From positions 4,774,001 to 4,838,000 of the forward strand of contig JAYWIR010000004.1 of assembly GCA_036172245.1 (NCBI GenBank): a stretch of DNA of 64,000 nt, given 5' to 3'. Positions 1-64,000 of the stretch are shown here, one piece after another. The translations under genes and the position numbers were made by a program. Position 1 is the first letter of the stretch. Every line of letters begins with the position of its first letter. This DNA comes from Raillietiella orientalis (Eukaryota). The notes below the pieces were generated by a model. The model was given only the letters and a program-made list of their open reading frames with translations, had not been told where the DNA came from and searched no databases.

Positions 1-1350
1 TTCATCCTTTCAAGTTGTCTTTGGATGCAGCAGGACTGAGGACGCACAATTTATGATCTTTTCGATGATTTCGTGCAGCCGTGACTTTGGTGCTTCTTCA
101 CTTTTAGGATTCCAGACCGCTGGCAATCCAAAAAGTGAACCTTGCCAGCCTTGCTAAGGAAGAAAACCTCCCCCACGCTCGGAACAAGTGCGACAGTGAC
201 GCCAACGACGACAGGCGAGGCACCGCTGGCAACGCAGGGTCGACCTGACTGGACCGGAGGAACCCCGGAAAACGAGCCGTTGACTAAGCAGCGTCTCGTC
301 CTCATCCAGGGCCGCCAGACAACGAATTCGTGACAAGCCTCTCGTCAATGAAAGATATCGCTAAAAGACAAACAAAAAAATTTGAAATCCTATCAGCTAT
401 CACAGGAGGTTCATGGAAACCCTCGAAGATGAAGATGTAATCTGCAAGGGAGAAGAAATAACTGAGTTACGGCGAAGAGGAGGCCGACGATGACTGTGAT
501 GATTAAAGAAGCTGACGCAGAAGAATTCTTCTCAGATGCTGTCATCCTTCCGCACCGCGAGCAAACCTCAAGCCCGCTTTTCGGCAGTTCGAAGGCAAAT
601 GAAGAGTCTCTCCTGAGCAGAGCTTCTTCCCTACCGTCTGGAGTGATGCGGACGTCGGATGGCTATCTCTCATGCCGTTTCGTCCCCTGATCCCTAAGTG
701 GAGTGGCACCTCTCCCTGTCAAGCAGAGAGGACCTGTATGCTCTCTCCTCGTCTCTGATCTCTTCGACCTCCCCAACCGATTCGGTAGCTCGGTTTCGAG
801 TGTGCAGCGCCCCCTGGCTGCATCCGGAGGAGAGGACTCGACACGCCCTCCAGGCGGCTGCGGCGGTTCCGATCTCCGAGCGCTTCGAGGACGCGGCAGC
901 CTTTGAATCGATGAGAGCCCCTTGCGGATGGTTGCGGGTTGCTGCCGCCAGGGTGGAGATCTCGCCTCTCCTTCCAGGCAACCGCTCCTTTGAACAGCAG
1001 CTCTGCCCCCGCTGGTGCTGCAAGGGCGGAGGTCTCCTCAGCCTCTTCGTGAATGTCTCTCCTCTCTAGCGCTCTCTCAAACTCTCTGAGTTCCTAGGCA
1101 ACCTTCACTCGACCTTAAAGTCACGAACTTCCTCTGACAGGAACGACATGAGGCTGGGGAAAGGAGCGCCGCGCGCTCCAGGAGAGAGCGTGGTCCAGCA
1201 GCAAACATCCACCGCGGCTCTCTGAGAGAGGAGAGGAATGTGCCCTCCCTGTTTTAGAGACCGGAGCGCCACCGTGACAGCGCGGTTCGAGCAGCCTCGG
1301 TTCCACCCAGCCAGCGTGCTGCAGCAGCCCCCCAGGAGAGCGTCTCTCTG
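1..1350 (-). mobile_element. Degenerate L1/Tx1-clade LINE ORF2 fragment (end of endonuclease, linker, start of RT); continues past window start
   Basis: Minus-strand motifs in L1 order across frameshifts: 'CSNRAVTVAL' (~FSDH-AV), 'SQGALHTRNRATESVGE' (~ARGAxIRSRAxWxEEGE), 'VALVPSVGEVFFLSKAGKVHFLDCQRSGILKV' (~ITLIPKKGD..KNWRPISLLNxDYKIL), 'IVRPQSCCIQ' (~IIHPDQTC). By-eye match. Confidence 0.55.
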
Positions 1351-2279
1351 AAGGTGCGAGGGCGCTCGCGCTCGCAGGTAACAGGGTCGAGGAAAGAGAT
1401 GTAAAGAATGAAGGAAAAAGCGCAACCCGAAATTGAAATGAGAGCCAAAGCGCTCGCTGGTTGAGGACGAGAGAAATCAATCCCGCGGGCTGGAGGCAAA
1501 CCAAGCCAAAAAAAGAACGAGGGGAGAAGGAAGGGGAAAAAATGGCTTCATCCTGTGCGCCCGTGTGCAAATTGGGATTTTCTGGCTGGCGTGCGCGGTG
1601 CGATCCAAAGGAGGAAAAGCAAGGACAAGTATTCTCGATACGATTTCCCATCTCGCCTTTCATGCGTCTCCGTTCCTGGCATCGGGAAGATCTCCTCTTC
1701 GGTTCTTCATCTTGGTGCCCAGGTCGATTGCCGTCGCTCGAGCTGGGCACGCCGACCTTTGCGAGCTCTTCTCGCCTTTGTCCGCTTTCTGAGAATCATT
1801 CGTGAAGGCGGGATGCCGAAAGGGTCCTCTTCTGGACTCCCTTCTGCTTCTGCTTGCAGCAGGAAGGTCCGTTGCAAAGAGAGAGAGAGGTGAGGCCCAA
1901 GAAGCGCAGTAGCATGCCGGGAAACAATCAGGACGGTCCATCTTCGGTCTTTCCCCGATCAACAGCCAGAGCACTTCCAGCAGGCGGTCTCCAGGCGGTA
2001 AGGAAAGACTGGGATATTCCCATAAATTTTCAAATAAATGTTTTGTTTTTGTTTTAAACAAACGAGCGACATTGCAATGATCGTATGGATGAGATGTGGT
2101 GATTTGTCATGCAGTGGAATGCAGCATCCGTTGGAACATCAACAAATTGTTTATCCTGTATCTAAAATCCCACAGTAAATTCTTGTTTGATTAAGGATTC
2201 TAGAGGTACGCATCTCTTTCACTCCCTCCATTGAGCCAAATGGAGTGCATAATCACCTTGGATGTTCCATTGCCTAATC

Positions 2280-2680
2280 AGCATGCATGAAGGAAAAGGA
2301 GAGGCAATGGGACAACAGCGTGTCTTGTTGACACCAGGTTGGTGATAGGAGCGATGGCCATCGCGGGGGAGAACAGCGGCGGCAAATGGCAGTTCTCGAA
2401 AACCTTCCTCATTCTCGCGATCAGAATGCATGAGGGTGCGCAAAGGGTGCATGCAGTGACCGCAGGCAGGATAGCTGTGCGATCCATCAAAAGTAGTTCA
2501 CGCAGCGAACCACGCCCTCCTGTTGCACTCCGAGAATCTCCCAAGTGTCCGAGCTCATTCCAAAGTCTGTCCATCCCGTCGCTTGGAAAGGGCCAAGTCT
2601 CGAAGGAGACATAGGGAACGCGTCCGTGCAGTCCTTTCGGAAGCTGTGAGCAGTGCACACGGCTGAGGATCGCTGTGTTC
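2280..2680 (-). mobile_element. LTR-retrotransposon integrase HHCC-region remnant (BEL/Gypsy-like)
   Basis: ORF 2278..2682(-): 'WNELGHLGDS...LRELLLMDRTAILPAVTACTLC' resembles HxxxGHxG...LRxxxW...VxxCxxC. Confidence 0.35.
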
Positions 2681-3329
2681 ACTCGACCTCTCCTCTGGTT
2701 TGTTGACCTGAAACGAATGTGCGTTCGAGACTGGGCTGAGGAATGGAGAGTTTAGATCGCATTCGTCAACCGAAGCTCCGAAGCTGCGCAGAGTAGCAAG
2801 CGATTCAGCTTGAGGAGTCTCTATCGTTCTTCCGCCCGATCATCTTCCCTTGATTCGTCATGGCTTGCAATGAATGGCTGCTGTTGCATTTTTATGAGAG
2901 AAACGTGGAGTTTTTTTTAATCTTCGAATTCGTTCCAGGCAGTTCCAGATCAGGAAGCAGGGAAAAGGGAGGTACACACCAAACAAATCCTCTACTCTTA
3001 TCTTCTTTGCAAATCATCTGGTGATGATTTTCCTGTTACGATCTCTTATCCACAATTCGGTTTGGCCCTGCCTTCCGACTGTCTCCCACTTCACGTAAGT
3101 GTGGAAACCTCAGTTCAGCAGGCGGTGGAACTCAAGATGAGCTGAGACTTCTAGGTGGGTTCCTTCTCTCGTGATTTGCTTCGACGCATCTCATGAGACT
3201 TTTGTGCAATCTCCTTCCTTCTTAACAAATAGGACAGCCTGGGATTTACGCAACTTTTGCACTTCACGCTGGAGTTTACAACAAGATGGAAATCGAGAGC
3301 AGGAAATCTCTCCAACTGATCGCCATAGA

Positions 3330-3880
3330 TGCGGATTTCCATATCAGAGGAAAAGAGATTAAGGACACCTAACGATTGCATCTTTCACGGAAACGGGAAT
3401 TACGGATTGTCGTATAAGTGGCCTATAAGTTGGCCTTTGGCGTCCATGCCAGCGATTAAAAGCACGCTTGAGGGACAAACTCTGAAGACTACACGCGTTA
3501 CTGGAGGGTATGCGAATGCTAATTCGTCGCTGCTTGTCAGTGGGAACAGTCAAACTGCATGTTCCCATGGTGTTTCACTCCAATGTTGTTCCTCTTTTAT
3601 CACTCCTGAAATGGGAGGAAGATGGTAAAAACCCTCTTCTATTTCTTTGTTGTTCAAGGAAGGTGCACTCGGCTGCAGGAGCAAGCGCGTTGTTCCATTT
3701 GTTTTCACAAAGTTTCCATGTAGCCTTTCACCGGGAACTGAATTATCCCGGTAGTGAGCTTTATCCACCATCCGTCCCGCGGCATTTGATCACGGCGAAG
3801 AGAAGAGGCAGTGAGGAACTACGTTCTTCTACAGAGACCTTTCCTGCTCGAAATACGTTGAGCTTGCGGAATGCTCTTTA
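3330..3880 (+). mobile_element. Gypsy pol remnant (aspartic protease region, then integrase-like piece)
   Basis: 'TLEGQTLKT...VSGNSQTACSHGVSLQCCSSFITPEMG' resembles a Gypsy protease C-half (W.G..IRT...I.G.T...FVVL..CS..ILGM). 'VPRHLITAKRRG' resembles integrase GxPxxIxTDRG. Confidence 0.3.
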
Positions 3881-6710
3881 GTGATGAAAGGTAGATGATG
3901 TTTGCACTTGCAGATCGTACACTCGTGAACGTAGAATCCTGATGCCACTCTGAGAAGAAGCTTCCTGCTGAGATTTTTGGTACGTCACATGTAAGAAGCC
4001 TCACCACTGCAGTTTTGACTCTCATGATTAAAGTGTGAAAAACAAGCGAAAGCGATAGAGTCCTCAGGTCTGAAAAGCTTCCGTTAAGCCCTCTTTAGAT
4101 AGGAGGTCGCTGTCTACGTTCTTGAAGCTTCTATCATTCTCGTCAGAAGTTCTACGGTTTGAAAAAAAAAATTGGTTAAGCAGAAAGGTAGAAATACTAA
4201 AGAATTCTTGCATATGCTGCAGCAGCTATCATCGGAGAACAAACATGGAGTGCAAAGAGAATCTCATGGCATGCCTGTTTGTTTGTTTGTTTGTTTGTTT
4301 GTTTTGGGGGGGGGGGGGGAGAGAAGGAAACACAGGCAGTTTGGCTGCGCCTACCAAACAAGGAGCATCATGCCTATCTGCACCTCAAGATTCTGAAGGA
4401 ATTAGAACGCAACTTGAAGAGACTCCTAACCATAGCAACAAATTTCGATCAGCGAACAGCGTCCCTGTTGTCCGGAAAGAATTCCGTGCTTGAAGACCAA
4501 TTTTTTCATGCATCATTATAGAGGAGGAAAAAAAGGTTGAAAACCCTGCTGTGTCTTTCCGCTCATTGTATCTTTTCTGTTTTTTTTTCTTCGTCTCATT
4601 GAGAGCTCTTAAATTACGAATTGCGTTATTGCAAGCCAAAGCATGCATTAAATTCTAGTCCATGTTTGATATCTGGCAACGAGATTGTGCTTATGCTGCA
4701 TATCATCGTAGCCACGGTACGTGCACCCACCAGGTCGTCAGAGAGAGCAAAACAAAAACGAGAGACGTTCTCTGCAGCAGCTTAGCTCCTCCACATTCCA
4801 CGCTCTCCATATTCAGGGATGAGAAGCTAAATGGGGGGGAAGGGCAAGATTGCCGCTAATAGGAATATGGGCAGCTGAAAATCTGGCTGCTTCTCCTGAT
4901 CAGAACATTTCATGCATCATTTCTAGAGAGCAGAATCGCACCCCTTCCAGTCCCCGCACTTATTTCCACGGAAAGCATTAGATTGCCTCTTGTTCCCGTG
5001 AGATGACCCTTCTTTTCTGCGATGTGAAATGCCGGTACGATCTCTGGCTGAAAAAATTTTTAAACCAGGAAAACAGTCTACGTACTCTCTTAGCGATCGT
5101 AATTGCAGACTTATGGCAACACTGCATGCACGCACTCTTGCAGAAAACTAAAATGTGATTGTGCTAAATTTTCTTGGAGCATTGCGAGACATCTCGGGTG
5201 CCACCACAGAAGAGGTTTCGAAATTGCCTGCTGCTGTACGTTTGGACTCACGTTTAGCCTTCTGCTTTTGATTCTGTTCTCAGTTCCCATAGTAACGAAA
5301 AGCGACGATCTCGGCAAGAGAATGAAAGAATTTCAGAGCACTTTTCTTCGCACAGAATCCTGTTTCTCTGCTCGTGTTCGTGCATGAGTTTTCTTCGTTT
5401 CGATGTTTCTTTACGCCGATTTACAGCGACCTTCACTCGTGCATACCTTCGGACACTTTTAGCTCGTCGATAGTGTTGAGAACAGATCTTTCAGCGTTCT
5501 CTTTCAGCTGCAAGGAATTTCTAAACACGTCTGACGGAGATCCAAATCTAAGAGCACAGGCATTCATTTTCAAGTAGGGATCTTTTTAATTGAAATCCGC
5601 TTATTTACCAGATTCACTCAGCGTTTTGAAATGCTATTTGATGGTTTCTCTCGGTGTAGTTGATTTCTTTCACTGCTTTCAGAGAACACCAACTGAGTGA
5701 TGGGTGTTTTAATTACGTGTTCGAAACGCGATTTGCATGTGAACCAAAACACGTATGTACCTAATTTGCTTGTGCAAGGCGAACAGCTGTTGAGTAAACT
5801 GGTGGTAAGTGTATTCCACCATTTACATTCGGCTGAAGAACAGCAGAAAGACATTATTTGTGTAGTTCCTCCCAGCTGCTTTACCACAAACGACCCACGA
5901 AGCAGGCAGGACATCTAATTTTCGGTATTGCAAATAGATGACGCTATCAAATTGCGCAACGAATTTTCTGAAATTTCGTCAGGAATTTCGGTAGTTTTCC
6001 CGGAAAAATTTGAACTTTCTCACTGGAAGAATAATCATCACCCGAGATGGTCGGATGGCTATTTACTAAGGTGATCGATCGAGATCAAAGAGATCAAAAA
6101 TGCTCTTAAAAAAAATTCCGAAGCAAAAAAAAAAAAAGCCGAAATCAAGGGCATTGGAACTTATCTCTCAGCTGTCGAATAAAACTTTACTGAACACCAA
6201 CAAAATCTGCTAGACCAGCTTTACAAGAGAAAGTTGACCTTTCGAAAGTTCACTGGCTCACTGCATGCGAACTGGCTGCCCGATCCCGAACCAGAACCCT
6301 TCGCAAGCAAGTATGAACTGTAAACAACGCCTTTATTTGAATCCTTCGGCTTGCCCAGGGGTCTTGAAACCTTCTTTCCACCTCTGGACAGAACACTCAA
6401 TAATTCGTGGTTTACGTATGCGTGCTCTCCCCTTTTCTTCCGCATTCTGCAGGAAAAAGAAGAGAAAAAGAAAGAAGAAAACTTTCACCTGTGCGCCTCT
6501 CCGCAAGTGAAAACTGACCGAGCATATTTTCGGGTAGATAAATTGCATCTTTTTCTATCCTTGAACCCGCCTTTCGCGAGTTAGATCCTTCCTCCTCTGG
6601 GTAAACGAGAAAGCACTCCACTCCTTTGACGGCACTTTCTGTTTCCCTTGCCATTCAGCAGCTTGATTTATTCGGCGAACTCACGCGTTTGCCGGATCGT
6701 GGCTGAGCTG

Positions 6711-7520
6711 TGTGACTCGCCGCACTAAGCGCTGCGTGCCGCGCGGACCCTTCCCCAGGAAAGTGTTCCGCGCTCCGGATAGGGCGCGAAACCTATAAAA
6801 CTCGGCGCTCCCAAAGACAGTTTACAGCTCTATGAAACGGAGACGCCAGGATCCGCGAAAGAAGCGGCCTCCCATTGCGATGAGAAAGCGGAAAATCCAC
6901 GGTTTACGGCCTCAGGTCGGGGGGTCCTCCTTGACAGCAAGAACTCCCGGATTGTGAAGTGGAAGCTCCTCTTGCGCAACGCCGCCGCCATCGAGTCAGG
7001 AATCCCCCTGGGGCCGTCGAGAGCGCTGGTATCTTCGACGACGGGAGGGCAACGAGATGCAGCGTAGGGAAGCGGTACTTCGAAATGTTCGCCGAGGTTC
7101 CGACGACTGTGACTTCGTTTCGACTGCGAGATGAAGACGCCAGACGAAGCTCACCGGGGAGAGCTCGGGTCAAACTTGGGCCACTTTTCCCCTGCAGCCG
7201 ACCGAATCTTCAATGCGTCGCATCCCGGCTGCAACACTCCAGCGACTATGACAGATGATAGGCGCCTCGGTGCCTGACGTCACTTTGCTTAGGTTACCAG
7301 CAGCAATGAATAAACACCTGAAACTCATTTTCCTTGGAGCTGATAAGCGCCATCTGACAGAGCACGACATCTGGGGAGAATCCTGCACCTGCCTCCCCGC
7401 GGTACCCGTCATCCCGACAACGACACAACCAACCCAGCCTTTCCCGTTCAAATAAACCAAGAGAGCGACGAGCACTTTCCGTTTCGTTCGGTCTCGAAGA
7501 CCTGCAGGAACCAGATGTGC
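6711..7520 (+). promoter_or_regulatory. Possible 5' LTR / Pol II promoter segment upstream of a Gypsy remnant
   Basis: Starts TGTGAC. Contains TATAAAA at 6794-6800, TGACGTCA at 7275-7282 and AATAAA at 7309-7314 and 7451-7456. Lies directly upstream of gag-like sequence. No partner LTR found. Confidence 0.3.
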
Positions 7521-7639
7521 GACCCCGTGCCGCGTGTTGCTGAGCGGCAATGTCTCGGCTCCAGGAGCTACGCCTCTCTTCGGTAACGCATCCACCCCAG
7601 AGCCCGACCGAAGTTTCTGGCCGTCGTCCCACCGGTTCG

Positions 7640-8850
7640 CTCGCTGTCGTAAATCACGGGCTGAAGGATTGCTCGGAGAATCTGACACGGGTGTGTAAGA
7701 GAAGCAACGGCCACTGGGAACCGGAGCTTTCGATACGCGAGGTGTCCTTGTAATCTGCAGACATGCAAAACCACTTGCCGAGAAATCCACCCGAGAGAGG
7801 CAGCCACAGCGCTGGCATCCGCCGCGGCCATCTCTGCTTTTCAGCTCCGGAAACGTCTTGTCGGGGAAAATTTACCGATCAACATTTCATGTCTTCCTAG
7901 TTCGCTCGAGGAGTCAACAAATGGAGAGCACCTCCCACAAAGCCATGTTTTCCGATGCTTCGTCTTCCCCGCGTAAAACAGGAAGACGAAGCATCGGAAA
8001 ACAGGAAGCTCGACCAGGAAACACGAAAATTCGAGGATTCGCGAAAGCCGCAGTATTCTCCTTGGCAACGAAGGGGGAAAGCCCGAAACGGAGAAACGAT
8101 GATTTCGGTGATCGAAAAGACCCTCGCCCTGGTCTTCTTCTATGACAAGAGCATGCAGGAGTGGGGACGGATGGCACCTGGAAGAAGCACCTCTGCCGAA
8201 AAACTTCTGGAAGAAAACTGCTCAAGGTCGAGGGAAAGATCATCATTATGGAAAATCAAACTTCTTCCAGGGATGCCTCCTCAGTGATTCCTTAAGGGTT
8301 CCGACGCGATGATGTTGCTCATTTCGCCTCTGCAAAACAGGAGATGCTACACTACAAGAAGTAGTCATCCGTAATGGTTAGATAGAAGGCGGAGGCTACG
8401 TCAGCATGCGAAGCCAATCGAGAAATGCAGAATCTCTGACGGGAAGAAGCGACACCAAAAATGTACTCCCAACGCTTCCAGTACAGGGCGTGCGTGGACG
8501 CTGCTCCCAGTGCGCTTCTCGTCAGACGAAAGATGAAAAACAAGATGGAGCAGTTCCAAGCATTTTGAAAGGGAAGGGGATTCTGGGAGGATGTGGAGAA
8601 GAAGGAAAAAATATGACCTTTCGACTGCTGTTAGACTTGGAGAGGGAGATATCAGAAGCACGAATAAGCTGTGGTGAAATTCATTCGGAAGAAAGGATAC
8701 CACGGAACCAACTGTCCAATCTTGTGTTCGCAGCTGCTCCCCAGACTTCACCCACCTACAAGCAGAACTTATTTGAAACGCCTCCGGACAGTCCGAGCGT
8801 CAGAAATACCATTGAGAACACGATGGTGTTCACGCACGAGGTAATTCAAG
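7640..8850 (+). mobile_element. Collapsed Gypsy LTR retrotransposon internal region (gag-protease-RT-integrase fragments)
   Basis: In order: gag 'KDCSENLTRVCKRSNGHWEPELSIREV' (~EDWLxxYERVxxxNxW) and 'QLRKRLVGENL' (~RxQxxGES); protease 'TMISVIEKTLA...QEW' (~DYSVISxxLA...PW); RT 'PVRFSSDER...EEGKNMTFRLLLDLE' (~PYRxSxxER...KKDGTLRFCVDY); integrase 'VQSCVRSC'. Many stops and frameshifts. Confidence 0.5.
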
Positions 8851-9119
8851 TATGAACAGAAAGTTCACCTGCTGAGAATTCTGCCCGGATTCGGAAGACG
8901 TAGAGGACACTTGCTCGAAAAAAAGGACAGGGGTTCTTGCTTACCACAGAGCTGACAGTCATCCGTTAACACCATTCTTTATTGGCGCAAGACCTGTAAA
9001 CTGTTCCGATTACTGAATGAAACGAAAGGCAAGGCAAAAATGGGTTTCTCTGAGCTGGTCCATTCCAATGATTCATTTTTCTTTTATTGTCTTCTTGTGG
9101 TCTCACGTTTCACTTATTT

Positions 9120-9400
9120 AGGCGAGAGCGCGCAATGCCATGCTTCATCGCAAAACTTCTACATGACGAAACGAGCTAGAAGGCAACCAAAAATAGCCAT
9201 TTGGGATGGCGGCTGCTGAATCTTTAGCGGTAGGGAAGGAACGCAGAAGTGGATGAAGGCATGCTTATGAGGCGTAACTGGACTGGTGGAACAGGAAAAG
9301 ATGCTGCCGATGCTGCTGATTGCAAAGTGCGGAATCTTCTTCCACAGTAAGAGCTGCGGCAGGACTGGCTGCCTAGAGCATAAACTGCAGCACGTTCAAG
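9120..9400 (+). mobile_element. pogo/Tigger-like DNA transposase remnant
   Basis: In order: 'ARARNAML', 'SHLGWRLLNL' (~ASxGWLxxF), 'NAEVDEGMLMRR' (~NxDETGLFWR), 'GGTGK/EKMLPMLLIAK' (~NATGxEKLPLLVIGK). Confidence 0.45.
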
Positions 9401-10407
9401 CTTCCGGCTGCTAATTTCTTGAACTCTGTTCTATTCCGAAGAGATCAGCTGTCGTAAAGTCTCGCTATTTTCCAAGAAGAAACCTCTGTTCATAAAGGCA
9501 GACTCAATCTTCCTTGAACATCCTTTGAACATCCGTTGAACATCAACAGCAATACTCTGAGCAGCCTTGACTAGAATGAGAATCCTTTTCCTAAAGATTT
9601 TCACTCTGCAACATCGGGCCGTTTATCTAAGAAAAATAAACAGGCAAATTGGGGAAACTGCTCCCGAAACACCAAAAGCATAATTAGGAAACAAAAGAAG
9701 TTCAAGGGGAGGGTGCGCCGACACTCAGGTCGAGGTTCCTCAAAGTCCGGAACGGAAGGAAAGGGACAAAAAATAAATAAATAAACGTGGAGGGTGGGGA
9801 CAAGGGTCTTTGGTTTGTCTCGTTCCTTCTTGAAAAACTGGGAAAAGTCCGGGACGAGTGGGAGAGGGAAAATTAGAAACTGAATAAATAAACGGAGGGT
9901 GTGATGGCCGTTCCTTCTTTCTAAAACCGACTCTGAATGCCGGCGATCTCCTTTTAGACTTCTGCGTGAGGCCACTTAGCAGCTATCTCCATGTATACGG
10001 CTGCAATACAGGTGACCTCCCTTCGCTGCTTCTGAAACCGCAGCGAATGGGGAGCTGTGACGATGGAGCGGATGCAGCATGTCTCGCAATCACACCGCTT
10101 GTCGTGACTCCACCTCTTGAGAAGAATCGCCTCAGTATGAAAGAGTGCTGAAGTCAACCTCTGCCAAAGTTCCTGGAGGGCACTGCAGTCCAGCAGCAGG
10201 CGTGGGAACGATTCAATCGCCTGCACCTTAAGAAGCTTGGGGATGGAACTCCCCCGAAAGCCAGGTTCCTATGCTGGTTGTACTGGAGACTCTAGTGCAG
10301 AAACAGCAGGATATCCTGTTTCCACTTCAAGGGACACACAGACTTTCCCAAAGATGGTGATGCAGGTGGCAATAGTGGCTCGCGTCAACACATTGCAAGA
10401 TGGCACC

Positions 10408-10566
10408 TATGTTTACGTGTTGTGTCATACCGCCTTCACGCATCCAAGCAATTTCCACCGGTACTTTAACACACGCGATCAGCTTCAGAGAAGTTTCCTT
10501 TGTCCTGCCTGCAAGAAAACTTTCAATCGTCCTGCCAACATGACGAATCACATGCTCACTACACTG
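10408..10566 (+). pseudogene. Decayed tandem C2H2 zinc-finger pair, Tramtrack (ttk p69)-like
   Basis: 'YVYVLCHTAFTHPSNFHRYFNTRDQLQRSFLCPACKKTFNRPANMTNHMLTTL' aligns with the ttk69 fingers as I recall them ([24 protein letters not shown]...[24 protein letters not shown]). Several Zn ligands are lost: TGC>TAC, CAC>TAC, and both final His residues. Confidence 0.7.
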
Positions 10567-11749
10567 TGTCTAGTGTTTACGCTTGCGTATTACTCTGATT
10601 GTTCCTATCGAGAGGAAACACTCTGTGTTTCAAGTTTCCACTTGCTACATTTTCAAACAAGTACCTTGTTCTTGCACCCATTCGCACAAGAGCATCAACG
10701 TCGTTGGTAGAGTTGCGAAAGAGTTCATCAGACAAAATCACTAGAAAGAAGGGCAGCAGTGCTACCAGGTCTGCGATTTTCCAGATTCCTACTGCAGCAG
10801 TAACAGCACGAAATCAAGGTCTTCCGCCACGTATTCAACTTTGAGAGCACCCGCACATGGAGATGCAAACTGGAAAAGAAAGATGAGGACGAATACCTTC
10901 TTGTCATACTCTCCTTCCATCCGCAAAGGTGTGAGCTCAGTCTGAGTGCAAAGTCACGGTGGACAGTCCAATGTGACTCATGATGAGTCAAGGAGGCACG
11001 TGGAGGAAACCGTAGACTAAACTGCCACTGTGCTGTTTATTGCTAGGGGTTGAGTTAACATCATAAGTATTATCGGTCCCATCTGCTGATTCCATTGATT
11101 GGAAAGAGTTGTCAGAATCAGCAGCTGCGTGTCCTCTTTGAATGCTTCTCTGCTGTTCACTTTTACAAGAAAACGGGCGGCATTTTTGCGAAGTTACTTT
11201 CCCGTTCCGAATGCAGTCTCGGAAGCATCCAGTTTCATCTCTCGTTCTGATTTTCATCCGGAAAGGAAAATAAAAACCGCGTGAGTGTACGATCACACTG
11301 ACTTCGGAAATACCGAGCACTTTTGGACTGCTAAACAGAAATAAGAGTCCCATTTTCCGGAGTCTCTTTCCTGCTTTCGGTGAAAGAGTCATGTGAACGA
11401 GCCCGATAAAGCGTTGGGTACTTCCGAAGAATTACGCACCATTCACACGGAGCTTTCACCGGAAACTTTCTTCACAGGAACAAGACTCTGGAAAATGGGA
11501 CTCTTCCATTTGCGTTTAGCAGCGCAAACAGCAGCAGCAGCGAAATACAAAATCCATCATCTTGCGATGTACCTAATTTACGTCAAATTGCACTCTATCT
11601 TCAGCCAGCTTTATGTCACGTTATGCTGAACCTGACAGGAAACCCCGATTGGAATGAAATTTCCTCCATCGAACTGCCATTCTCTCTTGTTTTGCCCTCA
11701 ACTCCAGCCTTGGCGTTTCGGATAGTATGACAGCAAATTATAGGTGTGG

Positions 11750-12300
11750 TCAGGACGCGGTAGCTATCGATGAGGATCGTCGTTCGTGCAAAGCAGGAAC
11801 TTGCAGATTCTCGTGGAAGGGGAGGGGGGAAAGGATGCACTTTTCAGGATCCAATGCAGAATTCCTCCAAAGTGAAGTCCGCAGCGAATGGAAGAAGCAA
11901 AACTGCAGGAAACTTCGTGCCGTCGCGAAAAACAGTGTTCCCTCTTCGGACGCATCTCATCGTTGGAGCTCAGGGATATTGCATCAGAAGCTCGGACACA
12001 ACTGGGATGCATCACATCGATTCCAGGAGCTAAACGGGGAGCAATTCCGCGTGTGCTTGACTCGGTGTGTCCTCCACAAGCGTTCTAGACGGAATGGACT
12101 GCTGGTCTCCATCGTGCAAAGCAGGGAGACGCACGCTGGAAAAGACTATGCGACCGAGTTCTCAAAGACTGTGACTTTCTGTTCTGGAGCAGGAAAAACA
12201 AGGATCACATCGATCGTGACAACTCGACATCAGTTATGCGAACGTATGCCACTGATCCTGCGTTGATGTAGCACATCCAGAAATCTTCACATCTAGTAAA
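11750..12300 (+). mobile_element. BEL/Pao integrase N-terminal region remnant
   Basis: 'AIDEDRR' (~FLDEDG), 'TVFPLRTHL..ILHQKLGH...FQELNGEQFRV' (~ILPxxHxLT..LHxKLGH....ELRxxFWI), 'GKDYA' (~GxDYxG), 'VAHPEIFTS' (~AVHLEIVxS). Confidence 0.45.
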
Positions 12301-13324
12301 AATGCCTTGGAATGACCCATTTGTGTTTTTGTTTTTCTCCTATAATGCTGGGACCTTGCTTGATTATTTTTTTCTTCGATTCTCATCAGAAAGGCATTCC
12401 GGAGGAAATTCCCCTCTAAACTGTAGAGTTGAGGCTTTCGACCGGGTAGGATCCTACAGGTGTGCTCTCCGAGAAACAAGATGTTTATAAAAAGTAGGAT
12501 TCCGAATCTTTGGGACTTCTCAGATGATCGATCCAAAAGACCGAGGGATCTGATCAGCTTGGCAGGTCCAGCAGCAAACATGCGGCATGCTGGCATGTCT
12601 TGTGTACAGTCAACAGCTCTTCATGTAAATCGGTATACATCTGACCTCAGGGAGACTGCAGATTCGACCATACCCAGTGTGAATTACAGCAGGTACAGCA
12701 ATTTCTCTATGCAGAACAGGGACCAAGCGCAGGAGCGTTTGGCTCGTAATTTCACAGAGAAAGGAAAACGACGCCAACGGCTGCACTGAATTCTTTAGAG
12801 GTAAGCATGGCTCCTTTCCTGCTAAAGAAGAAAAGGAACTCGTAATAGTTTATCATTAGAGACCACTCGAAATGCTGCATCGACAAAAGTTTCCTCAGAC
12901 AAGACGTGAAGCTACTGAAGAGAATTTAAAAAAAAAAACGCTGCCTTGATAAAAAGAGTACAAGAAAGATAGGAGCATATCTAAATTTACGAGGGAGGCA
13001 CCGCTAAATTAGACACGCTTTTCTGGTAAATTAGTGGCAGAGAAATCGTCATTCGGACGGTTTGTTTTTTTTCATGAGAGCATCACCACTCTTTCTGTGC
13101 TTGAGTTTTTTCTTCGTATGATTCGTGACCATTCGTGTCGAGAAATAAAAAGCAGTTTCTCACATTCCAAACAAAATATGAGTTACTTTTGATGTTGCTT
13201 TTTCAAATCTTTATTAATATCTACTAATCTTCGCCAGCAGTGATACTAATTTATATTCTCCCCCTCCACTTTTCAAGGCTTCTCTGCTCATTTCTTCCAG
13301 TGACTCTTCCTTTACAGAAGGAAA

Positions 13325-14520
13325 CTACCTCATGATGGATAACCTCTGGATTCCTAGCTTAAAGCACATAATAATATTGCAGTAATCTGCTTTAGGGTAC
13401 TGCGAGGGAAGCTTTCCTCGCAGGATGTCATAGCTCAACGAGATTTGCAGTCCAGTTCCACAAAATATCAGTGATTTTTTCCAGAAAAGATCATCTCGTG
13501 GGAAACCCAACGAGAATGAAAATTGCCCAAAACTGATGCTATCGTAATCCCACGCAATCTCCGTGATCACGTAGACAAAAGTTCTCTCAAAAAAAATATC
13601 AAAGGATTGTTAAACCAAGAACTGACCGCAACTGCCTTCAGTTGCGGCCAACGCTCTGCAGTTGATGAAAGTACCATGCTCTCCAATAGCGAAGGAAAAT
13701 CAGCGAATCCTGTTCCATCCTACTCCTTTTCGAAATGCAACCTTACCAGCTTTGGAGACGAGGATTGCGTCGGCTGCTTCAACACAGTCTGTTTTTTGAT
13801 CCCCTTTTCCTTATCCTGCAAAGAGCGATTGAGACCACAGTTATAGCGCCAGAAAGATGAAAGGCATACGTATAATCAGTGCAGCTTTCGTGAGATAGTT
13901 TATAACGTTGCTTGCCGACCGGTTTGGCTTTAGATCTTGGCTCACTTGATTGCTTCAGCAGCTGGTCTTTCTTGATGATTTTTGTTTTCGCCTCGAGTCG
14001 CTGCAAGCACCGTTCAGTTGCCTCCACGGGTCTGTTGTCCAAGCTGATCCAGACATCATGGCAGCCGTTCATCACGCTTTGTTGCAAAAATCGGCTTCCA
14101 GGAAAACCATTGTCCAAGATCATCTAGCTGTCTTTGACGTTCATTATCATCGGCCGAGAAGACGGGCTCCGAGTCGAAAAAACAGCATTCGTTTCCCAGC
14201 TAAAAGAGTATCGTCCCTCGTGTTTACAGGGATTCACGAAGCGATCCCCTTTGAAGAATCAGCAATCCGGGATAGGGGCGCTCTCGGGGCATGCCTGGCT
14301 ACATGATTTACTGTGGAAACTCTACTAAGATCCTTCTTCAGGAAGCTTTCAATTGATTTATACGCCCTAGAGTTGTGAGTGCTAAATATGGAGATCTCAT
14401 GTACATCACGTCGCAAGTTGCTTGTGGTAAGGAATTTCAAAGCCACCCCGAGAAGATATAGCGGCGCTTGAAAGCCACCACCCAGTCCTAGACTCAGACA
14501 TCCACCTTCTGGAGGGCATT
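13325..14520 (-). mobile_element. Collapsed BEL/Pao retrotransposon pol remnant
   Basis: Minus strand, in order: protease 'LGGGFQ/RRYI' (~LDGGSQRSYI) at ~14455-14486; 'LSRIADSSKGI' (~LxLADP...I); 'LDNRPVEATERCLQRLEAKTK..QLLKQ' (~LPDNRxxAxKRLxxLERKL) at ~13984-14046; integrase 'PKADYCNIIMC' (~KAYICLFTC). Confidence 0.55.
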
Positions 14521-17500
14521 GCCCAACATTGGTGGGTGCTTGTTCTTGGCAGTCCGAAGATAGCCATCTCCATCCAAAGCGACTGCAATTGGCTGATGAT
14601 TTAGATCGAGAGCGGCTGCAGCATGTTCAGCGCGGTCAAACCTGGCTCATCATCACACTCTTGTGGATTCTAGGAAGTTTGTTGCCACAAAGATATCCTT
14701 TCGGATATCTAGTAAAGCGCGCTTGCTTGAAGGAGGGGACCGACCATTTCGTCAGCTCAGAAACTGGGATGGATGGATTCAAAGAGAGACCTTGGAAGAC
14801 GGAAAACGGAAGAATGGATGGGTTTTCCTTCGACGGTCCTGAACTGAAGTGACATGGAGCTGATTCCTGCAGCACCGATTCCGGGGAAAACAGAAACCTG
14901 AGCTTAGAATCGTTAGGTTGGGAACAAACGGGGAAGAGACAGGAAAGGCTGCCGGGGAAGGGACGATGAGAAAGATGATTCATGAGGTCTTAAGAACAAA
15001 TAGTCACGGAACGACAAACAAGTTCGCATGAAGGGAAATCCCAATCTTCTGAAACGGCATCTGCGTCCCTAGGACTGCAGCAAGCAGGAGCAACGGCAAG
15101 TCTGCGAAACCTCCGCCATCTATTTCCGAAAAAGGCTGTCCGCCTTTTTTTAGCTTTCGGCTTTGCCAAGAATGATCGACAGACTGCACGTCCAGGAACG
15201 GTCGGAAACGAAGAGTTCCAAGTGGGCGGCGATGGAAACGAAAAAAAAGGAAAGAAAGAAAGAAAGAAAGCAGCCCAAAGAAGGCGATGGGAGTGCGCTG
15301 ACCTAACCGGCGAGCTGAAGGAATTTCGGGAGACGCTTCCGAACACGATGAGAACAGCCCTACCTCCCGCGCCCATCGTCTACATGTTCGTGTTTCCTGT
15401 GAGCCAGAGGCTGCGTCACGTTCTGCCTTGTTTGCGGTGTCGCGTGAACCGTATCCTTGGGGAGGGATAAAGCCTCGCAGACCCTGGGAAAAAAAAAAAA
15501 GTGGAGGTGGCGTTGCTTGCAGAAAGGACTTTTCATCAGGCAGCGGAGAAATTCTGTCTGCGTTGTCGGGCCCCGAGGTCACGTCCATTGGGCGTGCCAT
15601 CTGTGCGTTCCTGAAAGGTATCTCCTAACACAGGCTATCCTGAACTGGAGGTCCCAGCCTGCGTGTGTTTAAACCTACGATTCCAGTAATTTCGGATCAT
15701 AGATCCGTGCTGGATCTCACCTCGGTCTTTTTTGATGCTTCCATGGAAACCCTATCGTTTGAACACTGACTCTGAAGTTGATCGGTTTTGCGGGGTTGCT
15801 AGGCCGAGGAGGAGGAGCCGAGAGAACTGGGGGGAGGGAAAGGGGGAGAGAGAACTTCCTCCGTTCGGTGATGGAAACCCATTCCGCTTTTCAGGCTCCA
15901 CGAAGTTTGCGGGCGAGCAGTCGGCAACCTTCTGGTTCGACCGTTTCATGCGGCACGCCTGTTTTCTTCCCCGACATGACGAAAGGAATTTTTTCTTTCG
16001 CCATCGCGCGCTTCTAATTTGGCGCATGCGGCGACAGACCGAACTCGCACTCTGATACTGCATAGGACAAGTCGTATCTGGGAATAACCGCCTCCTCATC
16101 CTGTTCGCCCTTGTCGTCGGTTAGCTCCGCTGCTGTTGTCCCCATCATCATCATTCCTTCCCTTTTTTTTTTTTTTTAACTTCAGTGGCCAAAAAAAACA
16201 CGAAAAAAGGAAGCTGGATTTGTCTCTTCGTCCGCGCCTCGATGTTTTTTTTTTTGTGTGTTATTTATCGTTTTTCCATGCGCGACTCTGAGTTTTCCCG
16301 AGAGCGATCCAGAAGAGCTCAGGTGGCAATTGAATCCTCGAAGGTTTCGTTCCGCAACCTCCCTACTCCTCCACCTGGGTGCTTCGGGAAGACGCTGCCT
16401 GCTCTCTCGCTTTTCCTCCTTTTCGTCTTGAACAGTTCTGGAAAGGAACTCTGTCTCTTCTCTTCTCGATGTCCACTCTTTTTCCGGTTCTTCCTCGAGG
16501 ATCATCCTTTGGTGGCCCAGGGTTCGATGGAAAAGGAATGGAATGTACTGGGCCGTCGTCCGTTGCTATCGTAGCAGGTTTTCGACAGCAGGAACTCCCG
16601 TCCTTCCCCAGGTTGCAGTGGTTCCGCGTGGAAGTTCTTGCTGCTTCCCACCAATATGCCCACCGGCAACAAGAGTAGGATGGCAACACCGGCATGCAGC
16701 GGAAGGACAGGAGAGGAAAAACGGTTCGGTAAGTTGCTCGCCCCGATGCATGCAACAGAAGAAACGCCTTAAAGGTTCTTCCGACGTCAGTCTGTATGAA
16801 CCCTGGAGGTGAGCATCAGCGCGATGGGAGAGAACAGAGGAGAGAACCAATGAGCCAATGCGCGCCTCCCGAGCACCAAGAGCAACAAGTGAAGAGAAAG
16901 CGCGATGGGCATAAGAGATGTAGAAACCTCCAGGCCAGTGACACACGGAAGCGACTGAAGGCTTCTGAGAGTACCAACAGAACCAAAGATGCCGCTGCTG
17001 TTCTTCGATCCTGCACTCGAACTTGGGAGACCTGCAAAGGAAGCACGTGACCAAGCAACTCCGCCCTCTTAACGCGACGCCTTCCGCTTCCATTTGGATC
17101 ACCACTACCTTGCAGTCGTTTCTCCGCCTTACGCAGCTTCACAAGAAGCGAAATCCGAAATGCTCTTCTGGCACTTTCGACCCCAGAATCAAATATTCAC
17201 CTTGAAGCGTTGTGAATGAGACAGATCGTGGCAAATATGAAGGCACCCACCACTCCGACAAGAATCCTCACAAATAGGCGGCTTTGCTTTCCATCTTGTC
17301 ATTTGGACCACGAACTCTGACGAAAGAGGGATCACGGGAAAGCCTTCGGACGCCGGCTGCAGGGTCATGTAACGTTCCCCGTTCTAGATAGTCGATGTTT
17401 GAAAGAGCAGGGCGCTTCCCATTGACACAAGAAACGTATTAAGAGAATGTGACCAAGCTCCATAGGCTCTCTCTTCTCTGGTGAAAAATACGACTGGAAG

Positions 17501-17628
17501 TGAATATGACACAGACTTTCTGAAAGTCTTCCTTCTTGCACGTTCGGAGTCAAGTCGACACAATAAAGAAAGCAGGAAGCTGGACCAAAAGGCAAACCAG
17601 GAATCGAAAGAGAAGGGAGCATGTCTCC

Positions 17629-17668
17629 TCTGCAGCAGGGAGTAGTACGTCCTACTCCCTGCTGCAGA
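17629..17668. repeat. 40-bp near-perfect palindrome (17-bp arms)
   Basis: TCTGCAGCAGGGAGTAG-TACGTC-CTACTCCCTGCTGCAGA; the arms are exact reverse complements. Confidence 0.95.
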
Positions 17669-18149
17669 ACCAGCATGGCACCGCGGAACCAGCGGAGTAC
17701 GTCCTCCGCGGGTTCCGGAATGGCCATAGCAATGATACGAGATGCAACATTCTGTAAGATCAGTCCTTACGCGTTTCTAACCTGGACTGAGGAAATTCCA
17801 AGCCCCGAGAGATGAAATAACTTTGTAGCCAGAGTGGAAAATTACCGAAACGACCAGATTACGGTCAACCAGAAAAACAAGGGAGGCGGGCAAATAACCA
17901 TTAAAAAATATATATGCATATCAAAACACTATAGATCATAGACGGGGGGTTAGCTTGTAGGCATAGCAGACGATGTATGCGCACACCTACGGGGCATGAA
18001 CACGTGAGTCACCGCACAGCCAAATGATCCTTCAAACTGGACATCACAAGCTGTGAACATTTGCAATGTTTGTTCTCCAAAGACCATCGATTAAGGTGCG
18101 CCTCTGCAAGAACGGTCCAGTCTTATTAAGGCTTGCGCATCGGTCCAAG

Positions 18150-18430
18150 ATTCATTGGCAGAACATTTTACCCTTGCAAGAGAAAGATGAACAGCCTGAA
18201 TGTTTCGCAAACTTGGCAGCTCGTGGGCAAATCTGCAAAGAGGAATTAGTGAGTTGCTGCTTCCGTTGAGATTCCATCGAAACGAAAAAGAAAGACTCGC
18301 TGGTTATACCGTCATCCCAAAGAGCAAAGCCGCCTTCACCGTCTGTCATGTGCCGCTTTCCGCACAATTCCCGAGTCCAAGGGTTCAGCTGACAACGGCT
18401 GCAAGAGCACAGTTAGCTATAGTAACCAAA
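18150..18430 (-). mobile_element. Gypsy integrase core remnant
   Basis: 'QTVKAALLFG' (~ETVARAFLxGW) and 'FLFADLPTSCQV' (~LFxDLxxxLG) in integrase-core order. Confidence 0.35.
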
Positions 18431-19099
18431 GTCTAACTTGATGATCGTGGAATGAATCTCCTTGGAAACATAACTTTTCCAAAATATCACTGCGTTTTTT
18501 TTTTTTCTTTTTTCTTTAATCATGAGGGCTACATGAGTGAAACTAGGAAGCTCTCCAGGAAACCTGTGTTTAATTGAGTTACGGCTTTTTTCAGAGATAA
18601 AGGTGTGAGCTGAGGAAAAATACGATTCCGGCATTTATTAGAACAGTGCTTTTTTTTTTAAAAAAAAAAAAAAAGAAAGAAAGAAAAGTGCTCCAGAAAG
18701 ATGAACGGATTCTTTCATCTGAAAACAATTCTAATGGTTGATTTGAAGAACAAAAAATCAAAATTTGAAAGTTCTAATTTTGGAATACTCCCTACTCTAC
18801 ACAGTATGCTATCTGACGAAGGAGCCTCCGTTTTATCTCCTCTGATTTTCCATTAGGCTCTTCTCATTATTTTTTATACAGTTGCAATCTCGTGCATCGC
18901 TACTGCCTTAATTAGAAGTTCGTGTGATGGAATTTAATGCGGCCAGGAAGATGCGATGAATTTCCTGTTTGTTGATAGATGGCAGAGATTCTGCGAAAAG
19001 TTGAGCACACGTGACAGACAGGGTTCTCATCTGCGGAGCTCTTCTTGAACTCTCACAATTCCTTTTTCAAGATACTTGAATCTCATTAACCACCAAGTA

Positions 19100-19101
<2 letters not shown>

Positions 19102-19126
<25 letters not shown>
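19102..19126. repeat. (CT)n microsatellite
   Basis: Direct inspection. Confidence 0.95.
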
Positions 19127-19131
<5 letters not shown>

Positions 19132-19808
19132 CCCCCTCCCTCCCCAAACGACTCTGCGTCCGTTTTGAAAACTATGCCCAAGGAAAAATGTGTCAAAGCG
19201 CACGCTTCTGAACACCGTGAAAGCTACATGCAAAGTGGCAGTTTCGTGTCGCCAAGGAGAAATTCTTGCCCACACAGTAGAGCAGCCAGTCAGTACTGGA
19301 AGCCAAAATCAACAAAAAGCTGCCTGGAGCAATGGAGAATCGCACGGCGGCTATCACCCACGAAATTAATATTTAAGAAACGTGAGTGGAAAAACTCCGC
19401 TCCCTGGAGACGGATGGAGCCTCATTACTGCAGTCTCATTACTACACATAGCAATTACTAAGCACTCGAATTAGGTTCTATCGATTGTGGAGGCGTTGAA
19501 ATCAAAGAGGGATTTGTAATCACAAACTCTACGTCTGTTGCAAACTTGGTATAATGCGCGAAGCAAAAAGAAAAAAAAAAAAAAAAGGAAACATATCAGA
19601 TCATCATTTGCATCTGGATGGACAATTTTCGCCCATGATTCACTCCGGTGCTAGACGGGAATCCTGGCAAAAAAAAAAAATTTCAGGGTTCAAGGCAACA
19701 GCTGCTCCGGAGTGAAGCGAATGCATCCAGCGCGATGGAAAAGCGAGGCAAACTGCTGTATCATCGACACGAAAATAATGGCCGGTCATATTAATACCTC
19801 AAGGGTAC

Positions 19809-19834
19809 GTGTGTGTGTGTGTGTGTGTGTGTGT
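19809..19834. repeat. (GT)13 microsatellite
   Basis: Direct inspection. Confidence 0.95.
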
Positions 19835-20329
19835 CTTGCTGGCGCACAAAACCTGCTGCTCGCTCTCACCACGGAACGCCGGGAAAACGCGGAATCTCCG
19901 CGTGACCTTGAGGACTGGGAGCAACTTTTGCCCCGATGCGGTGCAATTCCGCGTATTGACACAATTCCGCTCCCAAACAAACGTCCGAACGTGCGGTGTG
20001 ACACGATGTGTATGGAGAACACAGTACATAGGAAAGATACATTCGAATTCACGTACCAATACGTCTGCCCTCAAATTAGCATTTCGGTCCACAGCCGTTT
20101 ATTTAACGGATCTGACCTTGGCTCCTCGCCCATTGCGTATCTTGCAGTTTGTTGTCAAGTGCCCTCTGCGGGATCGATTATGGCGTTTAGCTGGGCAAAA
20201 AATGATCTATAATTTATCACAGATATCCATTCATTCTACGGTGTTCCAGTGGAGTGTTGAGGTTTCAGCTTGTTCCTTTGTTTGGGTCCACTGCTCATCG
20301 CGAAGATCACTTGGAATGTTTTTTTTTTT

Positions 20330-20371
<42 letters not shown>

Positions 20372-21099
20372 CAAAAGCGAAAGAAATTGCGTTTGGGGTG
20401 TCCAAAGCGTATTTTTCGTTTTTTTTTTTTTGGGGGGGGTTGCCCTCTTTGAATTCACGGCTATTTACGTATTCGAACGTAATTACCGAATCGAATTCAC
20501 TAATCGTAGTTAACGCTCTCGAAGCTTAACGAAAAATCAGTTAATTGAAATCGGTGAGCATCTGTGTGTAGATATTCGAGCAAGGTTTTCTCTCCTGCCT
20601 CTCAATCGGTTGATCGTCCATAAATTCATGTGCTCTCCCCTCTCTTTTTTACGAGAACAAGTCCGTTGCACTTTTGCTGCAACACCGCAAGCATTCAAAC
20701 AACAGAAATGGGAGAGCCGGCCGACGAGGGTCCTTGGAACACGGCTAATGAAATTCCTTCTGCAGATACAGTCTTCGCGGTTTGGGTGTGAGGTCACTTG
20801 TCTCCGAGGAAACGAAATATCCTGGGCGCGCGCGATGCGAGAGCATCGAGCGCGAGACAGCTTCCAATCTTGAGGTTTTTTTTGTTTTGTTTTTTTGTTT
20901 ACCATTTCCTATTATTAGCATGTTGATGTTTCTTTTATTATTCATGAGTTTTTGCAGCGCCGCCGTCAACTATACATTCGGAGTCGTGCGGAGGTTTTGA
21001 CAGATTTACAGTTCTTGCAGCTTCGCAAATCAAAGAAGCAGGAGTTACACACTTCTGCCTTATTTCCAGGCTCCCATGGTTCCCGCAGCTCCCACCAAG

Positions 21100-21200
21100 A
21101 TCAGCGTGTCGGTCGGTCTTAGAAGCAAAGAACGCCCGTGGCAAGGCGTTCCACAGATGAGGAGATCTGCATCGAACGCATGCAAGCAAAATTCGTGATC
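21100..21200 (-). mobile_element. CR1/L2-like LINE ORF2 extreme C-terminus remnant
   Basis: 'CVRCRSPHLWNALPRAF' resembles the terminal 'F..R/AP.LWNxLP' motif. Single motif only. Confidence 0.35.
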
Positions 21201-22029
21201 ACTTAAGGAATACCTACAGGAGTAAAAGGAAGATAGTAAATGCTTCGGAGGGAAGTCGATCAGAAGGGTAATGAGAGCTTCGTAAAGCGCGCTTTCCTGA
21301 AAACTACAATGTACTACAAAATAAAATGCCAAGCGCCTGTTTTTCGTTCGGGGGGACCTTTTCCTCCGGAAATTCTTCGGGACGGCATTAGTTGTTCGTT
21401 GTACGCACTACGCTGTGCAAAGGATGCGCACCTCGCTTCATATCTTCTTACATTACTTCACACACGGCCTCAGCGTGTTTTACTTGTTCAGCAACCTCTC
21501 ATTTCGTACGTGCTGTTCCTGTTGTCCGTGTGCTCGTCGGCAAGACAGATGCGTTCTGATATGGCTGAGTAAACGTTTGCAGGAAACCGCAGCAAGCAAA
21601 CCGCCTCGAAGAATGCAACGGTCATCCGCGGTAACACGAACTCTCGAATGGATCTTTAATTACATTCCCTGAAAATGAGTACACATGGGCATGGCATCTT
21701 CCATCTTGAGATGGCTGCCGTGGATTCGTGCACAAAGAAAAGGAACCGAGAAAGTCGACAGAGAACCATATTCCATCTTTTGTTCCATTTTCAAACTTCA
21801 TTTTGTAATGGAACATCCTCCCTCTGAGGTAAATCGGGAAACTGCCCTGATACATCTAATCACTGTCATACTTAGAGGTGCGGTGTAATTACTTAATTCT
21901 TCCTGCAGTCAGGAAGCTGCTCTTTGTTTGTCCTTCAGCTTTTGACATGTGCACTGGGATACTGAAGATTACGAAAGCGGCAGATTCCGACTTTCCCGAC
22001 TCCCTCGGCAGATTTCACAGTTCTTACCA

Positions 22030-22325
22030 CTTTTTCGCCCTTTCGAAGAAGGAGTCTGCACGTATCACTCTGCGGTGTGTCGAAAACCGGAAGAATTCAG
22101 TGATCGTCGGATTATGAAGGAGTTTGCCTCGCGGCTCAGAAAGAAGGGACTTCAGGCTGAAGTCAGAGCCACCATCGTCGGAGCACTAGGTACCGGGGAT
22201 CCCCGGAACGAAGGTGTAATTCGCGCGAGCTAGGTATCCCTGAAACTGCATGCTGAGAAAATGGGACACCTGGTGGTGGCCTCGTTCATACAGCACAGTG
22301 GGGATATCCACCGTCCAGAACACCC
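22030..22325 (+). mobile_element. NeSL/Utopia-like (R2 group) restriction-like endonuclease C-terminal remnant
   Basis: 'PFEEGVCTYHSAVCRK...RLRKKGLQAEVRATIVGALGTGDPRNEGVIR/ELGI..EKMGHLVVASFIQHSGDI' matches the REL C-terminus pattern PFE...A..RK...LR.KG....IVGALGxWDPxNE.V...M..L.VS..I..SRDI. Confidence 0.7.
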
Positions 22326-22999
22326 ACCGGACGATGCCGTTAAGCCACAAGCTTACGAAACGGCTAAGGAAGAAGAGAGTTCTTCAAATCAACACCATGA
22401 TGAAGGAAGAAGCTCAAATATCACTCACAGGTGACATGAGATATCCTACCCAGCTTGAGCTCTGGAACCATTGCCATTGCAAGTAGCCCTCAGTGCTGAA
22501 CTTGAAAGAGCGATTCGCCAGCTGCCTACTTCTTCGGAGAGAGAAAAAAGAAAAAGAACCGAAATGCTACCTCAGGGATCATATAAACTCAGATTCGAGC
22601 CTTCGTCCGTTAGCACATCTCTCAAGCTATATCTGATTATTCACATCTCAGAACGGTGATGCTGGAAGTTGATTCCTGCATGGTTACCATCGACCATCCT
22701 GCCGTGCTATCGACCTACATTCCGGTTCTGATGAAACCGGTCAAGCTCGTGTGAGCTGGAATCAGCGCACCATGGCAACTCGGCGGAAGACTTGACTGAA
22801 TGAGCAGCTGATGAACTTACGAAAAGCCGTGGACTAACCCGTAATGAAATGCAAAGCAGTCAGCGTGCAGTTGATGACCCGGTATGACAGTGCATTCGTG
22901 TTCTGTTATCGTGTTGCTTACCTTGCGTGCTCAAGCTCTTTTGTATCACATGCTCTTACGTAGAAGTGTCACCTTCATCGAAACGTCGGTGTATTATCA

Positions 23000-23310
23000 G
23001 GGAGCGCACAAAGAAAAATTTTGCATAAGCACTGCCACCTTCTTCGAATGATTCTTTCTGAACTCGAGATTCGGATGAAAACGTCGGCAACCCGATGCCG
23101 GGAAGCTGAGCAGAAAGTTTGTGAAAACTCTTCGGGGTCTTTGAAGACTTTTCCTTCCTTCACTCCGAGGCAGGAGAGCCCATTTTTCTTCCACCAAGGA
23201 TGAGGGCAATCCCGCAAACTTTGCTCTCCTGCTGCTTCGGAGCTGCAGCGTGGCAACCTGCACCTGCGGGTCATGGAAAATGACAAGGATTCTCTGGAGA
23301 AAAAAGGAAA
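23000..23310 (+). mobile_element. Second NeSL/Utopia-like fragment (region preceding the zinc knuckle)
   Basis: 'EQKVCENSS...SFTPRQESPFFFHQG' loosely resembles QGKVxE...FTRFADWRFIHRA. Weak. Confidence 0.25.
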
Positions 23311-26199
23311 TTGCAAAGACGGCGAGAGAAAACTCAGCGCCCCCTGGAACGAACAGGAAACAGCTCATGCAGGAAGAGGCGTTCTCCTACGCGACGGGGA
23401 ATTCGCTGGAAGCTGCGATCCAGCTTGGGATCCAGGAATCTCAATCTGAGTTGAAGTGAGGGTGCGCTTTCCCTTTCTAGAGCAAGATGCACAGTCCGCT
23501 CGGAATACAAATGCCGTAGAACACTGCAGAGAAAACACGCCCGCCTGGGAAATTGCCGGTAAAGATTTCCAAGAAGACAAAAGCCTCCGGCGGGCAACAC
23601 AAAAAAAAAAAAAAAAAAAAAACGGTTTCGAAGTGGAGGGTTTCCCGGTCAAGGTAATTTACAGTTCCGACGCGGAGAGAGAGGTATGAAGAAGTCTCAT
23701 CCACCGTGCGCTTCCGGTGTGTGTGTGTGTGGGGGGGAGGAGGGGGGTGACTAGAGTTCGTGTCACGCGTGTCCGGCCTTTGGAGCTCGAGCAGGGGAAA
23801 ATCTTTCGGAGGAAGCATTCTCTTCGGTACGAACCGAACACGGAAAGTGTTTCCGTTTTTGTTCCCGGTCAGAAGTGTATGAGTTCCACCGTCGGCACAA
23901 TGTATCTTTTGTTTACCTTCGTCTCCGCTATCGGAGACGTGGAGCTCCCATTGCTTTCCAGGAAGCCAGGGTGCATCATCTTCCTCGCGTTTTACAAGGG
24001 CCTTGCGGACACTGTGTCGCGTCTCGTCGACAGTTCGTCCGTCGGCTGCCGTACTACGGAAGCAAGATCCCTGCATTCTAAAACACCTGTCTCCTCAAAA
24101 TCTTCATCCTCTCTCTTGGACTGAGAGTACAATTCCAAGGATCTGACAGTGGTGCTGTTCTCCCTGATGGATTGATCAGAGTTGGTCTTCTAACGACGAA
24201 GACTTGTTTGCTACGTAAAGAACACTTGAGAGCGGGAATGAGGTTCACCGTCTTGGAGTTGAATTTTAGAAAGCATGCGAAAAAGGAAACGTGACCTTTA
24301 CTCGTGCCTTTTCGGACCACTCTTTGCCGGGATTGCGTCGGGAAGAGTTTCATCAGTTTTCGATTTTTTTGTTTTTGATGCAAATCCCAAATAGAAAAAG
24401 AAAAGAAAAGAAAAATTCTTTTTTTTTGGGGGGGAAGGGGGGGTTCGTCACTCCCACCTCGGAAACGTGGGAGCTTTCAGGCGCTTCGACTGAGCATTCT
24501 TTGTCCACTCCCAACCTATCCTGCTTGTCCTCCAGGAAGGAATTTCCATGGACCAAGCATGAAAGTGCTCTCAGGGCACCAGTTATCTGCCGAAGAGCCT
24601 GCTATTTTTAATTCTTGCGATCCGCGGCGGAGCAGTCAAAACAACCAGAAGCCTCCTCCCTCCTGCTTCTGGGATGGCGACGTCGGGGCTAGGGGAACGC
24701 GCGTTGCGCATGCTGGCTAGAACGCGATGCCGACGCGCGCGCAAGAAACTTCTGGAATCACAGGATCAGCGAGCAAGCGCGCTCCCCTCCTCCCCCTCCC
24801 TCCTTCCACGGGAAAAAAAAAAGGGATGCTTTCACCGAGGCTCGTCTCATCACTTGTCGGAGACTTCCCGCACACCCGAGACTGGCTTGGCTCATCTGGC
24901 CGCAAGTAGACTGTTGGTTCAACGCTCTCGCTCCGAGGTATCTGCAGGAGGACTTCCTCCCTTGCGCGGAGAAAGCGCTCCCATGAAATATTCATGCGTA
25001 CAGTCGTAATGTCTGTTCCTGCCTGGAGTAAGGCAGCTCCGGATGCATGGCGTTGTATCGCGTTGGCTTCGCGCGAGACGCTTTTTTTGGGGGGCAGGGG
25101 GAGGGGAGGAGGGAAGTTTCTTTGTTTTTTTTTTTTCTTTTTTTAAGTGCACGTGAAAAGGTGTGAAGACAACAGTCGTTCCCGATTATCCCCTCTGGGA
25201 AAGCACACACGTGCCAGAACGAGAATCATTAATATGCTCGCTGTCCCGTCGCTTCCAGAATGTGGTGGAGGCTCCCCTTGAAACGCATCTGCACTTCGAG
25301 AACCCCAAACCTATCCTGGTGACGTACTGATGAGACGGAAGGATGGGGAGGATCGGCGCGGAGAGAGTGGAGGCACTGGAGGACCACTACGTTCCTGCCC
25401 TGCCCACACCCACCCCTTATCCCCCCTTCGCGTCTGCAGTCGATGCGTTCCCGTAGCTGCAGTCGGATCCCAAATCTAGGAGGGCTGGCGAGGTTTCTCC
25501 CAGCCGGGAAGCTTTGAGAGAGATGCAGGAAAGAGGGGCGGGGGCAAGCTCGGAAAAAGGTCGAAGAACGAGCAGCGCAGGACTTGTGCTGGCGATGCCG
25601 CCCAGTGAACGCTGTTGCCAGCGGGTCGCGAGGTCACCGCGGGGCCGCGCGCGGCCGGCTGGTCAACCGGCTGCGTTCTTTGCCGAAGTTTTGTGGCATG
25701 CGGGCAAGAGCAGGAAGATTCCTCGACGACGTGGCCTTCGCACGGAGGGAGAGGGAGAGAGAGAGAAGGGGGAGACAGACAGACTTCTTCCTTCTTTCGG
25801 AATCCCGCAGAAGTTTCGGCTTCCAGGAAGCGTTCGCGCCATCACTGGCTAAAAGTCCCGGAACTGCGAACTCGGATCAGATTCTTCGGCATGCAGAGCG
25901 GCGCGGAGGATGCGGCTCTCGGAATCCTCAAGCGGAGGCGGTTTTATCGCCCGGTTGTGCCGGGGCATTTATTACGCAGAGTAATATAAAAACTCATTAG
26001 TGTGGCAGAACCAACGGTCTTACCACGTGCGTTGAATCTGCCTAAGAGCGTTGCGCAGACCGGCGAGGTCCGCTTCGGCAGCGCGGGGGAAAGGAAAAAA
26101 AAATAAACAAAAACACAGAAGGGTAAATTATACACGAGAAGGGAGGGGGGGTCCAAGGAAGGGATCACGGTACGCTGCCAAGCATCCTCTGCATTAGCA

Positions 26200-27400
26200 A
26201 GTTCCGTCCGTGTCTCGCCCAGGTGGGGCCATCTCGAGGCGGTCCTCAGGAAGATCTGCTCCAGTGGACGACTGTCCTGCCATTTCGATCTCTTATTCTA
26301 AAGTTCCAGGCCGCCACGATCCCTCGAGGACAGCAGAAGACTGTGAGCGACGCTTCCGGTGGCAGTGCGGCACCGCGCACTGAAGGGGCATCTCAAAATG
26401 TCCCTGGACCGCCCACCAGGGATCCTGGGGTCTCTGCGAGGTCGCTCCAAAGGAGTCGGGGAGCAGCACGGTCCAATAGCAGGTGCGGGAGGGTCTCCTT
26501 CTTCCTTCATCCACCTCCCCCCACGTCTAGTTGTGAAGGGGAGCTTTGCACGGGATTCCCCCATGAACCACCAGCAACGCCGACTCCTGCCACTCGAGGG
26601 AGAGGGCACCACTGTTCCAGCACTCTGGGGTCCACTCCACCGCCTCCAGGGGGACTCCGAGTAACTTTTCCCCAGCGTAGAAGTCCTTGGGGTGGGCCAC
26701 TTGAAGTCGCAGCATCCATGACCTCCCGAATCGTCCATGCACCCAGAAGTTTCTCTTTTGCTGCGATGTATTTGGCTTCGCACATTGCCGAGATTGCGCT
26801 GTTCCTTGTGTCCCTTAGGGAGGGTGGCACTGGGGCAAGGGGAGTGGACGAGGCCCGCCGCATCTCCTGCGGGTTGACCTTCTCCGGAGACTTGAGAGAG
26901 TGGATGCCTCGCGGCAGGCAGGCTTGCCCCGCCTCGCTCGCGCTGTGGATCTTCCTCCAGACGAAGACCGACTCCTGGAATCGGGCAGTACGGTTCTCGG
27001 GGAGGCAGGAGATCCAGGTGTTCTCCACCAGGGCAACCATCTGGAGGAGTTGGTATATCCTCAACACCGCCTCAGCAACTTCTCGCGAGCAACGAGGAGG
27101 GACACGAGTCCCGTGCAGCTGGTTGAGCTCTTCGCGGGCAGGCGTGCTGGTGCAAATCAAATCGTGGTCCATAGTCTCGCCTCGGGGACGAGTCTTCTGA
27201 ACTGGAGCTGGCGCTTCATTCTCTCCAGAGTAAACTGACCAAGTCCACCATCCCTACGCAGACTCCGGACTCTGGACCTCCCTGTGTTCCGCAAGACTTT
27301 TATTAGGAGGTCCTCCGTCCTGCTCTTGATGGCAGTAGGGGCGGTCCGTGAGGCTCCGACGGCATCGCACGGTCCGTCCCCGGACTGCGGTGCAGCTCCC
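26200..27400 (-). mobile_element. L1/Tx1-clade LINE ORF2 C-terminal remnant (post-RT and zf-RVT region)
   Basis: Three ordered motifs in different frames: 'RRDGGLGQFTLERMKRQLQFRRL' (~27190-27260), 'QESALLVVHGGIPCKAPLH' (~26535-26590), 'KKETLPHLLLDRAAPRLLWSDL' (~26438-26505). Confidence 0.65.
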
Positions 27401-27449
27401 CTTCTTCAATCACAGTCGGGTTGCCAGAAGACCTACGCTGTGCTCGCGG

Positions 27450-28060
27450 ACCGTTTCGCTCTGTGCGAGTGCCGCCCTCGTCGGTACCCTTGGGTCAGCA
27501 AAAGAGTCATGCTGCTGAACGTTGCTGCTGCTGCGGTGCGTTCCAGCCGTTACCGGACCACACTTTCCTTCGTGCTGAGTGGCGATCCCTGGACCCGTCT
27601 TCCTCCCTCCTCCGCACACACGAGCGCTCAAGTGCAGACTTGGGAATCGCCGGGGATGCTCGCTCCCCGTCCACCCCCTCATCTCACGCGCGGCGCAAGT
27701 TTCTCAGGGTACCGCTGCAGCCGGTTGAGCTCCCGCAGCATTTCTAGGGGTCTTCCAGGGAATGCTTCAGCGTGCAGCTTCCCTTCAGCGTCCATCGTCG
27801 GAAGAAGCTGCCGCGCATTCCCGGACAGGATGAACCCGCGCGAGGAAACGTTGCCGGGTTAGTCTTACGCACTCTCGACAACATCCCTGCTTCGCGCGTG
27901 CGCGCACGCGCACGCATCTCCCCCTTTTCCTTCTGTCCATGCTGCAGCGGCATTCTGGAATTTCCACTCCAGGATCTCCGCCATCTTTACAAAAGTCTGC
28001 CGCAGCGAGCTGCCCCTCAGGCTGTCCGCGCACGCGCATCGGACGGCGTGGTACTCGGTG
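27450..28060 (-). mobile_element. pogo-like transposase remnant
   Basis: 'GMRGSFFRRWTL...HSLEDP' (~GWxxRFMRRHGL...KLPED), 'LRELNRLQRYPEKL...DE' (~YxLxxIxNxDET), 'GRKTGPGIATQHEGKCGPVT' (~GAKTVxIxTTGHEKxRxTV). Confidence 0.35.
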
Positions 28061-28099
28061 TGCATCCTGACCGGTACAGAGAATAGGGGGGTGGGAAGT

Positions 28100-30250
28100 C
28101 TTCGTCACCTCCTACCGCACAGTCGACTTCCGGAACTGCGAGCACGGCGATGGATGCGCCGCTCAGCATCAGCGGGACACCGGAAGAGGCTCTCGCCCCG
28201 ATCCTGCTCCGCTAGGCCGCGCCGGCTGCTGCTGCTGCGGCGGCGGCGGCAAGTGGAGGGGGAGGGACTACGAAGATGCGCGCGCCCCCGAAAGCCCCGA
28301 AATAGCTCCCTCCCCCCTTTGGCTGCTTCTCAAGAACTCGGCCTCTCGGCGATCCCCAGAGGGGGAGAAATTTTTTTTTGCTTTTCTTCCCCTTTTCCCC
28401 CCCCCCCCCCATTCCTTCTTTCCCATGGCTCCAGAGACGGCACCTCGAGCGGAGGAAAAGCATCCGAAGGAACGACGACAATCCGTGGGCGAAGGCCGAG
28501 ACGCAGGGAGAGGAAGGAAGCGTGCGCGCGCGAGGACACCGTGGGTGCCGCCGCTCTCCGGAACGCTCGCAGTTGCCGCAATGACGCGGCCGCCGCTCCC
28601 TCGCCTTTGCGCCTCGCTCGCAGGAGACGAGGGAGCGGAGAGGGCGCCTCTTCCCGGAAGCGAAGCCTCTTGCCCACTGGTGCCCTCCCGGAGTACCCAG
28701 GCGGCGATTCCTCCTCCCCGTCGTCGTCGTCGCCACCGCTGCCACAATCGTCTCATCATCTCCTCCCCCTCCCCGCAGATGCGAACCGCGCTATTTTTAG
28801 ACTTGCCGCTTCGACGTCACGGAAGAGGCGCGATCGCGCGTCGTCACCGCCGCTGTCGTTTCCGCAGCCGAGAGAGGCACGCGTGGCGTCCCGCAAACGA
28901 CCTGTCTCCCCTCCCCCTTCCTTCCGTTTTCTGAGAGACGTCATGCCTCGGGGAACTCTGGGAGGGAGAAGAAGAGGGAAGGACGAGGGGGAGGAGAACT
29001 CGCCGCTGCTCACGCCCTTTCCGGCCCGTCCGCCGTCTCATCCCGGGGCAGCGGCGCTCGCGCAGCCATCCCTCCGCCCCTCTTCCGGAACGAGCGGAGG
29101 GGAGCGGCAGCGGCCCGTGGCGGGGCGAGGCGTAGACAAAGGGCTCAGCAGGGATGCGTCGCGTGCGAGCTCATGCGCCTCCATCTCGGTTCCCGACGCC
29201 TCCCCGGGCGTGCCGGCTCCAGCGAGCGGTGCGCCCGCCAGGCGCCACCACCACCATCAGCAGCTGCAGAAAGCAGAGCAAAGGGGAGCGTCTTCCCGGC
29301 AGTGAGCCTCCTCAAAAGTCGGAGGTACCCCGGAAGGGTCCGTGCGGGGAATCTCCTGAGGACAGAAGGAGGAGGAGGAGGAGGAGGGGGAGGATGGTGA
29401 CTGTGGTGGTGATAGGGAAGAGGAGGAGAAAGAAGAGGAACAAGTTCAGATTCCAGGAAGAGGAAGGGAGTGAGGTCGGCAGCGTGCAGCGCCTTGCCAC
29501 CCACCCCTTGAGGGCAGGTACAAGGAACTCAGGAGTCTGGAAAGGAGCGTCCGGACCGTGGGGAGGAGCAGAATACCGTGCCCGCGTTCTGCTTTTACTT
29601 GGCTACCGTTGCCTCTGACCCCTGCTCGCCCTCTCCTCGGGCGTCTTCGGTGGCGCCCTCCGCGCTCGTGACTGGGAGTTCGAGGTTCCAAGCGGCAGCA
29701 GCGGAAGAACCGCCTCCGGCCACCGAGCTTCCCCTTACTGCTTTCGTCTCCAGCATTCCAGACTGTACCCTCCCTCCCCCTCTGCCGCCTCCGTTTCCCA
29801 GGCGTCGAGTCCAGTTTCGCAGATGCACCCGCCTGGCAAGCTGCGTGTACGCCCGTCTTCGGCATGCGCTCTGGCGGAGAGACGAGTAACCAGGGGTAAC
29901 GGGAGCTCCCTCGCACCGCTTCGGGGTCGACACCGCCTCTCCATCCCCATGCCACCACCCTTCCCGTGGAAACCCGGGACCGCGCATCCTGCGGAGCCGG
30001 CGGCTCAACGACGAAAGGAGGTGGTGACGTGACCCCGGGCTCGCTGCTTGGCATTCCGTCGCCTCTGGGTGCGCGACTCCCCCCCCCCTCCCCGCGCCTA
30101 AAGGGATTTTCCCAAGCGATGCAGCCGCATGAGCACCGGCCACTGTCCCGAGCAGATGCCAGGTTGCTGCATGCGAGAGGAGGAGGTGCGCCCTCAATCA
30201 ACAGCTAGGTCTCCCCGTTGCCAGGAACGCGGCGCATCAGAAGGAAGCGC
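28100..30250. promoter_or_regulatory. GC/CpG-rich island-like region with ETS- and CRE-like motifs
   Basis: Visibly CpG-dense low-complexity DNA. ACTTCCGG at ~28126 and CGACGTCACGGAAG at ~28812-28825. No linked exon established. Confidence 0.3.
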
Positions 30251-30779
30251 CTCCTCCCAGTGCGGCCTCCCTCACCTCTCTCCTGCCCTACGGCCCACCT
30301 ACCGAAAGCAGAGCAGTATTGCCTTTTTTTAAAAAAAAGAAAAAGCCAATTTTTTTTAGTTTTATTTTTACGCCTTTTTTTATGGTCTTCTGGGTCCGCG
30401 CGGAAGCCGCGGTCGAGAGGCCCGGACGCTTCGTGTTCGGGCGGCGTCCAATCCGTCACGAATGCTGCAGCAGAGGGCGGTCGGACAGGTGACCAGGGGC
30501 ACGGAGAGCTCTCGTCTGACCGGGGGATTTGACCGAGCGACCGCTGCCAGCTGTGCGGAAGGCACCGGCGTTCCACGCGCCATGGAGACGCAGCTGTCTC
30601 CAGCCAGGAATTTTCGGCCGGAAAAGAAAAAAGGGTACGTTCCTGTGGCGCCATGCCCTCCCTGCCCTCCTGACCTTTCCCTGAACGATTCATTATCCCC
30701 TGTCCCGAAAACCACAGAGGAGCCGAAAAGAGGATCTTCGCTCCCGGGGGGCACCGCAACCGACGGCCCGAGGGTTCTC

Positions 30780-31420
30780 CTCCACCCTCTCTTCTTGGAT
30801 GTCTCCCTCCATCCCCTCCTCTTTCCTAGGGTGAGCTCCCGCGAAGAGGGGAGATATTTCCGTCCCGGCTCGCGGTCCAGTCTGCTGCCCCAGCAGATTT
30901 CTCTGGGACAGCGTACGCTGACGCAGCTGCTTCTTTCCTGATGCGCGCTCCACCCAGGATCTTCGGCAGCCCGGAGGCTCGCTCGATCCCATGACCCCAC
31001 GGACCCAGCGACTCGCTCTCCTCCTGAGGAGGCGGAACGAGCCGATCTCCCGTACCTGCTCTCCTCCCTTCGTCTCGCCTCCTCCGGTGCCGTCCGATGC
31101 CTAGCAGCAGGCGACGTCCGCTGTTGTCTTCTTATCGCCACCCAGATCGGGTCGCAGCCCGGGATCCGCTCCTGGAACGGAGACCTCTATCCCCTTTTTA
31201 CGCAGATTCCCCCAACCGGAGCTGACTCTATCCGTCACGCCCCTCGACAGTCGCTTCCCCTCTCCGGGTAGCTGAGGATGCGGTCAAACCGCCTCGCCCT
31301 TGGAGGCATCTTCCTGGAAATGCCGGCAAGAGCGGATGAAAGGAGGAGGAGAAACTGATCACCCAGCAGTCGGATGCTCGGCTCCCAAGTGGCATGAAGC
31401 ACCCGGAGGCGCTCACCTGC
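30780..31420 (-). mobile_element. L1/Tx1 APE endonuclease remnant
   Basis: In order: 'GSRASDCWVISFSSSF...QGR' (~SxGVAILF...GR), 'DLGGDKKT...DGTGG' (~LGGDFN...DRxGG), 'EDPGWSAH...SRLDR' (~LxDxWR..H...SRLDR). Confidence 0.45.
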
Positions 31421-32779
31421 CATCACGAAGGAGGGGACCTTCGAGGGGGCAGCCGGAGAAGGTGCCGTGCGTGAGCCGGTAGTACAGGAGCGCTCATTCG
31501 CGCGTTCCCTTCGCCGGGAAACCTGGATCGTCAGGAAGGAGGAGAATCTAGAAAAAGTGAACCCAGCTCCTCCCTCCCCTTCCTCGCACGAAGTCGTCGA
31601 TCCGTACGGGATCGGAAGCTTCCCTTCCTGAGGAGGCGAACTCTGGTGTGACTACCAAGCAACCAGAAAACCACGTCCCTCCGCACGCACGCCCTCTCTT
31701 TGCACGAAAAGCACTCCACCCCCCCTCCTTCTAGCGCGCGATCACCCGCCTCGCGCACGCGGCCTGCGGGCTTCGCTCGGGAATGCACCGATCAAACAAG
31801 GCATCAATTCTCTCTCTTGACAGAAAGCAGGAGACGACTTTGGGAACGAAAGGAGATGGGGGGTGGGGAGTGGGGAGGATCAAGCGTTGCAGAGCAGCTT
31901 CCCGCAGCAGAGAGAAGCGTTTTAAAAAGCGCTCGATGGAAAACGCTCTTCGGGGAAAAAAAACATTCGCCGCCTTCTTCCCCCTGCCCTCGGATCACTG
32001 CCGAAAATACTTCTGGATTGCATTATCCCATCCGGGCCTCAACCCTGGCATTCCCGAGGAAGTGGGAAAGCAAGCGAGCGGCTTTTAAGGGAAGGTTTCT
32101 AAGCTGGAAGCATCCATCAAGATCGGTTGGCGATCTATTGGAAAGGAGGAGGAGGAGGAAGGCGGCATGTCACGACTTCGGCGGCAACCGTCCATCGAGG
32201 AGCCTGCTGGTCAAAGTGGATGATCTCCAGAGAAGCAGCTCCGAACGGTGACGTCCTGCTCGTAAGTGGCAGGTGCGCTTTCGGCTGACGTGGACCGGCT
32301 CACGACTGAAGACCCGGTGTTGGTACCCACCTTCCTTGAAGCACGGATCGCCAACGACACCGAGCTTTATGGATCCGCCGTCCTTTTCTTTCTCTCTCTC
32401 TCTCCCACTCTCTCTTTTTCCTTTTCTTCTTCACAGAGTTCAAATTCGAATTCTACTAATTCGTGACTGGACGGATTCTCGCCATGGGGCAGTTGCCGTA
32501 GCGACCCTGGAGCGCTACGTTCGCCGGAGTCTGCCTGCCGCACCTGCTCAGAAAACTTGCCCGAACTCCCTCAGAGTGACCTGCCGCGAAGCCTTCGCGC
32601 AGCGTCTGGTGTTTCTTCGCCTCCGTGGACCGGATCGCATTCGTTTTGGCACGGAGTTTCGACCTCAGGTCACACACTTCCCGTCTGACGGGGGCGGTCG
32701 ACTGCCTCCTCCAGGACGACCTCGCCATGCCCAGAGCTCCAACTGGTGGTCAACGGAAAGTGGGAAACGGAAGAGCATC

Positions 32780-33230
32780 CTCTCTGTTAATCATCCTTGT
32801 GTTCTCCACATCTCTTGTTCTTTTCGCGAGGGAAGCACAACGGGCAGGCGTGCAATAGCGCCAAGTGCCAGGGATGATGGCTCAAGGAGATGTACAGCAG
32901 AAGGAGGGAGACGGAGTCACTGAACAGGGGAGAGGATGCCAGCACGCGACTGCTTCCAGACGTGAGGGAATCTTGGAACCACGAAGCAGATGCGACTGTC
33001 CATCTAGTGCACAGAGACCCCTTGAAGTTTCTCGAAATGGTCCAAGTGAAGGGAGGAAGAGCATCTTGGCAGGAGGTAGCACGTTTCCAGACCACTTTTG
33101 CCGTTTCTTTCGCTATTCTTTCCCTTTCTGGGAAGCTCCACAGAAACGCTTCTCAAAGGGGATCATAACTGCGGCATCGAAGCACCTTCTGAAGAAAATC
33201 CAGATGCTCCCATCTTGGAGCAGCCTCCTT
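32780..33230 (-). mobile_element. CR1/L2/Jockey-like RT remnant
   Basis: 'SGFSSEGASMPQL' (~HGFRxGRSxxTQL), 'SWFQDSLTSGSSRV' (~WIxSFLTxRxxRV), 'SVSLLLLYIS' (~SPLLFLLYIN). Confidence 0.4.
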
Positions 33231-34249
33231 CTCTGAGACGGAACGGCGGAGCGTCGTTTGCATCAAAGTCTCCGCGTGTCTCGTTCCCCTACGCCTTCCC
33301 TCCTACAGCATGCGCTTCGTCCTTCACGAATGAAATGCTCCGTGACAGTTCGCATCTCATCGCAGCGACGCCCTCGAAACCTCTCGCTGTACTGTATCCC
33401 GAGCGCTCTCCCAGGAGTGCCGGTTCGCATTCTCCCTCCTTGGAGATGGAAATGGTTTTCTTTCCTTCGGAGAGTGACAGCGTGGCTTCCTTTCCCCACT
33501 TGACAGTCGCTCGAGAATACGACGCGACTCGGAGGGAGCCGAAAATCCGTCCGGATCAACAAGAACGGCAGCAGCACCGGTCACAAGGGTGCACGAGGGA
33601 TGGCGGCTTCAGCGTGGATGCAGGGAACAGAACCGTCTGCACGCGCGGTGCAAGAGGTTCCCAGGCGCGGTGCTCCTTGTTGCCACCGCCGTTTACTTTG
33701 GTCTCCTGAGCGCACACCAGAACGTCCCGCCATCGGAACGGGACGCGTTTCCGGTCGAAGGCATCCCTGCAAACGTTTCCCGAATTCCTTGAATTCTTTA
33801 AGAGCTGCATCGTTGGTCCGGATTTTTACTCCCGAGAACTCCTTCGTTCTTCTGCATGTCTTGGACTCCTCGCGGTGCTGAGTTCTCGAGAGACGCCGTA
33901 TCCTCCCAGTCTCGTCCCGGACACATGCTTGCTTCCGTTTTCGCTCGCTTTCGCCAGCAGCGCCTCGCCTTTCCTTCTCTGTCTGTTTTCCTCCCCCCCC
34001 CCCCTTCGCCTTAGAGAGGCGGGAAGCGTCCAAGAGACCCACGGATTTCGAAACTTCGCCACACAAGAGTCATTGATGACACTGCAGATATCGGAGCTAT
34101 TTCTGGTGACAGCGGGGATCCACCACAGTGCTGCCGAAGTTTCGAAGGAGAGACAAGAAAGAAAGGAATCAGGAAGGAAAACAAAAGGAAAAGAAAAGCC
34201 CGTGCATGAAACTGGAACGAGAGGTCACGGGTTTTCGCTGAGCGGCGAA

Positions 34250-34570
34250 AAATGGTAAACTTCAGTATCATGTAGCGTAGCAACGATTCGGGCATAGTTT
34301 GGAGTTCATCTCGTTTAATGGATCGAATTATCATTTTCATAACTTGGATCGCACTGGGTTCACTTTTAATGGTGACTTCACCCCTTCTGACGCCTGTGAC
34401 CATCTCTGGCGAAGAGGGCGTATCTGGGGAGTCTTCATGGTCTTACGAGTGGAAGAAGAGCATGCATTCATTTCCACGTTCACATTCTGTGAGATGCCAC
34501 TGCATGCCCAGCTTCCCTCACTGGCATGCCATCCAAACAACTTCGCTGCTTTTGCAAAGGACACCTGCGT
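34250..34570 (-). mobile_element. Gypsy RNase H / integrase-linker remnant
   Basis: 'SWACSGIS' (~WACEKF), 'MHALLPLV' (~DHKPLVPL), 'TMPESLLRYMILKF' (~VPESLRxxIL). Weak. Confidence 0.25.
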
Positions 34571-36599
34571 GGAGAGTCCTCGATCCGACCAGTTTTCCTT
34601 CATTCTATTTCATGGATCGGCGCGTAGTTCGCGCGCGTGCAAACTGCCACCGCCGCGGCAGCAACCGCATTCCTCTACAAGAAAATTTCCCGCGGCTTCG
34701 GAGCTCAGCTTCCATTCGGCTCCTAATCTGAGAGAGCCGAAAAGCTCGAGTTGCATTCTTGGACTCTTAGGTTAAGAATTCAAAACGAGTTGCCTCCTCC
34801 GGCAGCAGATGTTTGAACCGCTCGAGGAACAGCTTCAAGACACGAACTTGCCTGGAATGCATGCTGGAAAAGAATAATGTAGTAAATACTGATGTTGTCT
34901 ACTTGAGCAATAACTGTGGAAAAAAAAAAAAGGCACTCTATTATTTGCTTGGGCTGCTTGGCAATCGTAGAAGGACATCCAGCAATTCTTACCTCAAAGG
35001 AACGTCACGACGAAGCTGAAGTGGTCCATCCAGGAAACTCGGGGTCACAGACTTTGAGTTACTGACGATCGCAAGCCATGCGTTAACGAGGACGACACTG
35101 ACTGGGAAAACACGGATGCTCTCGCGTGCAAGTCAATTTACTTGCTCCGCGTTCCTACCGCCGTGGGTCCCTTCTCGGTACTACAGCGCGCCGAATACCC
35201 TCCAAAAGGACGGCCACGAACTGGAATGGTCGAAGGAGATTCGTCCCACGTGTTGCGTGAACACATGAAGAGAGAAGAAGGGATATTCTGTTCTCCGCCG
35301 GCGACTGCTTTCCTTCCAGAAGCCAATCAGAAATTCCGTTAGATCTTTGTGGAACGGTGCAAAGCACGAGACGAGCTACGGAGGCGTCCTCCTTGAGTTG
35401 AGGTGCAGCAGCGGTTGAGCGGTTGTGGCACAGTGAAGTGCCAATTCATCGGAGCGCCGCTCACTGCTTCGGAGTCATTTGTGCGCTTGCCAAATTGCAC
35501 CTTAGATTTAAGTGATACCTTGAATTATGGTGACATCTTAGACTTTAGTTAGAGAAGATCATTCCGGAATGTCTAAGAAATTCTTGAGAAATTCCAGCCT
35601 CCCGTTTTCGAACACGCCCTCGTAACTTGATGTCATAACGGCCGCCTTATTTGTTCTCAGTTAAAACCATCTCTCGTCGCGTTTCCTGTGGATAGCAGCA
35701 GTTCACTCTCAGAAGAAAAGAAAGACATGGGAAGCGGCTGCGAACGACGTGCGTCCCATCCTCTTGTAAACATTCCGGATTTGGCTGCGAAGAACCGAGC
35801 TATACGAACGGCAGGAAAGCTCCGTGGATCTAACTGAACTCGTCTAACAACCCATTCGGGTGTCCTGACTGTGGCGAAAGAACAGCAGGCGAGGCTGACG
35901 GGATTTTGGACTGTTCTTCCGAGTTCGCGGAAGGAAGCGAATTTTCCGAAAGACTCCAAAAACACCACACACTGCGGCTACGCGTATCTCCCCTCGCCCT
36001 TGATCTTCTTCCTATCACTTCTTTCGGGGAACCTCTTGCGCGCGGACTTCCTCCGAAATGGAAGGCGGTCCGGAAGCTGACAACGAAAAGTCTCTGAATT
36101 TTTTGCCATTCGCTGAAAAGCTTACAGGAAGTATTCGTTCTCTCGGACAGCTACGATCCTGACTTGCAAACCTTTGCTCAAACCTGAAAGTCATATCATA
36201 AGAGAATAAAAAGTTTGATCGAGATCAGACAGAGCACAAAGCAAACGCATCATCTCGGGTGAGGACCCAATCGATAGAGAATAAAGATGAGCAAACCAAA
36301 GCTGAGGATTCTTTGAATCTGGACGAAATCCACTCATGGATATCATTCCACAGAGGAATATTAAAGGCGAAGAAATTAATTAGAAAATTCATTCTTCATT
36401 AGATATAGCAAACGCATTACTCCTAAATGAGATAAATTCTAAGAATTGGGTTCAGAGATGCAATTCAAGGTGGACACCAGACGCTGAGGGACTGGAAAGA
36501 GGACTCAAACGCGTTAGAAACGTGCCCACGAGGCACATGAAGCCATCATCGCTTCCCCGAAGCACCCTTTCGCCCAGCCTCAGAGCTCCCGTGGAATTT

Positions 36600-38400
36600 C
36601 ACTAAACAGATGGACGCTCGTGGCAGCGGCAGAAGCAACCTGACCCATGACCGATCACTCAACTCAGGATTTGGCCTCATGATCGCTGCTAAAAGCACAG
36701 GAGTGGTTAACACCGCCTCTCTTCTATTCGAGAATACAGTGCGTGATGCGAGATTCCAGAGGAGAAGAGAAAAACGAGGAACAGGGATCAGAACCAAATT
36801 GCACTCTCGGGGAGTGGGTGGTCTTCAAAGAATGGAGCTGCTACTGAACGTGTGCAAATCCGAAGAGACAACCTGTACACAGAGCTTCGACGAAGAGGAT
36901 GTGATGGACTTCCGAGAAGAAATCCACTGGAATCAGGAGGACGATTTCATGTGGAGTTGCCTGTGGGTGGCAGGGAATGGGAAAGGAAAAAAAACAAAAA
37001 AAATCAGATTTTCTGAAGGATTCTTCGAGAAAATCTCTCAGAGTTCTCAGTGCGGTCCGTTACCAGCAAAGTGAAGGAAGAAATATACGATGATGCAGAA
37101 ACAAGAAACCTCCTTCCTTGTTCTCCGACTCCGAGACACCCCTTTCGACATCCTGCAGACATGATCTGGGGATAGAAGAAGCTTTCAGAAAATCTACAGC
37201 ATCCGCAAACCTTCAGGAATCTTGAAAAATATCCCGAGTGATACGAATAAATAATTTGTCAGATGGGATCCTATACAGGAAGAAAAAAAAAAAAAAAGAA
37301 TTTTAATTTGAACCTTTCTTTGTGTGTGTGGGGGGGGAGCAACATTTTTGTTATTTGGGTAGGGTGATTGCCTCTTCCTACCGGCGCTTCTATTTTAATC
37401 TTTATTTGCACGTTCGGCTTGGAAGATGTTTTTTTTTTTTTTTTGCATGTTTTTAGCCAGCAAGCAGCCCGGGGCGTGAAACAGAAAAAAAAATCGATTC
37501 CATCGACATGCCCCCCTTTTCTGATCGATTCCGACCTTACGACCTGAGTCTCCTCCAGACAGCTGGTGATCACTCAGATTGACACCTATCCGACGTCGTA
37601 TGCCCACCGGACGAGGTTTCGGGAAGTTTGGAAACTCTGAACATTCTTGCCCTCCCCCGAATGAAGGAACTTCCAAGCTGGAGTCCTGCAAGCGGAATGA
37701 AGGAAGCACCGTTGAGCTCTGCACGAATTCAACATCCAACACTGTATGCCCATCATCTTCCTAATTTCCAGAACCAGCATCAAAAGTCGTCCTGACTTCG
37801 CAGATTCTTCCTCGTCGCGTTTGTTATTCAGTGTCTCCCCATTAGTGGAGCGTCTTCCCCCTCAGGAGCTGCTGATTAGATGCTTAAGAGTGCAAATCCG
37901 GAAAATAAGTGTCCCTAGCTCAGCAGCAGAGGTCCTACTGAAGAAGGAACAACAATTTGCAAACACCATTGATAGGTACATGTGGAGCACATAAAATAAA
38001 ACGTGTCCGAACAAGTGGGATGGACCGAAAGTAGGCGGAATCTCACAGTTCCTCAGGACGGAATCCTGCACAGCAGGAATTAGATAAATCCGAATGCACC
38101 TATCCTCAATCCGCCTTCTACACTTCCTTCGGTACGCCCATATTTGCCAGCGTAGCTTTTTTCAAAGAATGGCAGCATTCGGATGAGCGCTCCTGAGCAG
38201 CATGCTGTTGACCTCAAAATCCTAATGTGTCTCTCAATCGAAGATAAGATTAACCGTAGAGGGATCGATAAGCAATGGGAAAAAAAGAAGAGGAAGAGGA
38301 AGAAGAAGAAGAACAAGCTGGCAATAATAGATGCTGGTTCTGATTCGACTTTGGTCTACTTAATCGCTGCCAATGCTGAAGACGTGACTGTGGAATGAAA
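36600..38400 (+). mobile_element. Dispersed Gypsy gag/protease remnant
   Basis: Partial PBS-like TGGCAGCGG at ~36621, gag-like 'KLHSRG...ELLLNVCK', degenerate knuckle 'PTGRGFGKFGNSEHSCP' (~37603-37653), and protease-like 'AIIDAGSDSTLV' (~38321-38356). Confidence 0.35.
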
Positions 38401-39659
38401 GGCAGTGCACAGGAGCACTGGCAATTGGCACCGAAGGAATGTCGAATACAAGAGAATTACGGTCTTGAGGGAATGGGAAATAAATTCGCACAAAGTTGCA
38501 GTAAATCATCTCTGCTTATCGACTGAAATTATGTGCCCACCTATTCAATGCACATCACGAATGAGCGTGCCTGTCTGAATCCAACGAAGGGAGGAGCAGC
38601 GATTATGGATAAAATGTGAGAGAGGAAAATGAAAAAAAGTTACCAGGGGTGCCCGAAATATCCCCCGAGGAACGAATCTGTTCCCTAAAGACTGCCTACA
38701 GTTTCCTTGACGGAAAAGAAATCTCCAAAAGAGCAGGAAACTCGATCGGTGTTTGGAAAAGTTCCCGCTTCTTAAGCAGACACTTAAAAGTGGATTTAAA
38801 GAACCACTTCTAGAGGAAGACCATGACCCAATGGCAGTCAGGTTAGTATTCTTTAGTAGAGGAATGGGTGCTAGTTAACTGAATAACATGAGCCCCTAAT
38901 GGTCGATCAAAAAAAATTTCTCGAGTATGCTAAGAGGCGCTCACCAATTCCCTGAAATCAAATAGTAAACGAACCCACCTTGTTCGAAACTGTTTGCATT
39001 TCTCGATCCGAATGCCTGCAGGACTGAAGAGACTTCTTGCATTTCAGTAAACCTCAGGTGTTTCGATTATACCCTGTGTTATTTTGCTACTCTGTTTCCG
39101 AAAGCATAATAAATTCCCGCTTTCTGCCTCGTTTCCTTCTCCAGCTTCCCACGTGAAGAATCTCGCATTCTCACAGCGAAATCCCAACATTGTTTTTGGA
39201 CTTTTGAATGTGAAGGCTCAGCACTTACCATGCCACCCACATCGCCGTACGAACGCATCCATATTTCCTCTGCAGTGTTCCCGCTACCATGCACTTTTCG
39301 TCTATCGAGTGAGAAAGACCTCAGCACACTTGACGAGCAGTGCCAACACGTGCTGCAAACTGCACCTTTAAAGGGAGCTCGATTCTGCTACATGGATATG
39401 GATTGACGCTCGCACGCTTTGATGACTTTCATCATGAGGCTCATCAAAAATACCGTTTCCGTTGACCGTATCGAGATCTATGGCAGCACTCGGCCTGGAT
39501 GAAAATGACTTCCTTTTTTTTTTGTGTGTGTGTATCTTTTTTGCCATATTTGTATGGAGGAGCATGCTTATGCATTTGTTTTTGATTTCTGTGGAGAGAC
39601 GAGTCCATATCTCTTTTCGAAGTTAGCGATCACTACCGATGTCGATTCCTTTTTGCCTG

Positions 39660-41060
39660 GACTTTTTCCTGGGAGAAATAAAAGCACGAAATAGGTTGGT
39701 AATCACCGCCAGCATTGCTGATGAAGCCATAAATTTGTAGGCGAAGAATCCCTCACCGTAAAGCAGAGAGCCCAAAGTAAACAGCAAAGCAGCGTGAAGC
39801 CGATCGTAAGTTGACGCAGTGACATGGAACTTCCCACAGCCACACTGAAGAAAAATCATATTCGTCGTCAGTACAGAGCTCAGAAGGGAAACCAGTGTCA
39901 ACGTGTTATGTGTATCATCATTCTGTTCAAGTAAAACCCACGTTCCCTCTGTTATTATTACCACACTGTGAGAGCATCTTTGTCACCCATTCTGCGCAAA
40001 GTCACGATGAAGGCTGCTGAATGTCAGAAGTACCTCGATTCGTACAACTCTTTCCACGCTCACGCTTGCAAACCGATTCTTCATTCGTGATCAGTATTTT
40101 TGCAACATGCACGACCCATGTGCAGCAGGATTTGTTGTTGTCCTTTGGTTTCCTCCGTCCGTAGAGGCACACCGGTCGTGACAAATTTGCACCGACATCT
40201 GTCGGGATCGAAGTGGCCGGCTCTGCACGCAGTGCGAGGCTGCCGCAGTCTGCACCGCACGTATCCTCGCAACCCGAACACTCTTCAGACCACTGAGCTT
40301 GAACCGATCCGATCGTGGAAATATGCAGCGCCGTGATCACTTTGCTTCGTGACTTCTTGGAATGGCCTACGGATGACGCCAAAAAATGCGAAATACTTGA
40401 AAACCTCGTGTGCTAAGCTCCAACTGCTTGAGGACCTCTGGGAATCCCAACCGCCTTTCCTAAGAGTACTGAAACCGGACGTGAGTGATAAAATGGACTC
40501 TCTGAAACTTGCGAGCGGGAACCGAGTCGCTCGCTCGGAACTCTCAACTGAAGAGCGAAACGGGCAGTTTGATCCCCAGTTGTTAAGAGGACTTGCTTTT
40601 GATTGCAGCGACATCGGGAACCACTTTCTGTTACGGGTTTCATCCCTTGTTATGCTCTTATTCTCTCGAGGTATTCATGTTTGCAACACCAAAACAAGTA
40701 TCAAGCTGGCTGGTGATGCTGCTAACACGTTGCTCGGTCTTATCGAATTCTCTGTGACTGCTGCCATTTCGTATTCGACGTTTTCCCCGAAATGAAGGCT
40801 CAGAAGCTGCCATTCGAGCTAACGAGATGATGCTTAAGATGCAAGTGTCTTCAGCACCATTTAGGGAGCGTTTAGCAAAGAACACCATTTTTAGATCGTT
40901 GGCGTCAGGAGCCGATTGTGCCCACCTAAGACAGGAGGGCTTTCTTCGCAGGACGTGGCTGCACTGCCTCCCATGACCTCTGCTTGGTGCTGCGCATTCG
41001 AAAGCGAGAGCTGTAAACACGAACCAGATGAGTTTCGTGCCCAAAAGATTTTCGCGTGTG
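39660..41060 (-). mobile_element. SWIM-finger + YqaJ (lambda-exonuclease-like) ORF remnant, as in ISL2EU/Harbinger-group DNA transposons
   Basis: In order: SWIM 'FECAAPSRGHGRQCSHVL' (~40950-41003), 'QEVTKQSDHGAAYFHDRIGSSS' (~TRGQS...W...R..RITAS), 'HVDTGFP...LWEVPC' (~HPxYPFLGASPDG..LEVKC), 'MLAVITNLFRAFISP' (~MLxKLxxFF...ILP). Confidence 0.45.
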
Positions 41061-41958
41061 AGTGAGGTGGTGTGTACTTCGCAAATAACCACGTGCGTAA
41101 CGAACAGTGGCATTTCTTTGCTAGAAACTTCTTTCTGGGAATCACGGAACGGAGAAGCGATGTTCTTTGCACCGCTAATACGACGCATTCTTGACAGTAC
41201 AGCAGACAAGATAAGATTGTATGTGTATTTCTTAGCTCAACGTTTCGAACTGCGAAACACTGAAACTGCGACGTTTATCTCTGTCCGCGGCGCCTTTAAC
41301 TTTAATCTGTTCCTGCCGAGAAGCTATTGGATGCGAGGAGGTCGAGCAACTTTTATTTGACCGCCATGCAAATCACACTGGGGTTCACAAATGATCGATC
41401 ATCTGAGCAACATATGCGTGTCTTATGCCAGAATGAAGATCGAAAGTGACTGCCTGGGACCCTAAAGAGAAGCTCCCAGCTGAGGCAGGAGCTCCTCGTT
41501 GATGACTGGAAGACGGTGAGGTTGCTGTAATGATGACTTTCCAGCTCCCTGTGCCCGAATCCAAGGAAATCAGCATTTTGCAACACTCTCCCATGCACGT
41601 CCCGAGTCGAACCATGCATGCCTGCCAAACAGCTTCAGGAGTCAGCAAACTCGTGAACCACGTTAGTCGTGGAGCGGCCGATCGGAATGGAAAAACAAAG
41701 CTTCTGACGGATGCAGAGTTGCGCTCCGGTATGCGAGAGCTTCGTTCATTCAAGACTCACGCTCTGGTTCCCTCAACATCACCTTGTTCTTCCTCTCAGA
41801 CAAAACTGGGTGAACATCCTTGGAGCAAGAAAAGCAAGTGGTAGTTTCGCAGAGACCATCTGCGTTCGGAGAAGGTTATCTCGCACACCGCTTCTGATGA
41901 AAGAGCATGAAGCCACCAAAAAAAAACAGTAAAAACATCAAGACTTTCAGGATGCGCG

Positions 41959-42001
41959 GAAACCAGTCAGTGGACGCATGCAGCGTCCACTGACTGGTTT
42001 C
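41959..42001. repeat. 43-bp near-perfect palindrome (19-bp arms)
   Basis: GAAACCAGTCAGTGGACGC-ATGCA-GCGTCCACTGACTGGTTTC; the arms are exact reverse complements. Confidence 0.95.
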
Positions 42002-42899
42002 TAAGGTGCACTGCCATTCATGAACACACAAAGTGGATGAATTTCGTTCGCTGTTTGCTCAAATCGCTTTCTCCTTTTGGGAATGCGTCTGTCAACTCTG
42101 CGTTCTATGAGACCTGCATCCTCACGCTACACGTGCTGCCTATCGATCCGACGGATTCATCGCTTTGTGCAAACAAACAGTGGAATGCAGCAGCAGAAGC
42201 AGCTGAAAAAGGTGGCCGACACTCCAGCCAGCCAGCGCTTTCGTTTCGCTTTCTCAAGCGCGACTGCTCTGGCCGAACCAACTCCCCCGTCCTGAGCTAT
42301 CCGGGAAGATGCATGCCTTTTGTACACCAGTCAGTATCCAAATGACTTGATTTATTAGGCACCCTATTTCTTGTCCCCATTCCGGTATTTGTTTTACTCG
42401 CATGCCTCTCTTACCCGCCTTGGTCTTCAAGTTCACGCGAGATGTGGTCCAAGGAAGCGAGACGGCTGCTGACCTCTCTTCGAGAGCTGCCAGCTCCGCG
42501 CATCACCCAAATTGCATGTTTATTTGGATTAAAGAACTCTTTGGAGTGATCTCATCACAAATGGCTGAATTATCCCACTTAAAACAAGTACAGTCGTACC
42601 TCGTTACTCGTCGGTTTCGGCACTCCTCACGAGTTACGGAACGATTTACCGACGAATACAGAGGTAACACTGTAGATGGAATGTATACAGTTCACAGTGG
42701 GATCGACCTGTGCCAGACCGAAACTACTGGGGGGGGGGGGGGCGGGAAGGGGACAGAACTAGAGAGCAGAAAGGACAGAAGAGAGGATCAACAAATAAAT
42801 AAAAGAATGGGTGGTTAAGTGGACAGGCCTCAGGATAATGAACTGAGGACCAGCATCGGGCAAGGGAGTCAGGGAGGTGAGGTGCGTTCACCTTTGCTG

Positions 42900-45360
42900 G
42901 GTTGGCCTACCCACAGTTGTCCACCTAACATCCCAGATTGGACTGTTTTGTGGCCCTTCGCAGGTGGACAGTAGCGACGGCAAACGCCTCTCCAGGATGG
43001 CGGTTGCACCCTACCTCCCTTCTGGCTGCCACCGCTGCTCTCATGAGGCAGAGGGTTGCCAGCGAGGAGACATCCAGTAAGCCCCACGAGGGACCCACTT
43101 CTTGGAAGCGGTTTCCCTCCCTCATCTCCCGTCCCATTCTCTCTCTTTGAGGGGCGCGCGCCAAAGTGCTTCCTCGCTCCCTCGGAGGGAACACCCCTTG
43201 GTCGCTATCCCCGTCGGGGCGCGTCGACGTTTCTCCGCTTCGGAAGAGGCCCCACTGGACCAGCAGCAAGATGGCAGCCTGTTGGTGACGAAGGGAGGTC
43301 TTCAGAAAACCCCGGACCTTGGAGCTTTTCCGCAGGATCCAGAGAAACTCGACCCACATCTGCGAGTCCCGCCGAGCATTTGGATTCTGGCGTCGTCTCG
43401 TTCGCCCCATCCAAGACATTTACCACGGAGCGACAGCGTGACCGGGAGGAAGACCTGATTTCTTTCAGATCCGATTCCACTTCGCTCTTTTAGAAAACTT
43501 CATAAATCTCTATCCATAACAGGAGCGCATCTGCTGATGAAGCAGGGCCATCTAACCTGATGAGGGATGGGGGAGATGAACTTGTCTACCAGGTATATTT
43601 TCGCTCGTAGGTGGCTAAGTGCTCCTACTTATTAGGTTCAGCCTCGCAAGTCACGGCTAATTGCAGAAATAGGGAGCATCTCTGAAATCTTCTTGGACGG
43701 TCACTAGAGGAGCCAGATTTTCCAATTACCGATAACCTTCCGTGATCGGAGGAATGCCAAATGGCAGCTGGGCGACTCGGACGCTCGGCAACATCGCAGA
43801 TGCACAGTTGCAGGTTCTGTTTTTAAAGGAGCCATGAAAATCAACTGTGGGAAGAGGAGAGAGGGGGACGGATTGTTGGTTAAACTGTAATCAAATCCCA
43901 AACGCACGCACTCCACGATGCACCACATTATCAACGACAGCATCATCTGCCCTGGAGCGTTTTGATTTGCTCCACGCTTTCTACCTGAAAATCAAGAAGA
44001 TGGAGCGCCACACTGGCCAGGATCAAGCTGGAGGAAACCCTAGTGAAGGTCCTCAGCGATCCTAGCGTGCGAAGAAGTCGTAAGAGGTAGTGGTGGTGAC
44101 GGAAGACGAATCGAACTATCTAGTAGCCGTTCCCCTCAGAATAGGTGTCGCTCTTCGAAGAGGGAGTAAGAGGGGGAAGCTCGTTTGATAAATGGAATGA
44201 TTAGATGTCTTAGAGACGAAATGAGCGCTAACTGATCTCAACCCTTTGGCGAAAAGTCCGGCTTGCTTGCGCGTTGAAGCTTGGACCCACATTCCACCTA
44301 TGAGTGCCACCAGTGAACCAATTTTGGTAAGCAGAACTGGTGCTGAGAGATGAATCGGATGTTGAGGTTACAGCCGTCCGGTGCAGTGCTTTCTGGATCC
44401 TATGGAAGATGTTAGTTGCTAAGATCAGCAGGAAGGTGGTCACAAAAGTCGAATCCGTTCAGAATTGTCGGCAACGACTCGCCCGCCTAAGAAATCGGCC
44501 CTGGAGATGGGAAGATGCTCAGGATCCATACCTGTACTTGACCTCTGAGACAGAGCCGTTCCTGCCTTCCGGTGTTCCAGCATCGAAGGACGGCAGGCTC
44601 TTCAGCTTCCGGTGAGCAGGAGGGTCGCGAAGGCGCGCGTAGAAGGGCTTGGGTGCTGGCTTTCCTGGAGACCTTGATGGTGACAGCAAATACTTCAGCG
44701 AGATCCTGGATGTCTGATGAGGAGGGTCCCATGTGGACAGTCCCCGGGCACGGTCCAGGAGCCCCCCTAGAAATCCACCCTGCAGTGCGGGCGGCAGTGC
44801 CACTCTGCGTTCGAACACCTCGCGAACCGGAACGAAAGGAATCCGGTACGTATTCCAGAAGCTGGCACCAAAGAGCAGTGCTCATTAATGTTCCAGAGAT
44901 GAAACACTGTCCAAAAGAAACCGTAACAGGCGTCTTCGAAGCTCTTTTGCAACTTCACAAACTAAGGAACCTGGGGCGCTTCTTTGACCACCGACTGTAC
45001 GTAGTTTTCGGAGACCAGAAATCGAATTTCCATTCAGAAGGATACACTCGTGATGGAAACTTAGGTCCGCGGTCATTGTTTGCGATCTTCTCCATAGGGA
45101 AGACCTCAAACGCTTGAGAGCAAGGGGCATGGACATTGGCGAAACGACAAAGAAATCCACCTCGCTGAATGCAGGCTGGCCGATTCTTCGAGATCCTTCT
45201 GGAAGGCGGGGAAACTCAAGTTTGTAACAGCAGTCGGTTTCAGTGATGCGAAAGGGCTTACACATCTGGTCAAAGAGGCTCAATCTGAAAAAAATTGATT
45301 TGTCGATGGGAGTCATCGAGCGTCGCAAAGTTTGAATGAGAAAGTTGCGTGATCTCAACG
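42900..45360 (-). mobile_element. L1/Tx1-clade ORF2 remnant (RT to C-terminus, discontinuous)
   Basis: 'RSMTPIDKSIFFRL' (~KAFDRVDHxYLFRV), 'IQRG...FEVFPMEKIANNDRGPKFP' (~IQRGVRQG..LEPL..KIRNN..IRGFKLP), 'KPFYARL', 'WVEFLWILRKSSKVRGF' (~EHxFWxCxKV..FW). Confidence 0.4.
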
Positions 45361-45749
45361 GTAGTGATCATCTCGCGGACCAAATCATGAATCAATGACT
45401 CATTTTCGCCTTTCCGATATCGTCTTCAAATACATGTCACCGATGCGCGGAGAAATGAAGAAAGAATCTTCAACGTACCTCGATGAGAAAAGAGGGAGGA
45501 GGAAGCACACAGATGGTCACAGAGAAACCAACCCGAAGTCCGGGTGCTGAGCGATGAAGCTGTCAAGCGAAAGAAGATGCAGCAGAATAGCAAACAAGAC
45601 AGAACGCTCATCCAACTTTGAAGGAAATTCCTTTTTTTTCTTCTTTCAAGTTTTCGTTTTCTCTCTCTCTCCTCCATCTTAGGAGTGCTTCGGGTTTGCT
45701 CAGCTGCTCAGCAGCAAATGTTCCTGTTGCCGATACGATTCGTTAGTCT

Positions 45750-47340
45750 CATTACCCTGGATTTCTGAGAAGCTCCCGTTCGCAGATTTTGGCTTCATCT
45801 TTAGGGAACGGTACTGAGGAAAGTCTGCACTGGCAGCCAAGTCCGGAGTTTCTACTGTGCGAAACGGTAGCGGATTCCTTGCAACCGGGGAGAAGTCCAA
45901 GCTACGTTTTCGCATCCATCTAAGGGGACGTTCCTCTTCCCATCTTGAAATCTCACGTTCGCTTGTTTGAAAAACTACCATGGGCGACGTCAACGCGAGA
46001 AGACATTCAGCCTTGCTCAATCAACAGGCACACGTAGGAATAACAAGAGCTCCCGGATGTTGAACCGTAACTAGAGTGCTCTTCGTTTCAAAATCTGTTC
46101 ACCTAGGAGCCACTGCTCGTGTCTCTTTGCGACATCCTTCCATCATCAGCGCATCAGGAATCATTTCCCTTAGCAAAGTAAGAGCACGAAGAGCACCTTT
46201 GAAGAGCACGAAGTCGAGCTTCTTGCATGCAGGGTCGTAAATTGTCCCTTTGGCTGCTTCAAGGAACCGTGAGCATTAGTTTATGATCACATCCTCACGC
46301 ATCACGCGCACATCCTGTATGCAGAATTGATCGCCATCGGAAGATGGTGATCTATTTCGCCCGCAGGGTTTCCGACACTCGTTGCAAGCTGCTTAGACGG
46401 TGAATCCTTGAACAGCCAACCGCTAGAAAAGCAAAGAGCGGACAGCAAAGAGCACGCAGATCCGGTGTTTACTACACTTTGGCTAAGCCGAAGGTCCAGA
46501 GAAATCAAAGCAATAGGGAACGCGGTGACGGGAAGAATAAACAAAGACCTCGCACGGTGGAAAATGCAGCTGCCAAGGAAGAGCAGAACCATTGCTCCTG
46601 TTTTTGGCTTATAAGAAACTCCTAGCTCTTCTCGGCTACTAGAGTAGTAAGTGTTCCAGTTAGCACTGTATCGCGACCCTCTTGAGAAGACTTCGATTTT
46701 GCTTTTCTTTCGTGAAAGGACAAATCTCAAGAATTTTTCCAAATAATCTTCGAGCCCAAATCAGCAACTGGCTCACCTACGAACTTGGGAACAGTCTTCT
46801 CTTAGATCCGAGCCAGCCGCTTCAGTCACCTCCACTGGCGCCCTTGACGAAAAAAAAAGAGAGAGACCTTCTGTAACGAGGCGCCGTGAAAGCTGAAACC
46901 ATCAAGAATGCTGTTTTGCTGACGGATTTTCATCGGTTTTCATTTAGGCGATCCGCAAGTAGCTGGGCTGAGAACTAAGAAACGCAATGGCTTTCACGGC
47001 TTCGTACATTGGAATGTACTATACATGCTGGTATACATTTATGAAGAGTGCACTCAGAGGTCAGGCCTAACGCGTTCCATCCCGAGGATTTGCTCGTGCT
47101 GGCTGGCAATGACCGTAAGATCTTTCGAACCACCCGATGATCAATCTGGATGTCGTCCAAAAGCCGTGAAGTTCTGGCTTCGGATGGACCCCAAAGGCAG
47201 GTGCAGATTCGCAAATTCCCTTGAACTGCAAACTGTGAAGTGCATCTCGGCAGTGGGGTCCTCATGGATCGAAAAATATTGATCCCATTAAAGTCTGGGA
47301 CCCCATTGGCGCAAACACAACAGACTCTGCACTTTACCAT
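45750..47340 (-). mobile_element. NeSL/Utopia-like (R2 group) non-LTR element remnant, RT through REL
   Basis: In order on the minus strand: 'CLRQWGP' (~GVRQGCP, ~47300), 'LLDDIQI...LGLTSECTLH' (~YADD...GL.FN..KC), 'SRYSANWNTYYSSSREELGV' (~RASNEYLYxS.xxGxxGI), 'VTAFPIALISLDLRLSQ' (~DxAFKLLTSxDxxV), 'ARLNV...RPW' (~46010), 'TPDL' (~RPDL). Confidence 0.6.
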
Positions 47341-47779
47341 ATGTCTCTGCTGTATTGGCTGGATTGTTCACATGGTGTGGGCGATGATTGTGGACCACTC
47401 TGCCGATCAAGTGCATGCTGAGAATGGCATGTTATTTTTTGTAAAAGACGTGCCACCTCCTCCCTAAAGCAAAGCCCTTGATAAGGAAGCACTCCCTATT
47501 TTCGGCAGCAGACTTATACAGAACTGGGCACGGGGGGAGGGAGTATTCGAGTGAATCCTCGGCCTAAAGAAGAAACACGCGAGCGACGTCGAAACCACAA
47601 AAAGACCTTTGTCTCCCAGTTGCCTGGAGCATTCCTCGCGAGATCCCAGGTGGAAAAGATTTGGTGTCCAAAACTGCAGTACTTGCCGTTCGTGCGGCTC
47701 TGGGTCCGCTTGCCCTAATTAACAGTAATGGCACAAGCACGAAGGATAAAGAAAGTCTTCCACGCCCCCAATCTTGAAA

Positions 47780-48200
47780 CCTGAGTGAACACCATCGTCC
47801 CTCAATTCACGCATGTGAGTTCCTAACCTCTCATTTGACCAGAACATGCAGCACTTATCCGTGATTGATCTGTTTTTTTGCTTTCCCCGCTTCGTTCGCA
47901 ACGGTGGATCGAGAACATTCCCCGTGAGATAACGTGTCATTTATTTTCCGCCTTCGATTCCGTGCCTCCTGCGTGCACGAGGCACGGGATAATTGGAACG
48001 CTTGGGAGGAAGACTTCGCGTGGCACCGCACCGGAGTTACCCTTTCCTTGGGAGCACTCCTTACGTGTTTGGCTCCCACTGCCTGCATACGAGGCAGAAG
48101 GTGTAACTCGGAACCTCTAATCTGCAGCGTCACTCTCCGCCCGCGTGGACCGAGAGGCGGGGTGTATCGCGGTTCCCGGAACGGCTTCCAGGAATTCACC
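47780..48200 (-). mobile_element. Gypsy RT remnant
   Basis: 'KPFREPRYTPPL...RMQAVG' (~PIRQRPYRxP...MLxxG) and 'DKCCMFWSNERLGTHM..DDG' (~KCxF....YLGH...DG). Confidence 0.35.
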
Positions 48201-51200
48201 CGCACGCTGTTTACTCGAACGGAGAGGACTTGCGGCGAAAGCGCGTCGCTTCCGCAGTTGGCTAATGGACGCGCGGTTCTCTCTGCTTCCCCAAGATCAA
48301 CATGGGAGCGATGCGCGTGCTCCCATTAGGATCCACCTGCGTGTAGCCGCCGCCGAACGACCAAGTCTATCCTTCCTGCCCCCCCTCCACTCCACTCCTT
48401 CGCACCGTGCGTAATGACTACGAAGTGCGTGAGGTCGAAGGATTCGGCGAGCTTCCCGACGATCTTCGAGGGAGCTCTTAGGGCCGCTTCGCCTATTTGC
48501 ATCCCGTGATTGCTCGCGGTTGAGAATTCCGTGCGAGAGTTCCCCCATTCCTCAAACGAGCGCTGCTACTTCGGCGTGTGACCTCCACTCTTTTCCACCT
48601 TGCCGTTTTGCTTGCGTGTTTGTTCTGAATCCGCTCTCTTGGTTGGTGTTCCAGAAAAAGCAGGTACTCTCAGGTCAAGGATTACCAAGAGGTCCTCAAC
48701 GCATCGTGCGTGCGTGCGTGCGTTTCATTGAAAGAAAGTGCACACTCCGTTCTTTCCTCCATCTTCCTTTTTTCCTCCATCTTCTTCGTTCAATGGTTCG
48801 TGGCGAGCAGCCGTGGGCTCGGAGCACATCTCACGTACTAGACCTGGTTCTCTGGTACGAAGAGGAGCGCTGCAGATCCGAGGAACGTTAGAAGAGTCCG
48901 CGGGTGGTTTCTGAGTGCCCGTGCGAGGCCCAAAGACTCCATGCACGCATGTGGCGAGGACTTGCAAGATCTTTCGCCGGTCTCCTTTTTCTCATTGCCT
49001 AAGGACCGCAGAAGATGGTCCACTCTCAGTCCCCTCCCCCCAAGACCTCGGTATAGTGCCTGGCCGGGCGTCGCGGAACGTGCGGGAGAAGCGCGAAACC
49101 TGAAAGGGGGGAAGCGCGCGCACTCCGTGCGCTCCCCGCCGTTTTAGCCAGAAAAAGAGACGCACTGCAAGAAAAGAGGCGGGAAAGTGCGCGAATGAGA
49201 AGCGGCGTTCCTGGATCTCGTGATGTTGCCGGGGTCCCTCTCGCCCCCCTCCCCCTCCGATGGGTGCACTGCGTGCACACCACCGACACACGTCGACCTG
49301 CACGTCGGTGGCGCGCGTTGTTCCACACTACGAGCGGTCAACCCCTTGGCACGCCGTCGCTAGGAGGAGGGAGCGGGTAGAGGAGAGAGCGAAGGAGAAA
49401 GGGTAGTGAGGAGTTTCAAGGTGAAACCCCAAGCGTCGCGATTCGGAAGGCTCCCATTAATTCACGGAACCGCTTCTCCGGATCGAAAACTGTGAGCATG
49501 CGCAGTCCGTTCCAAGGTTACCCAATTGCGCACGTTTCCGACTACGCGATCGCTGGAAGCCGGAAAACACGTCATCGGCCTACGCGCAATGCGCGGAGGG
49601 GGGAGGGGGGGAAGAGAGTTGAATCTGTGTGAGTAGTGCGGAATATCTCCATACCCTCATTTCGCGCGTGAGCGCGGATCCGCATGGCATGGAAGTGCGC
49701 CAAAAGGACGCTCCGTTTCATCCGATCTCTCCTTGAAGAATCGCAAGACGGGGTCCCCCATCCGGATGGTGACATCAGCTGCCTCCACTGCTGCTGCTGC
49801 TGCGTGGCCATCTAGAAACGCTCACGCGAGCGTTCGACCGAGCGAAAATGTCCGCTCCTCTGCTGCTCACGGCCGTCGCCACCCCTGGGAGGCGTCCGCT
49901 CGTGCGTTCCGAACCAGCGGATCCTCGGTGTTGCCTTTCCTCCTCCCTTTCACGTCAGCCATCATTATCACGTCTAGGGGGTCTCTTCGGAAAGAGAGGG
50001 CTGCTGGGAGTAACGTCCGTGGATTCCCATTAAGGTGGGGAATGCTTGCCTGCGTTTCCCTCCTCCGAATAGATCAGCTGAACCCTTGTCGAATCTGCAC
50101 ACGCGAGTGAGCGCTTCTTCGTTCCTCGAAGAAACGTGCAAAGAAGAAGGATAAAAAAAAGAAAAAAAGAGGAAAGAAAGAAGAAAAGCGCCGCTCGGGC
50201 GAGGTTCCCTTCCGAACTGCGTTTCAAGTGAGTGAGTTGCCTCCGCCACGTCGCTGCTGCTGCTTATCTCCGCAAGCGGACAGCGTAAACACTCGGAAAG
50301 CCAAGCGGGAACGGGAAGAAAGAAAGAAACACACGCACGCGCGCACGTGCACCCACACAGCAGACGAAAAAAAAGGAAAGAAAGAGGAGGGAAGGAAAAA
50401 AAAAAAAAAAAAACAAGCTCCACGAAATGCGTGAAAGAGTTCAAAGAGTTCACTTGGAAGGGTTGACCGCACGGTTGACTACGCGCGCCTCTCCCCTCTC
50501 TTTCTGTCTCTCTCTCCCTCTCCCCTCTCTCTCTCCCTGTCTCTGTTTGCTCGAGAAAATCCAACGTGGACTCCCCCTCCCCCCCCCCTTTACTTTTCCT
50601 TTGGTGATTCCAGCAGGCAGGGAGCGCAAATCCATCGCAGCTTGGCAGCCATGGTAGCCTTTCCGAGGTGCACCGTCGCGGACGGTTCGGGCAGCCCTCG
50701 CTTCATTTTTCTTTTCCTTTCTTCTCCTTATTCTTGCACGCTCTTCGCCCTCTGCTTCGTGGGGGAGGGTCTCTTCCTGGAACCCCCAGACTTGCGCACG
50801 ACGGTCTTGGGGAAGCACGGGGTCCCAGGTTGGTCTTCCAGGCTGGAGCCGCGTCGGGGACGAGAAAAATCGGCAAGACGATGAGTGGCGGAACGTGGAC
50901 CTGGAACGGGAAAGGTCTCCGCTGACCCACGGCAACCGACGGCGACCGGATTCGGTCGTCAGGTTGCTCCCCCTCTTCCTCCACCTAGGCCTCCCTCGTT
51001 GCTATCTCCTGCACCTGCTGCTGCGACTCCACCCGGCGGAGGGGATCCGCGAACAGGAGCGAGGAACGTCCGCCGGGTTCCCAGCCGGACATGGCTGCGT
51101 CGGCAGGTCTCGCTCCGGCACGGCGTCGGCGCACCTACGGATGCCTCCCGGCAGTCTCTTGGCATCAGCTGAGGGCTTCCTGCATTCTTGGCTCACGATG

Positions 51201-51299
51201 CCCTTCGGCACTTGGTCCCACCTTTCGGTCCCACTAACCGTGGGCAAGGTGGAAAGCGTGGAACCGACCCGATTTGGTTTGCCTTCCGAATCTTCGCAC

Positions 51300-51480
51300 T
51301 CGCAGCGGCGGTCTGCCTGGCTGCGACCTCTGAGCGCGGTTCCAAGCGTTGAGAGTTCGAATCCCACCCTGGGAATGACGGCGCTGGTTGGCCACTATTC
51401 GGGCGCGCCACTGGTGGAATAAACCGGTTGCCTCCGACCAGTTGCTGGGATTGGGAAGCTGACCTGGAGTCAAGAATCAA
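51300..51480 (+). mobile_element. Possible tRNA-derived SINE head
   Basis: Good Pol III B-box GAGTTCGAATCCC at 51353-51365 with a weak A-box-like segment ~50 nt upstream. No cloverleaf evident. Confidence 0.3.
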
Positions 51481-51799
51481 GGAACCCCTCGAAGCTCCCC
51501 TCCAGCTGTGCAAATGGAGCTTGTCCCCCCCCCCCTTCCCTTCGTTGGGTGCACCCCCTCCATCGAGTGCCATGGAGCGGGTTGGTACTTCTCCAGAGGT
51601 GAGAAGCGCGCACTGCTGCCTTCGGGGAGCGCCCCACAGAGAAAAGGTTTCGAGTTCACTTCGGTCCCGGCGATTCCCTTGAGGGTTCCCTCCTGAGAAG
51701 AAATTCCAGGAGGGGATCCTTTCCGGGTTCTTTCAGGCAGAGAAATGAGGAGAGGTGCCTTGCGGGAGTCTCTCCGGGGAGAATGAGGAAGAGTGGCTT

Positions 51800-51970
51800 T
51801 CCCTTCGGGATTTCCCGTCAAGACTGAGAGAGGAACGGACTCCTTCCTCCGGAGCCCTTCCTGGATTCATGGGGTAGTCCTTACGGGATTTCTCTCTAAC
51901 TCGAAGAGTTACTACACGCACCCTCGGGTGGGGTGGACAGTGTCAAAGAGTTTCGTGTCCCGCCTCCCTC
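51800..51970 (+). mobile_element. LINE RT fragment (CR1/L2/Jockey-like)
   Basis: 'GFLSNSKSY..RVGWTVSKSF' (~SFLSNRxQxVRVGxxxSxxF). Single motif. Confidence 0.25.
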
Positions 51971-52619
51971 CCTCTTTCCTCTAAGGAGGAGGACGGTCCT
52001 TCAGCAGCCAAAAGAAAAAAGCTGGAAGGAAAGCAGCGGCAGTGGAAGGACCCGACAGCATTCCCGTCATCCAAATGCTCTGAGGCCCAGTTTGGCTGCC
52101 AGAGAAGCGTCGAGCCTGTTTCGATGCGTCGGGGCAGCAGAGTTCCTTCTACCTCCTCGGGTCAGGTAGACCCGGGTGGGGTGCTGCGAGAGCGGACTAG
52201 CTCGACGGCGCGCACGCAGATGGAGAAACTTTGAGACGTCCGGTAGCCCGGACGGCTCCGAACGACACGATCCCAACCTCCTCCTCCTCACACCCGGCAA
52301 GGAGGAGGAAAGTCGGACGATCGTCTGGAAAATTCTTATCCGTCTTTCGGAGGTTTTCGAAGCTCCTTCGTCTCGCGTTGCTTCTTCCCTCGGCGCGGCT
52401 CGAACTCGCGTGCTCTCTGAGCACCCGGTCGCGTGCGACGACGGAACGCTCGGAAGTCTTCGCGGAGTCTTTTCCTCTCTCCCCCTCTCTCTCTCTCCCT
52501 CTCTTGAGGAAGAGGGGGCTCCCTCTGCCACGGGATCTCATGGAGGAGGTTCAGGTTCTGTTTTCTTCTCCGCACCATGCACTCAAGTTGGGATTTTCCT
52601 TTGAAGAAACTCGCAAACT

Positions 52620-53360
52620 CGACGAGACGGGAGAAAGGCGGGAAAAAAATCGCGAGCTGGCGCTTGCGGATGCGCCGATCGGCTCTTTTGCATTCCATGC
52701 ATAGCGGGCAATCTCCCTGGCAATGGCACTAAATCTTGGTGGCAGTGTCACCCATCCTTGGAACGAAGTGTCCTTAATATTCCAGCCTGCGACACCTGCT
52801 CCGTTTAGCAACGTTCTAGGAAGGATCCTTGGTTCCTCCTGAACACGGCAGACGAGCTTCCGTATCTCCTTTGGCATCCCTTTGAGCCTTTGGCAACCCA
52901 TGAAACTGATGTGTCGCGTTCTTTGTGCGTGCGCGCGCGCGCGTGTGTTTCTTCTCTTGTTTTGTAGGCGGAGGGGGTTCCTCCCCCTCCTTGCTCCTCT
53001 CCAAGATGTTTGGACAGTGGTCCCCAGCGTGTTGGAACAGTGCTACCCTTCGCTTGAAGTGGCAGAAGGCGGCAACCCTGCTATTACACTGGGACCTCCT
53101 GTGCAACGCCCGTCGGCGGCATGGGACCCGGAGTGTAAGTTCAAACTGCAGCAGGTACGGCGAGAGAGAGTCCCTCCCGTACCTGCTCATGGATTGTGTT
53201 GTCCTCCGTCCCATGTGGGAACGCTTTGCTGCATTCCTGCGGATCCCTGAGAGCAACCGCAGAGACGTTTTAAAGCCCCTCTTCCTGCACGACGCCCTCA
53301 CGCCGGCCATATCCCCAGCAGCACTTTGCTGACAACGCGGCGGGACCGTGACTGCATGGA
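52620..53360 (-). mobile_element. hAT transposase remnant
   Basis: 'SAAGDMAG' (~DGAxxMxG), 'SQCNSRV' (~TRWNS), dimerisation-like 'PRFSAIAREI...GASASASSRFFSRL' (~PxLxxxAxxxL..PASSAxxERxFSxL). Confidence 0.35.
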
Positions 53361-54429
53361 GCAACGCCAGTGGAGATCAGAACGACACCATCTATTCTAC
53401 TGTCCTCTTTCTGAGGACAATGTCAAGATGGCCCCATCTGGGAACAGGGAAACAGGAACTTGCCGGCATCCTTACAAGGTTTCAGAGGACACTCTTCAGC
53501 ACGCAGTGATCCCTTCCCAAACCCCCCACTTTTTTGTTGTTTTTTCCTTTTATTTTTATTTTTTTTTGTTTGCTTGCCCTTCCCCTTTGCCGCCGAGGCG
53601 AACTTGGTCGGTCTGCGTGCCGGTTTTCGGCAGGTTCCTTCCGTATATGCAAGCAACGTGGCAGGATCACTCATCCTACCACTTCCCTGTATGTTTATTT
53701 TTTGAACGAACGCCCCTGCGTGACCGGGTGTCAACCAAGATATTTGGTTCGCGTTTCGCTGCTTTGAAACTCTTGCTCGCAGGACGGGATAAATGCGTTC
53801 CCTTGAGGGAAGCCTCAACACACTCGCAGCCCCAGACCAGTTGTGGGCCTTCTTCCCCCATCCTCCGGCCGGTCGAACGACCGGTGCCCGAGAACGGGAC
53901 TTTATCGTATCCCGTCTTCCTCGACCTCGCTCGGGAGAATCCGGACGGCGCTGAAGAGGAGGACTTTTTGCTCTCTTCCCCTGCTCTCCTCTCGTCCTTG
54001 AAAATTCGCTTCGCAGTTCACAGGAGCCACCAAAATGGTCTCCTCCTCGTGCTCCACGTGCACTCACCGGGTGAGAGAAACGGAAACCAAAGGCGAGGAG
54101 GAGGCTCTGGCAGTGGGCTTCAGCGGAAAGTCCTGAATCCACGGGAGCAGATGGTTGGGAATTTCGGAACGTCGGCAGAGCCACGCTCCAGGAGCCTCAC
54201 GACAGCAAGTACCGAGCTTCCCGAAGGCCTCTGAGTTCTTCCTGACACGAGCAGCTTCGTCGAAACGATGCGAACGGCAGGCGGAAAAGACGTAGGGAGC
54301 TGGGGAAAAAAAAAAAAAAAAACATCCGCAGCGACGGAAGCCGTTTGTCAAGAGTGTAGTTGTTGTCTTCCGTCCGTCTTTGTGATGATGACCCGTCGGC
54401 CCGCATCGAGAAGCGAACCTCGAAGACGT

Positions 54430-55270
54430 GCCTGAAGCAGGCTGGCGGAATGAGAGCATCCCCTGCGCCGGCGGCGGTCCTTCCTCGCTGAGTTTTCATG
54501 GACGAACGGGCAAAACCGCCTTCGCGAAACGCAGCGTGAACGCTGGTGGGCCGAACGCAAAGGATTCGAGGAGAGCTCAGGGAAATTTCGTCCCTTCCTG
54601 GCAGCTTCGGCGACCGTCGTTAAGGACATCGTCGAGAATCCGATGCAAGAACCGGCAGTTGCGCGATCGGTGCTCTTTGATGAGGAAACGCAGTTGCTTC
54701 GGAGAAAGACCGTTAGGCTTTGCTTTCAAGGTCAGACGTCGCGGCTCCGCACGCTCAGCACGACCCTCCTCCTATCTCGCATCATCGGCATCCTGAATGG
54801 AGCCCGCTGGAGAGGAAGAAGGATTGCGCGGCTTCGAGCATCGGCAACCGTGGTCCGCAGGCTGCACCAGATGATTTCGAGGAGGATGCCGAGCGACCAG
54901 GGGGAAGCGAAGTCTCGTTCCGGCCTTCGAAAATCCAAGCACGGGGATGACGAAAGATCACGAAGGAGGGCGTTTCTGAGAAGAGGAAAAATTCCCGGCC
55001 TCTGTCCCATTTAGGAAAAATTCCAACCGCAGGAGCAGACCGAGGAAACTGCGTCGAAATGCTTTTCAAAAAATGTCATCGCAAGAATCCCGGGGAGAAA
55101 AATTCATGGGCACTCGGGTCGCGGTGCCCAACAAAATGAATGCCATTCCTGACAACAAAGGAAGATGCAGGATTTCTTCCAGAAACAAAAGATGGTCAAT
55201 GTTTCTTTGTTGCATCTGTCGACGGCATCCGAGGTCTCTTCTTACATGTCGAATTCCTTTGTGAGCGTTG
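54430..55270 (-). mobile_element. hAT transposase remnant with C-terminal dimerisation domain
   Basis: 'VCSCGWNFS...FPLLRNAL' (~VxTRWNS...LxLRxAL) and 'RNFPELSSNPLRSAHQRSRCVSRRRFCPF...RKDR' (~FPxLSxxALxxLxxPAxSVxSERxFS...KRNR) at ~54480-54590. Confidence 0.5.
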
Positions 55271-56430
55271 GTTCTTTTTGCTTTCCTTTTTCTTTTTTCT
55301 TTTTTTCATTTCTTTTCCACGTCTGCTTTCCCTAACGTTAAGTATGGGAAAGTGCAGGTCGCAAGAGCGAAGAGCTCCAGGCGACACGTGGACATTTCCA
55401 AGAACCACTCCGAACGGGAAAGAGCATTTGCTGGAAGCATTTCCGTGCCGGAAGAGCCTCCGAAGTGACCCACCTGGATGAGTGCGATGCGGCGGAGAAC
55501 GCTGCGACCCAATGAGGCGCCTGCTGACTTCCGCGTCAGCACCGCCAGCTCCGAACGGGAACTAAAGTTAGCAGCCCCTCGAAACGCAAGAAACGCGTGC
55601 AGACGCTGGACGGAAGGGCAGGAAGGGAAAGGAAAACAACGCAGAGGAAGATGAAATGCGCGAAGCCCCAAATGTCGGCGTTCCGCGCCTCCCTGACGCA
55701 GCTCCCTCGCCCGGAGGAATGCTCGCCATCTGACGAGACGCGCCGTGGGCCGTTCCGTGGCCGGCCGCTTCCAGGAAGCGGGACGGGGGCTCTCCGTTTA
55801 GCCTGGCACGGAGGCGCTTCTGACGGCAACCCGTTTCCATCCGTGACAAGCGACCTCTCCTCCTTCGCGGCAATCGATCCGCTCCCGCTCGCAGCAGCGG
55901 TCCAGCTTTCGTGGTTTTCCGCGGATCGATCCCTCTGCTTTGGAGTTCATCTTCGGAGAGATGCGCCGGGACTCGACGTGGCTTGGCGCTCTCCCGGAGC
56001 GCGGAAACTCGTTGTAATCTTCATGGGTTCGCAGGGAATCTCCTCTTCCATCTCTCCCTCCTCCTCCTCCTCCTCTTTCTCGACTTTCCGCCGCAGACCA
56101 CCGTTGCTTTCTAGCCGGGAGTTCCGTAAATCAGTACTCGACAGCAGCAGCAGAAGCTGCACCACCTCCACCACCACCACCGCGGGTATTCGCCTTGCCT
56201 CCTCTTGCCTCTTTTTTTTTTTTTTTTTTTGGATTCGTGCGTGCGTGCATGTGTATGTGTGCTTTCCTCTTCCTCCTCCTCCCCCACTGCTCTTTCGGCG
56301 TGTTTGTAAACGACAACAGCCGCAACCGCATTCCGCAAATCTCGAAGCCGGGCTGTACGTACATACGCACGCGTACCACGGCGAGCGCAGGCAGTCTGCC
56401 GTGAGCCCGCGATAGGTTCGTAGCGCACGC

Positions 56431-56438
56431 TGACGTCA
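56431..56438. promoter_or_regulatory. Perfect CRE/ATF site upstream of the predicted start codon
   Basis: TGACGTCA, ~270 nt upstream of the ATG at 56708, in CpG-rich DNA. Confidence 0.35.
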
Positions 56439-56707
56439 CGCGACCTTCAGCGCTTTCTCCGCGAGGCTTTGAGGGATGCACGCGGTACAGATGGTTTGAT
56501 AGCTGTTTCGTGAGGTTTGTTGTGAGAATTCGTGCGCGTTGCTGAGCGAAGTCTTCGGTTGCCCGGTCGCTGGAACGCAGATCCGCTCTGTCCGTTCTGG
56601 TTCGAAAACATCTGCGAGCGCAGCCCATCGATGGTGGGAAGCTGCGTTCCCGAGGAAAGGGAAACGCGCTGACCGACGACGCCCATGGAACTTTGGTGAC
56701 GTAAACA

Positions 56708-56715
56708 ATGCAGAC
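56708..56715 (+). CDS. AHNAK/periaxin-like gene, predicted first coding segment (ATG CAG AC|)
   Basis: AAACA-ATG has A at -3 and an in-frame TAA at 56702-56704. A strong donor GTGAGT follows at 56716. Phase 2 matches the 58599 acceptor, giving MQTSDVQRVLVPLRG. Confidence 0.55.
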
Positions 56716-58598
56716 GTGAGTACCGACCAAAGTTGTTGTTTCCTGTCGCCCTTCCTGTCCTCCCCCACCCCAGCGCCATGCAGGGAAGACGCCTGCGTGC
56801 CCCTTCGGAGAGGGCAGGGAGCACCTCGGGCGCGGAGAAAATGCGCGTGCGCGCGCGAACTGCGAGCGGAGGGGAGCCAGCGGGAAAACCCGGCGCGTCC
56901 CTGGGGCGCGGGTGCGCGTCGCGACGAGATCGGGTGCCCCTCTTCCGGGATTGGAAGCGCGTCGGCAGGTCCCGGAGGAGGGATGAGACGGGTGGGCGCG
57001 TCTGTCCCTGCGTCACGGCGAGTTCCGGCCGCCCCTGTCTCGAGGTTCCCTACGCCTTCCACGCTTGCGCACGCCGCGCTCAGAAGGACAGCGGGGGAGG
57101 CTGAAGCCCGTCGCTGCGCTACGAACGGGAATCCTTTTGTTGTTTTTGTTTTTGTTTTCGTTCTCTCCACATCTTCTTTGCTTTGATGGGGTGGGAGGTG
57201 AAGGGAGCTTCGCCGCGGAGCGGTCTGGTGCCGCTCGCGCAGGCAACTCGCTCGCGGGCGCCATTTGGAACGCAGCGTGGCGTCGTCGTCCCGGTTTCCC
57301 GGAAGAAATTTCGATCCTTGCATGCGTGAGCGCGTGCCTCGAGTCACGCGTGCGTGCGTGAGTGCTCTAGAGAGCATCCCCTCCCCCTTTCTGCGGCTGA
57401 GCGGCTCTTCATCCCCCGTCTGCCCACGCTTTTGCGCAACACTCGCCCTCCCTCCGGGACGCTTCCGTGAGGAACCGTCGCCTGTGGTGGCTCTCTCGGG
57501 TCCCTTCCCCCGCAGGCACCATGGTCAGCCGAGGCAGCAGGGAGGTCGCCGGAGAGGAAGGATGAGCGGTCTTTTCAACTCTCTTCCCCCCCCCCCCCCG
57601 CAGAAAGCAGCCTGCAAGGTGGAGGGAGAGAACGAACTCCTCTCCCCCGTCCCCTCCCTACCTTTCCCCCTTCCCACGGTGTATGCATGAACATGAGGGC
57701 ACGTGCTCGCTCTCACGGAAAAGAAACGGAAGCTCCCTCTTCCCCCAAGAGCTGAAGGCTCGTCGATTTCAAAAGTGGTCGCCAGATGCCAGACACTCCC
57801 GGGGCTGCTCGCCTCTCAACAGGGGTGCCTCGGAGCGTCAAGGAGCGATCTCCCCGCAGGAAGCCCTTGCTCCTGAGGAGGGGAGATCGAGAAGAGGGAT
57901 ACCCTCTCCCTCTTCGCGCTTGGGTCTCTGCTGCTTCGCACTCGTAACCCCTTGCCGTTGTCTCTCCAGCTCGTCCTTCCCCCGTCTGTCTCTGAGGTGG
58001 CTCTCCTGCAAGCAGGGAACGACGGGTCTGGGACGAGACGGAGCCGAAAGCTGCCCGATCGGTGGGACGGAGTAAAGGGATGGAAGGGAGAGGGAAGGAG
58101 AAGGTTCTCTGAGCGTGAGTCCCTCTTGGACCTCTTTGCAGGCGCATCTCGAGGACTGCCCTTGACCCGACCGCCCTCACCCGGAAAAAGTAAGTCCCCT
58201 TGTCCGATCCACCCCGTTGGGCACTCATTGCCTCGTCGGGACGCTCCAGACCGGGATGCGTCTCCCCCCCACCTTTGTATGGAAGGCTCTCGGAGAGCCG
58301 CGTGTCCCGGCAGCGTGGGGCTGCGCGGAAGAGCCTGTCGCTCCCTGCTTGCAGAACGGCCACCTCAGGGACAAACGCTTCCCTCCTCCAAGCCCTCCTC
58401 TCCCCCCCCCTCCCCCCGATCCCGAGTTCGGGGAGCGGTCCGGGAGGGAGGGCGCGCTTCCCGCGGTCTCCCAGGAGTCACTCGACCTCCCTCTCTATGG
58501 AGCTGGCGCCTCAGGGTCGCTGCTTTCGGCCTCCCTCCCGAGTTCCCGCACCCCCGGAGCCGTGACAACGACCCCACTACACCGTTCTGGTGTTCCAG

Positions 58599-58747
58599 AA
58601 GTGACGTCCAGCGAGTGTTAGTGCCCCTCCGGGGCCACACGGGCGACGGCCTGGGGCTCAGCGTGTGTGGCAACAACGAAGAAGGGGTGTTCGTCAGCGA
58701 CGTGGTCGCCGGCGGCGAGGCCCACCGGAGCGGCAAGGTACACGTTG
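58599..58747 (+). CDS. AHNAK/periaxin-like gene, PDZ exon A
   Basis: Acceptor TGTTCCAG|, donor G|GTAGGT. Encodes SDVQRVLVPLRGHTGDGLGLSVCGNNEEGVFVSDVVAGGEAHRSGKVHV(G), a clear PDZ N-half. Confidence 0.9.
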
Positions 58748-58909
58748 GTAGGTCAGCCCTTCCGACCCCCTCCGGCTTCCCGCCCCCTTCTCTCCTCCTT
58801 TTTCCCAGCCCTTTCTGTGGTCGCGTCTCTTCCCCTCGGGCGGGCCGATGTCACCCCATCCCCCCCCCCCCATGAACCGACTTTGGGCCCACCTCCGCCC
58901 GGTTTGCAG

Positions 58910-59127
58910 GAGACAGGATCGTGGGCGTGACGGTCCACTTCGACGGCTGCCGACGGGAAGACGCCCTGGCGATCCTCTCGTACTGCGCCCCATGCCACCT
59001 GCTGCTGCACTTGGAGAAGACCTCGTGGTCTGCCGCCCCGCGGTACCTGGACTGCGCGGACGAGCAGGTGGCCTATCGCGTCTGCCACCCCATGTACCGG
59101 TCAGGATCCTTCGACGACATCACTCAG
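58910..59127 (+). CDS. AHNAK/periaxin-like gene, PDZ exon B
   Basis: Acceptor TTTGCAG|, donor CAG|GTGCGT. Encodes GDRIVGVTVHFDGCRREDALAILSYCAPCHLLLHLEK...HPMYRSGSFDDITQ. Compare, from memory, AHNAK GDQIVGATIYFD and periaxin EDALRLLQCAEPYKV. Confidence 0.92.
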
Positions 59128-60985
59128 GTGCGTGCGGAAACGCTGTCTTTGCTCGGGGAGGGGGGGGGAGCGCTGCGTCATCCCGGCAACGCGGAACGCA
59201 AAGTTTCGGCTCCTCCCACCACCTCCCCCTCCGGCAACGGGAGGGGAAGGGCGCGCAGACCCCAGAGGGAGGGAGGAAGGAGGCACTGAAGAAGGGGCGG
59301 GAGGACGTCCCCTGCATATCCTGGAGGCAGCGCGCCGCCTCTTCCCCGCAGTCCCGGCCCGCAAGAAAGCTTCCTGGTTCCAGGGAAAACACGCCCTGGT
59401 TTCGGGTCGCGTGCCTTTTCCCACCGGGCAAGCGGCAACCCTTCTGGCCCTACGGCCTGATTTCGCCGCTGGCTGGAACGCGCGCAGGGTTGGGTGGAGG
59501 TCAGCGGGGAGTCGCTCGCACCCTTCCCTCCGAGGAGCGCGCAGACGGTCGCGGGTGGCGTGGCCCCACGGGTCGAATGGCGTGGAGCCCGAGAAGCCCC
59601 TTTGGACCTGCTCCCCCGACCCAGTGCACACGGAGGCGAGAAGAGCGCGTTCGCGTCCGCTGCCCTCAGTTGCCTAGGTGAGCCCCCCTCGCTCTTTGTT
59701 CTCTTTCCAGCCGTAAAGGGCGTCACCGCCAACCCTTCAGTCGTTGCCCCCTGCGTGAGTTCTTCTCTTCCTCTTCCTTCTGCTTGGCAGAACCCACTCC
59801 CCATCCCTCCATCCCCGGACGAAATGGGCGTGTCCTCCGGGGGTCACCTTCGCGTTGTGTCGCCGGGCGCGTAGCCACCGATGCGAGGGCCACGGCACCG
59901 GTTACCGCCGGCGACTGCGGACGTTGGAAGCTGTCTGCGCCATGCGCAACTTCGGGATGCAGGCATCCCGCCCTCGTGCTCCTCCGCTCCGTAGCGATGC
60001 TGACTGCGATGCTGCCTCATCCCCTCGTTATGCTGCATCTTCTGCGGAGCGGATTCGCGTTTCATGATGATGATGAGGAGGAGAGGAGGCGTGTTTCTTC
60101 TCTCTCTCTCTCTCTCTCCCCCCCCCCCTCCAATGCTTCCGTGAGCGCGCGACGGCGCTCGGAGCTCGCGCGCACGCGAGCAGCTAGACGGGACGCTGCT
60201 GCCGACGCTCGGCCGAACGGGAGAGGAGGAAAGGTCGACGGCGTCGTCGGCGGCTGCCGACCTATTTGGAGGAGAACGGGTCACTGCGACGACCGAAAGG
60301 GAGTCCTCCTTTTCGACTGCGCGCCTCGACGAGGGAAGGCGAGGACGGAGGGAACGAGGCATCGGGTTGATGTGGCAATCCAGCGGCCCCTCCCGTTCGG
60401 CGGGTTCCCAAGGTGCCTGCGGGCAGGAAAGGAGGAGATGAGAGGGCGGCGCTCAGTGCAGCCAGCGCTACCAGACGTCTCCCTCGTCGCCTTCCCCTCG
60501 CTGTCCCGCAAGTCGGTCCGAGCGTTCGAGGACCACGAAACCACCCAGCAGGTGATATCGCTGCTGCTTCCGCTGCCGGCTGGTGCGCGTGCGAATCGGC
60601 CCAGCGGTCTGCTCGCACCCTGCATGGCATCGTACGTGTCCGCTTGCTCGCAACTGACCCTCCCCCCTCCTCTCCCCTCCTCCTCCTCCTCCCGACGCAC
60701 AAGCGAGTCACCTTATGTTGCCGGCAGTGGTGAGGTTTGACTGCAGGACTGCTGCCTGCGCTAGTCCGGACGACGCCAGTGGGTGCTGTCCTTTATTCCT
60801 CTCTCTCTTTCGCCTCCCATTCTCTCCTGCTTTGCCTTCGCCTATGTGTGCGCGCGCGCGCACGCATATGGCCGCCGCCGCAGCAGCGGCAGCGGCAGCC
60901 ATCTAGCGGATAGCGTCCAAACCGAGCGCCTGGGCTGGCGGAAGCGAAGGCGCATGCGAAGGCATCCCAAGTTCAATTTTTGCAA

Positions 60986-61014
60986 TTGTTGTTGTTGTTG
61001 TTGTTGTTGTTGTT
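60986..61014. repeat. (TTG)9 microsatellite in intron, 70 nt before the large exon
   Basis: Direct inspection. Confidence 0.95.
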
Positions 61015-61083
61015 TTTCGGATCGATCACAGATCCACGCATGGTTGACACTCGTTTTCAAGTAACGAAATTTCTGACATGTAG

Positions 61084-63439
61084 GCAACCAGAAAATTTAG
61101 AAACGATTTCGATAGTGTTCCGGTGCGCGATGTGCCCGAAGATGACCGAGGACGAGCACCGGTCGAGGACGGCGAGAGCGGGGGCGGCGGCACGGCCTCC
61201 TCCCCTGCTCGTGACGAGGAAGCGGGCGGAAGCAAGCCGGAAACCCCGAAGAAGACGAAGCGCGCACCCACGCCCAAGACGCACAAGAACTTCCTGAAGG
61301 CCGGACTGTGCCTGCACCCGCACCGCGGCTCGGACGCGGACAACTTCTATTACCAACGCGCGAAGGGAGACGCCGCCGCCCACGAGGCGGCCGCACCCGA
61401 CCCTGTAAGTAAAAGGGAAAGCGCCCCCACCGTGCTCGCGAGAGGGTCGCGTTCCTCCGACCAGCCGGAGGGAAGCGCGCCAGCAAGAGGGGATTCCTCT
61501 GCGCGGCAGGCGGCGAAAGGCGGCGCCCGCGAGAGGAAGCGGAACCGGGACGAGAAGGAAGAGGAGGAGAAGGAGCGAGCGAGGCGCGGCGCGGAGTCCA
61601 GGGAGACGCCAGAGTCGGAGGAGCGACTGCCCCAGTTCGTGAGCGCGGACTCCAGACGCGCGGAGGAGGACCAGGAAGAGGAGGAGGAGGTGGGGCGAAA
61701 GGAAGAACGAGGTCCTTCTTCGTCCGGCAAGAAGAAGAGCAAGCTCTTCCAAAGGTTCAACACCAACCCGACGCCCAGCATCAAGAAGATCAAGGAAGCG
61801 AAGCAAGTCTCGGGTAGCAAGGACGTTGCGAACGGGGTGCGGGTGGACCACGCGGCCGAGCGCCCGGAAATGTCCCGGAAGGAGGAACGGCCGCACAAGG
61901 CGCAAGTGGGCAAGGCGAGGTCGTTCAACCTGAAGCCCTTCCACAGGAAGATTCCCCGCGCTGCCGGGAAGGACAGCAGCCCAGACGCGCCGGACCCGCT
62001 GCCGGCGCGGCCTGACACGGTCCTGGCTCCCAAGTCGCTGACTCTGCCGAGCAGGCGCCTTCCCCGAGGCCAGTGGGAAGGCGGGACTCTGCGGAGCGAG
62101 GCGCACGGTTCTGGCCCTGCCTCCAAGGGGGCCGGAGCGAGCCCTTCCGCGCGCTCAGCGGAAGCCCGCGTGCGGCCCCGTGCCCCTTCCTCCTCCTCCT
62201 CTTCTCCCCCGGACGGACAGCCGACTCCCTCGATCAAGAGAGAGGAGGAGCAGCAGTGCGTCAGCACCAGGCCGCCAGAGGGCGACGCGGCAGCAGAAGG
62301 TCCTGGCGCGTCCCGGAGCAAGAAGGGAGCGCGCGCCGACGATTCCATTTCCGATTTGAGAAGCTCGAGGACGAAAATGCCCCACTTCAGCTTTTCAAAA
62401 GTGAAGACGGATCCGAAGACTCGAATCGGCGGACGGGACGCCGCGATCGTTTCCCCGGAAAGTGGCGAACCCTCCGCAAAGCGGGAGGAGAGCACTCCCG
62501 TTCGGGAGGCGCTCGCGAACGACACTTCAGGAGCTCAGGTTCTCTCCGAGGCGGACGAAGAAGCCGGGAGCGACAGGGAGTCCGCGTCCACTCCCCGAAA
62601 CGCATCCGGAAAGCGGAAGAAGTTCCACTTCCCACGCATCGGGTTCCCCGACTTCGGCGCGCATGGCAGCAGCGCACCTCCGAGCGACCTGTCGCCCGAA
62701 GCAACCGCCGGAGGATGCTCCGCGGCACCCAAGCACGGAGGGAACCCCGGCGCGGAGCGGGACTTCCCAGGAGCCGCAACCCAGCAAGGAGGAGGAGGAG
62801 GAGGAGGTTCCGGAGCGGGCGTTTCCCTCGTCGCCAGCCCGACGAGTCCCGGGGTCAACGCCTGCGGCGACGCCCCGCATGCGGACCGGCGACCGGAGCA
62901 CGCCAGCCACGCACAGGATTACCCCGAGCGTCTTCCCCAGGTCCATCCGCCCGACGCTTCCCGTCGAACACAAGCGAGCAGGGAACACGTCATTATTCTG
63001 CACGAAAGGGAGACAGGCGACCCCCGAACCGGCGTCACGGCTGGCACCCCCGCTTTTCGTGCTTCCCGAACGAAGTCTCGGACTCCCTCAAAGCCCGGGA
63101 TGAGGGATGCCGCCCGACAAGCCGGAAACGCTGCTGTGGCCTTTGATTCGACTCGACCCGACGACGCTCCCCGCGGTGGCGACGTTGCGGCAGCAAAGGA
63201 ACGGCGCGGCCCGTCAGAAGATGAAGAACCGCATCCTTCGTCGGAGAATGAAGAGGCGGAAGATGTTGTGTGTGGTGCCAAGAAGACCCCGAGAATCAAA
63301 ACGCCTCATGTTGGCTTTCCTAAGATCAGGATACACACAAGAGTTCCTGAGCGCCAGCAGGCGCTTGCGGTCCAGAAGCAAACCACCCCCAGCGAGGCTT
63401 CGGCTGCTCGAGAGGACGACTCGCCGGGAACCCTGCAGG
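61084..63439 (+). CDS. AHNAK/periaxin-like gene, large low-complexity exon (~785 codons)
   Basis: Acceptor CATGTAG| is phase 0 and matches the 59127 donor. Frame 1 has no stop across 2.36 kb. Charged S/P/G/E/R-rich sequence with TKMPHFSFSKVK, KRKKFHFPRIGFPDFG and RIKTPHVGFPKIRI. Donor G|GTAAGA at 63440. Confidence 0.85.
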
Positions 63440-63495
63440 GTAAGATGACTAGACCTAAATGCCAAACGCAACTCCACATCACCCTGTCCTTGCAG

Positions 63496-64000
63496 CGAAC
63501 GCCGAAGCCGGTTTCTCCACCGACGAAGACAGTCGGCACGCGGAAGACTCAGTCTCGCCAGCCACGGGGCAGCACAGGAAGAAGAAATTCCACTTCCCGA
63601 ACATCAGCTTCCCTCATTTCGGGGCGACGGGTCACCCGACTCCAGAGAAAGACGACGACGCAGTTGATAAGACGACCTCTCCTGATGTCTCTGAAGAAAC
63701 GGACGTTCATTCACCAGAGGATAACCAACGAGAACATTCAAAGCTGCCCAGGGCGTCAACTCCCGAGCTCGAGACGGGACACGGTTCCTTTGCCGATGGT
63801 GACGAAGCTGACAAGCAGAAGGAAAAGTCCTTCACGATACCCCGCTTCGGTCTGCCCCACATTTCTTTGCCGATGTGGAAGAGCAAGAAAGGCATCGAGG
63901 AGAACTCGGTCTCTGCCGCCGCCTCCGTGTCTCTGCCGACAGGGAAAGAAGTTGACGTGGACGCCACAGCACCCAGGTTGGAAGGAAGTGCCGTATCTGC
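63496..64000 (+). CDS. AHNAK/periaxin-like gene, next exon (truncated by window end)
   Basis: Follows a 56-nt intron (GTAAGA...TCCTTGCAG), phase 1, frame 3. Encodes RKKKFHFPNISFPHFG, KSFTIPRFGLPHISLPMWKSKK and KEVDVDATAPRLEG (similar to AHNAK VDVxxPKxEG repeats). Confidence 0.85.

Follow-up and report, generated by a model that had tools for sequence, protein, structure and literature searches.

The window, a stretch of 64,000 nt, ends within what is, as judged from its sequence, a real multi-exon protein-coding gene, whose exons are presumed to share one transcript. We take this gene, with a probability of about one half, to be a divergent AHNAK/AHNAK2/periaxin-family gene whose host genome lacks CpG depletion of the vertebrate type. 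The sequence similarity behind this kinship is weak; domain layout and the positions of two introns also speak for it. The parts of the gene model are as follows.

56708..56715, plus strand: candidate first coding exon, ATG plus 5 nt with donor AC/GTGAGT, leaving in phase 2; read from sequence, uncertain
56716..58598, plus strand: intron 1, 1883 nt, GC 0.65, GT...AG
58599..58747, plus strand: exon 2, 149 nt; N-terminal half of the PDZ domain, with a motif like the GLGL carboxylate-binding loop and EGVFVSDV
58748..58909, plus strand: intron 2, 162 nt, phase 1, splitting the Gly codon of 'GD' (G/GA)
58910..59127, plus strand: exon 3, 218 nt; C-terminal half of the PDZ domain (DRIVGVTVHFDGCRREDALAILSYCAPCHLLLHLEK) and a 36-residue linker, ending in phase 0 with donor CAG/GTGCGT
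59128..61083, plus strand: intron 3, 1956 nt, phase 0
60462..60551, plus strand: possible 90-nt cassette exon in intron 3, phase 0 to phase 0, PALPDVSLVAFPSLSRKSVRAFEDHETTQQ; donor CAG/GTGATA, weak acceptor
61084..63439, plus strand: giant exon, first part (exon 4), 785 codons plus 1 nt
63440..63495, plus strand: intron 4, 56 nt, phase 1, GTAAGA...TTGCAG
63496..64000, plus strand: large coding region, continued (exon 5), frame open to the window end

The PDZ domain and its intron sites

The two halves of the PDZ domain differ in their nearest relatives. Exon 2 alone matches the Pfam PDZ family PF00595 (23.4 bits against a gathering score of 23.2, E=8e-5, profile positions 8-45 of 81). The GLGL loop and EGVFVSD of this half are most similar to DLG4/PSD-95 PDZ3, INADL/PATJ and MPDZ; PDZ domains of these three proteins are its top PDB matches (E=2.5e-7 to 4.5e-6), and the best 60 of its 122 matches do not include AHNAK2. 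Such canonical scaffolds carry several PDZ domains and have no giant disordered terminal exon, and their PDZ C-terminal halves are unmatched by exon 3. The C-terminal half (DRIVGVTVHFDGCRREDALAILSYCAP...) has no match to the Pfam PDZ profile at E<=1. Its sole match among 177,635 distinct PDB sequences, many PDZ domains included, is the AHNAK2 PDZ domain (4cn0), with no canonical PDZ domain and, at E<=10 (phmmer), no periaxin PDZ domain. The AHNAK2 match has E-values of 0.28 (whole exon 3) and 0.074 (its 38-residue PDZ part) at 15-16.5 bits, and the alignment spans only 30-32 residues, 12 of 32 being identical by hand count; within it DRIVGVTVHFDGCRREDALAILSYCAP aligns ungapped to a 27-residue AHNAK2 stretch. 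Eight of 15 residues are also shared, ungapped, with the periaxin (PRX) stretch VFFENFKYEDALRLL (PMC3954830). Neither exon 2 nor exon 3 retrieved any relative in a word search. The resemblance of the C-terminal half to the AHNAK/periaxin PDZ domain, claimed in the original prediction, is weak, and the N-terminal half is closest to DLG4, INADL and MPDZ.

Intron positions provide a comparison of a different kind. The exon borders of human PRX lie at c.27/28, c.184/185 and c.381/382 in HGVS coordinates (PMC12617670, PMC10352492). Since c.184 and c.185 are both G, PRX intron 5 splits the codon of Gly62 in phase 1; the c.381/382 border is in phase 0 and the last exon begins with Asn128 (PMC12617670, PMC10352492). 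Tyr77 of PRX (p.Y77X, PMC10352492) falls inside the printed motif VFFENFKYEDALRLL (PMC3954830), and with this anchor the E of EDAL comes 16 residues after the split Gly62. Intron 2 of the window is likewise in phase 1, in Gly53, 16 residues before Glu69 of EDAL, which is the PRX spacing. In both genes the intron before the giant exon is in phase 0; it follows residue 125 in the window and residue 127 in PRX (intron 6). The phase-1 glycine intron and the phase-0 intron before the giant exon, named as family features in the original prediction, are correct for human periaxin according to the published coordinates. The coding exons preceding the giant one measure 8, 149 and 218 nt in the window and 27, 157 and 197 nt in PRX, so that exon 3 exceeds its counterpart by 21 nt. 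The first intron differs, being in phase 2 in the window (if exon 1 is right) and in phase 0 in PRX (PMC10352492).

PRX and the window gene also have a common plan, in which three small coding exons encode an N-terminal PDZ domain and a giant exon then encodes a disordered, repeat-bearing tail, and the predicted family layout is borne out in this respect. Reviews (PMC10682155, PMC7072810) describe the L-PRX tail as disordered, and as the family layout a single giant exon together with small exons for the PDZ domain.

The long tail

Ala, Ser, Pro, Arg, Glu and Gly each make up 9-12% of the tail, which is probably disordered, judging by this composition and its low hydrophobicity. The 'K-rich F/M-x-F-P repeats' of the original prediction are real as repeated hydrophobic-Pro motifs with K-rich flanks; the tail overall contains 6.8% K, and K-richness is confined to those flanks. 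The first part of the giant exon has no Pfam domain. Its 785 residues gave no match at E<=0.001 among 1.84 billion protein representatives, so vertebrate AHNAK and PRX are likewise unmatched. A word search with the tail returned no homologue, and exon 5 gave chance matches only in the PDB.

The pattern hydrophobic-x-hydrophobic-P-x-hydrophobic-x-hydrophobic-P has three strict copies (at model residues 639, 942 and 1023) where shuffling predicts 0.009; at least three were found in 0 of 5000 shuffles. Looser forms of the pattern occur twice, at residues 556 and about 862.

62374..62406, plus strand: loose motif copy A, KMPHFSFSKVK, model residues 556-566
62608..62667, plus strand: motif copy B, GKRKKFHFPRIGFPDFGAHG, residues 634-653
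63280..63336, plus strand: loose motif copy C, KKTPRIKTPHVGFPKIRIH, residues 858-876
63576..63632, plus strand: motif copy D, RKKKFHFPNISFPHFGATG, residues 938-956
63819..63893, plus strand: motif copy E, KEKSFTIPRFGLPHISLPMWKSKKG, residues 1019-1043
62263..62820, plus strand: internal repeat copy 1, model residues 519-704
63148..63800, plus strand: internal repeat copy 2, model residues 814-1012, crossing the 56-nt intron

Copy D is homologous to the upstream copy B (z=11.5), and the alignment of A with C reaches z=5.9, a score matched in 1 of 200 shuffles. The two repeat copies align locally with a score of 167 against 60 +/- 10 for shuffles (z=10.4; none of 300 equal), an internal duplication of ~190 residues with a period of about 300 residues in the visible part. 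The long tail of AHNAK would resemble that of the window in carrying repeated basic hydrophobic-Pro motifs; the two show no sequence match. The 128-residue central repeats of AHNAK and the 165-residue repeat array of AHNAK2 (PMC10682155) are not seen in the window, where an intron interrupts the large coding region and the visible part has a two-copy repeat in place of such long arrays. Compared with PRX, the tail has the extra 56-nt intron, no detectable similarity and, in the visible part, no PEVK-like array.

These differences leave appreciable, though minor, weight for a lineage-specific PDZ-plus-disordered-tail scaffold with no specific kinship to AHNAK or periaxin, in which EDAL, the intron sites and the motifs would be products of chance or convergence. 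Such an origin would fit a PDZ N-terminal half most like canonical domains, an AHNAK2 match of E=0.07-0.28, a tail without detectable homologue and a first-intron phase unlike that of PRX, and short basic-hydrophobic-proline motifs evolve easily in disordered proteins. It would leave to coincidence that AHNAK2 and no canonical PDZ domain is the one PDB match of the C-terminal half, that the phase-1 intron splits the Gly codon that is split in PRX, equally far from EDAL, and that the phase-0 intron lies no more than 2 residues from its place in PRX when residues are numbered from the first. The overall layout is also that of the family (PMC10682155). The AHNAK/periaxin-family reading, which we prefer, retains the layout and the PRX intron sites in its favour; the canonical N-terminal half and the unmatched tail count against it.

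Coding signal and splicing

Joining the five segments (56708-56715, 58599-58747, 58910-59127, 61084-63439 and 63496-64000) by script yields a 1078-residue frame free of stops, and each of the four introns begins with GT and ends with AG, which bears out the coordinates of the predicted five-segment, phase-consistent gene. Its '~56-nt introns' hold for one; the other three measure 162, 1883 and 1956 nt. GC periodicity by codon position is strong in the PDZ exons (positions 1/2/3 0.78/0.43/0.84 in exon 2 and 0.63/0.46/0.89 in exon 3) and absent from the two long introns (flat, about 0.63-0.66); exons 4 and 5 have 0.67/0.59/0.72 and 0.59/0.47/0.64, and the 162-nt intron 0.76/0.65/0.63. At the given composition, the chance that 785 codons stay open is ~1e-9, and the longest ORF has 972 codons against 424 in 300 shuffles. 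Excising intron 4 shifts the frame into that of motif copies D and E. Intron 2 holds one in-frame TGA (ORF end 58875).

Exon 1, with its 8 coding nt, ranks best among 277 phase-2 ATG-plus-donor candidates in 54000-58598 by a rough donor matrix; it is not a secure choice. ORFs of at least 117 aa on both strands of intron 1 contain no Pfam domain at E<=0.001; a DUF4599 match on the minus strand (57819-58364; E=0.0082, 16.9 bits against a cutoff of 34) is at chance level. Intron 3 contains no Pfam domain on either strand. The 90-nt cassette exon within it, with borders read from the sequence, is speculative: its codon-position GC is 0.69/0.40/0.89 (35-codon window), and other ORFs of the window show similar periodicity.

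It is unlikely that the model fuses two genes, a PDZ-only gene (exons 1-3, with a read-through end in intron 3) and an independent large-ORF gene downstream of 61084. Reading on past exon 3 adds 54 codons before a stop and gives a 179-residue protein, the pyrimidine tract at the 61083 acceptor is poor, and intron 3, at nearly 2 kb, may contain further exons. However, the large ORF is open from the first codon after a TAG that also provides the acceptor AG, and its first Met lies ~260 codons in, so an upstream exon is required. The phases are compatible (0 to 0), and PRX is known to be built in this way too, with a short isoform that arises by read-through (PMC12617670, PMC10352492), a design possible in the window by intron retention.

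Host genome and proposed function

Bulk vertebrate DNA is strongly CpG-depleted. In each of the 16 four-kb bins of the window, those with 45-48% GC among them, the observed/expected CpG ratio lies at 0.82-1.08, which argues against a vertebrate host and supports the predicted non-vertebrate one. The further step to 'arthropod' finds no support, its basis being one 56-nt intron and a generic C2H2 match taken for a ttk-type finger. A vertebrate host, with the gene as one of its AHNAK/PRX paralogues, is very improbable: the GC-rich sequence with isochore-like swings (43-67% GC) and an amino-acid composition like that of some GC-rich vertebrate genes would suit it, but the CpG ratio in every bin, a 56-nt intron that is short for vertebrates and a tail matching no vertebrate AHNAK or PRX in the exhaustive search do not.

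The host is thus apparently not a vertebrate, unlike that of PRX. The description of the family as usually vertebrate needs qualifying, because a gene of a shrimp and a transcript of a sea cucumber already carry automatic 'AHNAK-like' names. The window gene resembles AHNAK2 (4cn0) in the match of the PDZ C-terminal half and in the design of small exons plus a giant exon, and AHNAK itself has a giant exon flanked by small exons and both giant and small PDZ-containing products (PMC10682155).

The locus encodes an N-terminal PDZ domain on three small exons, followed by a very large terminal coding region, with one 56-nt interruption, that runs past the window end; its tail combines a large ancient duplication with repeated short motifs, basic and hydrophobic-x-hydrophobic-Pro. 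We infer the homology of this tail and, by analogy, the function of the protein. Retention of the intron after exon 3 may give a short PDZ-only isoform comparable to S-periaxin. In the full-length protein, the PDZ domain may serve to tether or dimerise, the extended tail would form a multivalent scaffold of the cell cortex, and the repeated motifs may be docking sites for partners or membranes.

Gene model and coding signal

The gene comprises five segments on the forward strand that are predicted to be spliced into one layout. A PDZ domain is encoded by exons 2 and 3, and a long tail by the giant exon and exon 5.

Segments of the gene (positions in the window)
56708-56715, + strand: candidate exon 1, 8 coding nt
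58599-58747, + strand: exon 2, 149 nt, N-terminal half of the PDZ
58910-59127, + strand: exon 3, 218 nt, C-terminal half of the PDZ and linker
61084-63439, + strand: giant exon (exon 4), 2356 nt, tail
63496-64000, + strand: exon 5, tail, frame open at the window end

The four introns (1883, 162, 1956 and 56 nt) have GT...AG at all borders, and joining the segments by script yields 1078 stop-free residues in a frame that is not closed by the window end. For the three codon positions in turn, the GC content reads 0.78/0.43/0.84 (exon 2), 0.63/0.46/0.89 (exon 3), 0.67/0.59/0.72 (exon 4) and 0.59/0.47/0.64 (exon 5). Both long introns show no GC periodicity (∼ 0.63–0.66), and the 162-nt intron gives 0.76/0.65/0.63. 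The coding signal of the PDZ and tail exons is clear. The splice borders, the stop-free frame and the codon-position periodicity bear out the five-segment, phase-consistent gene of the original prediction. At the local base composition, 785 codons would stay open by chance with P ∼ 1e-9, and the longest ORF among 300 shuffles has 424 codons versus 972 in the actual sequence; a chance ORF in GC-rich DNA is therefore rejected.

The 56-nt intron that interrupts the tail is needed because two copies (D and E) of a basic/hydrophobic-proline motif come into frame only once it is removed. Copy D shows clear homology to copy B, which lies upstream (z = 11.5, 0 of 200 shuffles). The exon 1 candidate is the top phase-2 option among 277 upstream ATG-plus-donor combinations but is not secure. 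An alternative phase-0 acceptor for exon 2 can be read at 58611|58612. No further Pfam domains were found in the introns of the gene or on the opposite strand.

Intron 2 (58748-58909, 162 nt) is divisible by three and contains one in-frame TGA. Intron 3 holds a candidate cassette exon (60462-60551, + strand, 90 nt, phase-0/phase-0, GC3 0.89) with a hydrophobic-x-F-P-x-L-S motif, VAFPSLSRK; its donor (CAG|GTGATA) is good and its acceptor weak. Poly-C runs and microsatellites occur in the long GC-rich introns (57588-57600, 58860-58872, 60099-60118, 60986-61014; (TC)10, (TTG)9.7).

PDZ domain and exon borders compared with periaxin

In the original prediction the C-terminal half of the PDZ was said to resemble AHNAK/periaxin. 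A weak resemblance is seen in that half; the N-terminal half looks canonical. Exon 2 (49 residues), taken by itself, aligns to positions 8-45 of the 81-position Pfam PDZ profile (PF00595) with 23.4 bits and E = 8e-5, the gathering score being 23.2. In the PDB its best matches are the PDZ domains of DLG4, INADL and MPDZ (E = 2.5e-7 to 4.5e-6), so that the N-half is not closer to AHNAK/AHNAK2/periaxin than to other PDZ domains; AHNAK2 and PRX are absent from the best 60 of the 122 matches with E ≤ 10. A word-indexed search of proteins of 582-2000 aa with exon 2 was empty at an E cut-off of 0.01, which is too strict for 49 residues. Exon 2 was entered as residues 242-290 of the stop-to-stop ORF 57877-58872; the 241 residues ahead of it are translated intron and served the length class only.

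The PDZ C-half of AHNAK/AHNAK2/periaxin is atypical, with V-x-F-acidic ... EDAL ... L ... P in the stretch from strand 4 to helix 2. Exon 3 alone has no match to the Pfam PDZ family at E ≤ 1, and the C-half is therefore atypical. Among 177,635 distinct PDB sequences exon 3 has one match only, the AHNAK2 PDZ (4cn0), with E = 0.28 for the whole exon and 0.074 for its 38-residue PDZ part; the alignment is ungapped, with 12 of 32 residues identical by hand count. An ungapped comparison with the periaxin stretch VFFENFKYEDALRLL, as printed in PMC3954830, gives 8 of 15 residues alike. The periaxin PDZ was not matched by exon 3 in the PDB search at E ≤ 10. A word-indexed search of proteins of 127-2000 aa was likewise empty at E ≤ 10, and the ESM Atlas gave bacterial GCS2 clusters only, below threshold. 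On the strength of the 4cn0 and periaxin-stretch matches we consider the resemblance real, yet weak and limited to the C-half. In PMC7072810, AHNAK, AHNAK2 and periaxin are characterized by a domain-swapped, intertwined PDZ homodimer, and periaxin is described as homologous in sequence only to AHNAK2.

The strongest new evidence comes from a comparison of exon borders with human PRX, the borders being taken from papers; the comparison covers PRX alone. L-periaxin is encoded by PRX exons 4–7, of which the first coding exon ends at c.27 and is followed by a phase-0 intron; the same source names the variant p.Y77X (PMC10352492). According to PMC12617670, exon 5 ends at c.184G, exon 6 runs from c.185G to c.381 and exon 7 opens at c.382 (Asn128). 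The coding exons are therefore 27, 157 and 197 nt long and are followed by a giant exon. Intron 5 (c.184G|c.185G) is consequently phase 1 and lies inside the GGN codon of Gly62, and intron 6 (c.381|c.382) is phase 0, after residue 127. Since Tyr77 is the eighth letter of the printed periaxin motif, Gly62 is located 16 residues ahead of the E in EDAL.

Measured against these sources, the window gene resembles PRX in four respects. In the predicted splicing, small PDZ exons precede a giant exon (8, 149, 218 and at least 2356 nt, versus 27, 157 and 197 nt and exon 7 in PRX), a layout that AHNAK and AHNAK2 also have according to a review (PMC10682155). Intron 2 (58747|58910) is phase 1 and splits the Gly53 codon (G|GA) of 'GD', the same Gly site as in PRX, with the equal spacing of 16 residues to Glu69 in EDAL. 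Intron 3 is phase 0 and lies directly ahead of the giant exon, after residue 125 (127 in PRX). The layout and both intron positions had been put forward as family features in the original prediction, and all three agree with the published PRX borders. Finally, read-through past the exon 3 donor (59128-59289) adds 54 codons and then a stop, so that a PDZ-only, S-periaxin-like product of 179 residues is possible; this parallels the production of S-periaxin (PMC12617670). There are also differences. If the uncertain exon 1 is correct, the first coding intron of the window gene follows 8 nt and is phase 2, against phase 0 behind c.27 in PRX. The window's exon 3 is longer by 21 nt, and its large coding region has an additional small intron.

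Composition, motifs and repeats of the tail

Ala (12%), Ser (11%) and Pro (10%) dominate the tail together with Arg, Glu and Gly at 9% each; Lys makes up only 6.8%, and large hydrophobic and aromatic residues are scarce. Disordered proteins typically have such a composition, and Pfam has no domain in the tail. Three strict copies (B, D and E) of the pattern hydrophobic-x-hydrophobic-P-x-hydrophobic-x-hydrophobic-P stand behind Lys/Arg runs: KKFHFPRIGFP, KKKFHFPNISFP and KSFTIPRFGLP. Shuffled sequences lead one to expect 0.009 such copies, and none of 5000 shuffles reaches three. The tail has two looser copies as well (A and C).

Residues 519-704 of the model align with residues 814-1012 (score 167; shuffles score 60 ± 10, and none of 300 reaches 167; z = 10.4), and the two stretches are an old duplication. 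At the DNA level no tandem repeats were found at the tail besides microsatellites. The part of the tail seen (about 950 residues, the exon running past the window) thus far holds two copies of one repeat unit, spaced at about 300 residues, besides the three strict and two looser motif copies. The repeat arrays of AHNAK, AHNAK2 and PRX are built of 128-aa units, 165-aa units and 55 short repeats respectively.

Database searches with the tail were negative. The giant exon (785 residues) had no match among proteins of 1375-3925 residues. An exhaustive scan with phmmer, covering 1,835,955,588 representatives, was empty as well at E ≤ 0.001. As the scan lacked even a self match, proteins of this genome must be absent from the searched library. 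Its empty result also means that the tails of vertebrate AHNAK and periaxin are not detectably similar to the giant exon. The ESM Atlas gave no usable match to the tail, and the PDB search with exon 5 gave only a restriction enzyme (E = 0.4-1.1), which we count as no homologue.

Host genome, family membership and meaning

Bulk DNA of vertebrates is CpG-depleted. In each of the window's 16 four-kb bins, those of 45-48% GC included, the CpG observed/expected ratio falls within 0.82-1.08, and a vertebrate host is rejected on this ground. The ratio speaks for a non-vertebrate host and nothing narrower; 'arthropod' is a guess. The 'ttk-type finger' that had been read as an arthropod sign is probably the C2H2 finger in the stop-to-stop ORF 10141-10707 (+ strand; residues 119-140), a plain zf-C2H2 match (Pfam E = 3e-6) that is generic and carries no taxonomic information; as evidence for arthropods it is rejected.

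The finger is the sole Pfam domain found outside the gene in the ORFs scanned. The Pfam scan covered all 196 window ORFs of at least 117 aa, whole or in part (the giant ORF by its exon-4 part), and, upstream of 56400, the 300 longest of the 573 shorter ORFs of 50-116 aa. Upstream of 56,400 it found no other Pfam domains, transposon proteins included, in 151 ORFs of at least 117 aa and 300 of 50-116 aa. Positions 1-56000 are unusually empty of protein domains for 56 kb.

The GC content of the window varies in blocks from 43% to 67%, with GC-rich blocks at 24-34 kb and 48-64 kb; together with the CpG ratios of 0.82-1.08 this indicates an isochore-like genome structure without CpG depletion. An ORF at 26510-27253 (- strand) is non-repetitive and protein-like, with strong codon-position GC periodicity (0.54/0.37/0.89 in a 35-codon window). 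It has no match in Pfam or the PDB and may, within the GC-rich block, be an exon of some unfamiliar gene. At 43930-44749 (+ strand) Rfam RF02543 matches a degenerate fragment of eukaryotic LSU rRNA with 175 bits, positions 665-1888 of the model being compressed into 820 nt. The fragment stands isolated in anonymous DNA and resembles a pseudogene of rRNA or a piece moved by transposition. The other Rfam matches in the window are two miRNA-like ones, both sub-threshold, and no tRNA genes were found in it. Arrays of (CT)n and (GT)n occupy 19.1-20.4 kb.

The observation behind the original prediction is thus confirmed and its interpretation supported in part. We put the probability that the gene belongs to the AHNAK/AHNAK2/periaxin family at roughly one half. 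On a tentative and, in our estimate, somewhat doubtful reading, the host is a protostome or another animal outside the vertebrates, and the gene a true orthologue or co-orthologue of AHNAK, AHNAK2 and periaxin of pre-vertebrate origin. If the homology holds, the gene adds a new, distant member to a family already known and does not represent a system of a new kind.

By analogy with the PRX and AHNAK2 PDZs as described in PMC7072810, the N-terminal PDZ probably binds the C-terminus of a partner or pairs with a second copy, and would anchor the long flexible tail. At the cell cortex, the repeated basic-hydrophobic-proline motifs would probably offer partners multivalent docking, and intron retention may yield a short PDZ-only regulator.

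The literature searched yielded no study of the AHNAK/PRX family outside vertebrates, and the cited papers treat AHNAK, AHNAK2 and periaxin as a vertebrate group that stands alone. The name 'AHNAK-like' has already been given automatically to gene 113809767 of the shrimp Litopenaeus vannamei and to a transcript of the sea cucumber Apostichopus japonicus (peptide quoted in the source text: GPSLKGGADVEIPSGK). The gain is limited because of these names and because the case rests on weak similarity and gene structure.

Were the orthologue reading true, conservation would extend to both PDZ intron sites, to the giant exon at the end and to the possibility of making a short isoform by intron retention. 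The design of a PDZ head plus a giant disordered exon, and its splicing switch, would then be older than vertebrates and myelin, and the near-canonical N-half would be a state that the vertebrate members later lost. A non-vertebrate member with equal intron sites would serve as an outgroup for asking how an atypical, dimer-forming PDZ arose from a canonical PDZ, which of the tail motifs go back to the ancestor and whether switching between long and short isoforms through intron retention is ancient.
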